NCBI GenBank assembly: GCA_050999655.1
Contig: JBPCPA010000282.1
Coordinates: 1,942 to 65,941 of the forward strand
Length of the DNA: 64,000 bases
Direction of reading: 5' to 3'
From: Jatrophihabitans sp.
GTDB taxonomy: Bacteria > Actinomycetota > Actinomycetes > Mycobacteriales > Jatrophihabitantaceae
The translations under genes were made by a program, and so were the position numbers. The notes beneath the pieces were generated by a model, which worked only from the letters and a program-made list of their open reading frames with translations, was not told the origin of the DNA and ran no database searches. Positions 1 to 64,000 of this stretch are shown piece by piece; within the stretch, counting starts at the first letter, position 1; every line of letters begins with the position of its first letter.

Positions 1-512
1 TCGGCGGCCCGGTCGATGAGGTAGCCGAGGTCCTTGCGTTCGGCGGCGGCGAACTCGCGCAGCACGTACTCGGCCGGGTCCTGCCGGCCCGGCGGGCGGC
101 CGATGCCGAAGCGGACCCGGGCGTAGTCCCGCGAGCCGAGGGCCGTCGAAGCCGACTTCAGCCCGTTGTGGCCACCCTCGCCGCCACCGCGCTTGAGCCG
201 CAGGCCGCCGAAGGGCAGGTCCAGCTCGTCGTGCACCACCACGACCCGCTCGATCCGCACCTTGTAGAACCGGCTGATCGCCACGATCGGACCACCGGAC
301 TCGTTCATGTAGCACTTGGGCTTGGCCAGCACCACCGGGTGCCCGGCCAGGCGTCCCTCGACGACGTCGGCACGTCCCTTGTGCGCCTTGAACTTCGCCC
401 CGAGCCGGTTGGCCAACTCCTCGGCCACGAGGAAACCGGCATTGTGCCTGGTGCCGGCATAGCGCGGGCCCGGATTGCCCAGGCCGACTATCAGAAATCG
501 ATCGTCAGCCAT
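1..512 (-). CDS. pth: peptidyl-tRNA hydrolase (3' end runs off the window)
   Basis: Manual translation from ATG at 512: [27 protein letters not shown]...[10 protein letters not shown]...HDELDLPFG...GGHNGLKS. All are Pth signature motifs. Not in the ORF track because it is truncated. Confidence 0.97.
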
Positions 513-554
513 CGGCAACTCCGGGCCCTTTCGCCACACCAGGCGGCGAATGCC

Positions 555-1205
555 TTACTCCTGCTCGTTGGTGCTCGACTCGGCAGCCTCGGCGGTCGGC
601 TGGTCCTGCACGATGCCGAGTTCTTCGGCCGCCTCGGCGGTGTCGGCTTCCAGTTCCTCGGCGGTCGGAGCGGAGTTGACCGCGATCAGCAACGTCTCCG
701 GGTCGGTCACCAGCGTGCTGCCGGCGGCCAGCTCCAGGTCACCGGCGGTCACGGTGGTGCCGACCTGCATGTCCTCGATCGAGATCTCGATCTCGGTCGG
801 CAGGTGGGTGGCCTCGGCCTCGACGGTCACCGTGGTGTGCTCCTGGGCCAGCAGGCCGCCCGGAGCGATCTCGCCGACCAGGGTCAACCGCACCTCGATG
901 GTGACCTTCTCGCCAAGCCGAACAGCCAGCAGGTCGACGTGCTCGTACTCGCCGCGGATCGGGTGCCGTTGGATCGCCTTGGGGATGGTCAGCTGGTCCT
1001 CGCCGTCCAGCGACAGGGTCAGTAGCACGTTGGCACCGCCCCGCTTGATGGCGTGGGTGAACTCGCGGGCAGGCAGCGAAACGTGCCGGGGATCGGCACC
1101 GTGGCCGTAGATGACGGCCGGGATCTTGCCGGCGCGGCGGGTGCGGCGAGCGCCCCCCTTGCCGAACTCGGTACGTACTTCGGCGGCCAGACGGACTTCG
1201 GACAC
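555..1205 (-). CDS. rplY: 50S ribosomal protein L25 / general stress protein Ctc
   Basis: R..FGKGGARR.RRAGKIPAVIYG and HVDL motifs, acidic tail. The likely start is GTG at 1205, after an AGGAG SD; the ORF track start at 1298 is too long. Confidence 0.96.
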   Translation of the reverse strand: MSEVRLAAEVRTEFGKGGARRTRRAGKIPAVIYGHGADPRHVSLPAREFTHAIKRGGANVLLTLSLDGEDQLTIPKAIQRHPIRGEYEHVDLLAVRLGEKVTIEVRLTLVGEIAPGGLLAQEHTTVTVEAEATHLPTEIEISIEDMQVGTTVTAGDLELAAGSTLVTDPETLLIAVNSAPTAEELEADTAEAAEELGIVQDQPTAEAAESSTNEQE

Positions 1206-1464
1206 GGGACTGCTCCTCTTATTGCCGGGTGATCGTGTGCGCACGAGCGCGGATGCGGTAGTGCCTGCGGTGCTGCCTTGGAACTTCACGGCTGCCACGG
1301 GTCCGGTCTACGCAGCGCTTGGCAAGCACCGCGTCGATAACGGGGCCCGCCACACGGGCTCCCTCGCCGAGGCAACCCTGCAATCCTACAAGCTGGCCGG
1401 TGGTGGCTGAAATCGGGTGGCTTGCCGTGCGGACGGTGCCCCGGGCCGGATTAGCATCGCTGCC

Positions 1465-2412
1465 GTGCCACCTACCCCGCCGAGCGTCGCCGATGTCCGG
1501 ACCGTCACCGTCCGGGTGCCGGCCAAGATCAACCTGGTGCTGTCGGTCGGCCCGACCCGTCCGGACGGCTTTCATGAGCTGCTGACCGTCTTTCACGCCG
1601 TCGGTCTGTACGACACGGTGACCGCGACCGCCAGCGACCGGCTCGGCCTGCAGGTCCGGGGCGACGAGGCCGCCGGGGTGCCGGCGGACCACCGCAACCT
1701 GGCCTGGCGGGCCGCGCTGCTGCTGGCCGAGCGGGCCGGTGTGGCCGCCGACGTCGGACTCACGGTGACCAAGCAGATTCCGGTGGCGGCCGGCCTGGCC
1801 GGTGGCTCGGCCGACGCTGCGGCCACCCTGCTGGCCTGCCAGCGGCTCTGGCAGTTGCGGCTGCCGGCAGGCGAGCTGGACCGGCTGGCCGCTGAGCTGG
1901 GCAGCGACGTCAGCTTCGCCCTGCACGGGCACTCAGCCGTCGGCACCGGACGCGGCGAGCAGCTGAGCGCGGTGGCCGGCGCTGCCGAGTTCCACTGGGT
2001 GCTGGCGGTCGCCGAGGGCGGGCTGTCCACGCCCGCCGTGTATGCCGAGTTGGATCGGCAGCGGGCCGCGCGACCCGACCGGCCGCGCGCCGCCAGCCTG
2101 CCGAAGGTGCTGGCCGCGCTGGACGGTGGCGTGGCGGCACGGCTGGCACCCCTGATCGGCAACGAACTGCAGGACGCCGCCCTCGCGCTGGCCCCGCAGC
2201 TACGCGACACCCTGGCGACCGGTGCGGCGGCCGGTGCGCTGGCCGGCCTGGTGAGCGGCTCCGGACCGACCTGCGCGTTCCTGGCGCGCGAGGCCGGCCA
2301 CGCCCGCGAACTCGCCGCCGCGCTGGCTGCCGGCCCGACCTGCCGCTACGCCGTGCCGGTGCTCGGCGGCGTGCCCGGTGCGGGCGTGCTCGATCCGGCA
2401 GCAGCCAGCTGA
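1465..2412 (+). CDS. ispE: 4-(cytidine 5'-diphospho)-2-C-methyl-D-erythritol kinase
   Basis: VRVPAKINL, IPVAAGLAGGSADAAA (GHMP kinase) and VSGSGPT motifs. GTG at 1465 lies 7 nt after TAGCAT, suggesting a leaderless start. Confidence 0.95.
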   Translation: MPPTPPSVADVRTVTVRVPAKINLVLSVGPTRPDGFHELLTVFHAVGLYDTVTATASDRLGLQVRGDEAAGVPADHRNLAWRAALLLAERAGVAADVGLTVTKQIPVAAGLAGGSADAAATLLACQRLWQLRLPAGELDRLAAELGSDVSFALHGHSAVGTGRGEQLSAVAGAAEFHWVLAVAEGGLSTPAVYAELDRQRAARPDRPRAASLPKVLAALDGGVAARLAPLIGNELQDAALALAPQLRDTLATGAAAGALAGLVSGSGPTCAFLAREAGHARELAAALAAGPTCRYAVPVLGGVPGAGVLDPAAAS

Positions 2413-4187
2413 TGGCGAACCTGATCAATCTGGAGAACGTCTCCAAGAGCTACGGCACCACGACCGTCCTGGACGGCGTGTCGCTGGGCATCGGCGACTC
2501 CGACCGGATCGGTGTGGTGGGCCGCAACGGCGGTGGCAAGTCGACGCTGTTGCGGATGATCACCGCGGTCGAGCCACCGGACGCCGGCCGGGCGACCCAC
2601 ACCGGTGGGCTGCGACTGGCCACCGTCGACCAGGCCGGCCTGCTGCCGGCCGGCTCGAGCGTGCGCGATGTGGTCGTGGGCGATACGGCCGAGCACGTCT
2701 GGGCCGGCGATGCCGCGGTACGCGAGGTCCTGACCGGTCTGGGGCTGGCCGCGCTGGGCCTGGACACCCAGGTTGATCGGCTGTCCGGTGGTGAGCGCCG
2801 GCGGGTGTCGCTGGCTGCTGCCCTGGTGACGGGTGCCGATCTGCTGGTGCTGGACGAGCCCACCAACCACCTGGACATCGAGGGCGTCACCTGGTTGGCC
2901 GGCTACCTCACCCGCAGCCGGGGCGCGCTGATCGCGGTGACGCACGACCGGTGGTTCTTGGACGCGGTGTGCACCCGGACCTGGGAGGTCACCGACGCCA
3001 CGGTCCGCAGCTTCGACGGCGGGTACGCCGCCTACGTGCTGGCCCGCGCCGAGCGCGACCGGCAGGCCAGCGCGAGCGAGAGCCGCCGGCAGAACCTGCT
3101 GCGCAAGGAGCTGGCCTGGTTGCGGCGCGGGCCGCCGGCCAGGACGTCCAAGCCGAAGTTCCGGATCGAGGCCGCCGAGGCGCTGATCGCCGACGTGCCG
3201 CAGCCACGCAGCAGCGTCGAGCTGCGGGCGCTGTCGAGCAAGCGGTTGGGTCGCACGGTCTATGACGTCGAGAACGTCTCGCTGAGCGTCGGCCAGGGCG
3301 AGTCGGCCCGGCAGCTGTTCGCCGGCGTCGAGTGGCACGTCGGGCCCGGTGACCGGATCGGCATCATCGGGGTGAACGGCTCGGGCAAGACCCACCTGCT
3401 GCGGCTGCTGGCCGGTGAGCTGCAGCCCGACGCCGGCCGGGTGGTCATCGGCCAGACGGTCCGGGTGGGCTACCTGTCCCAGAACGTCACCGAGCTGCCG
3501 AGCGAGTTGCGGGTGATCGAGGCGGTCACCGAGGTCCGCAGCTCGGCGGTGATCGGCGGTGTCGAGCAGTCGGCCAGCCAGCTGGCCGAGCGGTTCGGCT
3601 TTGCCAATGACCGGCAGTGGACGCCGGTGGGTGATCTATCCGGTGGGGAACGCCGCCGGTTGCAGCTGCTGCGCCTGCTGCTGACCCAGCCGAACGTGCT
3701 GCTGCTGGACGAGCCCACCAACGACCTGGACACCGACACCCTGGCCGAGCTGGAGGATCTGCTGGATTCGTGGGCCGGCACGCTGGTGGTGGTCAGTCAC
3801 GACCGGTACCTGGTCGAACGGATCTGCGATTCCACCGTGGCGTTGCTCGGCGACGGGTCGGTCGCGGCGCTGCCCGGCGGTATCGAGGAATACCTGAGCC
3901 GGCGGGCCGAAGACCTGCGCACGGCGCCGCTGCCCGCGGCCAAGGCCGAACGCAAGGCCGAGCACAACGCCGAACGCACCGATGCGCGCGCCGTTCGCAA
4001 GGAACTGACCAGGTTGGAAAGGGAGATCAGCCGGCTGGATCAGCGCGAGGCCGTGCTGCACGCGGCGCTGGCCACCCACGCCACCGACTACACCAGGATC
4101 TCCGAGCTCGACGCCGAGCTGCGCACCGTGCTGGCCGGCAAGGACGCCGCCGAGCATCGCTGGCTGGAGCTGTCCGAGCAGCTGTGA
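2412..4187 (+). CDS. ABC-F family ATP-binding protein (Uup-like)
   Basis: Two ABC cassettes (GRNGGGKST/LSGGE/LDEPTN and GVNGSGKT/LSGGE/LDEPTN), C-terminal coiled coil, no TM segments. Confidence 0.93.
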   Translation: MANLINLENVSKSYGTTTVLDGVSLGIGDSDRIGVVGRNGGGKSTLLRMITAVEPPDAGRATHTGGLRLATVDQAGLLPAGSSVRDVVVGDTAEHVWAGDAAVREVLTGLGLAALGLDTQVDRLSGGERRRVSLAAALVTGADLLVLDEPTNHLDIEGVTWLAGYLTRSRGALIAVTHDRWFLDAVCTRTWEVTDATVRSFDGGYAAYVLARAERDRQASASESRRQNLLRKELAWLRRGPPARTSKPKFRIEAAEALIADVPQPRSSVELRALSSKRLGRTVYDVENVSLSVGQGESARQLFAGVEWHVGPGDRIGIIGVNGSGKTHLLRLLAGELQPDAGRVVIGQTVRVGYLSQNVTELPSELRVIEAVTEVRSSAVIGGVEQSASQLAERFGFANDRQWTPVGDLSGGERRRLQLLRLLLTQPNVLLLDEPTNDLDTDTLAELEDLLDSWAGTLVVVSHDRYLVERICDSTVALLGDGSVAALPGGIEEYLSRRAEDLRTAPLPAAKAERKAEHNAERTDARAVRKELTRLEREISRLDQREAVLHAALATHATDYTRISELDAELRTVLAGKDAAEHRWLELSEQL

Positions 4188-4218
4188 GCCGGCCGAGCAG
4201 CTGAACCCGAAACGGTGA

Positions 4219-4686
4219 TCAGGCGATAACGGTGAACCGGCAGAAGCCGACCCGGGGCACCGCGCTGGTCGAGGCCGAGTCGTGGGTCGAGCCGCCGTTC
4301 ATGCCGACGAAGATAAGCACGTCCGGACCCATCTTGGCTCCGGCGTCGAGCTGAAAGCGGTAGCTGAGCTGGCCCACCCGGTCGGCCTGCACCAGCTGGC
4401 TCCAGCCGGGCCGGTTGAGCTCGCGGACCCGGACCTGTTCGCGCTGCCCGAAGCCGACCAGCTGCACCAGGACGCACTGTTCAGGACGCAGCACCTGCCG
4501 GCCGAGCGCGTGCTCGCTGCCGCAACTCAGCAGCCGGGACGCCAGCACCGGCGAGCTCGCGGCCACCGATCGGGACAGGCCACCGATGTTGAACAGCAGG
4601 GCCAGCGGTATCGAGATGGACAGCACGCCGGTCACCCCGACGGCGATTGCCGCCGAGCGCAGTGACCGCAACGATGAGCGTGGCAC
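4219..4686 (-). CDS. hypothetical secreted/membrane-anchored protein
   Basis: 155-aa ORF filling the gap between ABC-F and TetR, with a hydrophobic N-terminal segment. No family recognised. Confidence 0.45.
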   Translation of the reverse strand: MPRSSLRSLRSAAIAVGVTGVLSISIPLALLFNIGGLSRSVAASSPVLASRLLSCGSEHALGRQVLRPEQCVLVQLVGFGQREQVRVRELNRPGWSQLVQADRVGQLSYRFQLDAGAKMGPDVLIFVGMNGGSTHDSASTSAVPRVGFCRFTVIA

Positions 4687-4841
4687 GTCCTGGTTCCCGA
4701 CCGGTGAGTGTGGCGAGCGTGCCCTTCTGATCGGTCAACACGGTCGCTGGGTAACCCCTTCGGGTGACATTTCTCGCCGGACGGCGTCGGTATTCGCGAC
4801 ATAACTGTGGATAACTATCCACCACGAGCGTCCGGTCACGC

Positions 4842-5471
4842 TCAGGAATCCAGCGACAGCTGGGGCTTGGCCTCCAGGCCGCGCAGCCCGTTCCAGCCGA
4901 GGTTGACCAGGTGAGCGGCCACCTCCTCGCGCTTGGGTTTGCGCACCTCGAGCCACCACTGGCCGGTCAGCGCGACCATGCCGACCAGCATCTGGGCATA
5001 CATCCCGGCGAGCTTGGGGTTGAGCTTGCGGGCTCCGAACTCCCGCACCAGGATGTACTCGACCTGGCTGGCGATGTCGTTGAGCAGGGAGGAGAAGGTG
5101 CCGGTGCTGGTGGCAACCGGCGAGTCCCGCACCAGGATCCGAAAGCCGTCGGTCTGCTCCTCGATGTAGGTCAGCAGCGCCAGCGCCGCCTGCTCGACCA
5201 GGGCCCGCGGGTTGTCGCCGGTCAGGGCCGAGGTCACCGCCTCCAGCAGGGCGCCCATCTCGCGATCCACCACCACCGCGTACAGGCCCTCCTTGCCGCC
5301 GAAGTGCTCGTATACCACCGGCTTGCTGACACCGGCCCGGCTGGCGATCTCTTCGATCGAGGTTGCCTCAAATCCCTTTTCAGCAAAGAGTGAACGGCCC
5401 ACGTTCAGCAGCTGCGCCCGGCGGTCCTTGCCGGTCATCCGGACCCGGGGCCTGCTTTCGTTGTCATTCAC
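4842..5471 (-). CDS. TetR/AcrR family transcriptional regulator
   Basis: N-terminal HTH (LFAEKGFEATSIEEIASRAGVSKPVVYEHFGGKEGL). Resembles the conserved TetR found near tRNA-Gln/glmU in actinomycetes. Confidence 0.95.
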   Translation of the reverse strand: MNDNESRPRVRMTGKDRRAQLLNVGRSLFAEKGFEATSIEEIASRAGVSKPVVYEHFGGKEGLYAVVVDREMGALLEAVTSALTGDNPRALVEQAALALLTYIEEQTDGFRILVRDSPVATSTGTFSSLLNDIASQVEYILVREFGARKLNPKLAGMYAQMLVGMVALTGQWWLEVRKPKREEVAAHLVNLGWNGLRGLEAKPQLSLDS

Positions 5472-5505
5472 CTGATCATTGTCTCAGTGTTCGGGCCGGC
5501 CGGGG

Positions 5506-5943
5506 TCAGGCCAGCGGGGCGATCGGCTTCCAGGGCAGCGGGCTGGACAGCACCAGTGACGAGGTCGGCTTGCCGTAGCGGGCCAGCCGATCGATCACCT
5601 CCTGGAAACCGGCCATGTCGGCCACCGCGATCCGCAGCACCGTGCAGGCGTCGCCGGTGACCCGGTGCACCTCGAGTACCTCGGGCCAGTCGTGCACGCT
5701 CAGATCCTTGAGAATGCAGGTGGGGCCGTAGCAGTCGAGTTGGACGAAGGCCTGCACCGGCCGGCCCAGCGAACCGGGATCCACCCGGGCCGCATAACCC
5801 CGCAGCACCCCTGCATCGCTCAGCCGCCGCACCCGCTCGGCGACGGCCGGGGCGGACAGGTTGACCCGGCGCGAGATCTCGTTCTGGGACAGCCTGGCGT
5901 CGGCCTGCAGCTCGGCCAGGATCCGCCAGTCGACGTTGTCCAC
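5506..5943 (-). CDS. Lrp/AsnC family regulator (probable kynurenine-pathway regulator)
   Basis: DWRILAELQADARLS..EISRRVNLSAPAVAERVRRL...G HTH and EVHRVTG RAM domain. Divergent from kynA-kynU. Confidence 0.93.
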   Translation of the reverse strand: MDNVDWRILAELQADARLSQNEISRRVNLSAPAVAERVRRLSDAGVLRGYAARVDPGSLGRPVQAFVQLDCYGPTCILKDLSVHDWPEVLEVHRVTGDACTVLRIAVADMAGFQEVIDRLARYGKPTSSLVLSSPLPWKPIAPLA

Positions 5944-6061
5944 CCGGCCACTTTACAATCATGAATCGCCAGGACCGATCGCGATATACCCGTAAGCCAA
6001 CTGACGAGTCTGGTTGCCGTCCGCGCTTCCCGCAGCCGGCTCGGGTTGCGATCATGGTTGC

Positions 6062-6925
6062 ATGACCGATTCGCCCGCCAGCTCGACCGCGACAGCGGCC
6101 CGTCCGGACGCCGACGCACCCCAGCTGAACTACGCCGGACGCACCCCCTACGTCAGCTACACCGACAGTGACGTCCTCGCCGACCTGCTGCACCCGCAGA
6201 CCGCCGAGCCGCTCGAGGTGACCTTCATCATCGCCACCCAGGTGATGGAACTGCACTTCAACCTGCTGCAGCACGAGTGGCGGCTGGCCATCGCCGGCCT
6301 GGACGCTGATGACCTGACTGCCGCGCTGGCCGCGCTGCGCCGCTCGGTGGTGGTGCAGGATTGCCTTATCCAGTCGTGGAATCTGCTGTCGGTGATGTCA
6401 CCGGTGGAGTACAACCGGTTCCGCGGCGCGCTGGGCAAGGCCTCGGGCTTCCAGTCCTTCAGCTACCGCGAGTTGGAGTTCCTGATCGGCGCGAAGAACG
6501 CGCGGATGCTCACGCCACACGCCGGGATGCCGGCCATTCACGCCCGGTTGCAGGCCGCCTACGACGCACCGTCGCTCTATGACGCGACGCTGAGCATGCT
6601 CGCCCGCCGGGGCTTGGCCATCCCACCGGCGGTACTCAGCCGCGACGTGCGCGAGCCGTGGACCGAGTCCGATCCCGAGGTGATCGAGGCATGGCGTCAG
6701 GTCTACGCCCTCGACGCCTCCGATTCGCCGTTGCCGGCCCTGGCCGACGTGCTGAGCGCCGTCGCCGAGCGGCACACCACCTGGCGCTTCGTGCACTACA
6801 TGGCGGTCCGCCGGATCCTCGGTGCCAAGCCCGGCACCGGCGGCTCGGCAGGGCTGGCGTGGTTGAAACGCACCGTGGACCAGCCGGTTTTCATCGACCT
6901 GTGGGACGTTCGCAATGTCCTCTGA
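6062..6925 (+). CDS. kynA: tryptophan 2,3-dioxygenase
   Basis: FIIATQVMELHF, FRGALGKASGFQS..YRELEF and KPGTGGSAGLAWL motifs. ATG at 6062. Confidence 0.93.
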   Translation: MTDSPASSTATAARPDADAPQLNYAGRTPYVSYTDSDVLADLLHPQTAEPLEVTFIIATQVMELHFNLLQHEWRLAIAGLDADDLTAALAALRRSVVVQDCLIQSWNLLSVMSPVEYNRFRGALGKASGFQSFSYRELEFLIGAKNARMLTPHAGMPAIHARLQAAYDAPSLYDATLSMLARRGLAIPPAVLSRDVREPWTESDPEVIEAWRQVYALDASDSPLPALADVLSAVAERHTTWRFVHYMAVRRILGAKPGTGGSAGLAWLKRTVDQPVFIDLWDVRNVL

Positions 6926-8153
6926 GCCGAGCAGGGCGGCCGCGCTGGCCGCCGATGCCGCCGACCCGCTCGGGCCCGTCCGGGATCGGTTCCAGTTGCC
7001 GGCCGGCATCATCTACCTGGACGGCAACTCCCTGGGCGCGCCACCGGCCGCGGTGTTGCCGGCGGTGACCGACCTGGTGCAGCGCCAGTGGGGCCAGGAC
7101 CTGATCACCTCGTGGAACGTCAACGACTGGTGGGGCCTGCCGGCCCGGGTAGGCAACCAGATTGCCGCGCTGATCGGCGCCGGGGCCGGCCAGGTGATGT
7201 GCGGAGACTCCACCTCGATCCAGCTGTTCCAGGCGCTGGTGGCCGGTTGCCGGCTGCGTCCGGACCGCTCGGTGATCCTGACCGACGGGGCGAGCTTTCC
7301 CACCGACCAGTACCTGGCCGACTCGGTGGCCCGGCTGCTGGGCCTGCGGGTCCGCCCGCTGCATCCGGCGGAGCTGGCCGACCACCTGGACGAGCAGGTG
7401 GCGGTGGTGTCGTTCTCCCATGTGGACTACCGCACCGGTGAGCTCTTCGACGCCGGCGCGATCACCCGGACGGTGCAGGAGGCCGGCGCGATCATGCTCT
7501 GGGACCTGTGCCACAGCGCCGGAGCGCTGCCGGTGGCCCTGGACGACATCGGTGCCGATCTGGCCGTCGGCTGCAGCTACAAATACCTCAACGGCGGCCC
7601 CGGATCGCCGGCCTACATCTACCTGGCGCACCGGCACCAGGCAGCCGTCGAGCTGCCACTGACCGGCTGGCACGGCCACCGTGAGCCGTTCTCGCTGAAC
7701 CAGCACTACCTGCCGGCCGAATCCATCGAGCGGGCCCGGGTGGGCACCCCGCCGGTGGTCTCGATGGCAGCGCTGCACGCGGCGTTGAGCGTCTTCGACG
7801 ACCTCGATCTCGCCGTGATACGCGCGAAATCGCTCGCCCTGACCGAGCTCGCCATCGACTTCGCCGACACCCGGCTGGCCGAGTTCGGGGTCGAGGTGGT
7901 CACCCCGCGCGATGCCAGCCGGCGCGGTTCGCAGGTCTCGCTACGGATGCCGGCCGCCTACCAGGTGTGCCAGGCGCTCGCGGAGCGTGGCGTGATCGGC
8001 GACTTCCGGGCGCCGGATCTGCTACGGCTCGGGTTCACCCCGCTGTATCTGGGCTACACCGAGGTCTACGACGCGCTAAGCACGCTGGCCGAGGTGCTGG
8101 GCGACGGCAGCTACCGGCAGGACCGCTTCGCTCAGCGGGCGGCGGTGACCTGA
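6915..8153 (+). CDS. kynU: kynureninase
   Basis: IYLDGNSLG, WDLCHSAGA, VGCSYKYLNGGPG (PLP lysine) and RGSQVS motifs. Confidence 0.95.
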   Translation: MSSEPSRAAALAADAADPLGPVRDRFQLPAGIIYLDGNSLGAPPAAVLPAVTDLVQRQWGQDLITSWNVNDWWGLPARVGNQIAALIGAGAGQVMCGDSTSIQLFQALVAGCRLRPDRSVILTDGASFPTDQYLADSVARLLGLRVRPLHPAELADHLDEQVAVVSFSHVDYRTGELFDAGAITRTVQEAGAIMLWDLCHSAGALPVALDDIGADLAVGCSYKYLNGGPGSPAYIYLAHRHQAAVELPLTGWHGHREPFSLNQHYLPAESIERARVGTPPVVSMAALHAALSVFDDLDLAVIRAKSLALTELAIDFADTRLAEFGVEVVTPRDASRRGSQVSLRMPAAYQVCQALAERGVIGDFRAPDLLRLGFTPLYLGYTEVYDALSTLAEVLGDGSYRQDRFAQRAAVT

Positions 8154-9124
8154 GCTTCAGCGATCTTGCGCTCGGCCAGCTTGTCGAACCGCTCACGCCT
8201 GGGCCAGCGGACATCGGTGGCCCAGCCGAACTTCTCCAGCAGCCAGATCGTCCGGGCCGAGATGTCGAGCTGGCCGCGATCGACCCCGTGCCGGGCGCAG
8301 GTCGGGTCGGCGTGGTGGCTGTTGTGCCACGACTCACCCATGCTCAGGATCGCCAGCGGCCAGAAGTTGGCGGACTTGTCACGCGAGGCGTAGGGCCGCT
8401 CGCCGATCAGGTGACAGACCGAGTTGATCGACCAGGTCACGTGGTGCAGGACGCACAGCCGGACCAGTGAGGCCCAGAAGAACGCGGTCAGCGCCCCAAC
8501 CCAGGACCAGCTGATCAGGCCACCGAGGACGGCCGGCGCGAGCAGGGTGAACGCGACCCAGAGCGGGAACTGCCGATCGATCCTGACCAGGTCCCGGTCG
8601 GCGAGCAGATCCGGTGCGTACTTTTCCTGGTTGGTATGTTCCGGGTCGAACAGCCAGCCGAGGTGGGCGAACCAGAATCCCTTGGTGAGGCCGGCCAGCG
8701 ACTCGCCGAAACGCCAGGGCGAATGCGGGTCACCCTCCCGGTCGGAGAAGGCGTGGTGCCGGCGGTGGTCGGCTACCCAGCGGATCACCGGGCCCTCGAT
8801 CGCCAGCGAGCCCGCGATCGCCAGCGCGATCTTCAGACCTCGGTTGGCCTTGAAGGCACCGTGGGTGAAGTAACGGTGAAAGCCGACCGTGATGCCCAAT
8901 GCCGAGACCACGTAGAACGCCAGCGAGATGGCCAGGTCGGTCCAGCCGATGCCCCAGCCCCAGGCGAACGGGACAGCGGCCAGCACCGCAAGAAAGGGCA
9001 CCACCACGAAGAGGTAGAGCGCCGCCTGCTCACCGCGCGCCTTGCGGCCCGAAATCATTGGCTTTCCGGTCGGCTGGGCCGCACGCAGCGCTTGCGCCGT
9101 GTCCGGCTCGTCGATCATCGTCAC
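8132..9124 (-). CDS. acyl-CoA (delta-9) fatty acid desaturase
   Basis: His boxes GFHRYFTH, DHRRHH and WHNSHH, with TM helices. Confidence 0.94.
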   Translation of the reverse strand: MTMIDEPDTAQALRAAQPTGKPMISGRKARGEQAALYLFVVVPFLAVLAAVPFAWGWGIGWTDLAISLAFYVVSALGITVGFHRYFTHGAFKANRGLKIALAIAGSLAIEGPVIRWVADHRRHHAFSDREGDPHSPWRFGESLAGLTKGFWFAHLGWLFDPEHTNQEKYAPDLLADRDLVRIDRQFPLWVAFTLLAPAVLGGLISWSWVGALTAFFWASLVRLCVLHHVTWSINSVCHLIGERPYASRDKSANFWPLAILSMGESWHNSHHADPTCARHGVDRGQLDISARTIWLLEKFGWATDVRWPRRERFDKLAERKIAEAQVTAAR

Positions 9125-9190
9125 GAATGATTCCTCCAGTTCAGCGGGGTTGCCGAGGGCTTCGCGGCCGGGACGATGCCCGGTCGGCCT

Positions 9191-9225
9191 TACCTACGGA
9201 AGCGTAACCTACGCAACCGTAGGTT
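9191..9225. promoter_or_regulatory. tandem palindromic operator upstream of the desaturase
   Basis: Perfect IR AACCTACG-CAAC-CGTAGGTT (9206-9225), overlapped by an imperfect copy TACCTACG-GAAG-CGTAACCT (9191-9210). Confidence 0.6.
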
Positions 9226-9313
9226 CGAAGCTGACCGGGCCATATTCACAGTGAGTAAGCTGTCGCGGTCGGATGCCTGGACGATCGACTGTCTGGGGCT
9301 TGTCCGGTTTCAG

Positions 9314-9389
9314 TGGGAGATGGGGTAATCGGCAGCCCGCCGGCCTTTGGAGCCGTGCAGTCTCGGTTCGAGTCCGAGTCTCCCAGCCA
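9314..9389 (+). tRNA. tRNA-Gln (anticodon TTG)
   Basis: Acceptor stem TGGGAGA/TCTCCCA, D-arm GGGT/GCCC, anticodon loop CTTTGGA, T-loop GGTTCGAGTCC, encoded CCA end. Confidence 0.96.
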
Positions 9390-9418
9390 GCGCACCCGGT
9401 GCGGCCAGGTGGCCGGTG

Positions 9419-9895
9419 CTACTCACCCGTGCGTCCGTCCAGTAGTTCCCGGGTGGCATCGGCGTGGCCGGCATGCCGGGCGGTCTCGTTGATCAGGTGC
9501 AGCAGTACCCACCGCAGGTCGACGCCGGCCTCGGTCAGGCACGGCTGCGTCAGCGGGATGGAGACAACGGTGGCCTCGGTGGCCGCCGCGCGGGCACGGT
9601 AGGCGGTGATCGCCGCCGACACGGTGAGTTCGACGCCCGGGTTGAACTCGGCCTCGGTGCGGCTGACGTGGTGGCCGAGAAAGCCGCCGTCGATCCAGCG
9701 CCATTCGACGTGGGTCAGGTGATTGACCACCCCGAGCAGGCAGATGAGCCGCCCGTCAGGACGCCATCGAGCCTGCTCATCGGTCAGGTCCGCGAGATTG
9801 CGCAGGACCGCGCCTCGAAGGTAGGCCAACCAGCGCAGCAGCAGCTCGCGCTCGTCGGAGGTTCCGCCTGGAAACTCGATAACAGTGGGCGGCAT
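9419..9895 (-). CDS. DinB/DUF664 family protein
   Basis: ERELLLRWLAYLR, GVVNHLTHVEWRW and LHLINETARHAGHADATRELLDGRTGE, with the DinB His triad. Confidence 0.9.
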   Translation of the reverse strand: MPPTVIEFPGGTSDERELLLRWLAYLRGAVLRNLADLTDEQARWRPDGRLICLLGVVNHLTHVEWRWIDGGFLGHHVSRTEAEFNPGVELTVSAAITAYRARAAATEATVVSIPLTQPCLTEAGVDLRWVLLHLINETARHAGHADATRELLDGRTGE

Positions 9896-9908
9896 GGAAG
9901 GAAGGCTA

Positions 9909-10205
9909 CTAATGAGCCCGAGTTCTTTCTACTCGTTCGACCAAAGCAAGGAGCCAGGCGCGATAGGTCAGCCCATCTGCTTCGGGCCGGTAGTTTCCCT
10001 CAAACTTGTCGACCAGTTCCATCAGGTTCCTTTCGGAAGGTGCATCGCCAAGCAACGCCTCTACCTCGCCGGCCAATCTTGGCGCATCTTCTGGTTCTGA
10101 TAGCGCAAAGTCGTCTGCGGCTACCCAGACGTCAGCGTAATCGTCAGTCCAATCCTGGTGGAGATAACAACTGATAAACTGCGCGAGAGCCTCGGGTTCG
10201 GTCAT
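9909..10205 (-). CDS. CdiI-type toxin immunity protein
   Basis: 98-aa acidic protein (LAQFISCYLHQDW..DY...W). Its ATG overlaps the toxin TGA (ATGA at 10202-10205). Confidence 0.75.
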   Translation of the reverse strand: MTEPEALAQFISCYLHQDWTDDYADVWVAADDFALSEPEDAPRLAGEVEALLGDAPSERNLMELVDKFEGNYRPEADGLTYRAWLLALVERVERTRAH

Positions 10206-11512
10206 GGCTGTGGGTAGGCGGTATGAATCCGATAGCCCGCCGAGGTTGGATGATCTCTTCGAAGGATGACCTTCAGTCCGGACACGTGCATCAATTCCTC
10301 TCCATCTCTCGGTATCGAAACTCCAACTGGTTCGAAAAACTTGCCCGACAGACCAATGCCGCCCTTTGATCCCGTCAGCCAATTGGCAATAATATCGTCG
10401 TGCCTGGCAATGATCTCGCTGATCGAGTTTTCCGCCATCGCCCGACTGCTGAACGCCGAGGCGTGACTTATATGGGGCTCCGTCCGAAGTCGCTCCAGCA
10501 GTACCTGTGTAGGAATCTCTATGTGCTTTCGAATGGTATGTCCCATGGCTGCATCTCCAGTTATAGATTCGTGGGCGGCGAGGCCACCGCCGGGGACGAG
10601 GCGAACGCTGCGCTCGTTCTCGGTGAGCGCTTCGATACTCTTCGCGGCCCGGGCACCGGTCTCGCCCTCGCGGAGCAACCTGCCGCCGGGCAGCGCGGCC
10701 ATGGCATCCAGGCCCAGCGCACCGAGGCCGACGCCCGGATCATGTCGCCCGGCCCGCACCGCGTCGGTGGCCAACTGCGCCGCAGACATCACCGCGGCCG
10801 CCGCGAAGCAGGCCGCCGCTGCCGGTGGGCAGACCACCAGCAGCACCAGGCCGGCGATCGCCAGGTGGTTGCCGAGGTTGCCCAGCGCGTGTGACAGGCC
10901 GGCCAGACCGGAATGGTCCAGCAGCGGCGTGACCGGCGACAGCTCCGACAGCACCCGCACTAGGCCGTGGCCGAACGATGACCAGCCGGACCGATCGCGC
11001 CACACCGAACCGGCCTGTCCCAGCGCGTGCACACATCTGCGCAGCCCGGCGTCCCACTCCTGCCAGGCCTGGTCGAAGTCGCGGGCCAGCACGGCCAACC
11101 GCTCGTCCCTGTCGGCATCGCCGGCAGATCCCGGCAACTGCCCGGCCGCCGGTGCGCACCCTTCCCGTAGCTGGGCATGCAGTCTCAGCAACTGGGGCTG
11201 CACCCGATCCAGCACCCCGGCGTAGCCGATGAGCGCAACGGCGTACTGCTCGTAGCGTCCGGCCACCCGTCCCAGGTCCGGCGCCCGATCCGACATGGCG
11301 ACGACGAACGCGCGCTGGCCGGCACCGGACCAGTCCATCGCCTCCTGATAACCCGACAGCGCCCGAGACGTCCGGCGCAACTCCTCGGCCAGCCCGCCAG
11401 AACGCCGAGCGGCGGCCCGCAACCAGGCCGGATCGCCCGAGGGCAGCCGTCGCGCCAGGCACCGCTGCGCCGCGATCAGACCCACCTCGCCCACACCCGA
11501 CATGGCAGGCAA
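10202..11512 (-). CDS. polymorphic toxin: WXG100-like/T7SS N-terminus plus C-terminal bacterial RNase A-like (CdiA-CT type) domain
   Basis: N-terminal helical region with DWSGAG (WxG). C-terminus GGGLAAHE...GHTIRKH...SAF...GYRIHTAYP. Confidence 0.78.
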   Translation of the reverse strand: MPAMSGVGEVGLIAAQRCLARRLPSGDPAWLRAAARRSGGLAEELRRTSRALSGYQEAMDWSGAGQRAFVVAMSDRAPDLGRVAGRYEQYAVALIGYAGVLDRVQPQLLRLHAQLREGCAPAAGQLPGSAGDADRDERLAVLARDFDQAWQEWDAGLRRCVHALGQAGSVWRDRSGWSSFGHGLVRVLSELSPVTPLLDHSGLAGLSHALGNLGNHLAIAGLVLLVVCPPAAAACFAAAAVMSAAQLATDAVRAGRHDPGVGLGALGLDAMAALPGGRLLREGETGARAAKSIEALTENERSVRLVPGGGLAAHESITGDAAMGHTIRKHIEIPTQVLLERLRTEPHISHASAFSSRAMAENSISEIIARHDDIIANWLTGSKGGIGLSGKFFEPVGVSIPRDGEELMHVSGLKVILRRDHPTSAGYRIHTAYPQP

Positions 11513-11634
11513 CGCTAACCAACGGCGGCCGACCGCGACCGAAGTTATCCACAGGCTCGAACCGCGACGTGATCGCCATCGCTACCACCGGCGACCGGAC
11601 CGGAACAGCCACCGGACTCGGCTAGGCTCGCGGC

Positions 11635-13155
11635 GTGACCGCTCCGGACGCGCCCGCCGCACGCACGCCACTCACCGTCATCGTCCTGGCCGCCGGCGAA
11701 GGCACCCGGATGAAGTCGACAGCGCTACCGAAGGTGCTGCACGGCTTCGCCGGACGATCCCTGCTCGGTCACGCGCTGGCCGCCACCGCACCGCTGGCCG
11801 CCGACATCACCGCGGTAGTGATCGGGCACCGTCGCGCCGAGGTCGCCCAGCATCTCGCCGAGATCGCTCCTGACGCGGTTCCGGTCGTCCAGGCCGAACA
11901 GAACGGTACCGGGCACGCAGTGCGCACCGCCCTGGACGAGATCGAGCGACTCGCCGGGCGACCTACCACCGGCACCGTGCTGGTGCTGCCCGGCGACGCC
12001 CCGCTGCTGACCGCCACGACGCTGCGCGCCCTGCTGGCCGAGCATGCCGGATCGGGCGCGGCGGCCAGCCTGCTGACCAGCCTGGTCGCCGATCCCACCG
12101 GGTACGGCCGGGTGATCCGCGCCGGGCATGGCACCGGCGAGGTCGCACGGGTGGTCGAGCACAAGGACGCCACCGCCGACGAGCTCGCGATCGCCGAGGT
12201 GTCGGCGCTGGTCTACGCCTTCGACGCCGCCCTGCTGCGTGACGCGGTCAGCCGGTTGAGCACCGACAACGCCCAGGGTGAGGAGTACCTGCCCGAGGTG
12301 GTCAGCATCTTCGTCGCCGAGGGACGTGCCGTCCGAGCGCGCCTTGCCCCGGCACTGGAAACGGCCGGCGTCAACGACCGGGTACAGCTCGCGGCGGCGC
12401 ACCGCGCCTACAACGACCGGTTGCTCATCGAGCACATGCGCAACGGGGTGAGCGTGATCGACCCGGCCACCACCTGGGTGGACGCCGAGGTCAGCCTGGC
12501 CGCGGACGTCACCCTCGAACCGCAGGTGCAACTGCGTGGCAGCACCCGGATCGCCGCGGGCGCGGTGATCGGACCGGACAGCAGCCTGACCGATACCGAG
12601 GTCGGCGAGCGCAGCGTGCTGCAGCGCACCGTCGCGGTGCAGGCCCGGATCGGTGCGGCGGTGACCGTCGGCCCGTTCGCCTACCTGCGACCGGGCACCG
12701 TGCTGGCTGACCAGGTTCACGTCGGAACCTACGTAGAAATAAAGGGATCCGACGTCGGGACCGGCTCCAAGGTGCCGCATCTGAGCTATGTCGGAGACGC
12801 GAGCATCGGCGAGCACAACAACATCGGCGCCGCCACCGTGTTCGTCAACTACGACGGCGTGCACAAGCACCGCTCCCAGATCGGCAGCCACGTGCGCACC
12901 GGCGCGGACAACATGTTCGTGGCTCCGGTGACGGTCGGCGACGGCGCCTACACCGCCGCCGGCTCGGTCATCGTCAGCGACGTACCGCCGGGCGCCCTGG
13001 GCGTGGGGCGCGCGAAACAGCGCAACGTGGCAGGCTGGGTGGCCAGGCAGCGCGCGGGCACCGCCGCCGCCGAAGCAGCCCAGGCAGCCAGTCCGGCAGC
13101 GACACCCCAATCCGAACCAGACCAGCGCACCGACAGCGGGAGCAACCCAGCATGA
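11635..13155 (+). CDS. glmU: bifunctional UDP-GlcNAc pyrophosphorylase / glucosamine-1-P acetyltransferase
   Basis: VLAAGEGTRMKS, DNAQGEEYL, GVNDRVQL and hexapeptide repeats. TAGGCT -10 lies 6 nt before the GTG (leaderless). Confidence 0.97.
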   Translation: MTAPDAPAARTPLTVIVLAAGEGTRMKSTALPKVLHGFAGRSLLGHALAATAPLAADITAVVIGHRRAEVAQHLAEIAPDAVPVVQAEQNGTGHAVRTALDEIERLAGRPTTGTVLVLPGDAPLLTATTLRALLAEHAGSGAAASLLTSLVADPTGYGRVIRAGHGTGEVARVVEHKDATADELAIAEVSALVYAFDAALLRDAVSRLSTDNAQGEEYLPEVVSIFVAEGRAVRARLAPALETAGVNDRVQLAAAHRAYNDRLLIEHMRNGVSVIDPATTWVDAEVSLAADVTLEPQVQLRGSTRIAAGAVIGPDSSLTDTEVGERSVLQRTVAVQARIGAAVTVGPFAYLRPGTVLADQVHVGTYVEIKGSDVGTGSKVPHLSYVGDASIGEHNNIGAATVFVNYDGVHKHRSQIGSHVRTGADNMFVAPVTVGDGAYTAAGSVIVSDVPPGALGVGRAKQRNVAGWVARQRAGTAAAEAAQAASPAATPQSEPDQRTDSGSNPA

Positions 13156-14132
13156 GCACCCTCGAGCTAGCCGGCCGCAAGAGCATGACGCTGTTCTCCG
13201 GCCGGGCTTTTCCCGAGCTGGCCCAAGAGATCGCCGAACACCTGGGCACCGAGATCACCCCGATGGCCGCGATGGACTTCGCCAACGGCGAGATCTTCGT
13301 CCGGCCCGAGGAGTCGGTGCGTGGCTCGGACGCCTTCGTCATCCAGTCGCACACCACCCCGATCAACCACTGGGTGATGGAGACGCTGATCCTGGTGGAC
13401 GCGCTCAAGCGGGCATCGGCCAAGCGGATCACCGTGGTCGCACCGTTCTACCCCTACGCCCGGCAGGACAAGAAGCACCGTGGCCGGGAGCCGATCTCGG
13501 CCCGGCTGATGGCTGACCTGCTCAAGACCGCCGGCGCGGACCGGATCATGTCGATCGACCTGCACACCGCCCAGATCCAGGGCTTCTTCGACGGCCCGGT
13601 GGACCACCTGTTCGCCTTGCCGCTGCTGGCCGCCTACGTCGCCAAGACCTACGCCGGCGAGGAAATCACCATCGTCTCGCCGGACACCGGCCGGGTTCGG
13701 GCGGCCGAGCAGTGGGCCGACCGGATCGGCGGCGCGCCGATCGCGTTCATCCACAAGACCCGCGATCCCAGCGTCCCCAACGAGGTGGTGGCCAACCGCG
13801 TGGTCGGCGACGTGGCCGGCCGCCTCTGCATCCTCGCCGATGACATGATCGACACCGGCGGCAGCATCGTCAAGGCCGCCAACCTGCTGCACGAGGCCGG
13901 CGCGTCCGATGTGATCATCGCCGCCACGCACGGGGTGTTCTCCGATCCGGCCGCCGACCGGCTGAAGAACTGCCGCGCCCGCGAGGTGATCATCACCAAT
14001 ACGCTGCCGATCCGGCCGGAACAGCGTTTCGACAAGCTGACCGTCATCTCGATCGCCCCGATGATCGCCCGCGCCATCAAGGAAGTTTTCGAGGACGGCT
14101 CGGTCACCAGCCTGTTCGACGGCCGCAGCTAG
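13152..14132 (+). CDS. prs: ribose-phosphate pyrophosphokinase
   Basis: [29 protein letters not shown] and DDMIDTGGS motifs. Confidence 0.97.
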
Positions 14133-14992
14133 CGAACCGGACGGCCCGCCGCGGCGAAAGCCTCTGCGATCCGGGCGAAGCCGGCCACGTCCACCGTCTC
14201 TCCCCGCGCGGTCGGATCCACCCCGGCCTCGACCAGCAACGCCTCGGCGGCCGAGGACGAGCCGGCCGGGCCGGCCAGCACCGATCGCAGCATCTTGCGC
14301 CGCTGAGCGAAGGCCACATCGATCACCGCAAAGATCTCCCGCCGGCTCGCCGAGGATTTCGGCGGCATGCTCCGGGTGAACCGGACCAGCCCGGACTCGA
14401 CGTTGGGCACCGGCCAGAACACCGACCGGGGCACCACCCCGATCCGACGGGCCGAGCCGTACCAGGCCAGCTTCGCGCTGGGCACGCCGTAGACCTTCGA
14501 GCCGGGTGAGGCGGCCAGCCGGTCGGCGACCTCCAACTGCACCAGCACCAGGCCGTGCCGGATGCTCGGGAAGGCCGCGAGCAGGTTCAGCAGTACCGGC
14601 ACCGAGATGTTGTAAGGCAGGTTGGCCACCAGGGCGGTCGGCTGCGGGTCGGCCAGTTCGGTCAGGGTCAGCGCGTCGGCGGTGACGACGGTGAGCCGGT
14701 CCAGCAGCGGGGCCGCAAGGGCTTTGACGGTGAGCGGCAACTCGGCGGCCAGCCTGGTATCGATTTCTACGGCCGTCAGGTGGCCGCTGGCAGCCAACAG
14801 GCCCAGGCTGAGGGAACCCAGCCCCGGGCCGACCTCCAGCACCGACTCGTCCGGACTGAGCTCGGCGTCCCGGACGATGCGGCGGATGGTGTTCGGATCG
14901 TGCACGAAGTTCTGGCCAAGCGTCTTGGTGGGACGGATCCCCAGGCGCTCGGCCAGCTCACGTACCTGAGCTGGGCCGAGCAGGATGTCCAC
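14129..14992 (-). CDS. rsmA: 16S rRNA m6,2A1518/1519 dimethyltransferase
   Basis: [22 protein letters not shown] and VANLPYNIS motifs. The likely start is GTG at 14992; the 489-aa ORF call is over-extended. Confidence 0.94.
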
Positions 14993-15174
14993 GTCCCGCA
15001 GTATGCCGAACCCTGCCAACTCGGCCGCGGCGGGCGACGCGTGGCCTGCAGGTGGTCCATCAACGCCCGCCTCGTGCTCGTGCTCGTACTTCACGATTAC
15101 TGGAGCTGCTATGTCCGATGCACGATGCGAATTCCGCTCCGCATTTCTGGGTGTTTCATACTGAGGTAGGTGGA

Positions 15175-16434
15175 TCAGCCGAAGATCGCCCAGTGGAACT
15201 CGTGGTCGGAGTAGTAGCGCACCTGGCAGCCCTTGATCGCCGCGGCCGCCGCCGATCCACCCTTCCCGGCGCCCCACAGCGCGTCGCAGGCCGCGAAGGC
15301 CTCCCTGGACTCGAAGTAGTAGGCCTTGGCGGGGTCGGTAGTGTTCGGGTAATAGGTCTTGTAGTCGTAGTCGTAATTGGCCGACAGCACATTCAGGGTA
15401 CTGAAAATGTGGTCGATGCCGTTGTCGAAGGCGGGGCGATAGGCCGGGGCGAACTGGGTCGGGGTCGCGCTCACCGACGTCGGCGTGGTGAAGGCCGTCC
15501 ACATCTGCGATGGGGTGGGCGAGGGATCGCTGGTCGTGGGGACGCAGTTGGAATAGCCATAGGAAATGACACTCGGGTCGGAATTCGCAACGTAGCACGG
15601 GGTCATGTTCAGGTCGCCGCCCGCGATCGGGGTGGCGGTTGCCGACAGCGTCCGCAGCCGGTCCTTGATCACCTCCGTCCAGGCGCCCTTGTACAGGTCT
15701 GGAGACTTGATCATCTGGTTCGGCCGGTAATGCACGCTGGCGACCGCGAATTGCTTGTGCGCGCCGGACTTCTGGCTGATCAACATCATTGCCTGCCGCA
15801 TGCCGAGCCAGGAACTGATGCCGTAGTAGGGCTTGCCGGTGGACGGATCGATCGGGATGTCGTTGATCTGGGTCTTGTTGTAGCCCAGGCCCTGCGACGT
15901 GACGGTGCTGGGGACGCTCATCGTCGCGGCGTTGTACAGGATGGCGGTGTCCTGGATCTCACCCATCGCGGCCTCGGTCGGCTTGCGCAGCGTGCCATCG
16001 GAGTTGACCGTCCAGGCGCCGGTACCGGAATTGGACGATGCGCCGATCAGGTAGCTGTAGCCGAGCCGGCTGGTCAGCTGGGTGGCAACCGACTGGGCGG
16101 ACTGCTTGGTCGATTCCTGGAGCAGCACCAGGTCGGGGGCGTAGTTGGGCACCGCCGGGCCTCGCGAGTTGAGCCCGCTCAACACCGCCTGCACTCGGTA
16201 GGCGAAATGATCGGTCTCGCCGGCCTCGGCGTTGTCGGCGCCGTTGAGCAGTTCGGCGATATTGATGGTGAGCACCGACACCCGGCCAGCCGGCGACACC
16301 GGCAGCGCGGCAACAGCTGTCGCGGCGGCCCCGTCCGGCGCGGTCACCGCCCGCGCCTGCCCTGAACCGGCGACCAGCATCAGCAGCCCGGCGAGCACCG
16401 CCGTTGGCCTTGCCAGGTGGCCCGATATTGGCAT
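15175..16434 (-). CDS. secreted endonuclease/exonuclease/phosphatase (DNase I-like) family protein
   Basis: Signal peptide, then [24 protein letters not shown] and SDH: the ordered EEP catalytic motifs. ATG at 16434. Confidence 0.75.
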
Positions 16435-16555
16435 CCGCTGCTCCTCATCGCCAGTCGCCGGTCGCCCAGATGCGACGAACCATGGCGAACACGCTGTTGA
16501 GGGACGGACGCTACCCGGTGGGGCGGTCGATCCGAAACCGCACGGGCCGGGCCGA

Positions 16556-17704
16556 TCAGTACCAGTTGATGGCCTGCGAATGGGCCCACGCCGCGCACGG
16601 CGTGCCGTACACCCCGGAGATGTACTGCAGTCCCCAGGTGATCTGGGTCTTGGCGCTGGTCTGCCAGTCGGCGCCGGCCGAGGCCATCTTGCTGCCGGGC
16701 AGCGCCTGCGGGATGCCGTAGGCCCCCGAAGAGTTCGCGGCGTTGGTCCGCCAGCCACTCTCCTTGTTCCACAGACTGACCAGGCAGGAGAACTGGTCGC
16801 TGCCCCAGCCGTGCGCGGCCACCATGCCGGCGGCGATCTGCTGGGCGGCACCGGCCGGGATGGCCGCGCCCACCGGCACGCTCTTGGTGCCGACCTTGGT
16901 GCGCTGCGGGACGGCCGGGCTCAACACGGTGGTCTGGACCGGGACCCGGCCGGACAGTGTGCCGTCGACGTAGACCAGCTGATAGGTGATCTTGCTGAGG
17001 CCGTTCTTGCCCGCGGCCACCACCGAGTCGGTTCCGACGTAGCTGTTCGGATCGTCCTGCTTGAGCGTGCTGTAGGGCACCACCACCTGCCGGGCATCGC
17101 TACCGTAGGTGATCCGCTGGATGGTGATGACCTCGTTGTCCCGGATCGCGCTGGCACCCGACACCGAAAGCCGGTCGTTGGGGGCCAGGAAGATGCCGCC
17201 GTCGCTGATCGCCTGATAGACGGTCGGACCGGCGCTGACCACCGGGACAAGCTTGCCGGCGATCTTGAAGCTCAGCCGCTTCGGCGAGCTGATCGAGACG
17301 TCGGTGACGCCGTCGTCCAGTCGCTTGGAACGTGACACCGAGACCAGGTTCTGCGCGCTGTAGCCCAGCTGGGCGAGCGCCTCGTCCACCGAATCGGCGT
17401 TGACCCAGACGTCGCGGGCCACGCCGTTGACGCTCAGGTGCAGCAGGTGGCCGCGATCGATGACGATCTGGGCGCCGTTGCGCACCGGCGATTGCAGGTC
17501 CGGCGCGACCAGGTCGTGCTCACCGACCGAGACGTGGGCCGCGGCCAGCACGCCCTGGACGTCACCGGCCCGGGTGTGGATCTGCCGGTCCTGGCCGTCG
17601 ATGCGCAAGTCGACCGACTTGCCATGGTTGACCCAGCCGGCGGTGCCGCCCAGTAGTCCGGCAAGGACGATTCCGTACAGGCCTAGCTTGATTCCGCGAT
17701 GCAA
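16556..17704 (-). CDS. RpfB-like protein: DUF348 repeats + G5 + non-Rpf lytic transglycosylase (SLT-like) domain
   Basis: N-terminus similar to the adjacent RpfB. C-terminus CLVSLWNKESGW...AYGIPQALPG...QITWGLQYI..YGTPC.AW. Confidence 0.85.
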   Translation of the reverse strand: MHRGIKLGLYGIVLAGLLGGTAGWVNHGKSVDLRIDGQDRQIHTRAGDVQGVLAAAHVSVGEHDLVAPDLQSPVRNGAQIVIDRGHLLHLSVNGVARDVWVNADSVDEALAQLGYSAQNLVSVSRSKRLDDGVTDVSISSPKRLSFKIAGKLVPVVSAGPTVYQAISDGGIFLAPNDRLSVSGASAIRDNEVITIQRITYGSDARQVVVPYSTLKQDDPNSYVGTDSVVAAGKNGLSKITYQLVYVDGTLSGRVPVQTTVLSPAVPQRTKVGTKSVPVGAAIPAGAAQQIAAGMVAAHGWGSDQFSCLVSLWNKESGWRTNAANSSGAYGIPQALPGSKMASAGADWQTSAKTQITWGLQYISGVYGTPCAAWAHSQAINWY

Positions 17705-17830
17705 AACATGAACTCCTCGGATCTGCTACCGGCTACGGGGGTGACCCGCCGGTGCGCTGAAGCAGGACACCGCCCTCACGCGACGGCCGACGGTGGCCGG
17801 GCGACACGTAAAGGGGCGGCTTCGGGCAAC

Positions 17831-18985
<1,155 letters not shown>

Positions 18986-19044
18986 TCACAGCACCGTAAC
19001 GGCCCATCCCGCAGATGGCCAAACCTGATCTTGCCAAAATTTAC

Positions 19045-19911
19045 CTAAACGGGACCCTCTATGCCGAACACCTGTCGTCCGGTTGCCGAAATCGTGGCGC
19101 AGACCACCGAAACCGGCACCCCCTTGAGCTCGGCCAGCAGCCGGACCACGTGTGGCAGCAGGTACGGGGCATTCGGGCGTCCGCGGTAGGGGTGAGCGGT
19201 CAGAAACGGGGCGTCGGTCTCCACCAGAATCGACTCCAGAGACGTCACTTCGGCGGCTGCCCGCAGGGCCGGAGCGTTCTTGGAAGTCAGCACGCCAGAA
19301 AACGACCGCAGGTAGCCCGACCGGACGCACTCGCGGGCCAGATCTGCGTCGCCTGAGAAGGCGTGGAAGATCACCCCGGCCGGCGGCGCACCGGCGTCGG
19401 CGAGGATGGCCAGCACGTCGGCATGCGCGTCCCGGTCGTGGATCATCAGCGGCTTGCCGACCCGCTTGGCGAGCTCGATGTGCCGCCGGAAGTGCTCCTG
19501 CTGCAGCGCCGGCGCCGGGCGGTCCCAGTAGTAGTCCAGCCCGGTCTCACCGACCGCGACCACCCGCGGATGGTGCAGCAGTCGCTCGAGTTCGACGTAG
19601 TGCTCGTCGGTCAGGCCGGCCACCTCGGTCGGGTGCACCGCGATCGCGGCGTAGACGCCCGGGTGCTGGGTGGAGGCGATGGCCGAGTCCCACTCGGCAA
19701 CCTCGCAGCCGACGTTGATCAGCCGGGTAACGCCTACGGCAGCGGCCCGGGCCTGCGCGGCGGCCACGAAGTCCGGGCCGGCCGGCTCACCGCGCCGGAT
19801 CAACCCGGCCCGGGCCGCCATCGCGTCCAGGTGGCAGTGCGCGTCGAACACGGTGCCGTCCAACGGTTCCGGGTCTGGCGGCAGCCCGGAGTCGTTCTGC
19901 CTTGTGGACAT
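19045..19911 (-). CDS. tatD: TatD family hydrolase
   Basis: FDAHCH, AVGETGLDYYW, IHDRDAH, FHAFSG and ETDAPFL motifs. Confidence 0.95.
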   Translation of the reverse strand: MSTRQNDSGLPPDPEPLDGTVFDAHCHLDAMAARAGLIRRGEPAGPDFVAAAQARAAAVGVTRLINVGCEVAEWDSAIASTQHPGVYAAIAVHPTEVAGLTDEHYVELERLLHHPRVVAVGETGLDYYWDRPAPALQQEHFRRHIELAKRVGKPLMIHDRDAHADVLAILADAGAPPAGVIFHAFSGDADLARECVRSGYLRSFSGVLTSKNAPALRAAAEVTSLESILVETDAPFLTAHPYRGRPNAPYLLPHVVRLLAELKGVPVSVVCATISATGRQVFGIEGPV

Positions 19912-19916
19912 GGGTG

Positions 19917-21728
19917 TTACCCGGCCGCCTCGAGTCGAGCCAGCTCCTCATCGACCACCGACGGGTCGAGCTTGGTGATGATCGGCGTCGGTGCGGCCAG
20001 CGGGCGGCCGACCGCGATCGGCTGCGACTGCCAGCTGGCCTGGGTCTGGTAGTCACCGGTCAGCACCGAGTAGGACGGTGAGCCGGCCGCTGTCGGCTCG
20101 GCCACCTCGACCAGTTCGGGCATCGCCGCCCAGACCCCGGTGCCGCCGAGGGCGGCGTGCACCCGGGACGAGGTCGCCGGCAGGAAGGGCGTGATCAGGG
20201 TCTTGACGTCATCGACCACCTGCAGCGTGGTGTGCAGCACCGAGGCCATCCGGGCCGGGTCGTCGTTCTTCAGCTTCCACGGCGCGGTGTCGGACAGGTA
20301 CTTGTTGGCCTCGCCGACCAGCTTCATCACCTCGCCGAGCGCCGCCTTCTGCCGGTTCTTCTCGATCAGCGCACCGACCGTGTCGAAGGCCGCCACCGAG
20401 CTGGCCAGCAACGTCCGGTCGGCGTCGGTCAGCTCGCCGGCGGCCGGGATCGAACCCAGGTTCTTGGCGGTCATCGAGATCGTCCGGTTCACCAGATTGC
20501 CCCAACCTGCGACCAGCTCGTCGTTGTTGCGCCGGACGAACTCGGCCCAGGTGAAGTCGGTGTCCTGGTTCTCCGGGCCGGCGCTGGTCAGGTAGTAGCG
20601 CAGCGCGTCGGCGTCGTAGCGGAGGAGCATGTCGCCGACGTAGATCACCACGTTGCGCGAGGAGGAGAACTTGCGACCCTCCATGGTCAGAAACTCCGAG
20701 GACACCACGTCGTAAGGACGGTTGAGGGCGCCCAACTCGCCGGGCTTGCCGCCCTTGGTCCCGACGCCGGAGTAGCCGAAGAGCATCGCCGGCCAGATCT
20801 CGGCGTGGAACACGATGTTGTCCTTGCCCATGAAGTAATAGGCCCGGGCATCCGGGTTCTGCCACCAGGCCCGCCACGCCTGCGGGTCACCGGTCCGTGC
20901 GGCCCAATCGATGGACGCAGACAGGTAGCCGATGACCGCGTCGAACCAGACGTAGATCCTCTTGTCGTTGCGGTCGCGCCAGCCGTCCAGCGGCACCGGG
21001 ATGCCCCAGTCCAGATCCCGGGTGATCGCGCGGGGCTTGAGGTCATCGAGCAGGTTCAACGCGAACTTCTGCACGTTGGAGCGCCAGTGGCCCTGCTTGC
21101 GCAGCCACTCGGAGATCACGTCGGAGAAGGCCGGCAGGTCGAGGAAGAACTGCTCGGTGTCGACGAACTTCGGGGTCTCGCCGTTGATCTTCGAGCGCGG
21201 GTTGATCAGGTCGATCGGGTCGAGCTGGTTGCCGCAGTTGTCGCACTGGTCGCCCCGGGCGCTCGGGTAGCCGCAGATCGGGCAGGTGCCTTCTATATAG
21301 CGATCCGGCAGCGTCCGACCGGTGGACGGGCTGATCGCACCGAGTTCGGTGCGCGCGAAGATGTAGCCGTTGTCCAGCAGGCCCAGAAACAGCGCCTGGG
21401 TCACCTGGTAGTGGTTGGTGGTGGTGGTCCGGGTGAACAGGTCGTAGGACAGGCCCAGCTGCTGCAGGTCCTTGGCGATCACCAGGCTGTTGCGGTCGGC
21501 CAGCTCGCGCGGCGACACTCCCTCGCGCTCGGCCTGCACCTGGATCGGGGTGCCGTGCTCGTCGGTTCCCGACACCATCAGCACCTTGTTGCCGGCCAGC
21601 CGGTGGTAGCGGCTGAACACGTCGGACGGGACGCCGAAACCGGCGACGTGACCGATGTGCCGGGGGCCGTTGGCATAGGGCCACGCCACCGCCGTCAGCA
21701 CGTTCGTGGCCGAACCCTGTGCAGTCAC
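19917..21728 (-). CDS. metG: methionine--tRNA ligase
   Basis: [13 protein letters not shown], Zn knuckle (CPIC...CDNC), YVWFDA and KFSSS motifs. Confidence 0.97.
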
Positions 21729-21811
21729 CTTGCTCGCTCCTCGCTGGTGCCGTGCGGCGATGCCCGCTCGAATCGGTCAATCCGGGCGGGCATCGCCGGC
21801 CTGCCCCAAGC

Positions 21812-22723
21812 CTAGTGAGGCCGGCCACCGGGTTGCTCGGCGGAGTTGGCCGCACGCTTGGCCGCCACCACCGCGTCGAACACCAGCCGCTTGGCCAGCC
21901 CCGCCTGAGCCGCGACCTCGACGATGGCCTGCTTGCGATCCTGGCCGGCCGCCTCACGATCGGCCACCAGCCCGGCCAGCTCGGCCGGCTCGGGCTGGCC
22001 GGCCGGTTCGCTGGCACCGGCCACCACCAGGGTGATCTCGCCCCGGACCTCACCGGTCGCGGCCCAGGCCGCGAGTTCGGCCAGTGGGGCACGCTTGACC
22101 TGCTCGTAGGTCTTGGTCAGCTCCCGGCACACCGCCGCGGGCCGGTCACCGCCGAATCCGGCCGCCAGATCGGCCAGCGCCTCGGCCAGCCGGTGCGGGG
22201 ACTCGAAGAACACCATGGTGCGTCGCTCGGAGCCCAGCTCGGCCAGCAACCGGCGCAGGCCACCTCCCTTGCGCGGCAGGAAGCCCTCGAAACAGAACCG
22301 GTCGACCGGCAGTCCGGAGACCGCCAGCGCGGTGGTCACCGCCGACGGGCCGGGCAGCGAGGTGACCGCCAGGCCGGCGGCCACGGCAGCGACCACCAGC
22401 CGGTAACCGGGGTCCGAGACCGAGGGCATGCCGGCATCGGTGATCACCAGCACGTCCTGGCCGGCCCGCAGCTGCTCGATCAGCTGCGGCAGCCGTCCCT
22501 GCTCGTTGCCCTCGAAGAACGACAGCACCCGGCCGCTGATCTCGACGCCGAGGTCGCCGGCCAACCGGTACAGCCGGCGGGTGTCCTCGGCCGCGATCAG
22601 CGGGCTGGTCGCCAGCGCCAGCGCCAGGCCGGCCGAGGCGTCGCTGGGGCGTCCGAGCGGCGCGCCGGCGAGGATCACCCGGCCGGCTGGCGGCCCGTCC
22701 GCGGTCTCACCGCCCGATGTCAT
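21812..22723 (-). CDS. rsmI: 16S rRNA C1402 2'-O-methyltransferase
   Basis: PLGRPSDAS, AAEDTR, TDAGMPSVSDPG, FEGFLPRK and RELTKTYE motifs. ATG at 22723. Confidence 0.94.
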   Translation of the reverse strand: MTSGGETADGPPAGRVILAGAPLGRPSDASAGLALALATSPLIAAEDTRRLYRLAGDLGVEISGRVLSFFEGNEQGRLPQLIEQLRAGQDVLVITDAGMPSVSDPGYRLVVAAVAAGLAVTSLPGPSAVTTALAVSGLPVDRFCFEGFLPRKGGGLRRLLAELGSERRTMVFFESPHRLAEALADLAAGFGGDRPAAVCRELTKTYEQVKRAPLAELAAWAATGEVRGEITLVVAGASEPAGQPEPAELAGLVADREAAGQDRKQAIVEVAAQAGLAKRLVFDAVVAAKRAANSAEQPGGRPH

Positions 22724-22748
22724 AACTGCAGACCCTACGATCAGCCGT

Positions 22749-24452
22749 GTGACGACCGCGACCATGCTCCGCGCCCTGCCGGAGTCCGCTGCCGGTGGCA
22801 GCCGCCGCGAGGTCCCCGCGGCGCTGCGGCCCTGGCGGCCGGACTCGGCATTGCAGAGCTGGGCCTGGACGTTGCTGGTCACCGCGATTGCCGCCGGCAC
22901 CCGGTTCTGGGCGCTGGGCTTTCCGGCGTCCAAGAGCTTCGACGAGGTGTACTACGCCACCGAGGCGCAGGAGATGCTGCGTTACGGCTATGAGGACAAC
23001 CGCGACTACATGTTCATCGTGCACCCGCCGCTGGGCAAGTGGCTGATCGCGCTGACCTCGGCGATCTGGGGCGACAACTCGCTGGGCTGGCGGATCGCGC
23101 CGGCGATTGCGGGCACCGTGAGCGTGCTGATCATGGTCCGGTTGGCGCAGCGGATGTTTCGCTCCACCGTCCTGGGAGTGCTGGCCGGCCTGCTACTCGC
23201 CCTGGACGGCATCTCGCTGGTGATGTCGCGGGTGGCGCTGCTCGACATCTTCCTGCAGCTCTTCGTGCTGGCCGGTTTCGCGGCGCTGGTGGTCGATCGC
23301 GACCAGCTGCGCACCAGGTTGGGCCAGCTCTACGCAGCCGGGGTGGACCTGACCCACGAGGTACCCCGGCTGGGCCCGCGGCCATGGCGACTGCTCGGCG
23401 GCGCGCTGTTCGGACTCGCCCTGGCGGTCAAGTGGAGCGGGCTGTCGTTCTGGCTGGCCTTCGCGCTGCTGTCGATCCTGTGGGATCGTGGCGCGTTCAA
23501 GAGCGCGGGGGTGGAACAGCCCTGGCTGGCGGCCTTCAAGCGATCGATCCCGGCCGGCGTGCTCTCGCTGCTGGCCGCCCCGGTGGCGGTGTACTTCCTG
23601 AGCTGGACGGGCTGGTTCGTCGGCGAGAACTCCTGGAACCGGCACTGGGGTGACAGCCATCCCGGCACCGGGCTGTTCGCGTTACTGCCGTCGGGATTCC
23701 GCAGCCTGCTGGACTATCACCACCAGGCCTACGAGTTCCACAGCCACCTCTACGACCCGCACCCGTACAAGGCCAATCCCTGGTCCTGGCTGGTGCTCGG
23801 CCGGCCGATCTCGTTCTACGCGCCGTCCGGGGTGACCGGCTGCGGCGCCAGCAACTGCACCCGCGAGATCCTGCTGATCGGCACCCCGATCATGTACTGG
23901 GCCTTCCTGCCCGCGCTGGCCTGGCTGCTCTGGCACTGGGTCACCACCCGGGACTGGCGGGCCGGCGCGGTGTGGCTGGCGTTTCTGGCCGGCTGGGGCG
24001 TCTGGTTGCAGAACACCCGCCGCACCGGGTTCCTGTTCTACATGACGCCGCTGATGCCGTTTCTGGTGCTGGGCCTGACCCTGGCGGTGGGCGCGATGCT
24101 GAGCCGGACGGCCGGTGAGCGGGCCCGCGCCGCCAGCCGGCCGCCCGTCCCGCTGCCGGTGCCGGTGCGATCCGGAGCCGCCGAATCGCACGAGCCTCGG
24201 TCTGACCGCCTTGCGGCAGGCAGCGGTGAGGCGGCCGGCGATGAGCTCGACGCGCCGGTGCGGACGGTCGGGCTGCGCGAGTGGATCCAGATCCAGGGCA
24301 TCTCACTCGACCGGCTGCTGCGCTCCGCGGTGGTGGTGATCTGGCTCGGCGCGGTGGTTGCCGACTTCGTGTGGATGTGGCCGATCTTCACCGGCGGGAT
24401 GCTCACCAACCACGAGTGGCAGCTGCGCATGTGGTTCCCCGGCTGGATCTGA
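22749..24452 (+). CDS. pmt: dolichyl/polyprenyl-phosphate-mannose protein O-mannosyltransferase
   Basis: FDEVYY, VHPPLGKW, SRVALLDIF and HPYKANPWSW motifs, many TM helices. Divergent from rsmI, as in other actinomycetes. Confidence 0.9.
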   Translation: MTTATMLRALPESAAGGSRREVPAALRPWRPDSALQSWAWTLLVTAIAAGTRFWALGFPASKSFDEVYYATEAQEMLRYGYEDNRDYMFIVHPPLGKWLIALTSAIWGDNSLGWRIAPAIAGTVSVLIMVRLAQRMFRSTVLGVLAGLLLALDGISLVMSRVALLDIFLQLFVLAGFAALVVDRDQLRTRLGQLYAAGVDLTHEVPRLGPRPWRLLGGALFGLALAVKWSGLSFWLAFALLSILWDRGAFKSAGVEQPWLAAFKRSIPAGVLSLLAAPVAVYFLSWTGWFVGENSWNRHWGDSHPGTGLFALLPSGFRSLLDYHHQAYEFHSHLYDPHPYKANPWSWLVLGRPISFYAPSGVTGCGASNCTREILLIGTPIMYWAFLPALAWLLWHWVTTRDWRAGAVWLAFLAGWGVWLQNTRRTGFLFYMTPLMPFLVLGLTLAVGAMLSRTAGERARAASRPPVPLPVPVRSGAAESHEPRSDRLAAGSGEAAGDELDAPVRTVGLREWIQIQGISLDRLLRSAVVVIWLGAVVADFVWMWPIFTGGMLTNHEWQLRMWFPGWI

Positions 24453-24607
24453 CGAGACGTCTGATTGACCGCCGGCTGTTGCCGGCCAGGACCGTTGGCT
24501 GTGCCGGTAACCGCCGGCAGCCGCCACGGGAACTCAGCGCGTGCCATCATTCGTTGTCGGGATAGTCAGATCACCGGAGCGCCGGTGGCGATGAGAGGCG
24601 AGTTGCG

Positions 24608-25096
24608 ATGGCGATATCGGCGAACATTCCCCGGCCCGGGTTGGACCTGGAATACCCCCTGTCACTCGGGGTGTACGACGGTTACCCGCAAGCCCAGAAG
24701 GTGGTGGACTTCCTCTCGGACAACGAGTTCGAGGTGCAGCAGGTCGCGATCGTCGGTACCGAGCTCAAGACCGTCGAGCGGGTGACCGGTCGACTCACCC
24801 GCGGCAAGGTTGCGGCGGCCGGCGCGGTGTCCGGACTGTGGATGGGACTGTTCGTCGGTATCGCGTTTTCCATTTTCGGCAAAGGTAATCAGCTCGGATT
24901 TCTGATCAGCACGCCGATCTTCGGAGCGATCTTCGGGCTGATCTGGAGCCAGATCGGCTTCACCGCGGTGACCCGCGGTGGCACCCGGGACTTCTCCTCG
25001 GTCAGCCAGGTGGTGGCGACCAAGTACGAGGTGCTGGTGGAACACCGCTTCTTCGAGCAGGCCACCACCCTGCTGGCCCGGATGCCCGCCGGCTGA
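24608..25096 (+). CDS. general stress protein-like membrane protein
   Basis: YPQAQKVVDFLSDNEFEVQQVAIVG..LK.VERVTGRLT and RDFSSVSQVVA.KYEV, with two Gly-rich TM helices. Confidence 0.8.
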   Translation: MAISANIPRPGLDLEYPLSLGVYDGYPQAQKVVDFLSDNEFEVQQVAIVGTELKTVERVTGRLTRGKVAAAGAVSGLWMGLFVGIAFSIFGKGNQLGFLISTPIFGAIFGLIWSQIGFTAVTRGGTRDFSSVSQVVATKYEVLVEHRFFEQATTLLARMPAG

Positions 25097-25123
25097 TCTG
25101 ACCGACCCCAGCCGGGACGACCC

Positions 25124-26323
25124 TCAGCACGGCTCGATCACCCGGAAAACGATCCCGGCCGCGCTGAGTCGATCCACCAGCGACTGGCCCATCGCCACTG
25201 CCGGGGTGAGCTGGCCAGAGTGCGGCGGCAACTCGTCGAAGGCCACGCACAGCGCCGCCTCGCCGAGCATCTTGGCAGTCTCGCCATAGCCGGGATCGCC
25301 GCCGGACACCTCGGTGACGACACGCCGGCCACCGCCGGTTGCGGTGAACCGGACGCTGAACCAGCCCTCGGCCCGACGTTGCTCGGACGGGCCGTCGCCG
25401 GGCTGGATCCGGCCGAGCAGCAGCTTGCGGGTCGGTGGCAGCTGAGCCAGCGCGGCCAGCCCGGCCAACCCCAGCGTGGCGCCCACCGCGACCGGCAACC
25501 TCCGGACGCCGGCGTAGTGGTGGTAGTTAAAGTCCGGACCGTAGCGGGCCAGCGCCCGGCCGGAGCGCGCCACCACCTGGCCGTCGATGGTCGGCAACGG
25601 CAGCAGCCACAGCCCCGCCGACCGGCGCGGTGGGGTGTTCGTCGCCCGCGAGCGGCGGCCCTCGGCCGGTAACCGGTCTTCGGACTCGTGCCGGGCCCGG
25701 GCGGCGGCCGCGGAGCTGCGCACCCGGGAGAACGCGGTGACCGCCGAGTGCACGGTGCCGCCTGACAGGCTGCCACCGGCCCGAACCACCCCGTCGACGG
25801 TGATCGCCACATCATCGGGCAGCAGGCCCACCGCGACGTAGACGCCGAGGTCGTGGGGTATCGAGTCGAACCCGCAGCAGTGGATCAGCCGGGCGCCGGT
25901 GCGGCTGGCCTGCTCGTGGTAGCGGGTGTACATCAGGTCGACGAATTCCGGCTCGCCGGTCAGATCCAGGTAGTCGGTGCCGCTGGCCGCGCAGGCCGCA
26001 ACCAGCGGCTCGCCGTGCACGATATAGGGCCCGACCGTGCTGAGCACCACCCGGGCGCTGGCCGCGACGGTCCGTAGCGAGTCGGCATCGGAGGCGTCGG
26101 CGATCAGCAATGCCAGCTCAGACCATCGCCCGTCGATGGCGGCCAGTTCGGACCGGACGGCTTCGAGCTTGGCCCGATTGCGTCCGGCCAGCGCCCAGCG
26201 GCAGCCGTCCGGGGCGTTGCGCGCCAGGTACTGAGCGGTCAACCGGCCGGTGAAGCCGGTCGCGCCGAACAGCACCAGGTCGAAATCCCGGCCGGCCGTG
26301 GCCGCTCGCTCATGCTCGCTCAC
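25124..26323 (-). CDS. saccharopine dehydrogenase-like / trans-acting enoyl reductase family oxidoreductase
   Basis: FGATGFTG Rossmann motif, STVGPY, YLDLTGE, CGFDSIPHDLG and DPGYGETAKM. Confidence 0.9.
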   Translation of the reverse strand: MSEHERAATAGRDFDLVLFGATGFTGRLTAQYLARNAPDGCRWALAGRNRAKLEAVRSELAAIDGRWSELALLIADASDADSLRTVAASARVVLSTVGPYIVHGEPLVAACAASGTDYLDLTGEPEFVDLMYTRYHEQASRTGARLIHCCGFDSIPHDLGVYVAVGLLPDDVAITVDGVVRAGGSLSGGTVHSAVTAFSRVRSSAAAARARHESEDRLPAEGRRSRATNTPPRRSAGLWLLPLPTIDGQVVARSGRALARYGPDFNYHHYAGVRRLPVAVGATLGLAGLAALAQLPPTRKLLLGRIQPGDGPSEQRRAEGWFSVRFTATGGGRRVVTEVSGGDPGYGETAKMLGEAALCVAFDELPPHSGQLTPAVAMGQSLVDRLSAAGIVFRVIEPC

Positions 26324-26378
26324 CGAGTTCTCCCCTTCGAGCCGGCGGCGCTGCCCAGCGGGCAGGCACTGCCCAGCG

Positions 26379-28052
26379 CTAGTTGATGCAGCCGGCGGTG
26401 GCCGCGTTGATGGTCTGGGTGCTCGGCAGCGGGCTGGCGGCGGTGGAACTCGCCGCGCTGGACGGGTGCGCTGCCATCAGTGACTTCACCTGAACCCCGT
26501 TGTTGCCCAGCACCAGGGTCAGCACCTTGACGTCGCTGGTCTGGCTCATCACCGCGCCGGGCACCGCCGCCTGCAGCGCCTTGGCCGCGCTCTCGTCGCC
26601 CTTGGGGTACTTGATGGTGGTCTTGGCGACGACGGCGCTGGTGGCCGCCGGGATCGTGGTGCTGAACCCGAGCTTGTTCAGCGCGGCCGCGTTGGTCTTC
26701 TCCAACCCGTTGGAGTTGGTGTCGTTCACCACCGACACGGTGACCGTCTTGGGGTCGGCCGCCTTGGCCTTCTTGAGCGCGTCCGCCGAGGGGTTGCCGA
26801 TCAGGCTGTTGATGAAGTCGGGCATCGCCGCGGTGTTCACCAGCAGCACGTCCCCGACCGGCGAGTTCGGGTCGTCACCGGACAGCGGGATGGTGGTGAA
26901 GGTGACGTTGCCGGCGCTCAGGTTCTGCATCTGCTGGGCCAGCTTGGTCGGGTCCAGGGTCTGATCCATCGTCAGCGAGGACGTGACGGCCTTGAGCAGG
27001 TTCTGCAGCTTGAACGGGTTCAGCAGGGTGCCGCCCGAGGTGAGCTTGCGGAACACCGCCGACAAGAAGTACTGCTGGCGCTTGATCCGGTCCAGGTCGC
27101 CGGCGGGCAGGCCGTGCCGCTGGCGCACGAACGCCAGGGCCTGGGTGCCCTTGATGACGTTGTTGCCCTTCTTGAGGTTGATGCCGGAGTAGCTGTAGAC
27201 GAACTTGCCGTTCTCATAACCGGAATCGAAACCGTTGCCGACCTGACCCACGGTCTTGGCCGGGCCCATCGCCTGGTTCAGGCAGACGTTGACACCGCCG
27301 ATCGCGTTGGAGATTCGGTAGAAACCGAGCAGGTCCACCTGGACGAAGTGGTCGATGCTGAGCCCGGTCAGGTTCTCGATGGTGTCGACCAGCAGGGACG
27401 CGCCGGCCGCCTTGCTGCCATTGTTCTTGTTCAGCCCCGCGGTGTAGGCGGAATTGAGTTTCGCCTTTCCGACACCGGGAATATCGACATAGGAATCGCG
27501 CGGAAAGGAGATCACGGTGGCTTTGCGGCCATCGGCGGGCACGTGCAACAGCATCATGGTGTCGGTGTTGTAGGAACCACCGTCGCGGGTGGTACCCAGC
27601 TGGCGGAGCTCGGCGTCGGTGGCGGTGTCGCGGTCGTCGTTGCCGACGATCAGGATGTTCTGGTCGCTGCCGTCGATGTTCTTGGCCGCCGCGGTCGAGT
27701 GGGTCGAGATTTGAACCCGCTTGATGTTGGCGTTGAAGCTGCGGTAGGTCGCCCAGGCCCAGCCGCTGCCCACCAGCACCACCAACGACAGCGCGGCGGC
27801 CACGATCCGCAGCCCGAGCGCGGCGCCGTGCAGCACCGACGATCCACCGGCCGAGCGCCGACCGGGAGCGCGCCGCGCCTGGGCCCGCCCGCCGCGCGGG
27901 TCCAGCTGGGGCGGCAGGACGCTGTGATCCTCAGGTGCCGGGGGCTGCGGGTTGCGTGGACTTCGACGCGGCTGGCCACGGCGCGGGTCCAGGTGCGGTG
28001 GCAGGTCACCCGATCCCGAACCGGCAGGACCTCTGGAGTCAGAATTCACCAC
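26379..28052 (-). CDS. LytR-CpsA-Psr (LCP) family cell-wall glycopolymer ligase with C-terminal LytR_C domain
   Basis: NILIVGND, NTDTMMLLH, SFPRDSYV, ALAFVRQRH and DLDRIKRQQ motifs, single TM. Confidence 0.93.
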   Translation of the reverse strand: MVNSDSRGPAGSGSGDLPPHLDPRRGQPRRSPRNPQPPAPEDHSVLPPQLDPRGGRAQARRAPGRRSAGGSSVLHGAALGLRIVAAALSLVVLVGSGWAWATYRSFNANIKRVQISTHSTAAAKNIDGSDQNILIVGNDDRDTATDAELRQLGTTRDGGSYNTDTMMLLHVPADGRKATVISFPRDSYVDIPGVGKAKLNSAYTAGLNKNNGSKAAGASLLVDTIENLTGLSIDHFVQVDLLGFYRISNAIGGVNVCLNQAMGPAKTVGQVGNGFDSGYENGKFVYSYSGINLKKGNNVIKGTQALAFVRQRHGLPAGDLDRIKRQQYFLSAVFRKLTSGGTLLNPFKLQNLLKAVTSSLTMDQTLDPTKLAQQMQNLSAGNVTFTTIPLSGDDPNSPVGDVLLVNTAAMPDFINSLIGNPSADALKKAKAADPKTVTVSVVNDTNSNGLEKTNAAALNKLGFSTTIPAATSAVVAKTTIKYPKGDESAAKALQAAVPGAVMSQTSDVKVLTLVLGNNGVQVKSLMAAHPSSAASSTAASPLPSTQTINAATAGCIN

Positions 28053-28279
28053 TGGATTCTACCGAGAACCGGCGGCCGGTCCCGCGACCACGCTCAGCGG
28101 CGCCTCACCGATCGACCGAATCCGGTAGGTGGGCCGTCGAACCAGCCAGGCCCGGGGCCCTCGATCCGGCTGCGCCGTATGATCGGCCACGTCCTCGGAC
28201 GGTCGGTCCGGGCCGGACGCGCCGCAGCCCGGCCGATCACCGACGACCGCACCGCGCCAGCGACGAAACGGACCCCGAG

Positions 28280-31200
28280 TTGCCAGCCAAGACCGGTGTT
28301 GCGCAGCTGATTCGTTCCGCGGCCGCACCACCGGCCCGCACCCTCATCGACATCATCGCGGCCACCGCGGCCGCCCATCCGCAGGCGCCGGCACTCGATG
28401 ACGGGCACACCAGCCTGACCTACTCCCAGCTGCTGCGAGCTGCCCGATCCCGGGCCGGCGAGCTGGTCGCCGCCGGCGTGCGTCGGGGCGATCGGGTCGG
28501 CCTCCGGCTGGCCTCCGGCAGTTGCGAGCTCTACCTCAGCCTGCTGGCCATCCTGGCCACCGGCGCCAGTTACGTCCCGGTCGATGCCGATGACCCGGAC
28601 GAGCGGGCCCGGCTGGTCTTCGGCGAGGCGGGCGTGCGGACCGTGCTCGACGCGGCCACGGTCTGGCAGGGCGGCGTGGCCGCCGGGGCGCCGGTCGATC
28701 CAGAGATCACCGACGATGCCTGGATCATCTTCACCTCCGGTTCGACCGGAGTCCCGAAGGGGGTTGCCGTCAGCCATCGCAGCGCCGCCGCCTTCGTCGA
28801 CGCCGAGGCGCGAATGTTCTTGCAATCACGGCCGATCGGGCCGGGCGATCGGGTGCTGGCCGGGCTCTCGGTCGCTTTCGACGCCTCCTGCGAAGAGATC
28901 TGGCTGGCCTGGCGGCATGGTGGCTGCCTGGTGCCGGCGCCCCGGTCGCTGGTCCGTGGCGGGGTCGATCTCGGCGCCTGGCTGGTCAGCCGCCGGATCA
29001 CGGTGGTGTCAACGGTGCCGACGCTGGCCGCGCTCTGGCCGATCGACTCGCTGGATGGGGTACGGCTGCTGATCTTCGGCGGCGAGTCCTGCCCGCCCGA
29101 GCTGGCCGAGCGGCTGGTCGGTCCGGAGCGGGAGGTGTGGAACACCTACGGTCCGACCGAGGCAACCGTGGTGGCCTGCGCGGCCGAACTCATCGAGGAC
29201 GGCCCGGTCCGGATCGGCCTGCCGCTGGACGGCTGGGACCTGGCGGTCCTGGACCAGCAGCAGCAGCCGGTGGCCGCCGGCCAGGTGGGCGAGCTGATCA
29301 TCGGTGGGGTGGGCCTGGCCCGCTACCTGGACCCGGTGCGCGACGGCGAGAAGTTCGCCGCCATGCCGAGCCTCGGCTGGGATCGTGCCTACCGCAGCGG
29401 CGACCTGGTCCGCTACGAGCCGGACGGCCTGCTGTTCGTGGGCCGAGCCGATGATCAGGTCAAGATCGGCGGCCGGCGGATCGAACTCGGCGAGGTGGAC
29501 GCCGCGATGCAACGGTTGCCGATGGTGGCCGGCGCCGCCGCGGCGGTCCGCAGCACCGGCAGTGGCAACCAGATCCTGGTCGGCTACCTGGTTCTCGCGC
29601 CGGGTGCCCGCTTCGACCGGAGCGCCGCCCTGGACCAGCTCCGCCAGCAGCTGCCAGCGCCGCTGGTGCCGACGCTGGCGGTGCTGGACAGCCTGCCCAG
29701 CCGGGTGTCGGGCAAGATCGATCGGGACGCGCTGCCCTGGCCGCTGCCCGGCGTGCAGGTAAGCGCGACCGCGGCCGGCCTGACCGGCACCGAAGGCTGG
29801 CTTGCCGTCCAATGGGCCTCGGTGCTCGGAGCGAGCGTCGGCGGCCCGGACGATGACTTCTTCGCCCACGGTGGCGGCAGCCTGACCGCTGCCCGGCTGG
29901 TCTCGGCGATGCGCGAACGGTCGCCCTCGATCACCGTCGCCGATGTCTATGCGCACCCGAGGCTGGCCGACCTGGCGGGGCTGCTGGACGCCGCCGAGCC
30001 CGCCGCCACGGTGGTGACCCGGACGGTGCGGCCGGTGTCGCGGACGGCCCAGTCCGTCCAGGTCGCGGTCACCGCTGTGGTGAGCACACTGGCCGGCCTG
30101 CGCTGGCTGACCGTACTGGCCACCGCCGACAACGTGCTGGCGCACTCCTATCCGTTCAGCTGGGCACCCACCGCGTCCTGGTGGTGGGTGGGGCTGGGCT
30201 GGCTGCTACTGCTCAGCCCGCTGGGTCGGATGGGCATCGCGGCGACCGGGGCCAGGCTGCTGCTGTTGCGGGTCCGTCCGGGTGACTACCCGCGCGGAGG
30301 CAGCGTGCACCTGCGACTGTGGAGCGCCGAGCGGCTGGCCGACGCCGTGGACGCCGCCAACCTCGCCGGTGCGCCGTGGATTGCCTACTACGCAAGGGCA
30401 TTGGGTGCCACCGTGGGTCGCGGCGTCACGCTGCACACGGTGCCGCCGATCACCGGGATGCTGGTGCTGGGCCGGGACAGCTCGGTGGAGCCCGAGGTGG
30501 ACCTGGCCGGCTACTGGCTCGACGGCGACGTCCTGCACCTGGGCCGGATCACCATCGGAGCGGGTGCCACCGTCCGGTCACGCAGCACGCTGGGCCCCGG
30601 CGCTGAGATCGGTCGCAACGCCGAGATCAGCCATGGTTCCTGGGTCACCGGGCCCGTCCCGGACGGCGAGACCTGGGCCGGGTCACCGGCGGTGCGGCTC
30701 GGCCGGGCCGAGCACCGGTGGCCGGCCGCGCCGCCGCGCAAGCCCTGGTGGCTGGCCGGCTACGGGTTCACCTCGGTGGGGTTGTGGCTGCTGCCCGCGG
30801 TGGCCGCGCTGCCGGCCATGTGGTGGGCGCGACGCTGCCTCGGCGATGCGCACGCGCTGAGCACCGCCGCCGGCCGGTTGCTGCTCGCGGTGCCGGTCGC
30901 CGCGATCGGGTGGCTGGCAAGTTATGCGCTGCTCACCGTCCTGGTGGTGCGGCTGCTCGGCATCGGCCTGCGCGCCGGCCACCATCCGGTGCGCAGCCGG
31001 CTCGGCTGGCAGGTCTGGGCCACCGAGCGGATCCTGGACTCTGCCCGCTCGCTGCTGTTCCCGTTGTATTCGAGTCTGGTCACGCCGCTCTGGTTGCGGC
31101 TGCTCGGAGCCGACATCGGCCGGGGCGTGGAGGCCTCCACCGTCCTGCTGCTGCCGAAGATGACCACTGTCGGCGACGGCGCGTTCCTTGCCGACGACAC

Positions 31201-32131
31201 GATGGTCGGCTCCTACGAACTCGGTGGTGGCTACCTGCGGGTCGAGCGCGCCAAGATCGGCAAGCGCGCCTTTCTCGGCAACTCCGGCACCACCGGACCC
31301 GGCCGTTCGGTGCCGAAGAACGCTTTGGTGGCGGTGCTGTCGGCCGCGCCGCACAAGGCCAGAAAGGGATCGTCGTGGTTGGGCAGCCCGCCGGTCCAGT
31401 TGCGCCGCTCGGCCAACCTGGCCGATGTGAGCCGGACCTTCTCGCCGTCATGGGCACTGCGGGTCGCCCGGGCCCTGATCGAGTTGTGCCGGGTGGTCGC
31501 GGTGATCTGCACCGCGGCCATCGCGGTGCTGGTGCTGCTGTGCCTGCAGGCGCTGGCGAACACGCTCGGCTTCGGCGCGGCGGCCGCGCTGGGCGGGCTG
31601 GTGCTGCTCGCGGCTGGGGCGCTGGCCGGGGCGCTCACCTGTGCTGTCAAGTGGCTGCTGGTGGGACGGACCAGGGCGGTTCGCTACCCCCTGTGGTCCT
31701 CGTTCGTGTGGCGTAACGAGGTGGTGGACAGCTTCGTCGAGATGGTCGCCGCGCCCTGGTTCGCGCGGGCCGCCACCGGCACCGCGGTGCTCAACCTCTG
31801 GCTGCGCTGCTTGGGTTCGGCGATCGGCCGCGGCGCCTGGTTGGAAACCTACTGGCTGCCCGAGGCCGACCTGATCGAGATCGGGCCGGGCGCGTCGGTC
31901 AACCGGGGGTGCGTGCTGCAGACCCACCTGTTCCATGATCGAATCCTGCAGATGGACACGGTGCTGCTCGGCGCCGGCGCAACCCTCGGCCCGCACAGCG
32001 TGATCCTGCCGGGCGCCTCGATCGGGTCCGGCGCCACGGTCGGGCCGTCCTCGCTGGTGATGCGAGGCGACACCGTACCGGAGCACAGCAGGTGGATCGG
32101 CAACCCGATCTCGCCGTGGAGGCAGCGTTGA
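28280..32131 (+). CDS. Pls/PosA-family membrane NRPS-like homopolyamide synthetase (A-T-TM/C-like tandem domains)
   Basis: A domain (FTSGSTGVPKG, YGPTE, YRSGD), T domain (FFAHGGGS), then TM helices alternating with three beta-helix-like domains. No C or TE domain. The start codon is uncertain (27935-28300). Confidence 0.9.
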   Translation: MPAKTGVAQLIRSAAAPPARTLIDIIAATAAAHPQAPALDDGHTSLTYSQLLRAARSRAGELVAAGVRRGDRVGLRLASGSCELYLSLLAILATGASYVPVDADDPDERARLVFGEAGVRTVLDAATVWQGGVAAGAPVDPEITDDAWIIFTSGSTGVPKGVAVSHRSAAAFVDAEARMFLQSRPIGPGDRVLAGLSVAFDASCEEIWLAWRHGGCLVPAPRSLVRGGVDLGAWLVSRRITVVSTVPTLAALWPIDSLDGVRLLIFGGESCPPELAERLVGPEREVWNTYGPTEATVVACAAELIEDGPVRIGLPLDGWDLAVLDQQQQPVAAGQVGELIIGGVGLARYLDPVRDGEKFAAMPSLGWDRAYRSGDLVRYEPDGLLFVGRADDQVKIGGRRIELGEVDAAMQRLPMVAGAAAAVRSTGSGNQILVGYLVLAPGARFDRSAALDQLRQQLPAPLVPTLAVLDSLPSRVSGKIDRDALPWPLPGVQVSATAAGLTGTEGWLAVQWASVLGASVGGPDDDFFAHGGGSLTAARLVSAMRERSPSITVADVYAHPRLADLAGLLDAAEPAATVVTRTVRPVSRTAQSVQVAVTAVVSTLAGLRWLTVLATADNVLAHSYPFSWAPTASWWWVGLGWLLLLSPLGRMGIAATGARLLLLRVRPGDYPRGGSVHLRLWSAERLADAVDAANLAGAPWIAYYARALGATVGRGVTLHTVPPITGMLVLGRDSSVEPEVDLAGYWLDGDVLHLGRITIGAGATVRSRSTLGPGAEIGRNAEISHGSWVTGPVPDGETWAGSPAVRLGRAEHRWPAAPPRKPWWLAGYGFTSVGLWLLPAVAALPAMWWARRCLGDAHALSTAAGRLLLAVPVAAIGWLASYALLTVLVVRLLGIGLRAGHHPVRSRLGWQVWATERILDSARSLLFPLYSSLVTPLWLRLLGADIGRGVEASTVLLLPKMTTVGDGAFLADDTMVGSYELGGGYLRVERAKIGKRAFLGNSGTTGPGRSVPKNALVAVLSAAPHKARKGSSWLGSPPVQLRRSANLADVSRTFSPSWALRVARALIELCRVVAVICTAAIAVLVLLCLQALANTLGFGAAAALGGLVLLAAGALAGALTCAVKWLLVGRTRAVRYPLWSSFVWRNEVVDSFVEMVAAPWFARAATGTAVLNLWLRCLGSAIGRGAWLETYWLPEADLIEIGPGASVNRGCVLQTHLFHDRILQMDTVLLGAGATLGPHSVILPGASIGSGATVGPSSLVMRGDTVPEHSRWIGNPISPWRQR

Positions 32132-33450
32132 GCAGCACCGGGATCGGTGATCGCTACCTGCCGGCCAGCGGCAATCCCGGCTACCGGGTGCACCACTACG
32201 ACCTCACCCTGAACTACCGGGTCGGCACCAACCGGCTGACCGGGCGGGCCAGCCTGACCGCGACGGCCGACCAGCCGCTCAGCAGCTTCAGCCTGGACCT
32301 GGTGGGGCTGAAGGTGGCCAAGGTGTCGGTGGACGGATCCCGGGCGGCGAAGTTCAGCACCGGGCGCGACAAGCTGACCATCCGGCCGTCGACGCCGGTG
32401 CCGGCCGGGGCCCGGTTCACCATCGACGTCCAGTACGAGGGGCACCCCGAGCCGCGGCCGGGGCCTTGGGGCGAGCTGGGTTGGGAGGAACTCACCGACG
32501 GGGTGATCGTGGCCGGCCAGCCGGACGGCGCTCCGACCTGGTTCCCGTGCAACGACCACCCCAGCCAGAAGTCGACCTATCGGGTGGCGGTCACCACCGA
32601 GTCGGCCTACCGGGTGGTGGCCTGCGGGGTGCTCAGCTCGCACACCACCCGTGCCAGCCAGAGCACCTGGGTCTTCGAGCAGCCCGATCCGATGGCGAGC
32701 TACCTGGCGACGATCCAGATCGGCCGGTATGAGCTGATCGAGCTGGCGGTCGGCCCGGTGCCGCAGCGAGCCGCGGTACCCGATCGGCTCCGAGCCGCCT
32801 GCCGGACGGACCTGTCCCGGCAGCCGCAAATGCTGGAGACCTTCGTCCGGCTGTTCGGGCCCTACCCGCACCCGGAGTACGTCGTGGTCGTCACCGACGA
32901 CGAGCTGGAGATTCCCCTGGAATCACAAGGGGTGTCGGTGTTCGGTGCCAATCACATGGACGGCCGGCGCGGCTCCGAACGGCTGATCGCACACGAGTTG
33001 GCTCACCAGTGGTTCGGCAACAGCGTCACCGTCCGCGCCTGGCAGCACATCTGGCTCAACGAGGGATTCGCTTGCTACGCCGAGTGGTTGTGGTCAGAGA
33101 ACTCCGGCGGCCCGGCGGCTGACCGGACCGCACAGCTGGCCCGGCAGCGTCTCGCCGACCTGCCGCAGGATCTGCTGATCGGCGATCCCGGCCCGCAGCT
33201 GATGTTCGATGACCGGCTCTACCAACGTGGCGCGCTGACCCTGCATGCGCTGCGGTTGGCGCAGGGCGACGCCAGCTTCTTTTCCATGTTGCGGGCCTGG
33301 ACCGAGCTCAACCGGCACCGCACGGTGACCACCGACATGTTCATCGAACATGCCGGCCGGTTCAGCGATCCGCCGGTGGCCGAGCTGTTCGACCGCTGGC
33401 TGTGGCTGGCCGAACTGCCGGAGTTGCCGGCCCCCGATCGGCGCCGCTGA
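32128..33450 (+). CDS. M1 family zinc metallopeptidase
   Basis: HELAHQWFGN...WLNEGFA (HEXXH-x18-E) and YQRG. The TTG start overlaps the synthetase TGA and has a GGAGG SD. Confidence 0.92.
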   Translation: MSSTGIGDRYLPASGNPGYRVHHYDLTLNYRVGTNRLTGRASLTATADQPLSSFSLDLVGLKVAKVSVDGSRAAKFSTGRDKLTIRPSTPVPAGARFTIDVQYEGHPEPRPGPWGELGWEELTDGVIVAGQPDGAPTWFPCNDHPSQKSTYRVAVTTESAYRVVACGVLSSHTTRASQSTWVFEQPDPMASYLATIQIGRYELIELAVGPVPQRAAVPDRLRAACRTDLSRQPQMLETFVRLFGPYPHPEYVVVVTDDELEIPLESQGVSVFGANHMDGRRGSERLIAHELAHQWFGNSVTVRAWQHIWLNEGFACYAEWLWSENSGGPAADRTAQLARQRLADLPQDLLIGDPGPQLMFDDRLYQRGALTLHALRLAQGDASFFSMLRAWTELNRHRTVTTDMFIEHAGRFSDPPVAELFDRWLWLAELPELPAPDRRR

Positions 33451-33572
33451 GCTCCGTCGCCGGGCCGCCCGTCCGGGCGCTTTTGGTCAGTGCCAGACGT
33501 TGATGTAGCGGTTTCTCCTGCCGTGCCGTGGTTGCCGCCGATGCTGTACGGGGCGGCGATGGCGCGGTTACC

Positions 33573-34046
33573 GTGACGGACGTGGAAGCGACGATCTCGA
33601 AAACAGTGACGATCGCCGCCGACGCCGACCTGGTCTGGTCGCTGGTGACCGACCTGCCGCGGATGGGCGAGTTCAGCCCGGAGAATCTCGGCGGTCGCTG
33701 GGTCGGTGGTGCCGACGGGCCAGCCGTCGGGGCGCGGTTCCGGGGTGTCAACCACAACGGCGACAAGCGTTGGAAGACTTTCTCGACCGTGGTCGAGTAC
33801 GTGCCCGGCATGTTGCTGACCTTCGACGTGCGCACCTCGTTCGGATTGCGCGTGTCACGCTGGTCCTACCAGGTGGAACCCACCGAGGCCGGTTGCCGAC
33901 TCACCGAACGCTGGTATCGCGTCGGCAACCTGATGGTCCAACGCTATCTCGGTCCGCGGGTCACCGGACGGACCGACCGCCCCGGCTTCAACGTCGAGTC
34001 GATCGAGCACACCCTCGCGGCCGTGAAGGCCCGGGCCGAGCAGTAG
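33573..34046 (+). CDS. SRPBCC (polyketide cyclase-like) family protein
   Basis: VWSLVTDLPRMGEFSPE...GARFRGVN...W pattern. Confidence 0.85.
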   Translation: MTDVEATISKTVTIAADADLVWSLVTDLPRMGEFSPENLGGRWVGGADGPAVGARFRGVNHNGDKRWKTFSTVVEYVPGMLLTFDVRTSFGLRVSRWSYQVEPTEAGCRLTERWYRVGNLMVQRYLGPRVTGRTDRPGFNVESIEHTLAAVKARAEQ

Positions 34047-34139
34047 CCCGTCGACCTCGCCACTACTCGGCCCTGCCGAGCAGCCGTAGCTCGTAGAGCG
34101 CCGCCCCAGCTGGTAGGCGCTGAACCGCGCTTGCCGGAT

Positions 34140-34853
34140 TCAGCTGAGATGCAGCAGGGCCGCCGCGGCGCCGTCTCCCACGCCCGGATCGGGATTGCCG
34201 GCCACGTCGTTGGCCCGGGCGGCTGCCTCGCACATCTGGCCCACCCGGTTGCGCAACTGCGCGAGCACCTCGGCATCATGGGTCTCCAGGTACTGGGCCA
34301 GCAACGGCCCCACCTCCGCGCCGGTGTTGTAGACGGCAGCGGCCGCCGCAAGCTGGGACTCGTTTGCCAGGTTCTGAAAGGCTTGAACGTCTTCCATGAA
34401 CGTGGGGTAGACGTTGGCGACCGCCTGCACGTCGTCCTCGTCCTCCTCGCCGTTGAACGCCTCCACCGCGCGCGCGATCTCGGCGGCGATGCTGTTGAAC
34501 CGGGCGGCGAAGCTCAGCCGAGCCTCGCGCCGCTCCTCCGCGCTCGGACCGTCCCCGGTGGCGCCCTCGAACAACTGCTCGCGTACCTTGCGCTCGAACA
34601 CCGCGCGCAACGCGTCATCGCTGAGAGCGGCGAGCCGATGCGGGTCGTTCTCGGGTAGCGACCAGATCCAGGCGAAGAACGCGTCCTCGCCGGCGTCGGC
34701 GAGATACTGCCTGGTTGCCGGCAGGAACTGAGCCGGGCCGGCAAGGTGGACGTCCATCGCGGCCTGGTCCGGTGCGTCCAGGTATCCACGCACCTCCCGT
34801 TGCAGGTCTGCGGGCAGGCGACTCAGTAAGTCGTCGGCGTTCTGTGGCTGCAT
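34140..34853 (-). CDS. hypothetical acidic alpha-helical protein
   Basis: Strong SD (AGGAGG) before ATG at 34853. No recognisable family. Confidence 0.65.
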   Translation of the reverse strand: MQPQNADDLLSRLPADLQREVRGYLDAPDQAAMDVHLAGPAQFLPATRQYLADAGEDAFFAWIWSLPENDPHRLAALSDDALRAVFERKVREQLFEGATGDGPSAEERREARLSFAARFNSIAAEIARAVEAFNGEEDEDDVQAVANVYPTFMEDVQAFQNLANESQLAAAAAVYNTGAEVGPLLAQYLETHDAEVLAQLRNRVGQMCEAAARANDVAGNPDPGVGDGAAAALLHLS

Positions 34854-35182
34854 ATGTCCTCCTAGTAGGGCTGTGGGGACATTCTGGGCGGGCGCCTTCA
34901 CCGGCGACCATGACCGGACGGGCCCCCGAAACGGGCAGTGGTGGTTGCCTCAAGGTGCAGGAGCAGCCAGCACGAACTGTTGCCGGCAGGATCAGCACAC
35001 TCACCCGGCCGGCAGCGGCCAGCGCAGTGCGAGCACCGCGGATGGTGAGCAATGCGGCGGTGATCTCGGTCCGCGGCCGGTGTTACGGTGCGGACATCGG
35101 TGCTGTAACCGCGAAGAAGCATCGCCGAAGGCAGCCCGGAGCCTCGCCGATACCGACGGACGTCCGATTGCGGGGTGATGAT

Positions 35183-36208
35183 GTGGCGTACCTGCGACTG
35201 ATCGACACGCACGAGGCGGACGGCGACCTTCTGGCCGCATATCAGGCGATGGCCGCTCGTCCGATGCCGTCGGTGTACCAGCCAGAGCACGGTGGCGCGC
35301 CTGGGATCATCCGAGCGCATTCCCTCGACCCCGAGTTGCTGCGACGTACCTTCGCTGTTTCGGGCTCGCTGAGCAACGACCTGCTTGCCTGGCAATCCCG
35401 AGAACTGATCAATGCCGTGACCTCGCGGGAGAACGAGTGCTTCTATTGAACGACCGCTCACGCGGAGTTTCTGCGTGTAGCAAGCGGCGATGAGACCGTT
35501 AGCCGCAACATCGTCCTGGGGCAGACCTCTGATCAGCTCTCACCTCAGGATGCCGGCCTGGTGGATTTCGCCCGATCGTTGACGGCTCGCCCCTGGACGA
35601 TCGGACCTGCCGATATTCAGCGGCTGTCCGCAGTGGGGTTGTCCCGCGAATCGATCGTCCTCGTCATCGGCCTGGTCGCCATGTTCAACTACCTCACCCG
35701 GGTAGCCGACGGCACCGGGATCGAGGCAGATTACGGAGCCGTCCTTCCGCGGTTCGTCTATCGCGGCGTCACCGAGTCGGCCGGGCGACCTGAGCCGGCA
35801 CAGTGGCCGCCAGTCGGGGACTCCCTCGAACTCCTCACGCTGTTGCCTGGCGTGCATGAGGCGTGGTGTCGCTGGCGCGACTACGTAGTAGACGGCCTCG
35901 GCCAGTTGTCACCGGCAACCCGGCTCCAGCTTCGGACGATAGCGGCCAGAAATGCCTGCGACAGTGTCCTCGGACTGGTTGATACGGCCGATCCGGCGCG
36001 GACCGAGCCGTGCGCCCTGGCAGACTTCGCGGGAAAGCTGAGCCGGACACCGTGGCTCACGACCTCGTCGGACGTCGACACGCTGCGTTCGATGGGCATG
36101 AACGATCTTTCCATCCTTCACGCCATCGCCGTCGTCGCCTATCAGTCGGCTGAATCGCGTCTACGCATTGGACTGTCTGCCCTCAGCAGTTCCGGAATCT
36201 CAACCTAG
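35183..36208 (+). CDS. AhpD/carboxymuconolactone decarboxylase-like peroxidase, probable selenoprotein (TGA 35447-35449 = Sec89)
   Basis: Two track ORFs (ending 35449 and starting 35561) are in one frame with 37 sense codons between them. Read-through gives SRENECFY-U-TTAH, the AhpD SxxNxCxYCxxxH motif. Confidence 0.72.
35454..35487 (+). promoter_or_regulatory. bacterial SECIS-like hairpin
   Basis: CCGCT-CACGCGGA-GTT-TCTGCGTG-(TAGCA)-AGCGG. The apical loop starts with GU, 17 nt after the TGA. Confidence 0.6.
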
Positions 36209-36452
36209 GTAACGACCGGGCAGGCGAAGGTGACGGCTGCGCCGCTTAGGGAATGGCCGCCACGCCGGGCGCGCTCTTGGCTGCCACCGGCAACCCACCA
36301 GAGTGGCTAGCCTGCCCATTGCCACCCGATCGATACTCGACGTTGTTGGCAAATGCCACAGACGCGCGGCTTCCTCAGTTCGAGATCGGCATGCTCTTTC
36401 GCAATTACCGTCGACCCCCTACGCTACGTGCCAGCGGCCGGGAGGACACATC

Positions 36453-37067
36453 ATGACCGAACCCTTCGTCGAAGACGTCCCGCCAGAATCGCTGCCAGAG
36501 CCGACGCATCAAGGATCCGATGATGTGCTCGGTGAGTGGACGTCTGACAGCGATCTGCCTGATGGCGGAAGCGAAAATGTCCAAGCGATCGAGTTCTCCG
36601 CGATGGGCAGCTCTGCAGGCTCGGCTGCTGTGGCCAATGCCCGGACGCAGGCGGGCGTATCCGAGCAACCCCCTGGGTCGAACTGCGGGGTACCGCACGA
36701 CCGCTACGTCGTCTGGATCGCCGGGGCCGGAGTGGGGTGTGTGCCGTGGTGTGCCTACTTCGTCGGCTGGGCGTTCGACACGAGTTCGCTCGGGAATCAC
36801 GATCATCGCTCCCCTTGGGGCAATTCTGGATATGTTCCATGGATCTACCAGTGGGCCCGCAATCACAACAAGATCGTGTCGAGGCCCGAGCACGGTGACG
36901 TTTTCTTCCTCAACCCGACCGATCCGCAGCATTCGCACATGGGTCTCGTCGCTGGCGCCGACCCCGTGGCCGGCACCATATATACCTGCGAGGGAAACTG
37001 GAGCGATCGAGTGCTGAGCCAAGTGCGGGCGTACCGGTCAGGTGTCTACACGTTTGCCCGAATCTGA
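36453..37067 (+). CDS. CHAP-domain (NlpC/P60-like) peptidoglycan hydrolase with acidic N-terminus
   Basis: PWCAYFVGW (Cys), GDVFF, SHMGLV (His) and EGN motifs. GGAGG SD before ATG at 36453. Confidence 0.8.
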   Translation: MTEPFVEDVPPESLPEPTHQGSDDVLGEWTSDSDLPDGGSENVQAIEFSAMGSSAGSAAVANARTQAGVSEQPPGSNCGVPHDRYVVWIAGAGVGCVPWCAYFVGWAFDTSSLGNHDHRSPWGNSGYVPWIYQWARNHNKIVSRPEHGDVFFLNPTDPQHSHMGLVAGADPVAGTIYTCEGNWSDRVLSQVRAYRSGVYTFARI

Positions 37068-37087
37068 GTGTCGGGACATCGAGCATC

Positions 37088-37798
37088 ATGACCTATGTCG
37101 AGCACTTTGTGAAGGCGGCAAAGTACAGCGGTTACGTCATTCTGCCGACCCTGGGCGCAGGTCAATCGCCTATGGCTCAGGCCCTGTCAGCGGCTCGGTC
37201 GAAACTGACCTCGCTCAGCCGGAATGCCAACTGGGACGCGATCACCGAGCATGTCAGTTCGCTTCAGGGCGCCGGGATAGCCGCAGTCGGCTTCGAACAC
37301 GCTGGTTGGACGGCTCGCGAGCAGGGGTTTCATGTGCTAGCCCTACGGCAGCCTCCGAACGTCGACATCCGGCGGGAGCAGGCGTTCGTCGGATCGTTCG
37401 GTCCATGGCTGGACGAACTGAAGGGCCTGCTGCCCTCCTTCGCCCTGTCTGGGGACGCCCAAGCCGCCGTCACCTCCTTGGTGAGCGCAGCCGGTCTCGC
37501 AGATCCGTTGCTCAGTGCCGGACTCGCAGCAGTCTTGACCTTCGCGCAGAGCAGTGGATCGATCAAGTGCCTCTCCGTCGTGCCGGCGTCAAGCGCATCG
37601 GGAGATTTCGTGAAGCGTTGGCAGGCCACCGATCTGGTTTCTGAGCCGATGTTCCGTCCATGGATCATCGAATGGCTCTGGAACGTCGAGGACAACACGG
37701 TGCTGGAACCGGGGCACGGGCCGGGCGAAAGAAGTGACCGAACCCTGTTCGGAGGCGCCAAAGGCCTGCAGAACGCGCTGATGGTGACAGGAGGCTAG
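37088..37798 (+). CDS. hypothetical protein
   Basis: 236-aa ORF 20 nt downstream of the CHAP gene. No family recognised. Confidence 0.6.
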   Translation: MTYVEHFVKAAKYSGYVILPTLGAGQSPMAQALSAARSKLTSLSRNANWDAITEHVSSLQGAGIAAVGFEHAGWTAREQGFHVLALRQPPNVDIRREQAFVGSFGPWLDELKGLLPSFALSGDAQAAVTSLVSAAGLADPLLSAGLAAVLTFAQSSGSIKCLSVVPASSASGDFVKRWQATDLVSEPMFRPWIIEWLWNVEDNTVLEPGHGPGERSDRTLFGGAKGLQNALMVTGG

Positions 37799-37853
37799 CC
37801 CGGATGCGGTCGATCTATGCCACTGCCGCATGACTATCAGCATCGTTTCCCAG

Positions 37854-38252
37854 TCAAAACGAGCAGGCGTTCAGGTGATCGACCATCGAGACGAGATGGT
37901 GCGCCAACAGCAGAGCATCACCCTGAGTAAGTCGGAGCTGGTATGGCTGGAAGCCAGGGTCTGAACCGCACACACTCAACACAATCGAGGGCGTGGTGGA
38001 CTCATGGATGCCTGTTCGCTCCTGACCGAAGCGAAAGGGCTGCGCCACAAAGAGTTCCAGTGTCGAGACCCCGGACGATCCCACGCAGTCCACATGCTGA
38101 CTTCGCGAACGGCACTCGTCGTGGGGCAGGTGGATCTCCGCATCCGGGTAGCCGTCGTTGGCATTGGGGTGACCGCGGCCGTTGACGCACCAGGCCGCGC
38201 CATGGTCGTAGAGCCGACTGAGGTCGGCAGCGTCCGGCCAGGGTTTCGTCAT
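37854..38252 (-). CDS. phage/integrative-element hypothetical protein
   Basis: Coupled (ATGA) to the upstream HTH gene. The P.WC...H...H pattern is typical of small actinophage/AICE genes. Confidence 0.6.
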   Translation of the reverse strand: MTKPWPDAADLSRLYDHGAAWCVNGRGHPNANDGYPDAEIHLPHDECRSRSQHVDCVGSSGVSTLELFVAQPFRFGQERTGIHESTTPSIVLSVCGSDPGFQPYQLRLTQGDALLLAHHLVSMVDHLNACSF

Positions 38253-38509
38253 TGCTGATTCTTCTTAGCTGCGAGGCGATCGATGGCGGCCTGCTCGACT
38301 CGGGTGTCAGCAGCGAACAGCGTGGCCACCGGGCAGCCGAGCGCGCGAGTAATCGCAACCGCGGTGGTGAGCGAGCAGGAGACGCGGCGACCGGTCATCA
38401 GGTGATTCACCGTCGAGTGGCTGAGGTTGGCGCGGCGAGAGAGTTCGCGCTCGGAGATCCCGAGTTCTTCGATCAGCGAAACGAAGATGAGGCGGTTACG
38501 CAGTTGCAT
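38249..38509 (-). CDS. XRE/Cro-like HTH protein
   Basis: LGISERELSRRANLSHSTVNHLMTGRR..CS...A.AI..ALG HTH. Confidence 0.85.
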   Translation of the reverse strand: MQLRNRLIFVSLIEELGISERELSRRANLSHSTVNHLMTGRRVSCSLTTAVAITRALGCPVATLFAADTRVEQAAIDRLAAKKNQQ

Positions 38510-38770
38510 CGCGGGCCCCCGACCGGAGCCGGCGCGTGCGAGTCTGGGAGCTGTTCAGGCTGCCTGCGCGGGCGCAGCCACATGCCACAATATGGAGTGT
38601 CACTCGGTGTTCTCCTCGACTGGAGCGTTGGGTGGCAGAAAGGCCCGCCGGGGGTGCCAGCCCCCGGCGGTGCCATGAAAAACAGTCTATCGCAAGTCGA
38701 TGCGACGTGCGATAGGCTGCGGCCTTCGGGTTATCAGGTCGTCATCGCTGTCGAGCGAAGGAGCAGGCGC

Positions 38771-39301
38771 GTGTCCAAACTGTCGGACTACCTGAACGCG
38801 CACGTGCCCGCCGGCTGGTCCAAGATCCAGGTGGTCCAGGCCCTCGAAGGTCGGGTCGATCGAGCCACGGTCTATCGCTATCTATCCGGCCATCACCCGC
38901 AGCGGCCGAGCGAGGCCGTCCTCGAAGCTTTCGCCGCATGCCTGCCCGGCGTCTCGATCACCGAGTTGCGGGCCGTCCTTGGCGCCGCCGTCGGTGAGGA
39001 AGAGCCGTGGATCCCAACGCCTGAAGCCAACCGGTTGAACTACGGACAGCGGTTGGCGCTCGACGCGTTCATCCGCGCCACGGTCGGCGCCCAAGATGAT
39101 GCCGGCACCGTCGACCTGATTCAGGAGCTGCTCGCCGAGCAGCAGCCCGCCCGGCTGCTGCAGCCGAAAACCCGAGCCGATCTTGAGGCCTACGCCGAGC
39201 AGCTCTATGCCTCCGGGCGGAGTGACCTCGGCGATCGGTTGACGGCGTCTCTAGCGACAAGCTCGGCCTCGCAGATCGCTAAGAGGTCGTCCAAGGATTG
39301 A
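38771..39301 (+). CDS. actinophage immunity-repressor-like HTH protein
   Basis: VDRATVYRYLSG HTH and the EPWIPTPEANRLNYGQRLALDAFIRA C-terminal motif. GTG start with GGAG SD; divergent from the Cro-like gene. Confidence 0.7.
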   Translation: MSKLSDYLNAHVPAGWSKIQVVQALEGRVDRATVYRYLSGHHPQRPSEAVLEAFAACLPGVSITELRAVLGAAVGEEEPWIPTPEANRLNYGQRLALDAFIRATVGAQDDAGTVDLIQELLAEQQPARLLQPKTRADLEAYAEQLYASGRSDLGDRLTASLATSSASQIAKRSSKD

Positions 39302-39431
39302 CCATCACGTGGCTTGGCCGCCACGGCAACGCTGCCGTCCACACCCTGATGGTGGAGTGCGGCCCGGACGCGGGCGGCCAGGGCGTCACCATTCACGTCT
39401 GGACAATCGACAAGGAGTAAGGCCAGACCAA

Positions 39432-39853
39432 GCCTCGCCGTCCTCCTCGGCGCAGCCGGCGTCGCGCTCGGCTGGAAACAAGCCGACCCGATCATCGGCC
39501 TCGTCATCACCGTCGCCATCCTCGGCGTCCTGCGGTCAGCGGTCCGCCAAGTCGGCGCCCGACTGATGGACGCCGTCGACCCCGCCCTCGTCGATCAAGC
39601 CACCGCCGCCGTCACTAGCGTCACCGGCATCAGCGGGGTCCGCGAACTGCGCATCCGCTGGATCGGCCACACCCTCCGCGCCGAAGCCGACGTCACCGTC
39701 AACCCCGACCTCTCACTCACCCAAGCGCACGACCTGGCCCACCATGCCGAAGCCCACCTCCTCGCCCAAGTCCGACGCCTCACCGCCGCCACCATCCACG
39801 CCAGTCCCGCCGGAGCCCATCAGCACGGGACCACAATCTCCGGCGACAGCTAA
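39432..39853 (+). pseudogene. 5'-truncated cation diffusion facilitator (CzcD-like)
   Basis: Only the last TM helices and the cytoplasmic domain remain: SLAVLLGAAGVALGW..ADPIIGLVI...RLMDAVDP...RIRWIGHTLRAE. Confidence 0.8.
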
Positions 39854-39979
39854 GGTCCGATCTCGCTGAGCGTGCTTCTCGCGAGCCTGAATTGGGTGCT
39901 GCCCCCGAACCCTGAGCGCCGAAGCCGCCGTGATGAGCGGCCCCGGCAACTAGGGAGTCCTTTACTGAACTTGGCTCGG

Positions 39980-40605
39980 TCAGCTGGCGGGCAGCGCGGA
40001 GAGCAGGGTTTTCAGTTGCTGGATCTGCTGAGTCTGGTTAGTGATGATCGATTGGGCCAGGGCTTTCGCTTCGGGGTTCTGCCCGCCCGCGAGTTCGGTG
40101 TGGGCCATGGTCAGCGCGCCTTGGTGGTGAGTGGTCATCATCTGCACCCACATCCGGTCGAACGCAGCGCCGCTGGCCTTATCCAGACCAGCCATGTCGG
40201 CATCGCTCATCATGCCGGGCATCGACATCTGACCCATCGACCCCATCGAGGACGAGGGGACGGGCGCGCCCCAGCCGCTCAGCCACCCGACATCCTCACG
40301 ATCTCCGGGTCCTGGTCTCCCTTGATGGTGGTAGCCAGCGATTTCAGCTGGGCGTTAGTTGCTTTGGCCGGGGCGCTATCGGCCATCTGCACCGCCTGGC
40401 GGTGGTGCGGGATCATGTCGGTCGCGAAGGCGATGTCGGCGCTGTTGTGCGGACCACTAGCCGAGGCCGCCACAGCCGCGGGGCCGCTCATGGTCATGCC
40501 GGCACTGCTGTTGCTGGTTGAGGTCGGGGAGTTGCTGGAGCAGGCAGTCAGGCCGATCGCCGCGAGCGCGGCTATGACAGTCGTGATCTGGTATTGCTTG
40601 GTCAT
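39980..40605 (-). pseudogene. DUF305 (CopM-like) metal-binding lipoprotein, frameshifted
   Basis: Lipobox LTAC and two MIPHH/MTTHH motifs, split between two frames at ~40285 (a 1-nt deletion in a G run). Confidence 0.8.
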
Positions 40606-40729
40606 GCGGGTGTCCTTTCAGGACGAATGTGCTTACGTCGGAATGGCAAACGGAGTCTGAGAGCCCCGACATCTCGGCACGCATGTCTTGTGACACGAAG
40701 CCAGATGGGAGGGTTCCCCGGTGCTCTGC

Positions 40730-41176
40730 TCAGGTCCGGCTGATGCACAACCCGATCAACGACACGTCCGGTGGCATAGGCGGTCCGGCGCGTAAACACA
40801 CCGCTGAGGAGGCCGCCGGTGCGCCTGAGGCGTGGACAGCTGGCAACACCACGGATAACGGCGACAACGGCGCGGACTTGCGTAGCACCGCGACACAGTT
40901 GCCGTGATCCATTCCGCAGCTCATCACCAACCCGCTAACGGTGCCGAGAGGTGATGCCGACGTGCTCACGCCACTAGTGGGTGCTGCGGTGCGGATCAGG
41001 GCAACACCGGGGTTAGTTACGGCGTGCTCGAATCGCATCGAGCTCATCGCTGCAGTCGGGGAAGTGGTCGGCAGGCCGCCAGCCAGACCATGCATGCCGA
41101 GAAGGCCCAGCAATACCAGCAGCGTCACCAACGGGTGGGCACGAACGGCCTGCCCCGATTCAAGCCACCGCCTCAT
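40730..41176 (-). CDS. small membrane protein with the LLGMH...C.A...L.R..LCISRT pattern, usually upstream of DUF305 genes
   Basis: GLLGMHGL, MSCGMDHGNCVAVL and C-terminal LCISRT. Confidence 0.7.
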   Translation of the reverse strand: MRRWLESGQAVRAHPLVTLLVLLGLLGMHGLAGGLPTTSPTAAMSSMRFEHAVTNPGVALIRTAAPTSGVSTSASPLGTVSGLVMSCGMDHGNCVAVLRKSAPLSPLSVVLPAVHASGAPAASSAVCLRAGPPMPPDVSLIGLCISRT

Positions 41177-41301
41177 ATACCCAGGCTAGCCCGGTATCTG
41201 GTTATCCGCACATCCGTACGGACTTGCATATCGGCGCGAATCGGCGTACACCAGAACGTGAACATCCGCAAAGCCGTACGGATGTCGAGGAAGGCATAGC
41301 G

Positions 41302-42639
41302 ATGACAATTTTTGGTGGGGCGTGGCACGGCCTGGATGAGGCGTTCTTCATGTTCTGGGAGACGCTGTGGGCGTTGGTGTTGGGCTTTGGCCTGTCCGGA
41401 GCGGTGCAGGCATTCGTGTCACGCGGGGAGATGCGTAAGGCTCTCGGTAACCACCGGCCGGCGACGCTGGGTAAGGCCAGCTTCTTCGGAGTGATCAGCT
41501 CCTCGTGCTCCTACGCGTCCTCGGCGCTGGCCAAGTCACTGTTCGCGCGAGGGGCGGACTTCACCGCCTCGATGGTGTTCATGATCGCTTCGACCAACCT
41601 GGTCGTAGAGCTCGGGATCGTGCCGTGGTTGCTGATTGGTTGGCAGTTCGCGTTGGCCGAGTTCGTCGGCGGCGCGATCATGATCGTCCTGCTCGGCCTG
41701 GTCCTGCCGCGCCTGATCCCCGAAGCCTGGATTAGCGAGGCCCGCGACCGGCTCAACGCGAACGAGGCCGCGACCGGCAGCGAAGCGGCGACGGACCCGC
41801 ACGCCGGGCACGGGCAGATTCAGGACGACGGCGAGCCGCATGAGGCCGAACCGCTGCGCCAGCGGCTACGGTCACGCCGTGGCTGGGGCGATGCATCGGG
41901 CTACACGATCAGTGACCTCACCATGCTGCGCAAGGAACTGGTGATCGGCTTCGTGGTCGCCGGTTACCTGGCCGCTCTCGTACCGACCGGGTTCTGGCGT
42001 TCGCTGTTCCTTACCGGGCACGGCTTCTGGTCCTCCCTGGAGAACGTCATCCTCGGCCCGTTCCTGGCCATTATCAGCTTCGTCTGCTCGGTCGGCAACG
42101 TCCCCCTCGCCGCAGCCCTGTGGCAGGGCGGGATCAGCTTCGGCGGTGTCGTGTCCTTCGTCTTCGCCGACCTGATCACGCTGCCGCTGCTCTCGATCTA
42201 CCGCAAATACTTCGGCACGCAGATCACGCTGCGGATCCTCGTCATCTTCTGGGCCACCATGAGCAGCGCCGGCCTCGCCGTCGAATACCTCTTCAAACTC
42301 GCCCGAATCCCCGAGCCATCCCGGCCGACAATGATCATCCGCACCGGCTTCCAGTGGAACTACACCACCATCCTCAACCTGCTCGCCCTCGCCGTATTCG
42401 CTGTCATCTACTGGCTCTACCGCCACCGGGACACGACGGACAGCCGGTACGCGAAGGACCCCGTCTGCGGGATGCAGGTCGAAACCGCGGACGCCCCCGC
42501 CAGCCGCCAAACGCACGACGGGCCGGTGTACTTTTGCTCCGATCACTGCGCTCACCGCTATGACAGCGACCCCGCACGCCGCCCAGCCAGCGCGCAGCCA
42601 AGCCCAGATGACGGCAACTTTCGGCAAGGAGGCCTCTGA
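41302..42639 (+). CDS. DUF318-type permease with C-terminal YHS/TRASH metal-binding domain
   Basis: SSSCSYAS, ASTNLVVELG and FVCSVGNVPLAA motifs. C-terminal DPVCGM...YFCSDHC. Confidence 0.88.
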   Translation: MTIFGGAWHGLDEAFFMFWETLWALVLGFGLSGAVQAFVSRGEMRKALGNHRPATLGKASFFGVISSSCSYASSALAKSLFARGADFTASMVFMIASTNLVVELGIVPWLLIGWQFALAEFVGGAIMIVLLGLVLPRLIPEAWISEARDRLNANEAATGSEAATDPHAGHGQIQDDGEPHEAEPLRQRLRSRRGWGDASGYTISDLTMLRKELVIGFVVAGYLAALVPTGFWRSLFLTGHGFWSSLENVILGPFLAIISFVCSVGNVPLAAALWQGGISFGGVVSFVFADLITLPLLSIYRKYFGTQITLRILVIFWATMSSAGLAVEYLFKLARIPEPSRPTMIIRTGFQWNYTTILNLLALAVFAVIYWLYRHRDTTDSRYAKDPVCGMQVETADAPASRQTHDGPVYFCSDHCAHRYDSDPARRPASAQPSPDDGNFRQGGL

Positions 42640-43040
42640 TGAGCATCACCGACCACGACCACCCGATCGACCCCGAGCGGGTCGCGCACGCCCGCTCCCG
42701 GCTGCCCTCCGCCGAGGACGCCGCCCGCCTCACCAGCCTGCTCTCCCTCATGGCTGACCCGGTACGACTACGCCTAATTTATGCTCTCGACGTTGCGGAA
42801 GAACTCTGCGTCGGAGACCTAGCGCTCGCCCTCGACGTCAGCGAAGACTCCGTCTCCTACGCCCTACGCCTGCTCCGCACCGCCGGGCTCATCGTTACCC
42901 GCAGAGCCGGCCGAATCATGTTCAACCGACTCGCCGACGACTTCCCAGCACCACTACGCGACCACTGCCTCCGACAACTTATCGCCCTCACTCACACCGG
43001 AGACGACAGCGATGGGGACTCGACAGCACTGACCTCATGA
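42639..43040 (+). CDS. ArsR/SmtB family metalloregulator
   Basis: LMADPVRLRLIYAL..EELCVGDLA..L.VSE..VSYALRLLR.AGL, plus a C-terminal HC site. Confidence 0.9.
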   Translation: MSITDHDHPIDPERVAHARSRLPSAEDAARLTSLLSLMADPVRLRLIYALDVAEELCVGDLALALDVSEDSVSYALRLLRTAGLIVTRRAGRIMFNRLADDFPAPLRDHCLRQLIALTHTGDDSDGDSTALTS

Positions 43041-43055
43041 TCAAGCCCTCACTAG

Positions 43056-43469
43056 CTAGGCCGGGGCAAGCAGCTCGCTGACGAGCACCTGGATGCGCTG
43101 CTTAATGTCGTCGCGGACTTCGCGTACGACGTCGATATCTTGGCCGGCGGGGTCGGTCAGGTCCCAGTCCTCGTAGCGTTTGCCGGGGAAGTAGGGGCAG
43201 GTGTCCCCGCAGCCCATCGTGATGACGACATCGGCGCGGGAGACAGAGTCGGTGGTGAGGATCTTGGGTGTTTCGGCGCTGATGTCGATGCCGACCTCGC
43301 GCATCGCCTCGACGGCAATGGAGTTGACTTGGTTGGCGGGTTCGGATCCGGCGGACCAGATCTCGATGCGGTCACCGGCCAGCTGTTTGAGCCAGCCAGT
43401 TGCCATTTGCGAGCGGCCGGCGTTGTGGACGCACACGAACAGCACAGTGGGTTTGTAACCAGTTGTCAT
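43056..43469 (-). CDS. arsC: arsenate reductase (LMW-PTP family)
   Basis: VLFVCVHNAGRSQMA, ITMGCGDTCP and DWDLTDP motifs. ATG at 43469. Confidence 0.9.
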   Translation of the reverse strand: MTTGYKPTVLFVCVHNAGRSQMATGWLKQLAGDRIEIWSAGSEPANQVNSIAVEAMREVGIDISAETPKILTTDSVSRADVVITMGCGDTCPYFPGKRYEDWDLTDPAGQDIDVVREVRDDIKQRIQVLVSELLAPA

Positions 43470-43485
43470 GGCAGTGCCTTTCAGG

Positions 43486-43545
43486 TTAGGGCCGGGCGAT
43501 GGCGTCGGCAGCGATAGCAGGTGTGTCCGGGTAGAGGCCGCGGCG
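43486..43545 (-). pseudogene. 3'-terminal remnant of an upstream ars-operon gene (possibly aquaglyceroporin)
   Basis: RGLYPDTPAIAADAIARP* directly upstream of arsC resembles the C-terminus of actinobacterial ars-associated MIP proteins. The upstream part is non-homologous. Confidence 0.35.
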
Positions 43546-43832
43546 TTGGCTCTGGCCAAAGACGCCGTAACGGGGGTACAGGGCCAATACATTTGCACGT
43601 TGAACAGCAATGATTTGATCCCCGAGGTCGCCGAGGCTGAATGGTTCACCACGTCTATCGTCCGGACTGTCCTCGACACTGAACACGGTGGAATCCTTGG
43701 GGTGTCGTTCTAGCGACCCACCAACGGTCGGTCGCAAGATATCCCTGGGTTGAGGCAAGCAACGCAGGAGTAACAGGACACCTGTCGTCGGCAAGTGCAA
43801 GTCAATGGCGTGCACTCATCCATTCCTGCCGT

Positions 43833-44132
43833 CTAGCGAGGGACTGGAGGCTCGCTGGTTCCCTTGCTTCGGTCGAGATCGGCTAGCAGTTTGGCGTCCA
43901 AATGTGCTAGCGCGGACCGGTATGCCGGCGTAGTGCGCGCCAACTCGGTGAGGTACCCGCGGACGGCGGCATCGATGATCGCTTGAAGACTGCCGTACCC
44001 AGTGAACTGACGGGCCATCTCAAGCTGCCGTCGCGTTGCCAGGGTCGCTCGATAGCCGGTCGGAGCCGCTTCCTCGACTCGCGCTGGACGGCCTCGTCGA
44101 CGCGGCAAGGCGGAGCCCGGCGTGTCAGACAT
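43833..44132 (-). CDS. small putative DNA-binding (RHH-like) protein
   Basis: 99 aa, RRRGRP AT-hook-like motif, SLQAIIDAAVRGYL helix. Divergent from the 44246 gene. Confidence 0.55.
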   Translation of the reverse strand: MSDTPGSALPRRRGRPARVEEAAPTGYRATLATRRQLEMARQFTGYGSLQAIIDAAVRGYLTELARTTPAYRSALAHLDAKLLADLDRSKGTSEPPVPR

Positions 44133-44245
44133 CGCTACACCCCCAAAGTCATTGGGCCTCGGTGTAGTCTAATATAAGAAATAAAGTTTCATAATACCTA
44201 GACCAAACACCTGTCTGGCAGGCTTCACACTGCAAGGAGGACCCC

Positions 44246-45289
44246 GTGACCACGACTCTTTCGGCTCGTCATCAGGACGCGGCAATGCTTCCGTTTTTGA
44301 GCGGAGTAACTCAAGCAAAGCGGACGATCGTGGTCGCGGGTCGTAGCTTCGAGGTCACCCCGGTGTTTGACACCTACTGGCGATTCGCAGCAGCTCGCCA
44401 GCACATTTATGAGGCTCGACAGGCTGGGCGTCCCGGGCCGTGGACCAACGATCCGATTCTTCGGCTGCACCGGTTCACCAACTGCTTCCGCGCGGCCGAT
44501 CGCGTCAGTCAGTTCCTCATTGGTGAGGTCGCCTATCGTGGATCACAGGAGCCGGAAGAAGTCGTCTTCCGGACGCTGTTATTTAAGCTCTTTAACAAGG
44601 TGTCTACCTGGCGTCTGCTCCAACAGCACATCGGAGAGCTGACTTGGCACGGAGCAGACCTCGTGGCCTACGATGCCGTGCTTACGCAGGCATTCGCCGA
44701 GGGCCGCCGACTTTACTCGGCTGCCTACGTAATTCCTCCGCCGCAGCTTGGTGGGGAGCGGAAGCACTCTAATCACCTGCATCTTTTGCGCCTCCTGATG
44801 GAAGACCGGGTACACGAGCGATTGGCTGCAGCGCCAAGCATGGCGCACGCATTCGAGGTGCTGAGGAGCTACCCGGCAATCGGGGACTTTCTGGCCTACC
44901 AGTTCCTCATCGACATCAACTACAGCGGGGCATTGGCCTTCGATGAAGGCGAGTTCGTCGTACCCGGCCCCGGCGCGCGCGACGGCATCCGCAAGTGCTT
45001 CGGTGCCGCCGCGTCCGGATTTGAGGCTGAGGTAATCCGCTACATGGCCGACAGCCAAGAAGAACACTTCGATCGGCTGGGCTTAGAGTTCCACGGCCTT
45101 CGGGGCCGTCGCTTGCAGCTTATAGACTGTCAGAATCTCTTCTGCGAGGTAGACAAGTACGCCCGTGTCGCCCACCCCGATGTCCAGGGCATCTCCGGTC
45201 GGACCCGGATCAAGCAGAAGTATGCACCCGACGCAGCACCGTTGACGGCTTGGTTTCCGCCAAAATGGAATCTAAACGCCGCGTCCTGA
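44246..45289 (+). CDS. 5-hmdU DNA kinase helical-domain / aGPT-pyrophosphorylase family protein (standalone)
   Basis: YWRFAAARQHIY..R..G...PWTNDPIL...RFTNCFRAADRVSQ, RTLLFKLFNK, IGDFLAYQ...D.NYS, GPGARDG and DCQNLFCEVDKY.RV motifs. Confidence 0.82.
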   Translation: MTTTLSARHQDAAMLPFLSGVTQAKRTIVVAGRSFEVTPVFDTYWRFAAARQHIYEARQAGRPGPWTNDPILRLHRFTNCFRAADRVSQFLIGEVAYRGSQEPEEVVFRTLLFKLFNKVSTWRLLQQHIGELTWHGADLVAYDAVLTQAFAEGRRLYSAAYVIPPPQLGGERKHSNHLHLLRLLMEDRVHERLAAAPSMAHAFEVLRSYPAIGDFLAYQFLIDINYSGALAFDEGEFVVPGPGARDGIRKCFGAAASGFEAEVIRYMADSQEEHFDRLGLEFHGLRGRRLQLIDCQNLFCEVDKYARVAHPDVQGISGRTRIKQKYAPDAAPLTAWFPPKWNLNAAS

Positions 45290-45297
45290 CCGACTGA

Positions 45298-46251
45298 TCA
45301 GGTGGCGTTCATCGCCTCGTACTGCTCGACGGTGTACGGGATGAGCGTCCGGTTATGCAGATCCGCGACTAGGACACCGCTGCGATGTTCTATGAGGAAT
45401 CTGAAGGCGTTGTACCCGGCCAAGATGGCGTGCTGCCAGTCGGGAATGCTGCGACTCTTTACCTCGAGATGAGCCGTTGCGCGCCTGCACGACTTCAGGA
45501 GGTCTCGTGGTACGCGAGTAGTGGTCTTGAAGAACGAGTAGTCGGCTGCCTCGGCGAACACAGACGCCGTGAGGCCTTCTTCGATCACGACTGCTCTAGC
45601 GCCGTCCTCGACCCGGTCGAGCCGTTCAACGCTCTTCCGCTTGCACTTCGGGTCGAGGATTGCCCTAATCACCGGCGACCAGCCGAGGACTGCCATGTGG
45701 CCCAGGTGCAGCGCGTCGTGGTAGCGATAGAAATCATCGATGTCGCTGTTGTCATCGATTGGGTCGCCCATCCGGCGGAAGGTCGTCTCACCGTTTAGTA
45801 CCGTCAGGGTCACGACGCCAATTTCTCGACCGTCGCGGATCTCGGTGTGTTCGTTGAAGCGCACGACAAGCTGACGCGGCAACTGCTCATGTGGTTCCAT
45901 ATCTTCGTCGAAGAGATCGTGCGGACGCGGTGGCTCATTGGACAGGAATTCACCGGCAGCTTTGTCCAGGTTTGCTTGGGCAATTTCGCCGAGGGTCAGT
46001 CCGACTCGCGACGCCAGTGCGGCCATGTACCACAACGCATCGCCTAATTCCTCCTGCACGGACTCGCCGAATGCCCTGTAGCCTGTTGAGTCACGGTTGC
46101 GCTTCTTCCACTCTGCTGCGAGTTCGCCGACCTCACCTACAATGCCGAACAGTGGAAGCACCAAATCGCTAGCCGACCCATCTTTTGGCAGGATATCGGT
46201 AGCGAGTGCCCGTCGTTGGTATTCGTCCAGAGACAGTTCAGTAGTACTCAT
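45298..46251 (-). CDS. MazG-like nucleotide pyrophosphohydrolase with C-terminal MazG_C domain
   Basis: GEVGE and EELGDALWY metal motifs. C-terminus GDPIDDN...YRYHDALHLGHMAVLGWSPVIRA...KRKS...VEDGARAVVIEE. Confidence 0.88.
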   Translation of the reverse strand: MSTTELSLDEYQRRALATDILPKDGSASDLVLPLFGIVGEVGELAAEWKKRNRDSTGYRAFGESVQEELGDALWYMAALASRVGLTLGEIAQANLDKAAGEFLSNEPPRPHDLFDEDMEPHEQLPRQLVVRFNEHTEIRDGREIGVVTLTVLNGETTFRRMGDPIDDNSDIDDFYRYHDALHLGHMAVLGWSPVIRAILDPKCKRKSVERLDRVEDGARAVVIEEGLTASVFAEAADYSFFKTTTRVPRDLLKSCRRATAHLEVKSRSIPDWQHAILAGYNAFRFLIEHRSGVLVADLHNRTLIPYTVEQYEAMNAT

Positions 46252-46949
46252 ATCAAGATCCTCGCTGCTTGTGCGCCGAAGTTGATCAAATATTCTACCG
46301 GGAGAAGCCCATAGCCGCCTGCCCCCCAGAATTCACCCCATGAGTTACGGATCAGAAACACCCGGCCATGCGTGAGATCGGTCCACGCCCCTGTGACGAC
46401 CACAGCGTGATAGCCCTCGGCGGGGGCCGTGATGGGTGGAACTGTTACGTAGCCGTCCAGATCGGGCGTGCGAAAGTTGGCGCTTATCTCGATCACTAGC
46501 ACCACTGGATGGCCGTCCGCGAGTTCGTGCTCAACTGCGTCTTCCACGCCATCGTGCGCTATGACGACAGGCGAAAGGTTGGCGCGGGTCCAAGGCGGAA
46601 TACCGGCGGATGCAGGCGGTGGCTCAGACTCGAACCCGAGGCTGTCGTTGTAGGGCCACAGATCAGCGTCGCAATGGCCGGTGTGCGGCAGCGCGTGGCC
46701 TGCTGAGCCTAGGGTCGTACCGTCGTGTCCGGCCAAGCCCCACTCACGAAGGCGCCACCAGATGGGCTCGATCGCGGCCTCGAATCCAGAGCGTTCGGCC
46801 TCATGAGCAGCAGCCAGAGCACAGGCAACGCACGTCGGTCGCGGGCCTTGATCCATGACGTCGCTTGAGATCTGCGACGTCAGGTCGACCGCAGGGCGCC
46901 CAGCGGCGGACTCACGGAGTTTCTTAAGCCGCTCAGCAGCGGTGGTCAC
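46248..46949 (-). CDS. papain-like (C1) cysteine peptidase
   Basis: DQGPRPTCVACA (Gln/Cys), YHAVVVTG (His) and IRNSWGEFWGAGGYG (Asn). No signal peptide. Confidence 0.9.
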   Translation of the reverse strand: MTTAAERLKKLRESAAGRPAVDLTSQISSDVMDQGPRPTCVACALAAAHEAERSGFEAAIEPIWWRLREWGLAGHDGTTLGSAGHALPHTGHCDADLWPYNDSLGFESEPPPASAGIPPWTRANLSPVVIAHDGVEDAVEHELADGHPVVLVIEISANFRTPDLDGYVTVPPITAPAEGYHAVVVTGAWTDLTHGRVFLIRNSWGEFWGAGGYGLLPVEYLINFGAQAARILI

Positions 46950-48229
46950 GCGACATCGACCTCGAACTCGGCGTCGTCATCAGGGTCGCCTGGCAACCGC
47001 CGGTCTAGGTCACTCTCTAGCTGTCGCCGCCGGAACGCAGTATTCGGAGTTGGCTGGACCGCCAACTGCAGCTCGTAGGTGAAAAGCGGTTCGTCCCGTG
47101 GGTCGTAGGCGTGAGCGTAAAAGAGTTGGAGTTGCCACCCACCGGGCCTGACGGTACGCACGATGACCGTACGAACGCCGTTGCCGCCGATCGGTGGGCC
47201 ATCGGCGATCTCCATGGCTGGGCCACCTTGGCGGGCACGGATTCTGCGTCGACGTTGCCGTTGGATCTTGGTCTGCGGCTCGTCGCCAGCGGTAAACGAA
47301 TCCTCGACCACGGTGGCCGGCGCGGCATCCTCGTCCGCGTCAGAATCGTCAGGGGCGGAATCGAGGGTTCGAATTTGTCCCAGGGCGGCGAGTGTGTAGT
47401 CCGTCGCCGAGAATTGGTCCCGCCGTCGAAGGCTACCGTCGATGACGGGGACTTCCGGCGGTGCAATTGGACGGGACCGAGGCCTCCATGATCCGCCATT
47501 GCGTTGGGCCAGCTCATCCTCCGTCTGCCAGCGCCAGCCAGCGAGACGTTGCTCGACCAGGTCCACCATGACCTCGTCGTGCTCCTCGACGACGAGGCTG
47601 ACGAGCTCATCGTTGCTCGTCGCGTCCCACATGTCAGCTAGCCCGTTTTCCGGGCGGTGGTTGCCGGACGCCCGTCGGAGGGCGGACATCCGACCCAGGT
47701 CCAAAATTCGTTGAAATGCAGCCTGGTTGATGAACCGAGCGGCGAGCAGTCGTCGGGCGGTGGCCTCGTAGCTCACACCCAGATCGCGGCTCAATCGGTA
47801 GACGTGCTCCGGTTTGATCTGACCTCGTCGCAATCCGTAGGCTGCGACGGCGTGATTCAACAACGTCGGAGGCATCAGGAAGTAGCCAGCGAATAACTGC
47901 GCCTCGCGCTCCAACTCGCTGGACGGGTGCCCGAGAACCTCAGCTTCGCCGTCCATCCGTAGGTGGTCCGCGTGTAGAACCCAGTGACCAATCTCGTGCG
48001 CTGCTGTATATCGCTGGATCGCAGAGCTCCGCTGTGACGTAATCAGGACCCCGCCATTCCCGTCAGGAACGACTGCGCCGAGCAGGTTGTCCAAGTTAGT
48101 GATATGCAGAGCTAGGCCGAGTCGGTCGATTGCCGCGAAGGGATCGATTACATATCTTTGATCGATGCCGAGGAGTTCGAGGGTCTCATCTGCGGCAACT
48201 AAGGCGTCGGCGCGCCCCGAGACGGTCAC
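46946..48229 (-). CDS. ImmA/IrrE family Zn metallopeptidase with C-terminal chagasin (I42)-like domain
   Basis: QRYTAAHEIGH, EREAQLFAGYFLMP and LGVSYEATARRL. The C-terminal beta-domain pattern is described under findings. Confidence 0.85.
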   Translation of the reverse strand: MTVSGRADALVAADETLELLGIDQRYVIDPFAAIDRLGLALHITNLDNLLGAVVPDGNGGVLITSQRSSAIQRYTAAHEIGHWVLHADHLRMDGEAEVLGHPSSELEREAQLFAGYFLMPPTLLNHAVAAYGLRRGQIKPEHVYRLSRDLGVSYEATARRLLAARFINQAAFQRILDLGRMSALRRASGNHRPENGLADMWDATSNDELVSLVVEEHDEVMVDLVEQRLAGWRWQTEDELAQRNGGSWRPRSRPIAPPEVPVIDGSLRRRDQFSATDYTLAALGQIRTLDSAPDDSDADEDAAPATVVEDSFTAGDEPQTKIQRQRRRRIRARQGGPAMEIADGPPIGGNGVRTVIVRTVRPGGWQLQLFYAHAYDPRDEPLFTYELQLAVQPTPNTAFRRRQLESDLDRRLPGDPDDDAEFEVDVA

Positions 48230-48624
48230 GTTGGCTCCTCCTCCGGCGGTCGTGGGCGTGAGCGAGTGTTTGTCCCGTCTTCCGTGCGTTGTTGTGCGGC
48301 CAGAAACTCCGCGAAGCGGAGTACCTGTTCCTTATCGGCATTAGTGAGGTTCGCTGTAGCGCGGTGTAGGGCACTACCGGCAGCTGCCTCGGGCTCTTCC
48401 TCGCCTAGCAACCAAGCCACATCTCGTTGATAGAGACGAGCCAGTCGACGGAGTTCCAGGCCAGTAATTTTACGTGTGCCCTTCTCCACTGCGGCTAAGG
48501 TCGGACGACTCAAGCCGAGCGCGTCGGCGACATCGGCTTGAGTCAGGCCCATAGCAAGACGCGCATCCCGAAGCCGAGCCCCGACGACTCTGTGTTCGTT
48601 CGGTTGATCGCTCAACGGACTCAC
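48226..48624 (-). CDS. XRE family HTH regulator
   Basis: GARLRDARLAMGLTQADVADALGLSRPTLAAVEKGTRKITGLEL. The GTG start overlaps the AcpS TGA. Confidence 0.92.
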   Translation of the reverse strand: MSPLSDQPNEHRVVGARLRDARLAMGLTQADVADALGLSRPTLAAVEKGTRKITGLELRRLARLYQRDVAWLLGEEEPEAAAGSALHRATANLTNADKEQVLRFAEFLAAQQRTEDGTNTRSRPRPPEEEPT

Positions 48625-48992
48625 GCGGCGTCGCCGATCGCTACGACGAATGCCAGAGCGAGGCCCATTTCGTGGCTCAGACTTAGCGACCATTCAGTGA
48701 GGCGAAGGTTTGATGCATACTTCGCGGCATCCCCACTGAGACGTAGGCACGGCGTCTCGCCTTGTGCGCTTACGACCTCGATATCCAAATGCTCGATGTC
48801 AGGGAATCCCGCTCCGAGCGCCTTCATCACCGCCTCCTTTGCTCCCCATCGAGCGGCCAACCGCTCGGCGTTCCCAGCGCAGTACGCCTGCTCTGCTTCG
48901 GTCCATGTCTGATCCAAAAAGGTTCGACCACCCGACTCGGCCAGCCGGCGGAGACGATCGATGTCGACAAGGTCAACTCCCGTTCGCAGCAT
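48621..48992 (-). CDS. acpS: holo-ACP synthase (AcpS-type 4'-phosphopantetheinyl transferase)
   Basis: GVDLVDIDR, LAARWGAKEAVMKALG and SLSLSHE motifs. Confidence 0.92.
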   Translation of the reverse strand: MLRTGVDLVDIDRLRRLAESGGRTFLDQTWTEAEQAYCAGNAERLAARWGAKEAVMKALGAGFPDIEHLDIEVVSAQGETPCLRLSGDAAKYASNLRLTEWSLSLSHEMGLALAFVVAIGDAA

Positions 48993-48996
48993 CTAG

Positions 48997-49857
48997 TCAG
49001 CTCACCGAATCGTCTTGCTGGATCTGACTGCGGACCGTCGTGATGAGCTTCTTAAGAACGGTGTGACTGAACGTGCCGATCTCGGCGTTCGCGACGGTCC
49101 CGTGAATCATCAATTCTCCTGGTTCGTAGCCGGTCTGTTGAGACATAAAGTGGAGCAAACGAGTCAAGCCGATGAGGTTGCCATAGGCCTTGTGAATTAG
49201 GTGCCAGTGCCGGTAGACGGCCACTAAACTCAGACGATTGTGGACCACGCTGATATCGACATGGACGAGGCAGGGAAAAGCAATCTGACGTTCGTCATTG
49301 GCTTTGTATATTTGCAGGCCGGCGGATCCGACTGCGGATTCGATCTCGGCTACGCCTTCGAGAGCGAAGTCGGCGGCATTTGTAGCGGTATGTGCTTGAT
49401 TACGGTGTGAACGGAGCTGTTTAACGCGGCTCTTCAGTTGGTTGTACCCGTCACTTTCTTTACCCGGCCAGGACACGAGTCGTCCGAAGTAGGTTCCGTG
49501 GGCGTTGCCGTTAAACCCGCAGAGGTCCGGCAACATGTCTCGGTAGTTGGCGTACAGATCTTCGGCGGCAGCGTCCAGCAGATGGAGCTGCCCCGGCCTG
49601 AGATCGGGGTGATAATCAAGATCGGGTGGGGAGTAGAGATTCGCAGGGAATAGCGTATTAGCAACGGTATCGACTGAGTGATCGCCGCGCGGGATGAGCA
49701 ACGCATCGTTCGCCGCCACGATCTCGGGCAGGGGTGCGGACGGTTCGGTGATCGACAGCACAGTGTGGAGCAGTCGACCGTCGCGCCTAGCTTCTGCAGC
49801 TTCCAACACGCTCAGCCAGGCTACTTCGATGTTAGTGAATGAAGGAAACGCAATCAT
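48997..49857 (-). CDS. divergent thymidylate synthase / dUMP-hydroxymethylase homolog
   Basis: TYFGRL...NQL, FPCL (catalytic Cys), LSLVAVYR....KAYGN and G.L..H..A. ATG at 49857 overlaps the upstream TGA. Confidence 0.75.
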   Translation of the reverse strand: MIAFPSFTNIEVAWLSVLEAAEARRDGRLLHTVLSITEPSAPLPEIVAANDALLIPRGDHSVDTVANTLFPANLYSPPDLDYHPDLRPGQLHLLDAAAEDLYANYRDMLPDLCGFNGNAHGTYFGRLVSWPGKESDGYNQLKSRVKQLRSHRNQAHTATNAADFALEGVAEIESAVGSAGLQIYKANDERQIAFPCLVHVDISVVHNRLSLVAVYRHWHLIHKAYGNLIGLTRLLHFMSQQTGYEPGELMIHGTVANAEIGTFSHTVLKKLITTVRSQIQQDDSVS

Positions 49858-50315
49858 GCGACCACCACCGCTCGGCGCAGTCGAGCGATGACTCCGGCGA
49901 CTGACCGGACACTCACAAAATCCTTCGGCTCGCAGTTGCCGCGCAGTCGCGTCCAGTCGCGTGGTCCGAGTACCCGCGCCACAATTCTGCATACGAAGAC
50001 CGCGAGCATGCTGTCGATAGCCAGGCTGCCGTCGCTAGCAAGTTCGCCAACCTTTAGCTCCGCGATGGTGCGTTGCGTTGAGGCAGTGAGGATGGTGAGA
50101 ACCTGCTGTTCGATCTCGGTCAACGACCCGGTCTGAAGTACAGAACGGTCGGCCACGAGGACTGCTGGCGCCGTCGCCAAGTCACCAGCCGCGTGCGGCG
50201 AGCCCTCATCGGCTTGATGCCGGGGTATCGGCTGTACGGTCCGGTGACGGCCAGAGGCCGGTCCAAACAATGCTGCACGCCGGGCCGATCGCGCGGCGGC
50301 ATCCATCTCTGTCAT
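49854..50315 (-). CDS. acyl carrier protein-like protein with N-terminal extension
   Basis: C-terminal ~90 aa: helix I (IEQQVLTIL), IDSM (Ppant Ser site), helix II and F.SVRSVAGVI (terminal helix). Two genes from acpS. Confidence 0.65.
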   Translation of the reverse strand: MTEMDAAARSARRAALFGPASGRHRTVQPIPRHQADEGSPHAAGDLATAPAVLVADRSVLQTGSLTEIEQQVLTILTASTQRTIAELKVGELASDGSLAIDSMLAVFVCRIVARVLGPRDWTRLRGNCEPKDFVSVRSVAGVIARLRRAVVVA

Positions 50316-50324
50316 TGGACTAGT

Positions 50325-50360
50325 GTCAGGATAACTGACGTCAATGTCAAGCAGCCTGAC
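50325..50360. promoter_or_regulatory. tandem operators upstream of the ACP-TS operon
   Basis: GTCAG-GATAA-CTGAC (50325-39) and GTCAA-GCAGC-CTGAC (50346-60), 21 bp apart and 10 nt from the ATG. Confidence 0.6.
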
Positions 50361-50423
50361 TATCTACAGGTGCACGGACCTCGGCCTCGGTCGGCGCATC
50401 CGCTGGACACACACAAGACTGGC

Positions 50424-50675
50424 TCAGTCGTATGGCGGATTTGCTAGGCCGTTGACCAGCATGGCTGCATCGATGTCAAGCGCCGCTGCGAGCTTGAGGA
50501 TGTTGTGCAGTGTCAGGTTTCGTCGGCCCCGTTCGACCTGCCCCACGAACGTCCAGTGCAGGTGCGCCAGGTCGGCCAGGGCTTCCTGAGTCAACCCAAG
50601 TTCATTACGCCGTACCCGGACCCGTCGCCCAAACTCTGCGGTCGCGGCGGACAACGGCGTGGGGGTGCTCGGCAT
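50424..50675 (-). CDS. small XRE family HTH protein
   Basis: FGRRVRVRRNELGLTQEALADLAHLHWTFVGQVERGRRNLTLHNILKLAAAL. Confidence 0.88.
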   Translation of the reverse strand: MPSTPTPLSAATAEFGRRVRVRRNELGLTQEALADLAHLHWTFVGQVERGRRNLTLHNILKLAAALDIDAAMLVNGLANPPYD

Positions 50676-50800
50676 GGTCCGGCAAGCACATACGTCCCAT
50701 GCCTATTGATCCAGAGACCATACGTATAGAGACTTTACATCCTGCCTGTCTACATGCGAAGGTGCCGTCTCGGACCCCAACACCGTCTGAGAGGGCACCA

Positions 50801-51703
50801 ATGCGTCTGACCATCCCGCCACACCGGCGACCCGCCTGGCACCTGATCCACATCGCCTTAGGTCGCCGCCGCCGCCTCACCGCAATCGCGATCTTGCTCA
50901 TGACCGCTACGGTGCTCACCGCGTGCTCGTCGGCGAAGGACAAGACCTTTCGGGCACCGTTCACGCCGGAGCCATTGAGCAGCCTGGCACCAGGCCAAAC
51001 ACTGACCCCCACACCGCCCTTCCAGCAGGACGACACCGTCTCACCGAGCGCTAGCGTTGGCGATTCTTCGGTCGATGGCGGCTACACCCCGATCGGCCAC
51101 ATGGTGCAGCACTGGGATGGCGTCACGATCACCGACGACTGGTCAGTCGGCCCGATCACCTACGGCAACCAATCTGGCGCACCGGCCGCAGTGCTGTCGG
51201 CCTGCAACATCACGGACCCATCCCAGGTCGCCTCGATCGCCGCCATTCCGGTGCACCTCGTCGTCACCTTCCACGGCACAGTGACAACCTCAGTCCTCAT
51301 CCCACCCAACGCCGGCCTGCAGATCGGCCTCCAACCCCAGGCCAACGGAGGCGCCTACGCCGCCTTCACCGACACCAGCGGCGTGACCAACTGGGACTGC
51401 AGCGACCAAACCCAGAGCTACAGCATGTACGACGGCGGCCATGCCGACCTGACCATCTGGCTCATCGTGCCCGGCACAGTCACCAACGCCAATCCGCGCC
51501 CGGGCGACACCACATTCCGTACCTGGAGCTTCGGCGAACCGACCAGCATCATCGGCGCCGGCAACGACACCGTCGGAGTCAGCGGAGCGCTCGCCATGAG
51601 CTGCCAGACCGACAACGGCAAATCGCTCGCCATCGCCCTCGCAACTGCGACCGAATCCTTCACCGGAGCCGACGGCGCCGCGGTCAAATGCGCTCCCGCC
51701 TAG
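50801..51703 (+). CDS. putative lipoprotein, beta-rich, unknown function
   Basis: Basic N-terminus, hydrophobic core and lipobox LTAC. Pro/Thr linker; several Cys. Confidence 0.65.
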   Translation: MRLTIPPHRRPAWHLIHIALGRRRRLTAIAILLMTATVLTACSSAKDKTFRAPFTPEPLSSLAPGQTLTPTPPFQQDDTVSPSASVGDSSVDGGYTPIGHMVQHWDGVTITDDWSVGPITYGNQSGAPAAVLSACNITDPSQVASIAAIPVHLVVTFHGTVTTSVLIPPNAGLQIGLQPQANGGAYAAFTDTSGVTNWDCSDQTQSYSMYDGGHADLTIWLIVPGTVTNANPRPGDTTFRTWSFGEPTSIIGAGNDTVGVSGALAMSCQTDNGKSLAIALATATESFTGADGAAVKCAPA

Positions 51704-53258
51704 CTCGACCGGGCCGCCTTTGCTTCGGCGCGCCGGACACTCTGATGCAGATGCGCCTGCAGCGTCTGCGGTCGCGCCATCAGATCAAGCAGGTAGAGAT
51801 AGGCGAGTAGTCCGAGGTCGTGAGGCAGCGTGCCGTCGTGCTGTGCTAGCAACGCGTCCGTCTGGTGGACCTTCTCCTCACGATTCGATCCATGACCATG
51901 GGTGGCGTTCCGCAGCACCCGCACGTACTCAGCGGCAGCAGCTTCCAGCGACAGCTTCAATGGGTTGCCGTCGCTGTCCTCAAACTCAACCGTTGAGGAT
52001 TGCATCTGCTTTGCAAGGTAAAACCCGTGTTGCAGTGCAAGCAATGCTCGCACGGCCCGGTCTGCAGCCGGTAACAAGACCTCTGACGCCTGCGGCGGCA
52101 GTTGTTTGCGGAGCTTGTTCAGCACCGCGGTTGCGGTGGACAGCGTGCACATCTCGATGAGACTGCGAGAGGTGACGCGCTCAAACGTATCGAGCACGTT
52201 GAACAACAGCACCCGTCGAGCATGAGTGTCTCGGTGCGCCTGCTGGATTGAGGCCGTAGGGCGAAAGACCTGCTCAATGCTCAGCGTCGCGTGCATATGC
52301 CGGACAGCAAGGTAATTGCCCTCGGCATCGCTGAAGACCGCCGGATCTGACACGACACTCAGGGTCTTGCCGAGGTGCTTGGCCCACCACGCAATCGCCT
52401 TGCCAGAGGCCGGTGGGCTCAGGTCCGGGCGCGGCGTTGAGTCCCGCGCGCCGTGGGACGGCAGGATTTGTAGTGGCTCGGCGGCGTATGGAAGTACGCC
52501 GGACATCGCCATGCCTAGCGCATAGACCACAACCCCGGATGCCCTTGTGGCCGGGACGGCCCAGATGAACGGGGATAAGCAGCCGAAGAGCGGACCGAGA
52601 TAGGGATCGAGGAGGGTGACGCCGTCGCTCAGTCCGCTGGAGGCTGTGAAGACGAGCTGGCCAGCAAGGTTCGCGGCGGCCACGCCGGAAAGGTCTGCGT
52701 CTTTGAGTTGCTGGTCGTGCTGCAGCCGGAGCAGGACTGACGGCAACTTGAAGCGATACAGCAACGCAACGTCGCGTTGGACGAAGTGAACACTGGCACT
52801 CGGGAACGCGGCATGGCCGCTGTCAGTCTTGAGTCAAGGAGGTCTTCGAAGATCGTCGTTAGCGCAGCGTCGAGGTCTTCATTCGTAGCGAGCATGGTTT
52901 GGAGCTGGCGGAGGCTGAACATGGCAGCTATACCCTGCAGCCCACTGAGCCGGTGGAGCGTCGCTTCCAGTCGCTCGATCTCTATCAGAGACCGTCGCCG
53001 GCCCGCCTGCGACTGAACCGCAACGCCTAAGGCCACGGCGCGATCCGCTGCCGCCAGCGACGCGAAGTCGCTCGTCTTCCTACTCGGGCCGGCGATGTCG
53101 AGATGGGTTACTAGAGGCGACGCATCCTTCGCTCCAACTCTCTCTTCGACAGCCACCTTCGCACTCCCTGGTGCGGGCGTATCCTCACCTCTGGCCAATC
53201 GGGCGATCTCGAAGTATCCATCGACAGACGAACCCCAGAACCAGGCCGGTAACGACAC
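51700..53258 (-). pseudogene. ~520-aa protein with a C-terminal RNxxxxH (HEPN-like) motif, split by a probable frameshift at ~52830
   Basis: ORFs 52629..53258 and 51700..52764 overlap in different frames. The downstream frame is open from ~52830 (LKTDSGHAAFPSASVHFVQRD...). Confidence 0.5.
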
Positions 53259-53477
53259 GAAGCGTAGAGCGGCAGTTCGACCTTGTTCATAAAGGAAATC
53301 TAACTCACTCTGCGGGCATAGCGCTGGGTGTACCTTCCCATTTGATCACTGTGCGCGATTGGCAAGCTCGATACTCGACTTGCCGCCATCGCAGGCTGAT
53401 AATCGGGGTCGCGGGCAAGCTGGTGTAGTTGCGATGTCGATCCATTGGCGTAGCCGCGATGGCGCACCGCTGCGGCC

Positions 53478-54233
53478 CTAGCCTTCGTACCGGATCAACC
53501 GTGGCGGCTGGTTGCGTCGTCCGCCTTCAGCTTGCCGGCGGCTCAGCTCCTCGGCCCTTCGTTCCGCCTCCTGTTCAATTCTCCATTCGGCTTGCATATC
53601 CGCGGTCAAGAGTTCGGCGGTGTTGGGCAGCAGTCGGATTGCTTCTTTTCGTGTGGGAGGCAGCGGATCATCGGGTTGAAGTACCTCGTTGACGAGGGTC
53701 GCAAGGAACTCGACCTTCAGCTGGCTACCACGGCTCCAGGCGTGTGGATCAAGTCGACTGGCTCGGAGGCGGTCGTACATGCTGCGCAGGCCAAGCACAG
53801 AGGTGTGTTCGTGTTCATTGCTCGGTGATAGTCGGATGACGGCCCCGTAGGCGTCCGGCGGGATCCAGCTATCTCGTGTCCCGGATGACCAGCGAGTCAT
53901 GAGCCACGTCACCGAGGCGCGCAGCTCAGGCAGGTTGTGGCGCTCGGCGTAGGCCAAGAAGTCCTGCCGCGATATCGGCACGGCGGCGGCGATCTGCTCT
54001 TTGCTGAGAGGCTGAGAGACCGGAGCGGTTGCCTCAGCTGCTTGGCCGAGCGGTTGATGCCAGATCGGGGTGATCTCAACGTCGGCTAGAGATGCATTGC
54101 TCTTCTGAATGATCGAGATGAAGCGCTCAGCCTGCTCCGGGTTCAGCCCTGTCAGGTGTTCAGCCGTGATTAAGAGACCCTGCAGTTCAGGTGGGCGCTG
54201 GAATTGTGATGGATCACTGTCTGGAATTTGCAT
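53478..54233 (-). CDS. hypothetical protein
   Basis: 251-aa ORF preceded by a consensus promoter. No family recognised. Confidence 0.6.
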   Translation of the reverse strand: MQIPDSDPSQFQRPPELQGLLITAEHLTGLNPEQAERFISIIQKSNASLADVEITPIWHQPLGQAAEATAPVSQPLSKEQIAAAVPISRQDFLAYAERHNLPELRASVTWLMTRWSSGTRDSWIPPDAYGAVIRLSPSNEHEHTSVLGLRSMYDRLRASRLDPHAWSRGSQLKVEFLATLVNEVLQPDDPLPPTRKEAIRLLPNTAELLTADMQAEWRIEQEAERRAEELSRRQAEGGRRNQPPRLIRYEG

Positions 54234-54256
54234 GTATTGCTCGATTTAACGCTCTT

Positions 54257-54284
54257 ATTATATTATTTCTGTAGGAATTGTCAA
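54257..54284 (-). promoter_or_regulatory. consensus housekeeping-sigma promoter
   Basis: TTGACA (54284-54279) - 16 nt - TATAAT (54262-54257) on the minus strand. Confidence 0.75.
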
Positions 54285-54319
54285 TATAGGAGGTAACGTC
54301 CGTTACTTAGCGCGCTGGC

Positions 54320-56413
54320 TCAGGCCGTTGGCGCGGCGGCGCTGTCCAGAGAGCTAGCAATCTTGGTGATGTCGAAACAGACTTGCAGGAGCTCCTTCGA
54401 CAGGGCCAGGAAGACCTGCGTGTGTGCCTGCCAGAGTGCGCCTTGGCAGGCGTCGTAAAGCACGAATGCTGCTCGCCAATGATCCAGCTCGGTGGTTGTG
54501 CTTGCTCCGGAGCCGAGGTCGGCGTCGGCCAGCCGTCGCAGAATCACTTCATCGCTGGGCGGTGCCCAGGTGGACAGCAAGTGTTTTGCCGTCTGGAGCT
54601 TCGAGACGGAGTTACGGAGCTGGTCCTGAATGCTGATCCACGGTGCCATAAGGTGTTCCACACCTCGTCGAAGCTGGCGCCGTTGAACCGTGGCATAGAA
54701 CTTTTGGAATAGGTCGCTGTCGAGAAATTGGAACGCACTGAAGCAAGCTTGCCATATCCTTTGGCAAGCCTCGTCGACATCAAGCCCGTAGTCCTCGACA
54801 TCTCGCATGGCTCGGGCGTCAGGCTCATAGTTCACAAGGCTGATGTCGATCCTGAACATTGCCACGGAGCGCATCGTGAAGTAGCTGGCGATGTCGGCTG
54901 CGCCCCAGCCGTAGGCTTTCAGGTCCCATGCCTCGAAGAGCGTCTGCTGGGGGTTGTCGTAGCAAAAATAGAGTACCGCCGCACATGCTGCGGTCATCTC
55001 CAGATGCCGGCAGTACGTGCGAACGAGATGAGCTGTGAAGGGGTCAAGATAGATCCGATCGTCTTGGCGGCGCACCAGACCCATGCTCAGCAGTGGACGA
55101 ATGGCGGCCGCGTACTCGATTTGTGCCGGAGCCGGATTGTCATGGAAGTAACCGGGGTTCCTCGCAAAGAGTGTCATCGCGCACCGCTCGGTCACGTTGG
55201 CATGCCCGCAAAACGCGAGGAACACCAGCAGATCGATCGACGAGGACCCCCGCACTGCTACGAGCATCTGCAGGTAGGTCGCGGCGATCGACGCCTGGCC
55301 GGGCGGTGTTGAGGCTCGCAGGACCGTTCGGATATCTTTACGCACCACCTGACAGAACTCCGCGATCCCGATCTCAGGGTGCTCCGATAGGAATGCGCAG
55401 GCATTGGCAAGGGCGCGCGGTCGTCGGCCCATCGTGGTAGCCAAATCAGCGGCGCTGTCGCCGAGCGCCGGGTTCAGGAGACGGACCAGTGTGATCGCTT
55501 GATCTGCAGTGAGTTCACGAACGGTCAAGACCGGCGCCACCACATGCGGTAGAACGCCGCGAGTGGTGACAACGATCAGACAGGCCGGTTCGTCCGGCAG
55601 CCATCCGCGCATGCTGACGCCTGTTGGCCAGCCATCGATTACAACGACTTCCGGGCCCCGACCTGAGCTGAGCAGCTGTGTGAAGCGATCTTGAATCGCT
55701 GGCACGCTGAGCGTCGAGACATCTTTGTCGTGCTGCTGAAATAGCTGATACGTGGAAAGGAGTAACGCTTGTTCTGTATCAGCTTGCAGCCATTCCACCG
55801 ACCGATTGCGGAAGTAGTCGGCCACGAAGTGGGACTTGCCGACGCCAGCCTCGCCCTCGATAAAGATCAGTCCGGGTTGAAGGATCGTATTTCGACCCAG
55901 AGATGCATAAACTAGTTCATCCATTTTCTGGGTCAGGTCGTAGCGAGCGACAACGGCATCGACGCTGGGCGTAGGCGCATTGCGGTACGTGCGCCGCGCG
56001 ATCACCTGGAGTTCTCGCGCGACGAGTTCGAGAATTCTCGGCTCGTACTCGACTCCGCTTTGAAAAGTGCGAGGAGAGACCTTGAACTTGTCCATCGCTG
56101 CTTTGCGTCGTTCTCCGATGCCTCGAAGGTCGCCTGAAGCGAGACCGAACTCCTCGTGAGCCGCCTCCCGGTAGGTCTTAACGTCGATGGCTCTGACTGC
56201 GGAGCGCATCATCAGCTCAATCGCAGTTCGGATGTCTCTTGCTTGCGGGTACGCCCGAGGAGCGTTTTCGACGAGCCACGGATACGGCGGTTCAAACCCG
56301 CCGTCGCTGAGACCATGCACACCAGGCTCACGAAACGCAAGAAGCTCAAGCACGAGGGGGTCGGCATTCTCGTACGGCTTCGGCACCTTGAATGTCGGCG
56401 ATCCCGTAGTCAC
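54320..56413 (-). CDS. STAND/NB-ARC-like P-loop NTPase with uncharacterised N- and C-terminal domains
   Basis: GEAGVGKS (Walker A), VVVIDG (Walker B), IVVTTR (sensor 1), then an L...EA..L / G.P.AL helical region. Confidence 0.75.
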   Translation of the reverse strand: MTTGSPTFKVPKPYENADPLVLELLAFREPGVHGLSDGGFEPPYPWLVENAPRAYPQARDIRTAIELMMRSAVRAIDVKTYREAAHEEFGLASGDLRGIGERRKAAMDKFKVSPRTFQSGVEYEPRILELVARELQVIARRTYRNAPTPSVDAVVARYDLTQKMDELVYASLGRNTILQPGLIFIEGEAGVGKSHFVADYFRNRSVEWLQADTEQALLLSTYQLFQQHDKDVSTLSVPAIQDRFTQLLSSGRGPEVVVIDGWPTGVSMRGWLPDEPACLIVVTTRGVLPHVVAPVLTVRELTADQAITLVRLLNPALGDSAADLATTMGRRPRALANACAFLSEHPEIGIAEFCQVVRKDIRTVLRASTPPGQASIAATYLQMLVAVRGSSSIDLLVFLAFCGHANVTERCAMTLFARNPGYFHDNPAPAQIEYAAAIRPLLSMGLVRRQDDRIYLDPFTAHLVRTYCRHLEMTAACAAVLYFCYDNPQQTLFEAWDLKAYGWGAADIASYFTMRSVAMFRIDISLVNYEPDARAMRDVEDYGLDVDEACQRIWQACFSAFQFLDSDLFQKFYATVQRRQLRRGVEHLMAPWISIQDQLRNSVSKLQTAKHLLSTWAPPSDEVILRRLADADLGSGASTTTELDHWRAAFVLYDACQGALWQAHTQVFLALSKELLQVCFDITKIASSLDSAAAPTA

Positions 56414-56552
56414 TCTCGCATGGTGCTAGACATCGGCCCCTCCCGCCAGTGCCGACCCGTCGAACTGTTTGCCGACCTTCTGCCGACCCCACGTACTTGT
56501 GTTCCAGACATCGCACCGCACAGGGCGGGGCGGCGGAAGGAAGAAGGAACGC

Positions 56553-56861
56553 ATGTACGACATGCAGCAGTACGGTCAGCAGAACATCGCGGGTCCAGGC
56601 AACTGGCTCATCCGCCGTCAGCAAGCTCAGATCGCTCAGCAGGCCAACCAGATCGTGGCCGATGCGATGCTGACCAGCGTGCGGCTGAGTGCCGCCCACT
56701 ACGTGACCATGACGGCAATGAACCATCTGGCATCGCTCGCACAGCAGGGGTACGCCATCGCCGGCAGTGATCAGTATTTGGCAAGTCAGCTGCAAGCACT
56801 GATCGGCTGTTACGTCGGCTACGCCCGTCAGCAGATCTGGCCCGACGGACCAAGTTACTGA
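56553..56861 (+). CDS. hypothetical Gln-rich helical protein of the mobile element
   Basis: GAAGGA SD before ATG at 56553. First gene of the transfer module. Confidence 0.6.
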   Translation: MYDMQQYGQQNIAGPGNWLIRRQQAQIAQQANQIVADAMLTSVRLSAAHYVTMTAMNHLASLAQQGYAIAGSDQYLASQLQALIGCYVGYARQQIWPDGPSY

Positions 56862-56905
56862 GGTGACTCATCGTTCAGTCGCGCACCTAGCGATCGGACT
56901 GGCTG

Positions 56906-57106
56906 GTGATGGCCCGCCATAACGGTGGGTCGTGGCTCGACCAGCTGGTTGGAGCATGCTTCAGCCTGCTGGTCGGGGCCGCGGCCCTGTATGTCACCGT
57001 CCATCTGCTCGAACGGGTCTGGGTGGCGCTGGTGCTCATTCTGGCTATCAGTGCCGCGTCTGCAATTGGTTGGCGAATCTTCCGGCAACGCGATCACGGC
57101 TGGTGA
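56906..57106 (+). CDS. small two-TM membrane protein
   Basis: 66 aa with two hydrophobic helices. Confidence 0.55.
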   Translation: MMARHNGGSWLDQLVGACFSLLVGAAALYVTVHLLERVWVALVLILAISAASAIGWRIFRQRDHGW

Positions 57107-57314
57107 ATATGGCAGCCGACTTACGGTAACAAGCAAATATGTACTTTTCATTAACTCCTCTCGGTCATCCCATGCTCCAGGTGATCCGATCGGTGTTGTG
57201 AAATTAGTAGAAAACATTGACGAGAAATTGCAAGCATCGTTAACTGTCTCGACTCGCGGCTAGTCACTGGTCGCCGAAATTCAGCAAACCTTTGAACGAA
57301 AGGAGGGCATTGCC

Positions 57315-57569
57315 ATGTCCAGAACCTACAAAGACTCCCCGAAGTACAACTCACCAGCCGGTCACGGCCCACGTCGTGGACGTGGACGGCAACGCAACAT
57401 CTCGGTCCGGGCCGTCCGTCGTGATCCGCCGGATCTGCGCAAGCTCAGCCGGGCTCTGATCAACCTGGCGATGGATGAAGCCGCCGCCGAAGCTGAGACG
57501 GCTAAGCCAACGTCAGGCACTAACAGCCCGACCAACATTGCCGAAACCGAAACGGCGGCGGATGACTAG
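57315..57569 (+). CDS. small hypothetical protein
   Basis: AGGAGG SD; R.ISVRAVRRDPPDLRKLSRALI pattern. Overlaps the start of the VirD4-like gene. Confidence 0.65.
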   Translation: MSRTYKDSPKYNSPAGHGPRRGRGRQRNISVRAVRRDPPDLRKLSRALINLAMDEAAAEAETAKPTSGTNSPTNIAETETAADD

Positions 57570-59709
57570 CCGCTATATCTGGCAGCAGTTGCACTGGCCC
57601 CGTCCGCTGGAGGCGGCGGGGCCAGTGTCGGCTGTGCGCGCCTGGGCCGCTGACCAGCGGTCACCGGAGATTGTGCTGGAGGCGCGGGCTCAGGGTGGCC
57701 AGATCCATTACCTGTTGGGCTGCGCCCCGACGGCGATGTTCAGTATCCACCAGCGGCTGACCACGGCGGTGCCGCAAGCCCGACTCACCAAATTCGGCCA
57801 GCCACGAGCGGCCGTCGCCGTGGCCGGGATGGTCAAGCTCTCCACCCGCCACCGAGCGCTGCGCAGTGACACCTTCGACGTGGCAGTGCGCCAGATCCTC
57901 GGCGCGCTCAGCACCGTCAATAGCGATGAACTGCTGGTACTGCAACTGATTCTCGGTCCGCGCCGCATCCCGCTGGCGGTGCCGAATCAGTCGCCGTCCA
58001 CAGTGGCCATGCCCTGGTACCAGGCCGCCTGGATCGGCAACGGCGGAACTGTCGACGGGGAGAAACGCGCCGCGCTTCGGGACAAGGTCAGTGACCACGG
58101 CTTCGCCGCCACTATCCGCATCGGCGTGTCAGCTGCCACCAAGGTCCGGCGACGGAGTCTGCTGCTGGGCCTGTTTGCTGCGCTGCGGGTGACCGAGGCC
58201 CCCGGCTTGAAAGCCCGGCTGGGCCATGAGCCGGCCACCCACCTGAACCTTGCAGCCATCCCGTGGCGCTGGCCGCTGCGCCTGAACGTGGCCGAAGCTG
58301 TGGCTTGGACTGGCTGGCCGATCGGTGACGACGAACTACCGGGTCAACCGCCGCTGCATCCCAAGCAGGTCGCCCCGATGGCCTTGGCTGTCAAGGGGGA
58401 TAGGGTGGTTGGTGAGGCATTGGCTCCTGGCGTGACCGGGCAGCTGGGTTACTCGGTAACGGATTCGCTGCGGCATACCTGGGTGCTCGGGCCGACCGGC
58501 ACCGGCAAGTCCACGCTGTTATTGAACCTGATCCACCAAGATTTGCTGGCTAATCGGCCGGTGGTGGTGATCGAGCCGAACGACCTGATCACCGACCTGC
58601 TGGCCCGCATCCCCGAGTCCCGCAGGGATGATGTGGTGCTGCTGGACTGCCTCGACCCGGCCCCGGTCGGCATCAACCCACTGGCGCGACATGGCCGCAG
58701 TCCGGAGCTGGTGGCCGACTCACTGCTGGGGATGTTCCAGTCCCTCTACGGCGAAGGCATCGGGCCGCGTTCCACCGACATTCTGGCCAACTGCCTGAAC
58801 GTCCTGGCCCGGCGTGATGATGCCTCCCTGGTCATGTTGCCGCTGCTGCTCACCAACAACGGCTTTCGTCGTTCCGTGACTCAACAGGTCAGCCGCGACG
58901 ACCCGATCGCCGCCGGCCCGTTCTGGGCCTGGTTCAACCAGCTGTCCGACGATGCCCGCTCCCAGGTCATCGCACCGCTGCAGAACAAGCTCCGACCCCT
59001 GCTGCGGCCGACGCTGCGCAACGTCCTGGCCCAACGCTCGCCACGGTTCAACATCCGCCAAGTCCTGACCGAGAACAAGGTGCTACTGGTGCCACTGCAG
59101 AAAGGAGTCATCGGGCCGGACACTGCCGAACTGCTCGGTGCGTTGGTGATTGCCGAGCTGTGGCTGGCTATCCGCGAACGCCGCGCTATCTCTGAAAACC
59201 AGCGGACTCCGGTCAGGGTCTACATCGACGAAGCCCAGGACTACCTGCGACTACCCACCGATCTGTCCGATGCTCTCGCGACCTCCCGCTCGCTGAAGGT
59301 CGGCTGGCACCTGGCTCACCAGTACCGCGACCAGCTCAGCCCGAGCATGCGGGCGGCGTTCGAGGCCAACGCCCGCTCCCGGATCTGCTTTCAACTTGGT
59401 AGCGGCGATGCCCGGGCCATGGCCGCCGGGCAAAGCGTGATCGCTCCGGAGGACTTCACGGCACTCCCGGCCTACCAGATCTACGCCAGCCTGCTACAGC
59501 GCGGGAGCGTCCAACCGTGGGCCTCGGCCACCACCCAGCCAGCACCCGAGAAATGCAGCCAACCCAGCGACATCCGGGCTCGCAGCCGCCGCCAGTACGG
59601 CCAACCCCTCGCCGACATCACGGCCGACTTCGCGGCCCTCATCGACACCCCAACTACCGATCCGACCACTAACGCGGCCCCCGGCCGTCGTCGCAGGAGC
59701 ACGCCATGA
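57562..59709 (+). CDS. VirD4/TraD-like coupling ATPase (type IV secretory conjugative DNA transfer family)
   Basis: HTWVLGPTGTGKST (Walker A), YIDEAQDY (Walker B) and WHLAHQYRDQL. Confidence 0.88.
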   Translation: MTSRYIWQQLHWPRPLEAAGPVSAVRAWAADQRSPEIVLEARAQGGQIHYLLGCAPTAMFSIHQRLTTAVPQARLTKFGQPRAAVAVAGMVKLSTRHRALRSDTFDVAVRQILGALSTVNSDELLVLQLILGPRRIPLAVPNQSPSTVAMPWYQAAWIGNGGTVDGEKRAALRDKVSDHGFAATIRIGVSAATKVRRRSLLLGLFAALRVTEAPGLKARLGHEPATHLNLAAIPWRWPLRLNVAEAVAWTGWPIGDDELPGQPPLHPKQVAPMALAVKGDRVVGEALAPGVTGQLGYSVTDSLRHTWVLGPTGTGKSTLLLNLIHQDLLANRPVVVIEPNDLITDLLARIPESRRDDVVLLDCLDPAPVGINPLARHGRSPELVADSLLGMFQSLYGEGIGPRSTDILANCLNVLARRDDASLVMLPLLLTNNGFRRSVTQQVSRDDPIAAGPFWAWFNQLSDDARSQVIAPLQNKLRPLLRPTLRNVLAQRSPRFNIRQVLTENKVLLVPLQKGVIGPDTAELLGALVIAELWLAIRERRAISENQRTPVRVYIDEAQDYLRLPTDLSDALATSRSLKVGWHLAHQYRDQLSPSMRAAFEANARSRICFQLGSGDARAMAAGQSVIAPEDFTALPAYQIYASLLQRGSVQPWASATTQPAPEKCSQPSDIRARSRRQYGQPLADITADFAALIDTPTTDPTTNAAPGRRRRSTP

Positions 59710-60803
59710 CCGAAGCTCACTCTGACCCACACCAGCAAGCCAGGCGGCAAGCAGACCCTGACCGCAGCCGGACCAACCATCCTCATATCCAGCCAGACAG
59801 TTGGCTCAACCCGACCGATCCCAGCCGCTCCGATCGCTGCTCCAGTCGTGTCGACTCACCGACCCCTGTAACCCCCGAATCATCGGCCATCCGGTCGCAA
59901 TTCGCGCCCGAATGTCTCACGCGCAGCGGGAGACATCTACTCGCCGAGGGCCGCCCGCAGCAGGCAGCGAACAAATCAGCCACGAAGCATCGTGGTCCAG
60001 GCCGCAACAGCCAACGCCGCCAGGCCGAACTACTCCAACCCAAACTCACTACCCGCGACCACGCAGTCCTTACCAGCCTGCAAGACCACCACTACCTGAC
60101 TACAACTCAACTACAACGACTTCATTTTGACGATCACCAAACCACGTCGGCGGCCGGTCGAATCTGCCGCCGGGCGCTGACCCGGCTGGCGGAGCTGGGC
60201 GTCATCGAGCACCTAGAACGGCGGGTCGGCGGTGTCCGGGCCGGCTCCGCCTCCTACGTCTGGCGACTGGGCCGGATCGGGGAAGCGTCGCTGCGACTCA
60301 ACCAACCGCAGCGGCCACGCGGCCGCCATAAAGAACCATCGCTGCACCACTTAGAGCACTGCCTGGCGATCGCAGACAGCCACCTCGCTCTGCTGGACCT
60401 GATGCGGCGGAACCTTGTCGAGTCGGCAACTGTCGTCACCGAACCGACTTGCTGGCGGCGCTACCTGACGCCGAGCGGGGCGATGGCCACCCTGAAGCCG
60501 GACCTGTACGCCATGACGACCAGCGGTGAGTTCGAGGACCACTGGTTCATCGAGGTCGACCGGGGCACCGAGAGTTTGCCGACGCTGCTTACTAAGTGTG
60601 CCCAGTACGAGGACTACCGCCGGACCGGCGACGCCCAACACGACAACGGCGTCTTCCCATTGGTGCTGTGGCTGATGCCCTCCGTACAGCACGCCGAATG
60701 GCTCGGACAGGCCATCGCCAGGGTCAAGAACCTGGACAGCGGCCTGTACCGGATCGGCACCCTGGCCGAACTTGAGCGGATCCTCAGTGAGGTTCAACCA
60801 TGA
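59706..60803 (+). CDS. replication-relaxation (Replic_Relax) family protein
   Basis: wHTH (LTTRDHAVL...LTTTQL...LTRL..LG), H.LAIAD, LKPD and WFIEVDRGTESL...K...Y. Confidence 0.88.
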   Translation: MTEAHSDPHQQARRQADPDRSRTNHPHIQPDSWLNPTDPSRSDRCSSRVDSPTPVTPESSAIRSQFAPECLTRSGRHLLAEGRPQQAANKSATKHRGPGRNSQRRQAELLQPKLTTRDHAVLTSLQDHHYLTTTQLQRLHFDDHQTTSAAGRICRRALTRLAELGVIEHLERRVGGVRAGSASYVWRLGRIGEASLRLNQPQRPRGRHKEPSLHHLEHCLAIADSHLALLDLMRRNLVESATVVTEPTCWRRYLTPSGAMATLKPDLYAMTTSGEFEDHWFIEVDRGTESLPTLLTKCAQYEDYRRTGDAQHDNGVFPLVLWLMPSVQHAEWLGQAIARVKNLDSGLYRIGTLAELERILSEVQP

Positions 60804-61822
60804 CCGCGCTCGATCCAATGATCCGGAACCGAATCGTAGTCGGTGACGCGCTCGAGCAGCTGCGCCAGCTGCCAGACGCTTCCGTCGACATGGTGCTGAC
60901 CAGCCCGCCGTACTTCCGGCTGCGCGACTACGACGTCGCCGGCCAACTCGGCCTGGAATCGCACGTCGAGGAATGGGTCAACAACCTGTTCCTTATCGCG
61001 GCCGAACTACGGCGGGTGCTGCTGCCGACCGGCACCCTGTGGCTGAACCTCGGCGATAGCTACTCCATCCACGCCGATCAAGGCTCGGCCAAGAAGGGCC
61101 TGCTGCTCGGACCAGAACGCCTGACGCTGGCCCTGATCCAAGACGGCTGGCTACTGCGCAACAAGATCGTCTGGCAGAAGGCCAACCCGATGCCGAGCCC
61201 GGTACGTGACCGACTAGCGGCGACTTGGGAGGCGGTCTACGTCTTCACTCGCAACCCGCGCTACTTCTTCGACCTCGACAGCGTCCGCATACCGCACACC
61301 AGCTCGCACAAACCGATCAGACAACGGACTCGTACAGCTCAGCCCTGGCGCAGCAGTAACAGCAACGACACCGACGGTCTGGCACGGCTCAAAGCTCGGG
61401 GACTCGCAGGGCACCCGCTCGGTAAGAACCCCGGCGATGTCTGGCGATTGGCTTCCAGTGGCTACCGCAGTGCCCACCACGCGACTTTCCCAACGTCCTT
61501 GGCCAGCCGGGCACTTCAAGCCGGTGCGCCGGAAGCTCGCTGCAGCCGCTGCCGATCCCCGTGGCAACGCAGCGTGCTCCGCGCGGCCGATGGCAGTGCC
61601 AGCAGGACGGCCCTCGGCCCGACCTGTGGCTGCGACGCTGACCGCGAACCAGCCCTCGTCCTCGACCCATTCTTCGGCGCCGGCACAACCGCGGTGGCCG
61701 CCGAACAGCTCGGCCGCGACTGGCTCGGTATCGAACTGAATCCGGAGTTCGCGCGCCAAGCCGAACAGCGCATCTTGGCCAGCCGTCCTCCCCGTGCCGG
61801 TCCGAAGAATACGGCGGCCTGA
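60800..61822 (+). CDS. beta-class N4-C/N6-A DNA methyltransferase
   Basis: TSPPY precedes HHATFP and DPFFGAGTT. Carries a CxxC...CxC insertion. Confidence 0.92.
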   Translation: MTALDPMIRNRIVVGDALEQLRQLPDASVDMVLTSPPYFRLRDYDVAGQLGLESHVEEWVNNLFLIAAELRRVLLPTGTLWLNLGDSYSIHADQGSAKKGLLLGPERLTLALIQDGWLLRNKIVWQKANPMPSPVRDRLAATWEAVYVFTRNPRYFFDLDSVRIPHTSSHKPIRQRTRTAQPWRSSNSNDTDGLARLKARGLAGHPLGKNPGDVWRLASSGYRSAHHATFPTSLASRALQAGAPEARCSRCRSPWQRSVLRAADGSASRTALGPTCGCDADREPALVLDPFFGAGTTAVAAEQLGRDWLGIELNPEFARQAEQRILASRPPRAGPKNTAA

Positions 61823-61914
61823 CGGCTGCCTCATCGCTGTCATGCGGTTGAGCACCACAAGAGGTTTGCAACCAAAGCAAATCCGCTCGCCCGCACCGCA
61901 TCGAGGAGGTAACA

Positions 61915-62277
61915 ATGTCTGTACCGGACAACGGCGCTGGCAACGGCAAGAACGGCGTCAAAACCCTGGCCTTCCGGTTCAAGCCGGAACTGCACGCTCA
62001 GATCAGCTTGGTCGCTGGGCTGCGCGTCCATACCTTGCAAGACGAGGTGATGGCCGCCATCGAAGCCCATGTAGCGGCAGCCAAGGCTGACCCGGAATTG
62101 CTGGGCCGCGTCGAAGCCGCCCGGGCCGAGATCGAACAGGAGGCCGCCGAACGGCAAGCCACCATCGCCACCCTGTTCGACCCGCCAGCACCGGAACCAG
62201 AAACGGCAGCAGCTGAAGGACCGGCAACGGCCAAGCCCACCAAGGCGACCGGCCGGGGCACAGCTTCACGGCAGTAA
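61915..62277 (+). CDS. hypothetical DNA-binding protein
   Basis: GAGGAGG SD. KTLAFRFKPELHAQISLVA (RHH-like strand-helix) followed by a coiled coil. Confidence 0.7.
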   Translation: MSVPDNGAGNGKNGVKTLAFRFKPELHAQISLVAGLRVHTLQDEVMAAIEAHVAAAKADPELLGRVEAARAEIEQEAAERQATIATLFDPPAPEPETAAAEGPATAKPTKATGRGTASRQ

Positions 62278-62300
62278 CTCTGCACCACCCCATGCACCAC

Positions 62301-62361
62301 CTGGCGGCAGGCCGGACGGTTCGAGACAGCACTTCTCGTCTCACCGTCCGCCTGCCGCCAG
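62301..62361. repeat. long inverted repeat upstream of ardA
   Basis: CTGGCGGCAGG/CCTGCCGCCAG + CGGACGGT/ACCGTCCG + GAGAC/GTCTC; 24 paired bases with two small bulges. Confidence 0.8.
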
Positions 62362-62391
62362 TAACACCCTGAACCTGAAAGGAGGTCACCC

Positions 62392-63051
62392 ATGAACCAA
62401 CACGAACAACCAACCGATCCCGAGCCACCAGCTACCGAAAGCGAAGCAGCACCGCCAACCGCTGAGATAGCAGATCAGCAAGCAATACAACAAGAAACGA
62501 CGCCAGCTCCGACACCGCGGATCTGGGTGACCTCAGAACTCGACGCTGCCAACGGCATCACCCACGGCCGCTGGATCGACGCCAACCAACCCGTCGAACA
62601 GCTCCGCAGCGACATCGACGAACTGCTGGCCACCTCGCCGTATCAGGCCGTGACCCGCACACCGGCCACCAGCTGGACCGTCGCAGACAGCCGCGACTTC
62701 GGCGACTGCTCGATCCGCGAACACGCAGACTTGCAGTGGATCACCTTGGTAGCACAAGGCATTGTCGAACACGGCTTGGCCTTTGCCGCCTGGGCGGACG
62801 TCATGGAGGAGGAAGAACACCTGGCCGGCTTCGATACGGCTTACCTGGGTCACTACGACAGCCTGCATGCCTACATCGAGCAGCTGATCAATGACCTCGG
62901 CTACGACCAACTCCTAGACAATGCCGTCCCGGCCAGCATCCGGCCCTACGTCAAGATCGACATCACCGCGACCGCCAACGACTTGCTGCTGGGTGGGGAC
63001 CTGCACGCTTTACCAGCGCCCGGGGGCGGAGTCTGGATATTCCGTGGATAA
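62392..63051 (+). CDS. ardA: antirestriction protein ArdA
   Basis: PRIWV......NGITHGRWID, W.V.D...F, GLAFAAW, F...YLG.YDS..AY and YVKID....A.DL...G motifs; acidic. Confidence 0.85.
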   Translation: MNQHEQPTDPEPPATESEAAPPTAEIADQQAIQQETTPAPTPRIWVTSELDAANGITHGRWIDANQPVEQLRSDIDELLATSPYQAVTRTPATSWTVADSRDFGDCSIREHADLQWITLVAQGIVEHGLAFAAWADVMEEEEHLAGFDTAYLGHYDSLHAYIEQLINDLGYDQLLDNAVPASIRPYVKIDITATANDLLLGGDLHALPAPGGGVWIFRG

Positions 63052-63228
63052 CGCCTGGCTGCTTGATGCAGCAATGAAGAAAATAGTCCCAGCCCGAGTA
63101 ATTCAGAGATGCCAAGCGCATTCTTTGGCGCGTCTGAGAATTGGTCGACAACTTAGGCTCGCCTTTTCGGTTTTCGGCTTATACCTTTCCTGGCCTTCAC
63201 CCGTCTCCATTTCGTGGAAAGGCCCACC

Positions 63229-63603
63229 ATGTGCCAGTCAGACCAAGCCGTCAGCCCCGACCAGACGATCGCCGGACCACCACCAGACACCATCGCCGAC
63301 CAGATCCGCGACGCCGCCTACCAGGCCTGGTCCCGGAGCCGCGAAGCCTGGCAAGACAGCTCACAAGGCTTATTCGATAGAGCATATCTCGGTCACTACG
63401 CCGCCGTCGCGGCCTACACCGAACAGCTCGTCGACGACTACCAACTGGATGCCAAGCTCGACGCCGCGATCGCCGAACCGTTCCGGCCGTTCGTGGACAT
63501 CGACGTTGTCGCACTGTCACGCTCGCTGGTCCGCAACGGCAGCCTCTACGCACTCATGGCCGCACCGATCGGGGTCTGGGTATTCAACGGCGATATTGAA
63601 TAG
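63229..63603 (+). CDS. second, shorter ArdA-like protein (C-terminal domain only)
   Basis: FDRAYLGHY...AY.EQLVDD...PFVDID...L.R.L...G......GVWVF parallels the C-terminal half of the upstream ArdA. Confidence 0.75.
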   Translation: MCQSDQAVSPDQTIAGPPPDTIADQIRDAAYQAWSRSREAWQDSSQGLFDRAYLGHYAAVAAYTEQLVDDYQLDAKLDAAIAEPFRPFVDIDVVALSRSLVRNGSLYALMAAPIGVWVFNGDIE

Positions 63604-63764
63604 GAAAGGCTGTCCTTTCTTATTTACGGACTCGCTTCGGGCGCAAATTGGGAATATAATCATTAATGGAATGAGGAGTTATTCGTTAATAAATAATGCG
63701 TGGCTACAAAAGTTATTCGACAACCAGCGAGCGCGCTTTGCTCAGCACTCGGAGGTAGTACGGC

Positions 63765-64000
63765 ATGGCTAGCACCACTCAACTTTCGACAGCAACCACC
63801 ACCAGCGTCGGCGAGCTCGCGCACGCGCTGGTCTACCTGCGGGTCTCTACGAAGCGGCAGATGGACACCGCCATCGACATCGACACTGACGGTAACTCCA
63901 TCTCAACCCAGCGAGACTTCACCGCACGCCGAGCTGTCTCCGTGAATACGCAGATCGATCAAGTGTTCATCGAGCCAGGTAACTCCGCCCAGAGCATCGA
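63765..64000 (+). CDS. large serine recombinase/integrase (N-terminus only; runs off the window)
   Basis: Manual translation: MASTTQLS...ALVYLRVSTKRQMDTAIDIDTDGNSISTQR...VFIEPGNSAQSI (YxRVS catalytic Ser motif). GGAGG SD. Confidence 0.88.
   Translation, partial: MASTTQLSTATTTSVGELAHALVYLRVSTKRQMDTAIDIDTDGNSISTQRDFTARRAVSVNTQIDQVFIEPGNSAQSI

Follow-up and report, generated by a model that had tools for sequence, protein, structure and literature searches.

A thymidylate-synthase-like protein without the RSxD aspartate in a mobile XRE/ImmA cassette: a putative dUMP-modifying enzyme of non-canonical chemistry

The window analysed here is the whole stretch of 64,000 nucleotides from Jatrophihabitans sp., and the gene under study encodes a thymidylate-synthase-like (TS-like) protein, P0001, that stands within a cassette (Table 1). 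The TGA of the carrier-protein-like gene overlaps the ATG of the TS-like gene (ATGA), and the gene for the AcpS-type phosphopantetheinyl transferase (PPTase) starts 4 nt downstream of the TS-like stop codon. The gene for the HMUDK_hel protein, named after the helical domain of 5-hmdU DNA kinases, is convergent with the operon. No Pfam match to TIR or Nmad2 was found among the cassette genes or the flanking ORFs that were scanned. A longer P0001 frame starting at 49992 was rejected; it is unsupported because close homologues begin with MIAFP and because the shorter frame has the ATG/TGA overlap with the upstream gene.

Table 1 Features of the TS-like cassette and positions of key P0001 codons in the window.
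Feature	Coordinates	Strand	Basis and remarks
TS-like enzyme P0001, 286 aa	48997..49857	(-)	ORF translation, Pfam, AF2 model
P0001 codon Y123	49489-49491		
P0001 codon R126	49480-49482		
P0001 codon C196	49270-49272		
P0001 codon R216	49210-49212		
P0001 codon H219 (=D169)	49201-49203		
P0001 codon N227	49177-49179		
Carrier-protein-like gene	49854..50315	(-)	no Pfam match; true start uncertain
ACP-like domain (last 96 codons of the carrier-protein-like gene)	49857-50144		
AcpS-type 4'-phosphopantetheinyl transferase	48621..48992	(-)	Pfam ACPS 1e-13; NCBIfam holo-ACP synthase up to 4e-26
XRE-family HTH repressor (CapH/ImmR-like)	48226..48693	(-)	Pfam HTH_3 2.6e-14; start codon uncertain
ImmA/IrrE (M78) metallopeptidase, CapP-like	46946..48229	(-)	Pfam Peptidase_M78 7.9e-14; PADLOC capP 3.6e-22
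Papain-like (C1) cysteine peptidase	46248..46949	(-)	Pfam Peptidase_C1 2.1e-6
MazG NTP pyrophosphohydrolase fused to MazG_C	45298..46251	(-)	Pfam MazG_C 3e-61, MazG 3.3e-5
Stand-alone HMUDK_hel protein	44246..45289	(+)	Pfam PF18723 5.3e-113

P0001 carries the motif FPC196 ... Y215-R216-H217-W218-H219 ... G226-N227. In the profile alignment C196, R216 and N227 correspond to C146, R166 and N177 of E. coli ThyA, and the spacing from C to R (20) and from R to N (11) is the same in both proteins. R166 is the phosphate arginine of ThyA. The R...N pair at ThyA spacing, read by eye in the preliminary description, is thereby confirmed.

The protein scores below the curated thresholds for the family. 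It reaches 19.3 bits against PF00303 (Pfam cut-off 24.3), 36.5 bits (E 3e-9) against a cut-off of 174.55 for the closest NCBIfam model, the methanogen-type thymidylate synthase thy_syn_methano, and 16 against 327 for PRK01827; PF00303 is matched at E ≤ 0.01 by only 23 of 66 relatives. A PDB sequence search with P0001 alone returned chance matches only, and with a 66-sequence profile none at E ≤ 0.01, the matches at E 0.02-1 being TS chains only. PADLOC holds no model matching the TS-like protein, and its neighbours in the ESM Atlas are unnamed clusters of 'hypothetical protein'. Alignment by hhalign gave 85.8% for P0001 against a single ThyA sequence, and 97.6% (E 1.3e-11) for the family profile of 101 sequences against five ThyA. 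The AF2 model of P0001 (pLDDT 85, pTM 0.86) matched the TS fold over the whole chain in Foldseek (E 6.5e-9, probability 1.00), and VIA-align gave Z scores of 13.4-16.3 over about 200 aligned residues at an rmsd of 3.1-4.2 Å. Many classical ThyA chains lay at Z 13.4-13.9; the best matches were non-methylating enzymes of TS fold, the flavin dCMP hydroxylase 9iqc/9iqu (Z 16.3/16.1) and MilA (Z 16.0). As judged from the profile alignments and the predicted structure, a likeness to TS far beyond chance and a full TS fold are confirmed. The preliminary description had named a spurious motif match as an outcome that would refute it, and the profile alignment together with the fold comparison speaks against this.

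Y123 (ThyA Y94), R126, P195, C196, R216 and N227 are invariant in 101 relatives, down to 26% identity, so that the catalytic PC cysteine (C196 = C146) is indeed kept, as had been noticed. F124 was rejected as the Y94 equivalent, the larger profile and MAFFT both giving Y123. The Q111 equivalent is retained in P0001, and the family has gained the invariant R126 and a basic R/K223. The position of D169, the Asp through which ThyA contacts the folate pterin, is residue 219; it is Tyr in 41, His in 33, Phe in 10, Asp in 5 and Asn in only 2 of the 101 relatives; position 217 is N/H/S and position 218 Q/W/H. The R-H-W-H motif of the preliminary description is thus present in P0001, but its H-W-H triplet varies among the relatives. 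With Tyr, His or Phe mostly standing for D169 in the family, the conserved feature is the loss of Asp, not 'RHWH'. The near-invariance that had been ascribed to D169 holds in all folate-dependent references (ThyA, T4-type Td, gp42 and two phage dUMP hydroxymethylases), which keep RSxD. Similarly, the view of N177 as the residue specifying uracil is supported by the alignment, in which gp42-type dCMP hydroxymethylase has Asp at the N177 position along with RSND, whereas the TS-like family has the invariant N227 and has lost RSxD. Asp at the D169 position in 5 of 101 relatives and the RSHD of the Haloarcula plasmid copy imply that some members may still use pterin.

Further ThyA residues are changed in P0001. 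N257 and E259 stand where ThyA has its 3'-OH contacts H207 and Y209, and A155/H156 where it has the phosphate arginines R126'/R127'; S167 is replaced by His and H147 by Leu. The equivalent of ThyA R21 (R28 position) is variable in the family, and that of L143 is Ala or Gly (Gly in 76 and Ala in 15 of 101 relatives). P0001 also has a 20-residue disordered insert before the Cys and ends in a long helix. For the folate-site residues E58, W80 and W83 no conserved Glu or Trp equivalent was found; hhalign and MAFFT disagree on the N-terminal half, without a residue-level superposition, and the global hhalign alignment of this half contradicts the structural ranges (model residue 11 = ThyA residue 1). 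That these three residues are lost is not proven, because this half cannot be aligned residue by residue with ThyA. It has been shown experimentally that the change D169N marks TS homologues which have exchanged folate for flavin and hydroxylate C5 (PMC13326640), and loss of the Asp therefore has a precedent as the signature of a cofactor switch.

The TS-like clade comprises 1,507 clusters at 50% identity, most of them under the Pfam cut-off. In the phylogeny against ThyA and the dUMP and dCMP hydroxymethylases, which the preliminary description had proposed, a branch with support 98 divides the clade from ThyA, Td, gp42 and the dUMP hydroxymethylases; the two phage dUMP hydroxymethylases form a pair of their own outside it. 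Its nearest sister in the tree is a protein of the same genome fused to a pterin-binding domain (PterinBD-DUF4346). On sequence grounds the clade is distinct and uncharacterised within the thymidylate-synthase superfamily. P0001 is not the housekeeping enzyme, because the source genome has its own ThyA (198 bits) and ThyX (165 bits). A tblastn search of the TS-like protein against 50,697 phage records gave no match, and among 2.9 million viral contigs there were only 3 with a match to it. PGAP labels some of the plasmid copies 'thymidylate synthase'. No long TS-like fusions were found among proteins of 745-2125 aa, which is weak evidence, proteins of 500-745 aa being outside the search.

The cassette is conserved. 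We compared 80 related loci, 47 of clade 1 and 33 of clade 2. The XRE repressor and the ImmA/IrrE (M78) peptidase each occur in 78 of these loci, HMUDK_hel in 77 (mostly at 41-70% identity) and MazG-MazG_C in 71. The papain-like peptidase is found in 45 of the 47 clade-1 loci, and on plasmids of Proteobacteria and haloarchaea its gene immediately precedes the TS-like gene. A carrier protein with AcpS belongs to the cassette in many lineages. The cassette is also mobile: integrative elements and conjugative plasmids carry it in Actinomycetota, Proteobacteria, Cyanobacteria and haloarchaea, and the conjugative plasmids include those of alpha- and beta-proteobacteria, Nostoc and Haloarcula. Functional equivalents are swapped among the plasmid cassettes: a UDG-like gene takes the place of HMUDK_hel (on proteobacterial plasmids) and tmk that of MazG-MazG_C, and a DCD-like gene also occurs. 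The XRE/ImmA pair presumably controls the cassette, which in having an XRE repressor with an M78 peptidase resembles the CapH/CapP, ImmR/ImmA and DdrO/IrrE switches; these bear on its regulation only, not on the chemistry of the TS-like protein. The MazG_C and HMUDK domains are probably discussed by Burroughs et al. 2015 and Iyer et al. 2013. The paper on anti-defence genes of leading regions (PMC11541004) does not mention any gene of the cassette.

We consider it probable, though well short of certain, that the TS-like protein acts as the base-modifying enzyme in a mobile cassette whose derepression runs through XRE/ImmA, and that it modifies dUMP at C5 without canonical folate chemistry; there are no biochemical data for any member. 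The preliminary description had inferred that a uracil nucleotide is bound and that the chemistry is other than ordinary methylation. In silico this is supported by the retention of C196, R216, N227 and Y123, the lost Asp and the separate ThyA and ThyX, while substrate, cofactor and product have not been demonstrated. In the inferred order of steps, MazG would supply dUMP, the inferred substrate, in some cassettes with a dCTP-deaminase-like protein. The TS-like Cys would add to C6, and a non-methyl group would be installed at C5, not by canonical CH2-THF chemistry; both the cofactor and the product are matters of inference. MazG_C, a predicted nucleotide kinase, or Tmk may return the product towards the triphosphate pool, and the resulting base in DNA could be acted on by HMUDK_hel or the UDG-like protein. 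The biological role, likewise inferred, would be one in conflict, i.e. phage defence, or protection or establishment of the mobile element. The pathway leaves the roles of the carrier protein, AcpS and the papain-like peptidase unexplained. Enzymes of the same kinds form the pre-replicative route of phages to hmU DNA (PMC8989533).

The DS-4 ('NTTI') system of E. coli consists of a TS, a dNMP kinase, HMUDK_hel, TIR and Nmad2, and its protection against phages was shown experimentally (PMC13092281). Common to DS-4 and the TS-like cassette are a TS-superfamily enzyme, a stand-alone HMUDK_hel and a nucleotide kinase function, which here is provided at most by MazG_C. In contrast to the TS-like cassette, DS-4 has TIR and Nmad2, and lacks the XRE/ImmA pair, the papain-like peptidase, MazG-MazG_C, the carrier protein and AcpS. 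Its own TS, which has RSGD, is of canonical type (HHpred probability 100 to PF00303), and the analogy therefore holds at the system level only.

One form of the proposed C5 modification, possible but doubtful, is that of a flavin-dependent dUMP C5-hydroxylase producing 5-hydroxy-dUMP, which would do with uracil what the phage 5-hydroxy-dCMP synthases AfhB (of HY126, 9iqc/9iqu) and RB69 gp48 do with cytosine. These phage enzymes have the TS fold, kept the Cys and altered D169, as did the TS-like family; they perform non-methyl C5 chemistry and cooperate with a nucleotide kinase, by which their product gets into DNA (PMC13326640). The 9iqc/9iqu structures are also the top structural matches of P0001, and in the TS-like family N177 stays Asn, which reads uracil. 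A kinase-like domain is present in the cassette, and many versions also have a UDG-like protein; some glycosylases of the UDG superfamily excise 5-hydroxyuracil. However, the diagnostic change of the phage enzymes is D169N, with N177D, and they act on dCMP, whereas the TS-like family is cellular or plasmid-borne, has Asn at 177 and is typically aromatic at 169 (Tyr, His or Phe, with Asn in 2 of 101). The folate-dependent MilA scores about as high as 9iqc/9iqu, so that the order of the structural matches cannot decide between them. The cassette shows no flavin reductase, and for flavin binding there are no data.

Possible, and just as doubtful, is that the enzyme is instead of dUMP hydroxymethylase type, making 5-hmdUMP or a related one-carbon adduct with a pterin bound in a non-canonical way, or with a different C1 donor, and feeding HMUDK_hel, as in the hypermodification of thymidine in phages. 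The presence of HMUDK_hel in 77 of 80 loci fits this, as do the parallels with DS-4 and with phage clusters like PAC5 (kinase, aGPT-Pplase, Nmad5 and TS genes), and the sister protein in the same genome carries the PterinBD-DUF4346 domain. The small residue at the L143 position could let water reach the exocyclic methylene. The phage dUMP/dCMP hydroxymethylases and MilA likewise belong to the TS superfamily, yield a modified pyrimidine nucleotide and are encoded beside kinases and NTP pyrophosphatases; the dUMP enzymes of M6-like, ViI-like and SPO1-type phages share Asn177 with the TS-like family. Yet all of these keep RSxD and folate dependence, including both phage dUMP hydroxymethylases and gp42, and the TS-like family has lost the motif and branches outside them. 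Moreover, its L143 position is not the Asp/Glu typical of hydroxymethylases (PMC13326640), and in many cassettes the UDG-like gene replaces HMUDK_hel.

The gene pair next to the TS-like gene suggests another form, in which the phosphopantetheine arm of the carrier lies in the former folate site and supplies C5 with an acyl or another group, or traps the C5 exocyclic methylene as a thioether; we regard it as improbable. The translational coupling of the carrier and TS-like genes and the closely following AcpS gene speak for it, as do AcpS in 46 of the 47 clade-1 loci, a natural TS-like+AcpS fusion (P0252) and a PPTase in the haloarchaeal cassette. The carrier is ACP-like in its predicted fold: S45, in an IDSM motif at the N-terminus of a helix, is the sole residue invariant in 30 orthologues, and the Foldseek top 50 for the AF2 model (pLDDT 89) are nearly all ACP/PCP chains, at E values of only 0.25-1.5. 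In mutants of TS, thiols are known to capture the methylene intermediate. A complex prediction for the TS-like protein and the carrier domain gave no answer, with a score of 0.00 and without controls, which is neither for nor against binding. On the other side, a PPTase is present in just 5 of 33 clade-2 actinobacterial loci, and the proteobacterial and cyanobacterial cassettes inspected have neither carrier nor PPTase. Since these cassettes keep the same invariant TS-like residues, the carrier is not essential to the core chemistry; in addition, the cassette has no acyl-loading enzyme. It is a rather unlikely proposition that folate has been swapped for the arm of the carrier or another non-folate cofactor, and that bacterial and archaeal mobile elements on induction put a hitherto unknown C5-modified deoxyuridine nucleotide into DNA.

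Very unlikely, in our estimate, is an ordinary but fast-evolving thymidylate synthase that boosts dTMP for the mobile element, e.g. of methanogen type with another C1 carrier. P0001 does resemble ThyA (PF00303, EC 2.1.1.45) in its whole-length fold, P-C nucleophile, R166/N177/Y94/Q111 equivalents and C-R-N spacing, its closest NCBIfam model is thy_syn_methano, and there is the PGAP label of some plasmid copies. But it lies far under the curated cut-offs (19.3 vs 24.3; 36.5 vs 174.6), D169, H207 and Y209 are replaced, its clade is separate, and the host already has ThyA and ThyX. Its obligate genetic linkage is to a stress-type repressor/protease pair, MazG-MazG_C and proteins directed at DNA bases, not to folA or nucleotide-supply genes. 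That the protein is a non-catalytic sensor or pseudoenzyme which binds dUMP or phage-modified dUMP and regulates the cassette is scarcely credible, for in spite of the remodelled cofactor site and the regulated conflict cassette, the catalytic Cys and the Y94-type Tyr never vary among 101 sequences, down to 26% identity, which is unexpected for a mere binder.

The TS superfamily is among the best-studied enzyme families, in which hydroxymethylation and then flavin-dependent hydroxylation (2025-26) each opened a field of DNA modification. The TS-like clade, proposed here to contain base-modifying enzymes, is large, mostly missed by Pfam, without a solved structure, and spread across mobile elements of bacteria and archaea. 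Its product, once found, would amount to a new modification of nucleotides or DNA outside phages. It would explain a widespread and apparently undescribed cassette, a mention of which in Burroughs et al. 2015 or Iyer et al. 2013 is not excluded, as well as the recruitment of a carrier protein and a PPTase to nucleotide metabolism. If the carrier or another non-folate reading is true, the cassette would represent a cellular, non-viral pathway of thymidine replacement or hypermodification, serving phage defence or the protection of transferred DNA.

The gene for the divergent TS-like (thymidylate synthase-like) protein P0001 starts at an ATG that shares bases with the TGA stop of the preceding gene (ATGA). 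A longer frame from 49992 was rejected as the gene because of this overlap and because all close homologues start with MIAFP. In the protein FPC196 is followed by Y215-R216-H217-W218-H219 and then by G226-N227. In a profile alignment with E. coli ThyA, C196 falls opposite C146, L197 opposite H147, R216 opposite R166, H217 opposite S167, W218 opposite C168, H219 opposite D169 and N227 opposite N177. The spacing of R-H-W-H...N and the FPC cysteine are exactly as counted in the preliminary description.

The similarity of P0001 to TS is weak in sequence, yet beyond chance. Pfam Thymidylat_synt scored 19.3 bits, under the cut-off of 24.3, and NCBIfam thy_syn_methano gave an E of 3e-9, yet far under the model cut-off. 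A profile of 101 family sequences aligned to five ThyA sequences with an hhalign probability of 97.6% (E 1.3e-11), and the AF2 model (pLDDT 85, pTM 0.86) matched TS-fold structures with a Foldseek probability of 1.00 and VIA-align Z scores of 13.4-16.3 over ~200 residues. The observation in the preliminary description is thus confirmed. The model contains a disordered insert that has no counterpart in ThyA; its length varies among relatives and is far greater in the Burkholderia plasmid copy.

A full-library profile search retrieved 1,507 clusters (50% identity) at E ≤ 1e-3 and 315 at E ≤ 1e-30. Only 23 of 66 sampled TS-like members reached PF00303 at E ≤ 0.01, no solved structure was sequence-related at E ≤ 0.01, and the ESM Atlas neighbours are unnamed. 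A quick ML tree was computed from 39 rows (LG+G4, SH-aLRT), among them ThyA and the dUMP and dCMP hydroxymethylases, the comparison proposed earlier. All 29 TS-like rows, among them alpha- and beta-proteobacterial, cyanobacterial and haloarchaeal plasmid copies, fell on the same side of one branch (support 84). A long starred branch (support 98) set ThyA/Td, gp42 and the dUMP hydroxymethylases apart from the group formed by these rows and a PterinBD-fused paralogue from the same genome as P0001. The paralogue branches next to the TS-like clade as its sister (support 98); at 13-16% identity this deep order is unreliable, but the separation is robust. Judged from these sequences, the TS-like family is a clade of its own. 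No match was found in 50,697 phage genomes, and only three of 2.9 million viral contigs had one. We found no published description of the clade or its cassette, although the Aravind-lab literature might mention it.

The family alignment combined 38 close and 66 distant relatives (101 sequences jointly, identity down to 26%). Y123, R126, P195, C196, R216 and N227 are invariant; W14, V65, T68, F70, P71, F124, Q140, D188, F194, L197, Y215, G226, G230 and G247 are almost so, and position 223 is Arg or Lys throughout. Y123 pairs with the catalytic Y94 of ThyA in large-profile hhalign and in a MAFFT superfamily alignment. The D169 position is occupied by Tyr (41 of 101), His (33), Phe (10) or Asp (5), position 217 by N/H/S and position 218 by Q/W/H. 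P0001 thus does have the RHWH motif, but as a single instance of a family pattern, R-[NHS]-[QWH]-[YHF], whose triplet is variable. The equivalent of ThyA L143 is Gly or Ala; H207 and Y209 are replaced by N257 and E259 (D/N/E/Q and E/D/Q in the family), and ThyA R126 and R127 by A155 and H156, both variable. In the N-terminal half two alignment methods conflict, and counterparts of E58, W80 and W83 were not reliably mapped. With this exception, the lost residues are predicted to be the folate-linked and ThyA-type sugar contacts. Those retained are predicted to hold the 5'-phosphate and the O4/N3 edge of uracil, add Cys to C6 and deprotonate C5, functions for which there are no biochemical data.

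Window neighbours were mapped by tblastn onto 80 related loci, 47 in clade 1 (at least 38% identity) and 33, mostly from Streptomyces, in clade 2 (~30-36%), and revealed a conserved cassette around the TS-like gene. XRE and ImmA genes were each found in 46/47 and 32/33 loci respectively, HMUDK_hel in 45/47 and 32/33, MazG-MazG_C in 39/47 and 32/33, AcpS in 46/47 and 5/33, and C1 peptidase in 45/47 and 5/33. The small upstream ORF of clade 1, the putative carrier protein, has a Ser as its sole invariant residue and a confidently predicted fold (pLDDT 89); its Foldseek list holds ACP/PCP chains nearly throughout, but with E of only 0.25-1.5. In the metagenomic protein P0252 (425 aa) a TS-like domain (residues 66-266) is naturally fused to an AcpS domain (residues 314-412), which shares 41% identity with the AcpS of the window. 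The window cassette lies in a lower-GC region (~0.60 vs 0.70). Upstream of the operon there is a further small XRE-family HTH gene, and farther along the island a 697-aa protein is encoded; between them are several ORFs of 200-400 aa without a Pfam match.

The TS-like family is also plasmid-borne, and 15 of 25 matching records were typed conjugative. Sulfitobacter, Tardibacter, Rhizobium and Burkholderia plasmids carry a small ORF, XRE, ImmA, C1 peptidase and the TS-like gene, convergent with a UDG-like gene that is followed by MazG-MazG_C in the first two. These proteobacterial cassettes encode a divergent UDG-superfamily protein in place of HMUDK_hel. The Nostoc plasmid has XRE, ImmA, TS-like, HMUDK_hel and MazG-MazG_C. 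A conserved ORF of 89-97 aa without a Pfam match overlaps the XRE gene start in the Sulfitobacter, Tardibacter and Nostoc plasmids. On the Haloarcula marina plasmid the cassette consists of tmk, HMUDK_hel, a gene for an unknown protein of 191 aa, and PPTase, XRE, ImmA, C1 peptidase and TS-like genes; association with a PPTase is thus seen outside Actinomycetota as well. Since the components for nucleotide turnover and those directed at bases in DNA replace each other across phyla, we argue that they do equivalent jobs.

Coordinates of the features described (window positions unless a contig or plasmid is named)
Feature	Position	Strand	Remarks
P0001, TS-like	48997-49857	-	286 aa
Disordered insert before catalytic Cys, ~20 residues	49297-49356		residues 168-187; pLDDT <50 (AF2)
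Second small XRE-family HTH gene	50424-50675	-	
697-aa protein	54320-56413	-	weak AAA_16 match
Own-genome ThyA	contig C197 (L082), 7858-8697		PF00303, 198 bits
Second divergent TS-like domain with C-terminal PterinBD-DUF4346	contig C197 (L083), 688-2253	+	521 aa; PF00303, 27.6 bits
Small ORF at XRE start, Sulfitobacter plasmid	L094, 4655-4933		
Small ORF at XRE start, Tardibacter plasmid	L095, 4675-4944		
Small ORF at XRE start, Nostoc plasmid	L096, 5421-5714		
UDG-superfamily protein, Sulfitobacter plasmid NZ_CP136685.1	L094, 7707-8408	-	PF03167, 22.8 bits
dCTP-deaminase-like gene, Sulfitobacter plasmid NZ_CP136685.1	L094, 9686-10411	+	PF22769, 1e-17; adjoins MazG-MazG_C
Cassette, Haloarcula marina plasmid NZ_CP100410.1	L097, 432-6621		

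The retained and lost residues and the cassette support the earlier inference that P0001 binds a uracil nucleotide and probably does something other than ordinary methylation, its chemistry being unknown. On the same grounds we favour, with some reservation, a C5-modifying dUMP enzyme without canonical CH2-THF chemistry. MazG and the DCD-like protein would convert (d)NTPs to the monophosphate substrate, MazG_C (a predicted kinase) or Tmk would return the product to the triphosphate pool, and HMUDK_hel or the UDG-like protein may be directed at uracil-type bases in DNA. Opening of the XRE/ImmA switch would then feed the modified nucleotide into DNA synthesis or withhold it.

How C5 would be modified can only be suggested. 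Flavin-type hydroxylation is one tentative variant. TS homologues that carry D169N and retain C146 act as flavin-dependent 5-hydroxy-dCMP synthases, and D169N has been used with success as a diagnostic residue (PMC13326640). The solved enzyme of this type (9iqc/9iqu) was the top structural match of the P0001 model; P0001 itself has His at this position. Hydroxymethylation with a non-canonical C1 donor is an equally tentative variant. Phages swap dTTP for 5-hmdUTP using a TS homologue (dUMP hydroxymethylase) with a dTTPase, a deaminase and a dNMP kinase, and the base in DNA is then elaborated by 5-HMUDK and aGPT-Pplase (PMC8989533). The PAC5 (Yuavirus) phage cluster has this layout. In one alignment two phage dUMP hydroxymethylases kept R-S-x-D, as did E. 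coli ThyA, T4-type Td, the host ThyA and T4-type gp42, the last being the only reference with Asp at the N177 position. Carrier-protein-dependent chemistry is doubtful. One lineage shows tight linkage of both carrier and AcpS to the TS-like gene, and P0252 joins AcpS to a TS-like domain, but many cassettes with identical catalytic residues lack both, so that the two look like an add-on rather than a core cofactor.

That P0001 is an ordinary TS is improbable. It is not the housekeeping TS: the same genome encodes, on other contigs, a full-length ThyA (198 bits) and a ThyX (165 bits). This ThyA scores 198 bits against PF00303, compared with ~420 bits for other ThyA proteins of the phylum. Any PF00303 match was found in only 10 of 41 genomes of the sampled phylum, most of which therefore appear to rely on ThyX. 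The PterinBD-fused paralogue lies ~2 kb upstream of this ThyA; its TS-like domain (residues 272-403) has the motif RSHN. A non-catalytic sensor is less credible still, the catalytic cysteine being invariant.

The role of the cassette is undecidable here. Host phage defence has roughly an even chance. The anti-phage system DS-4 of E. coli, validated by the DefensePredictor study, comprises a TS, an adenylate/dNMP kinase, an HMUDK_hel protein, TIR and Nmad2, and MazG and MazG-C are predicted, unvalidated defence domains (PMC13092281); the TS of DS-4, in contrast to P0001, is a canonical RSGD enzyme. Protection or establishment of the mobile element is a possible but weaker reading. P0001 is a TS-superfamily variant with unknown chemistry, for which the experimental path is clear.
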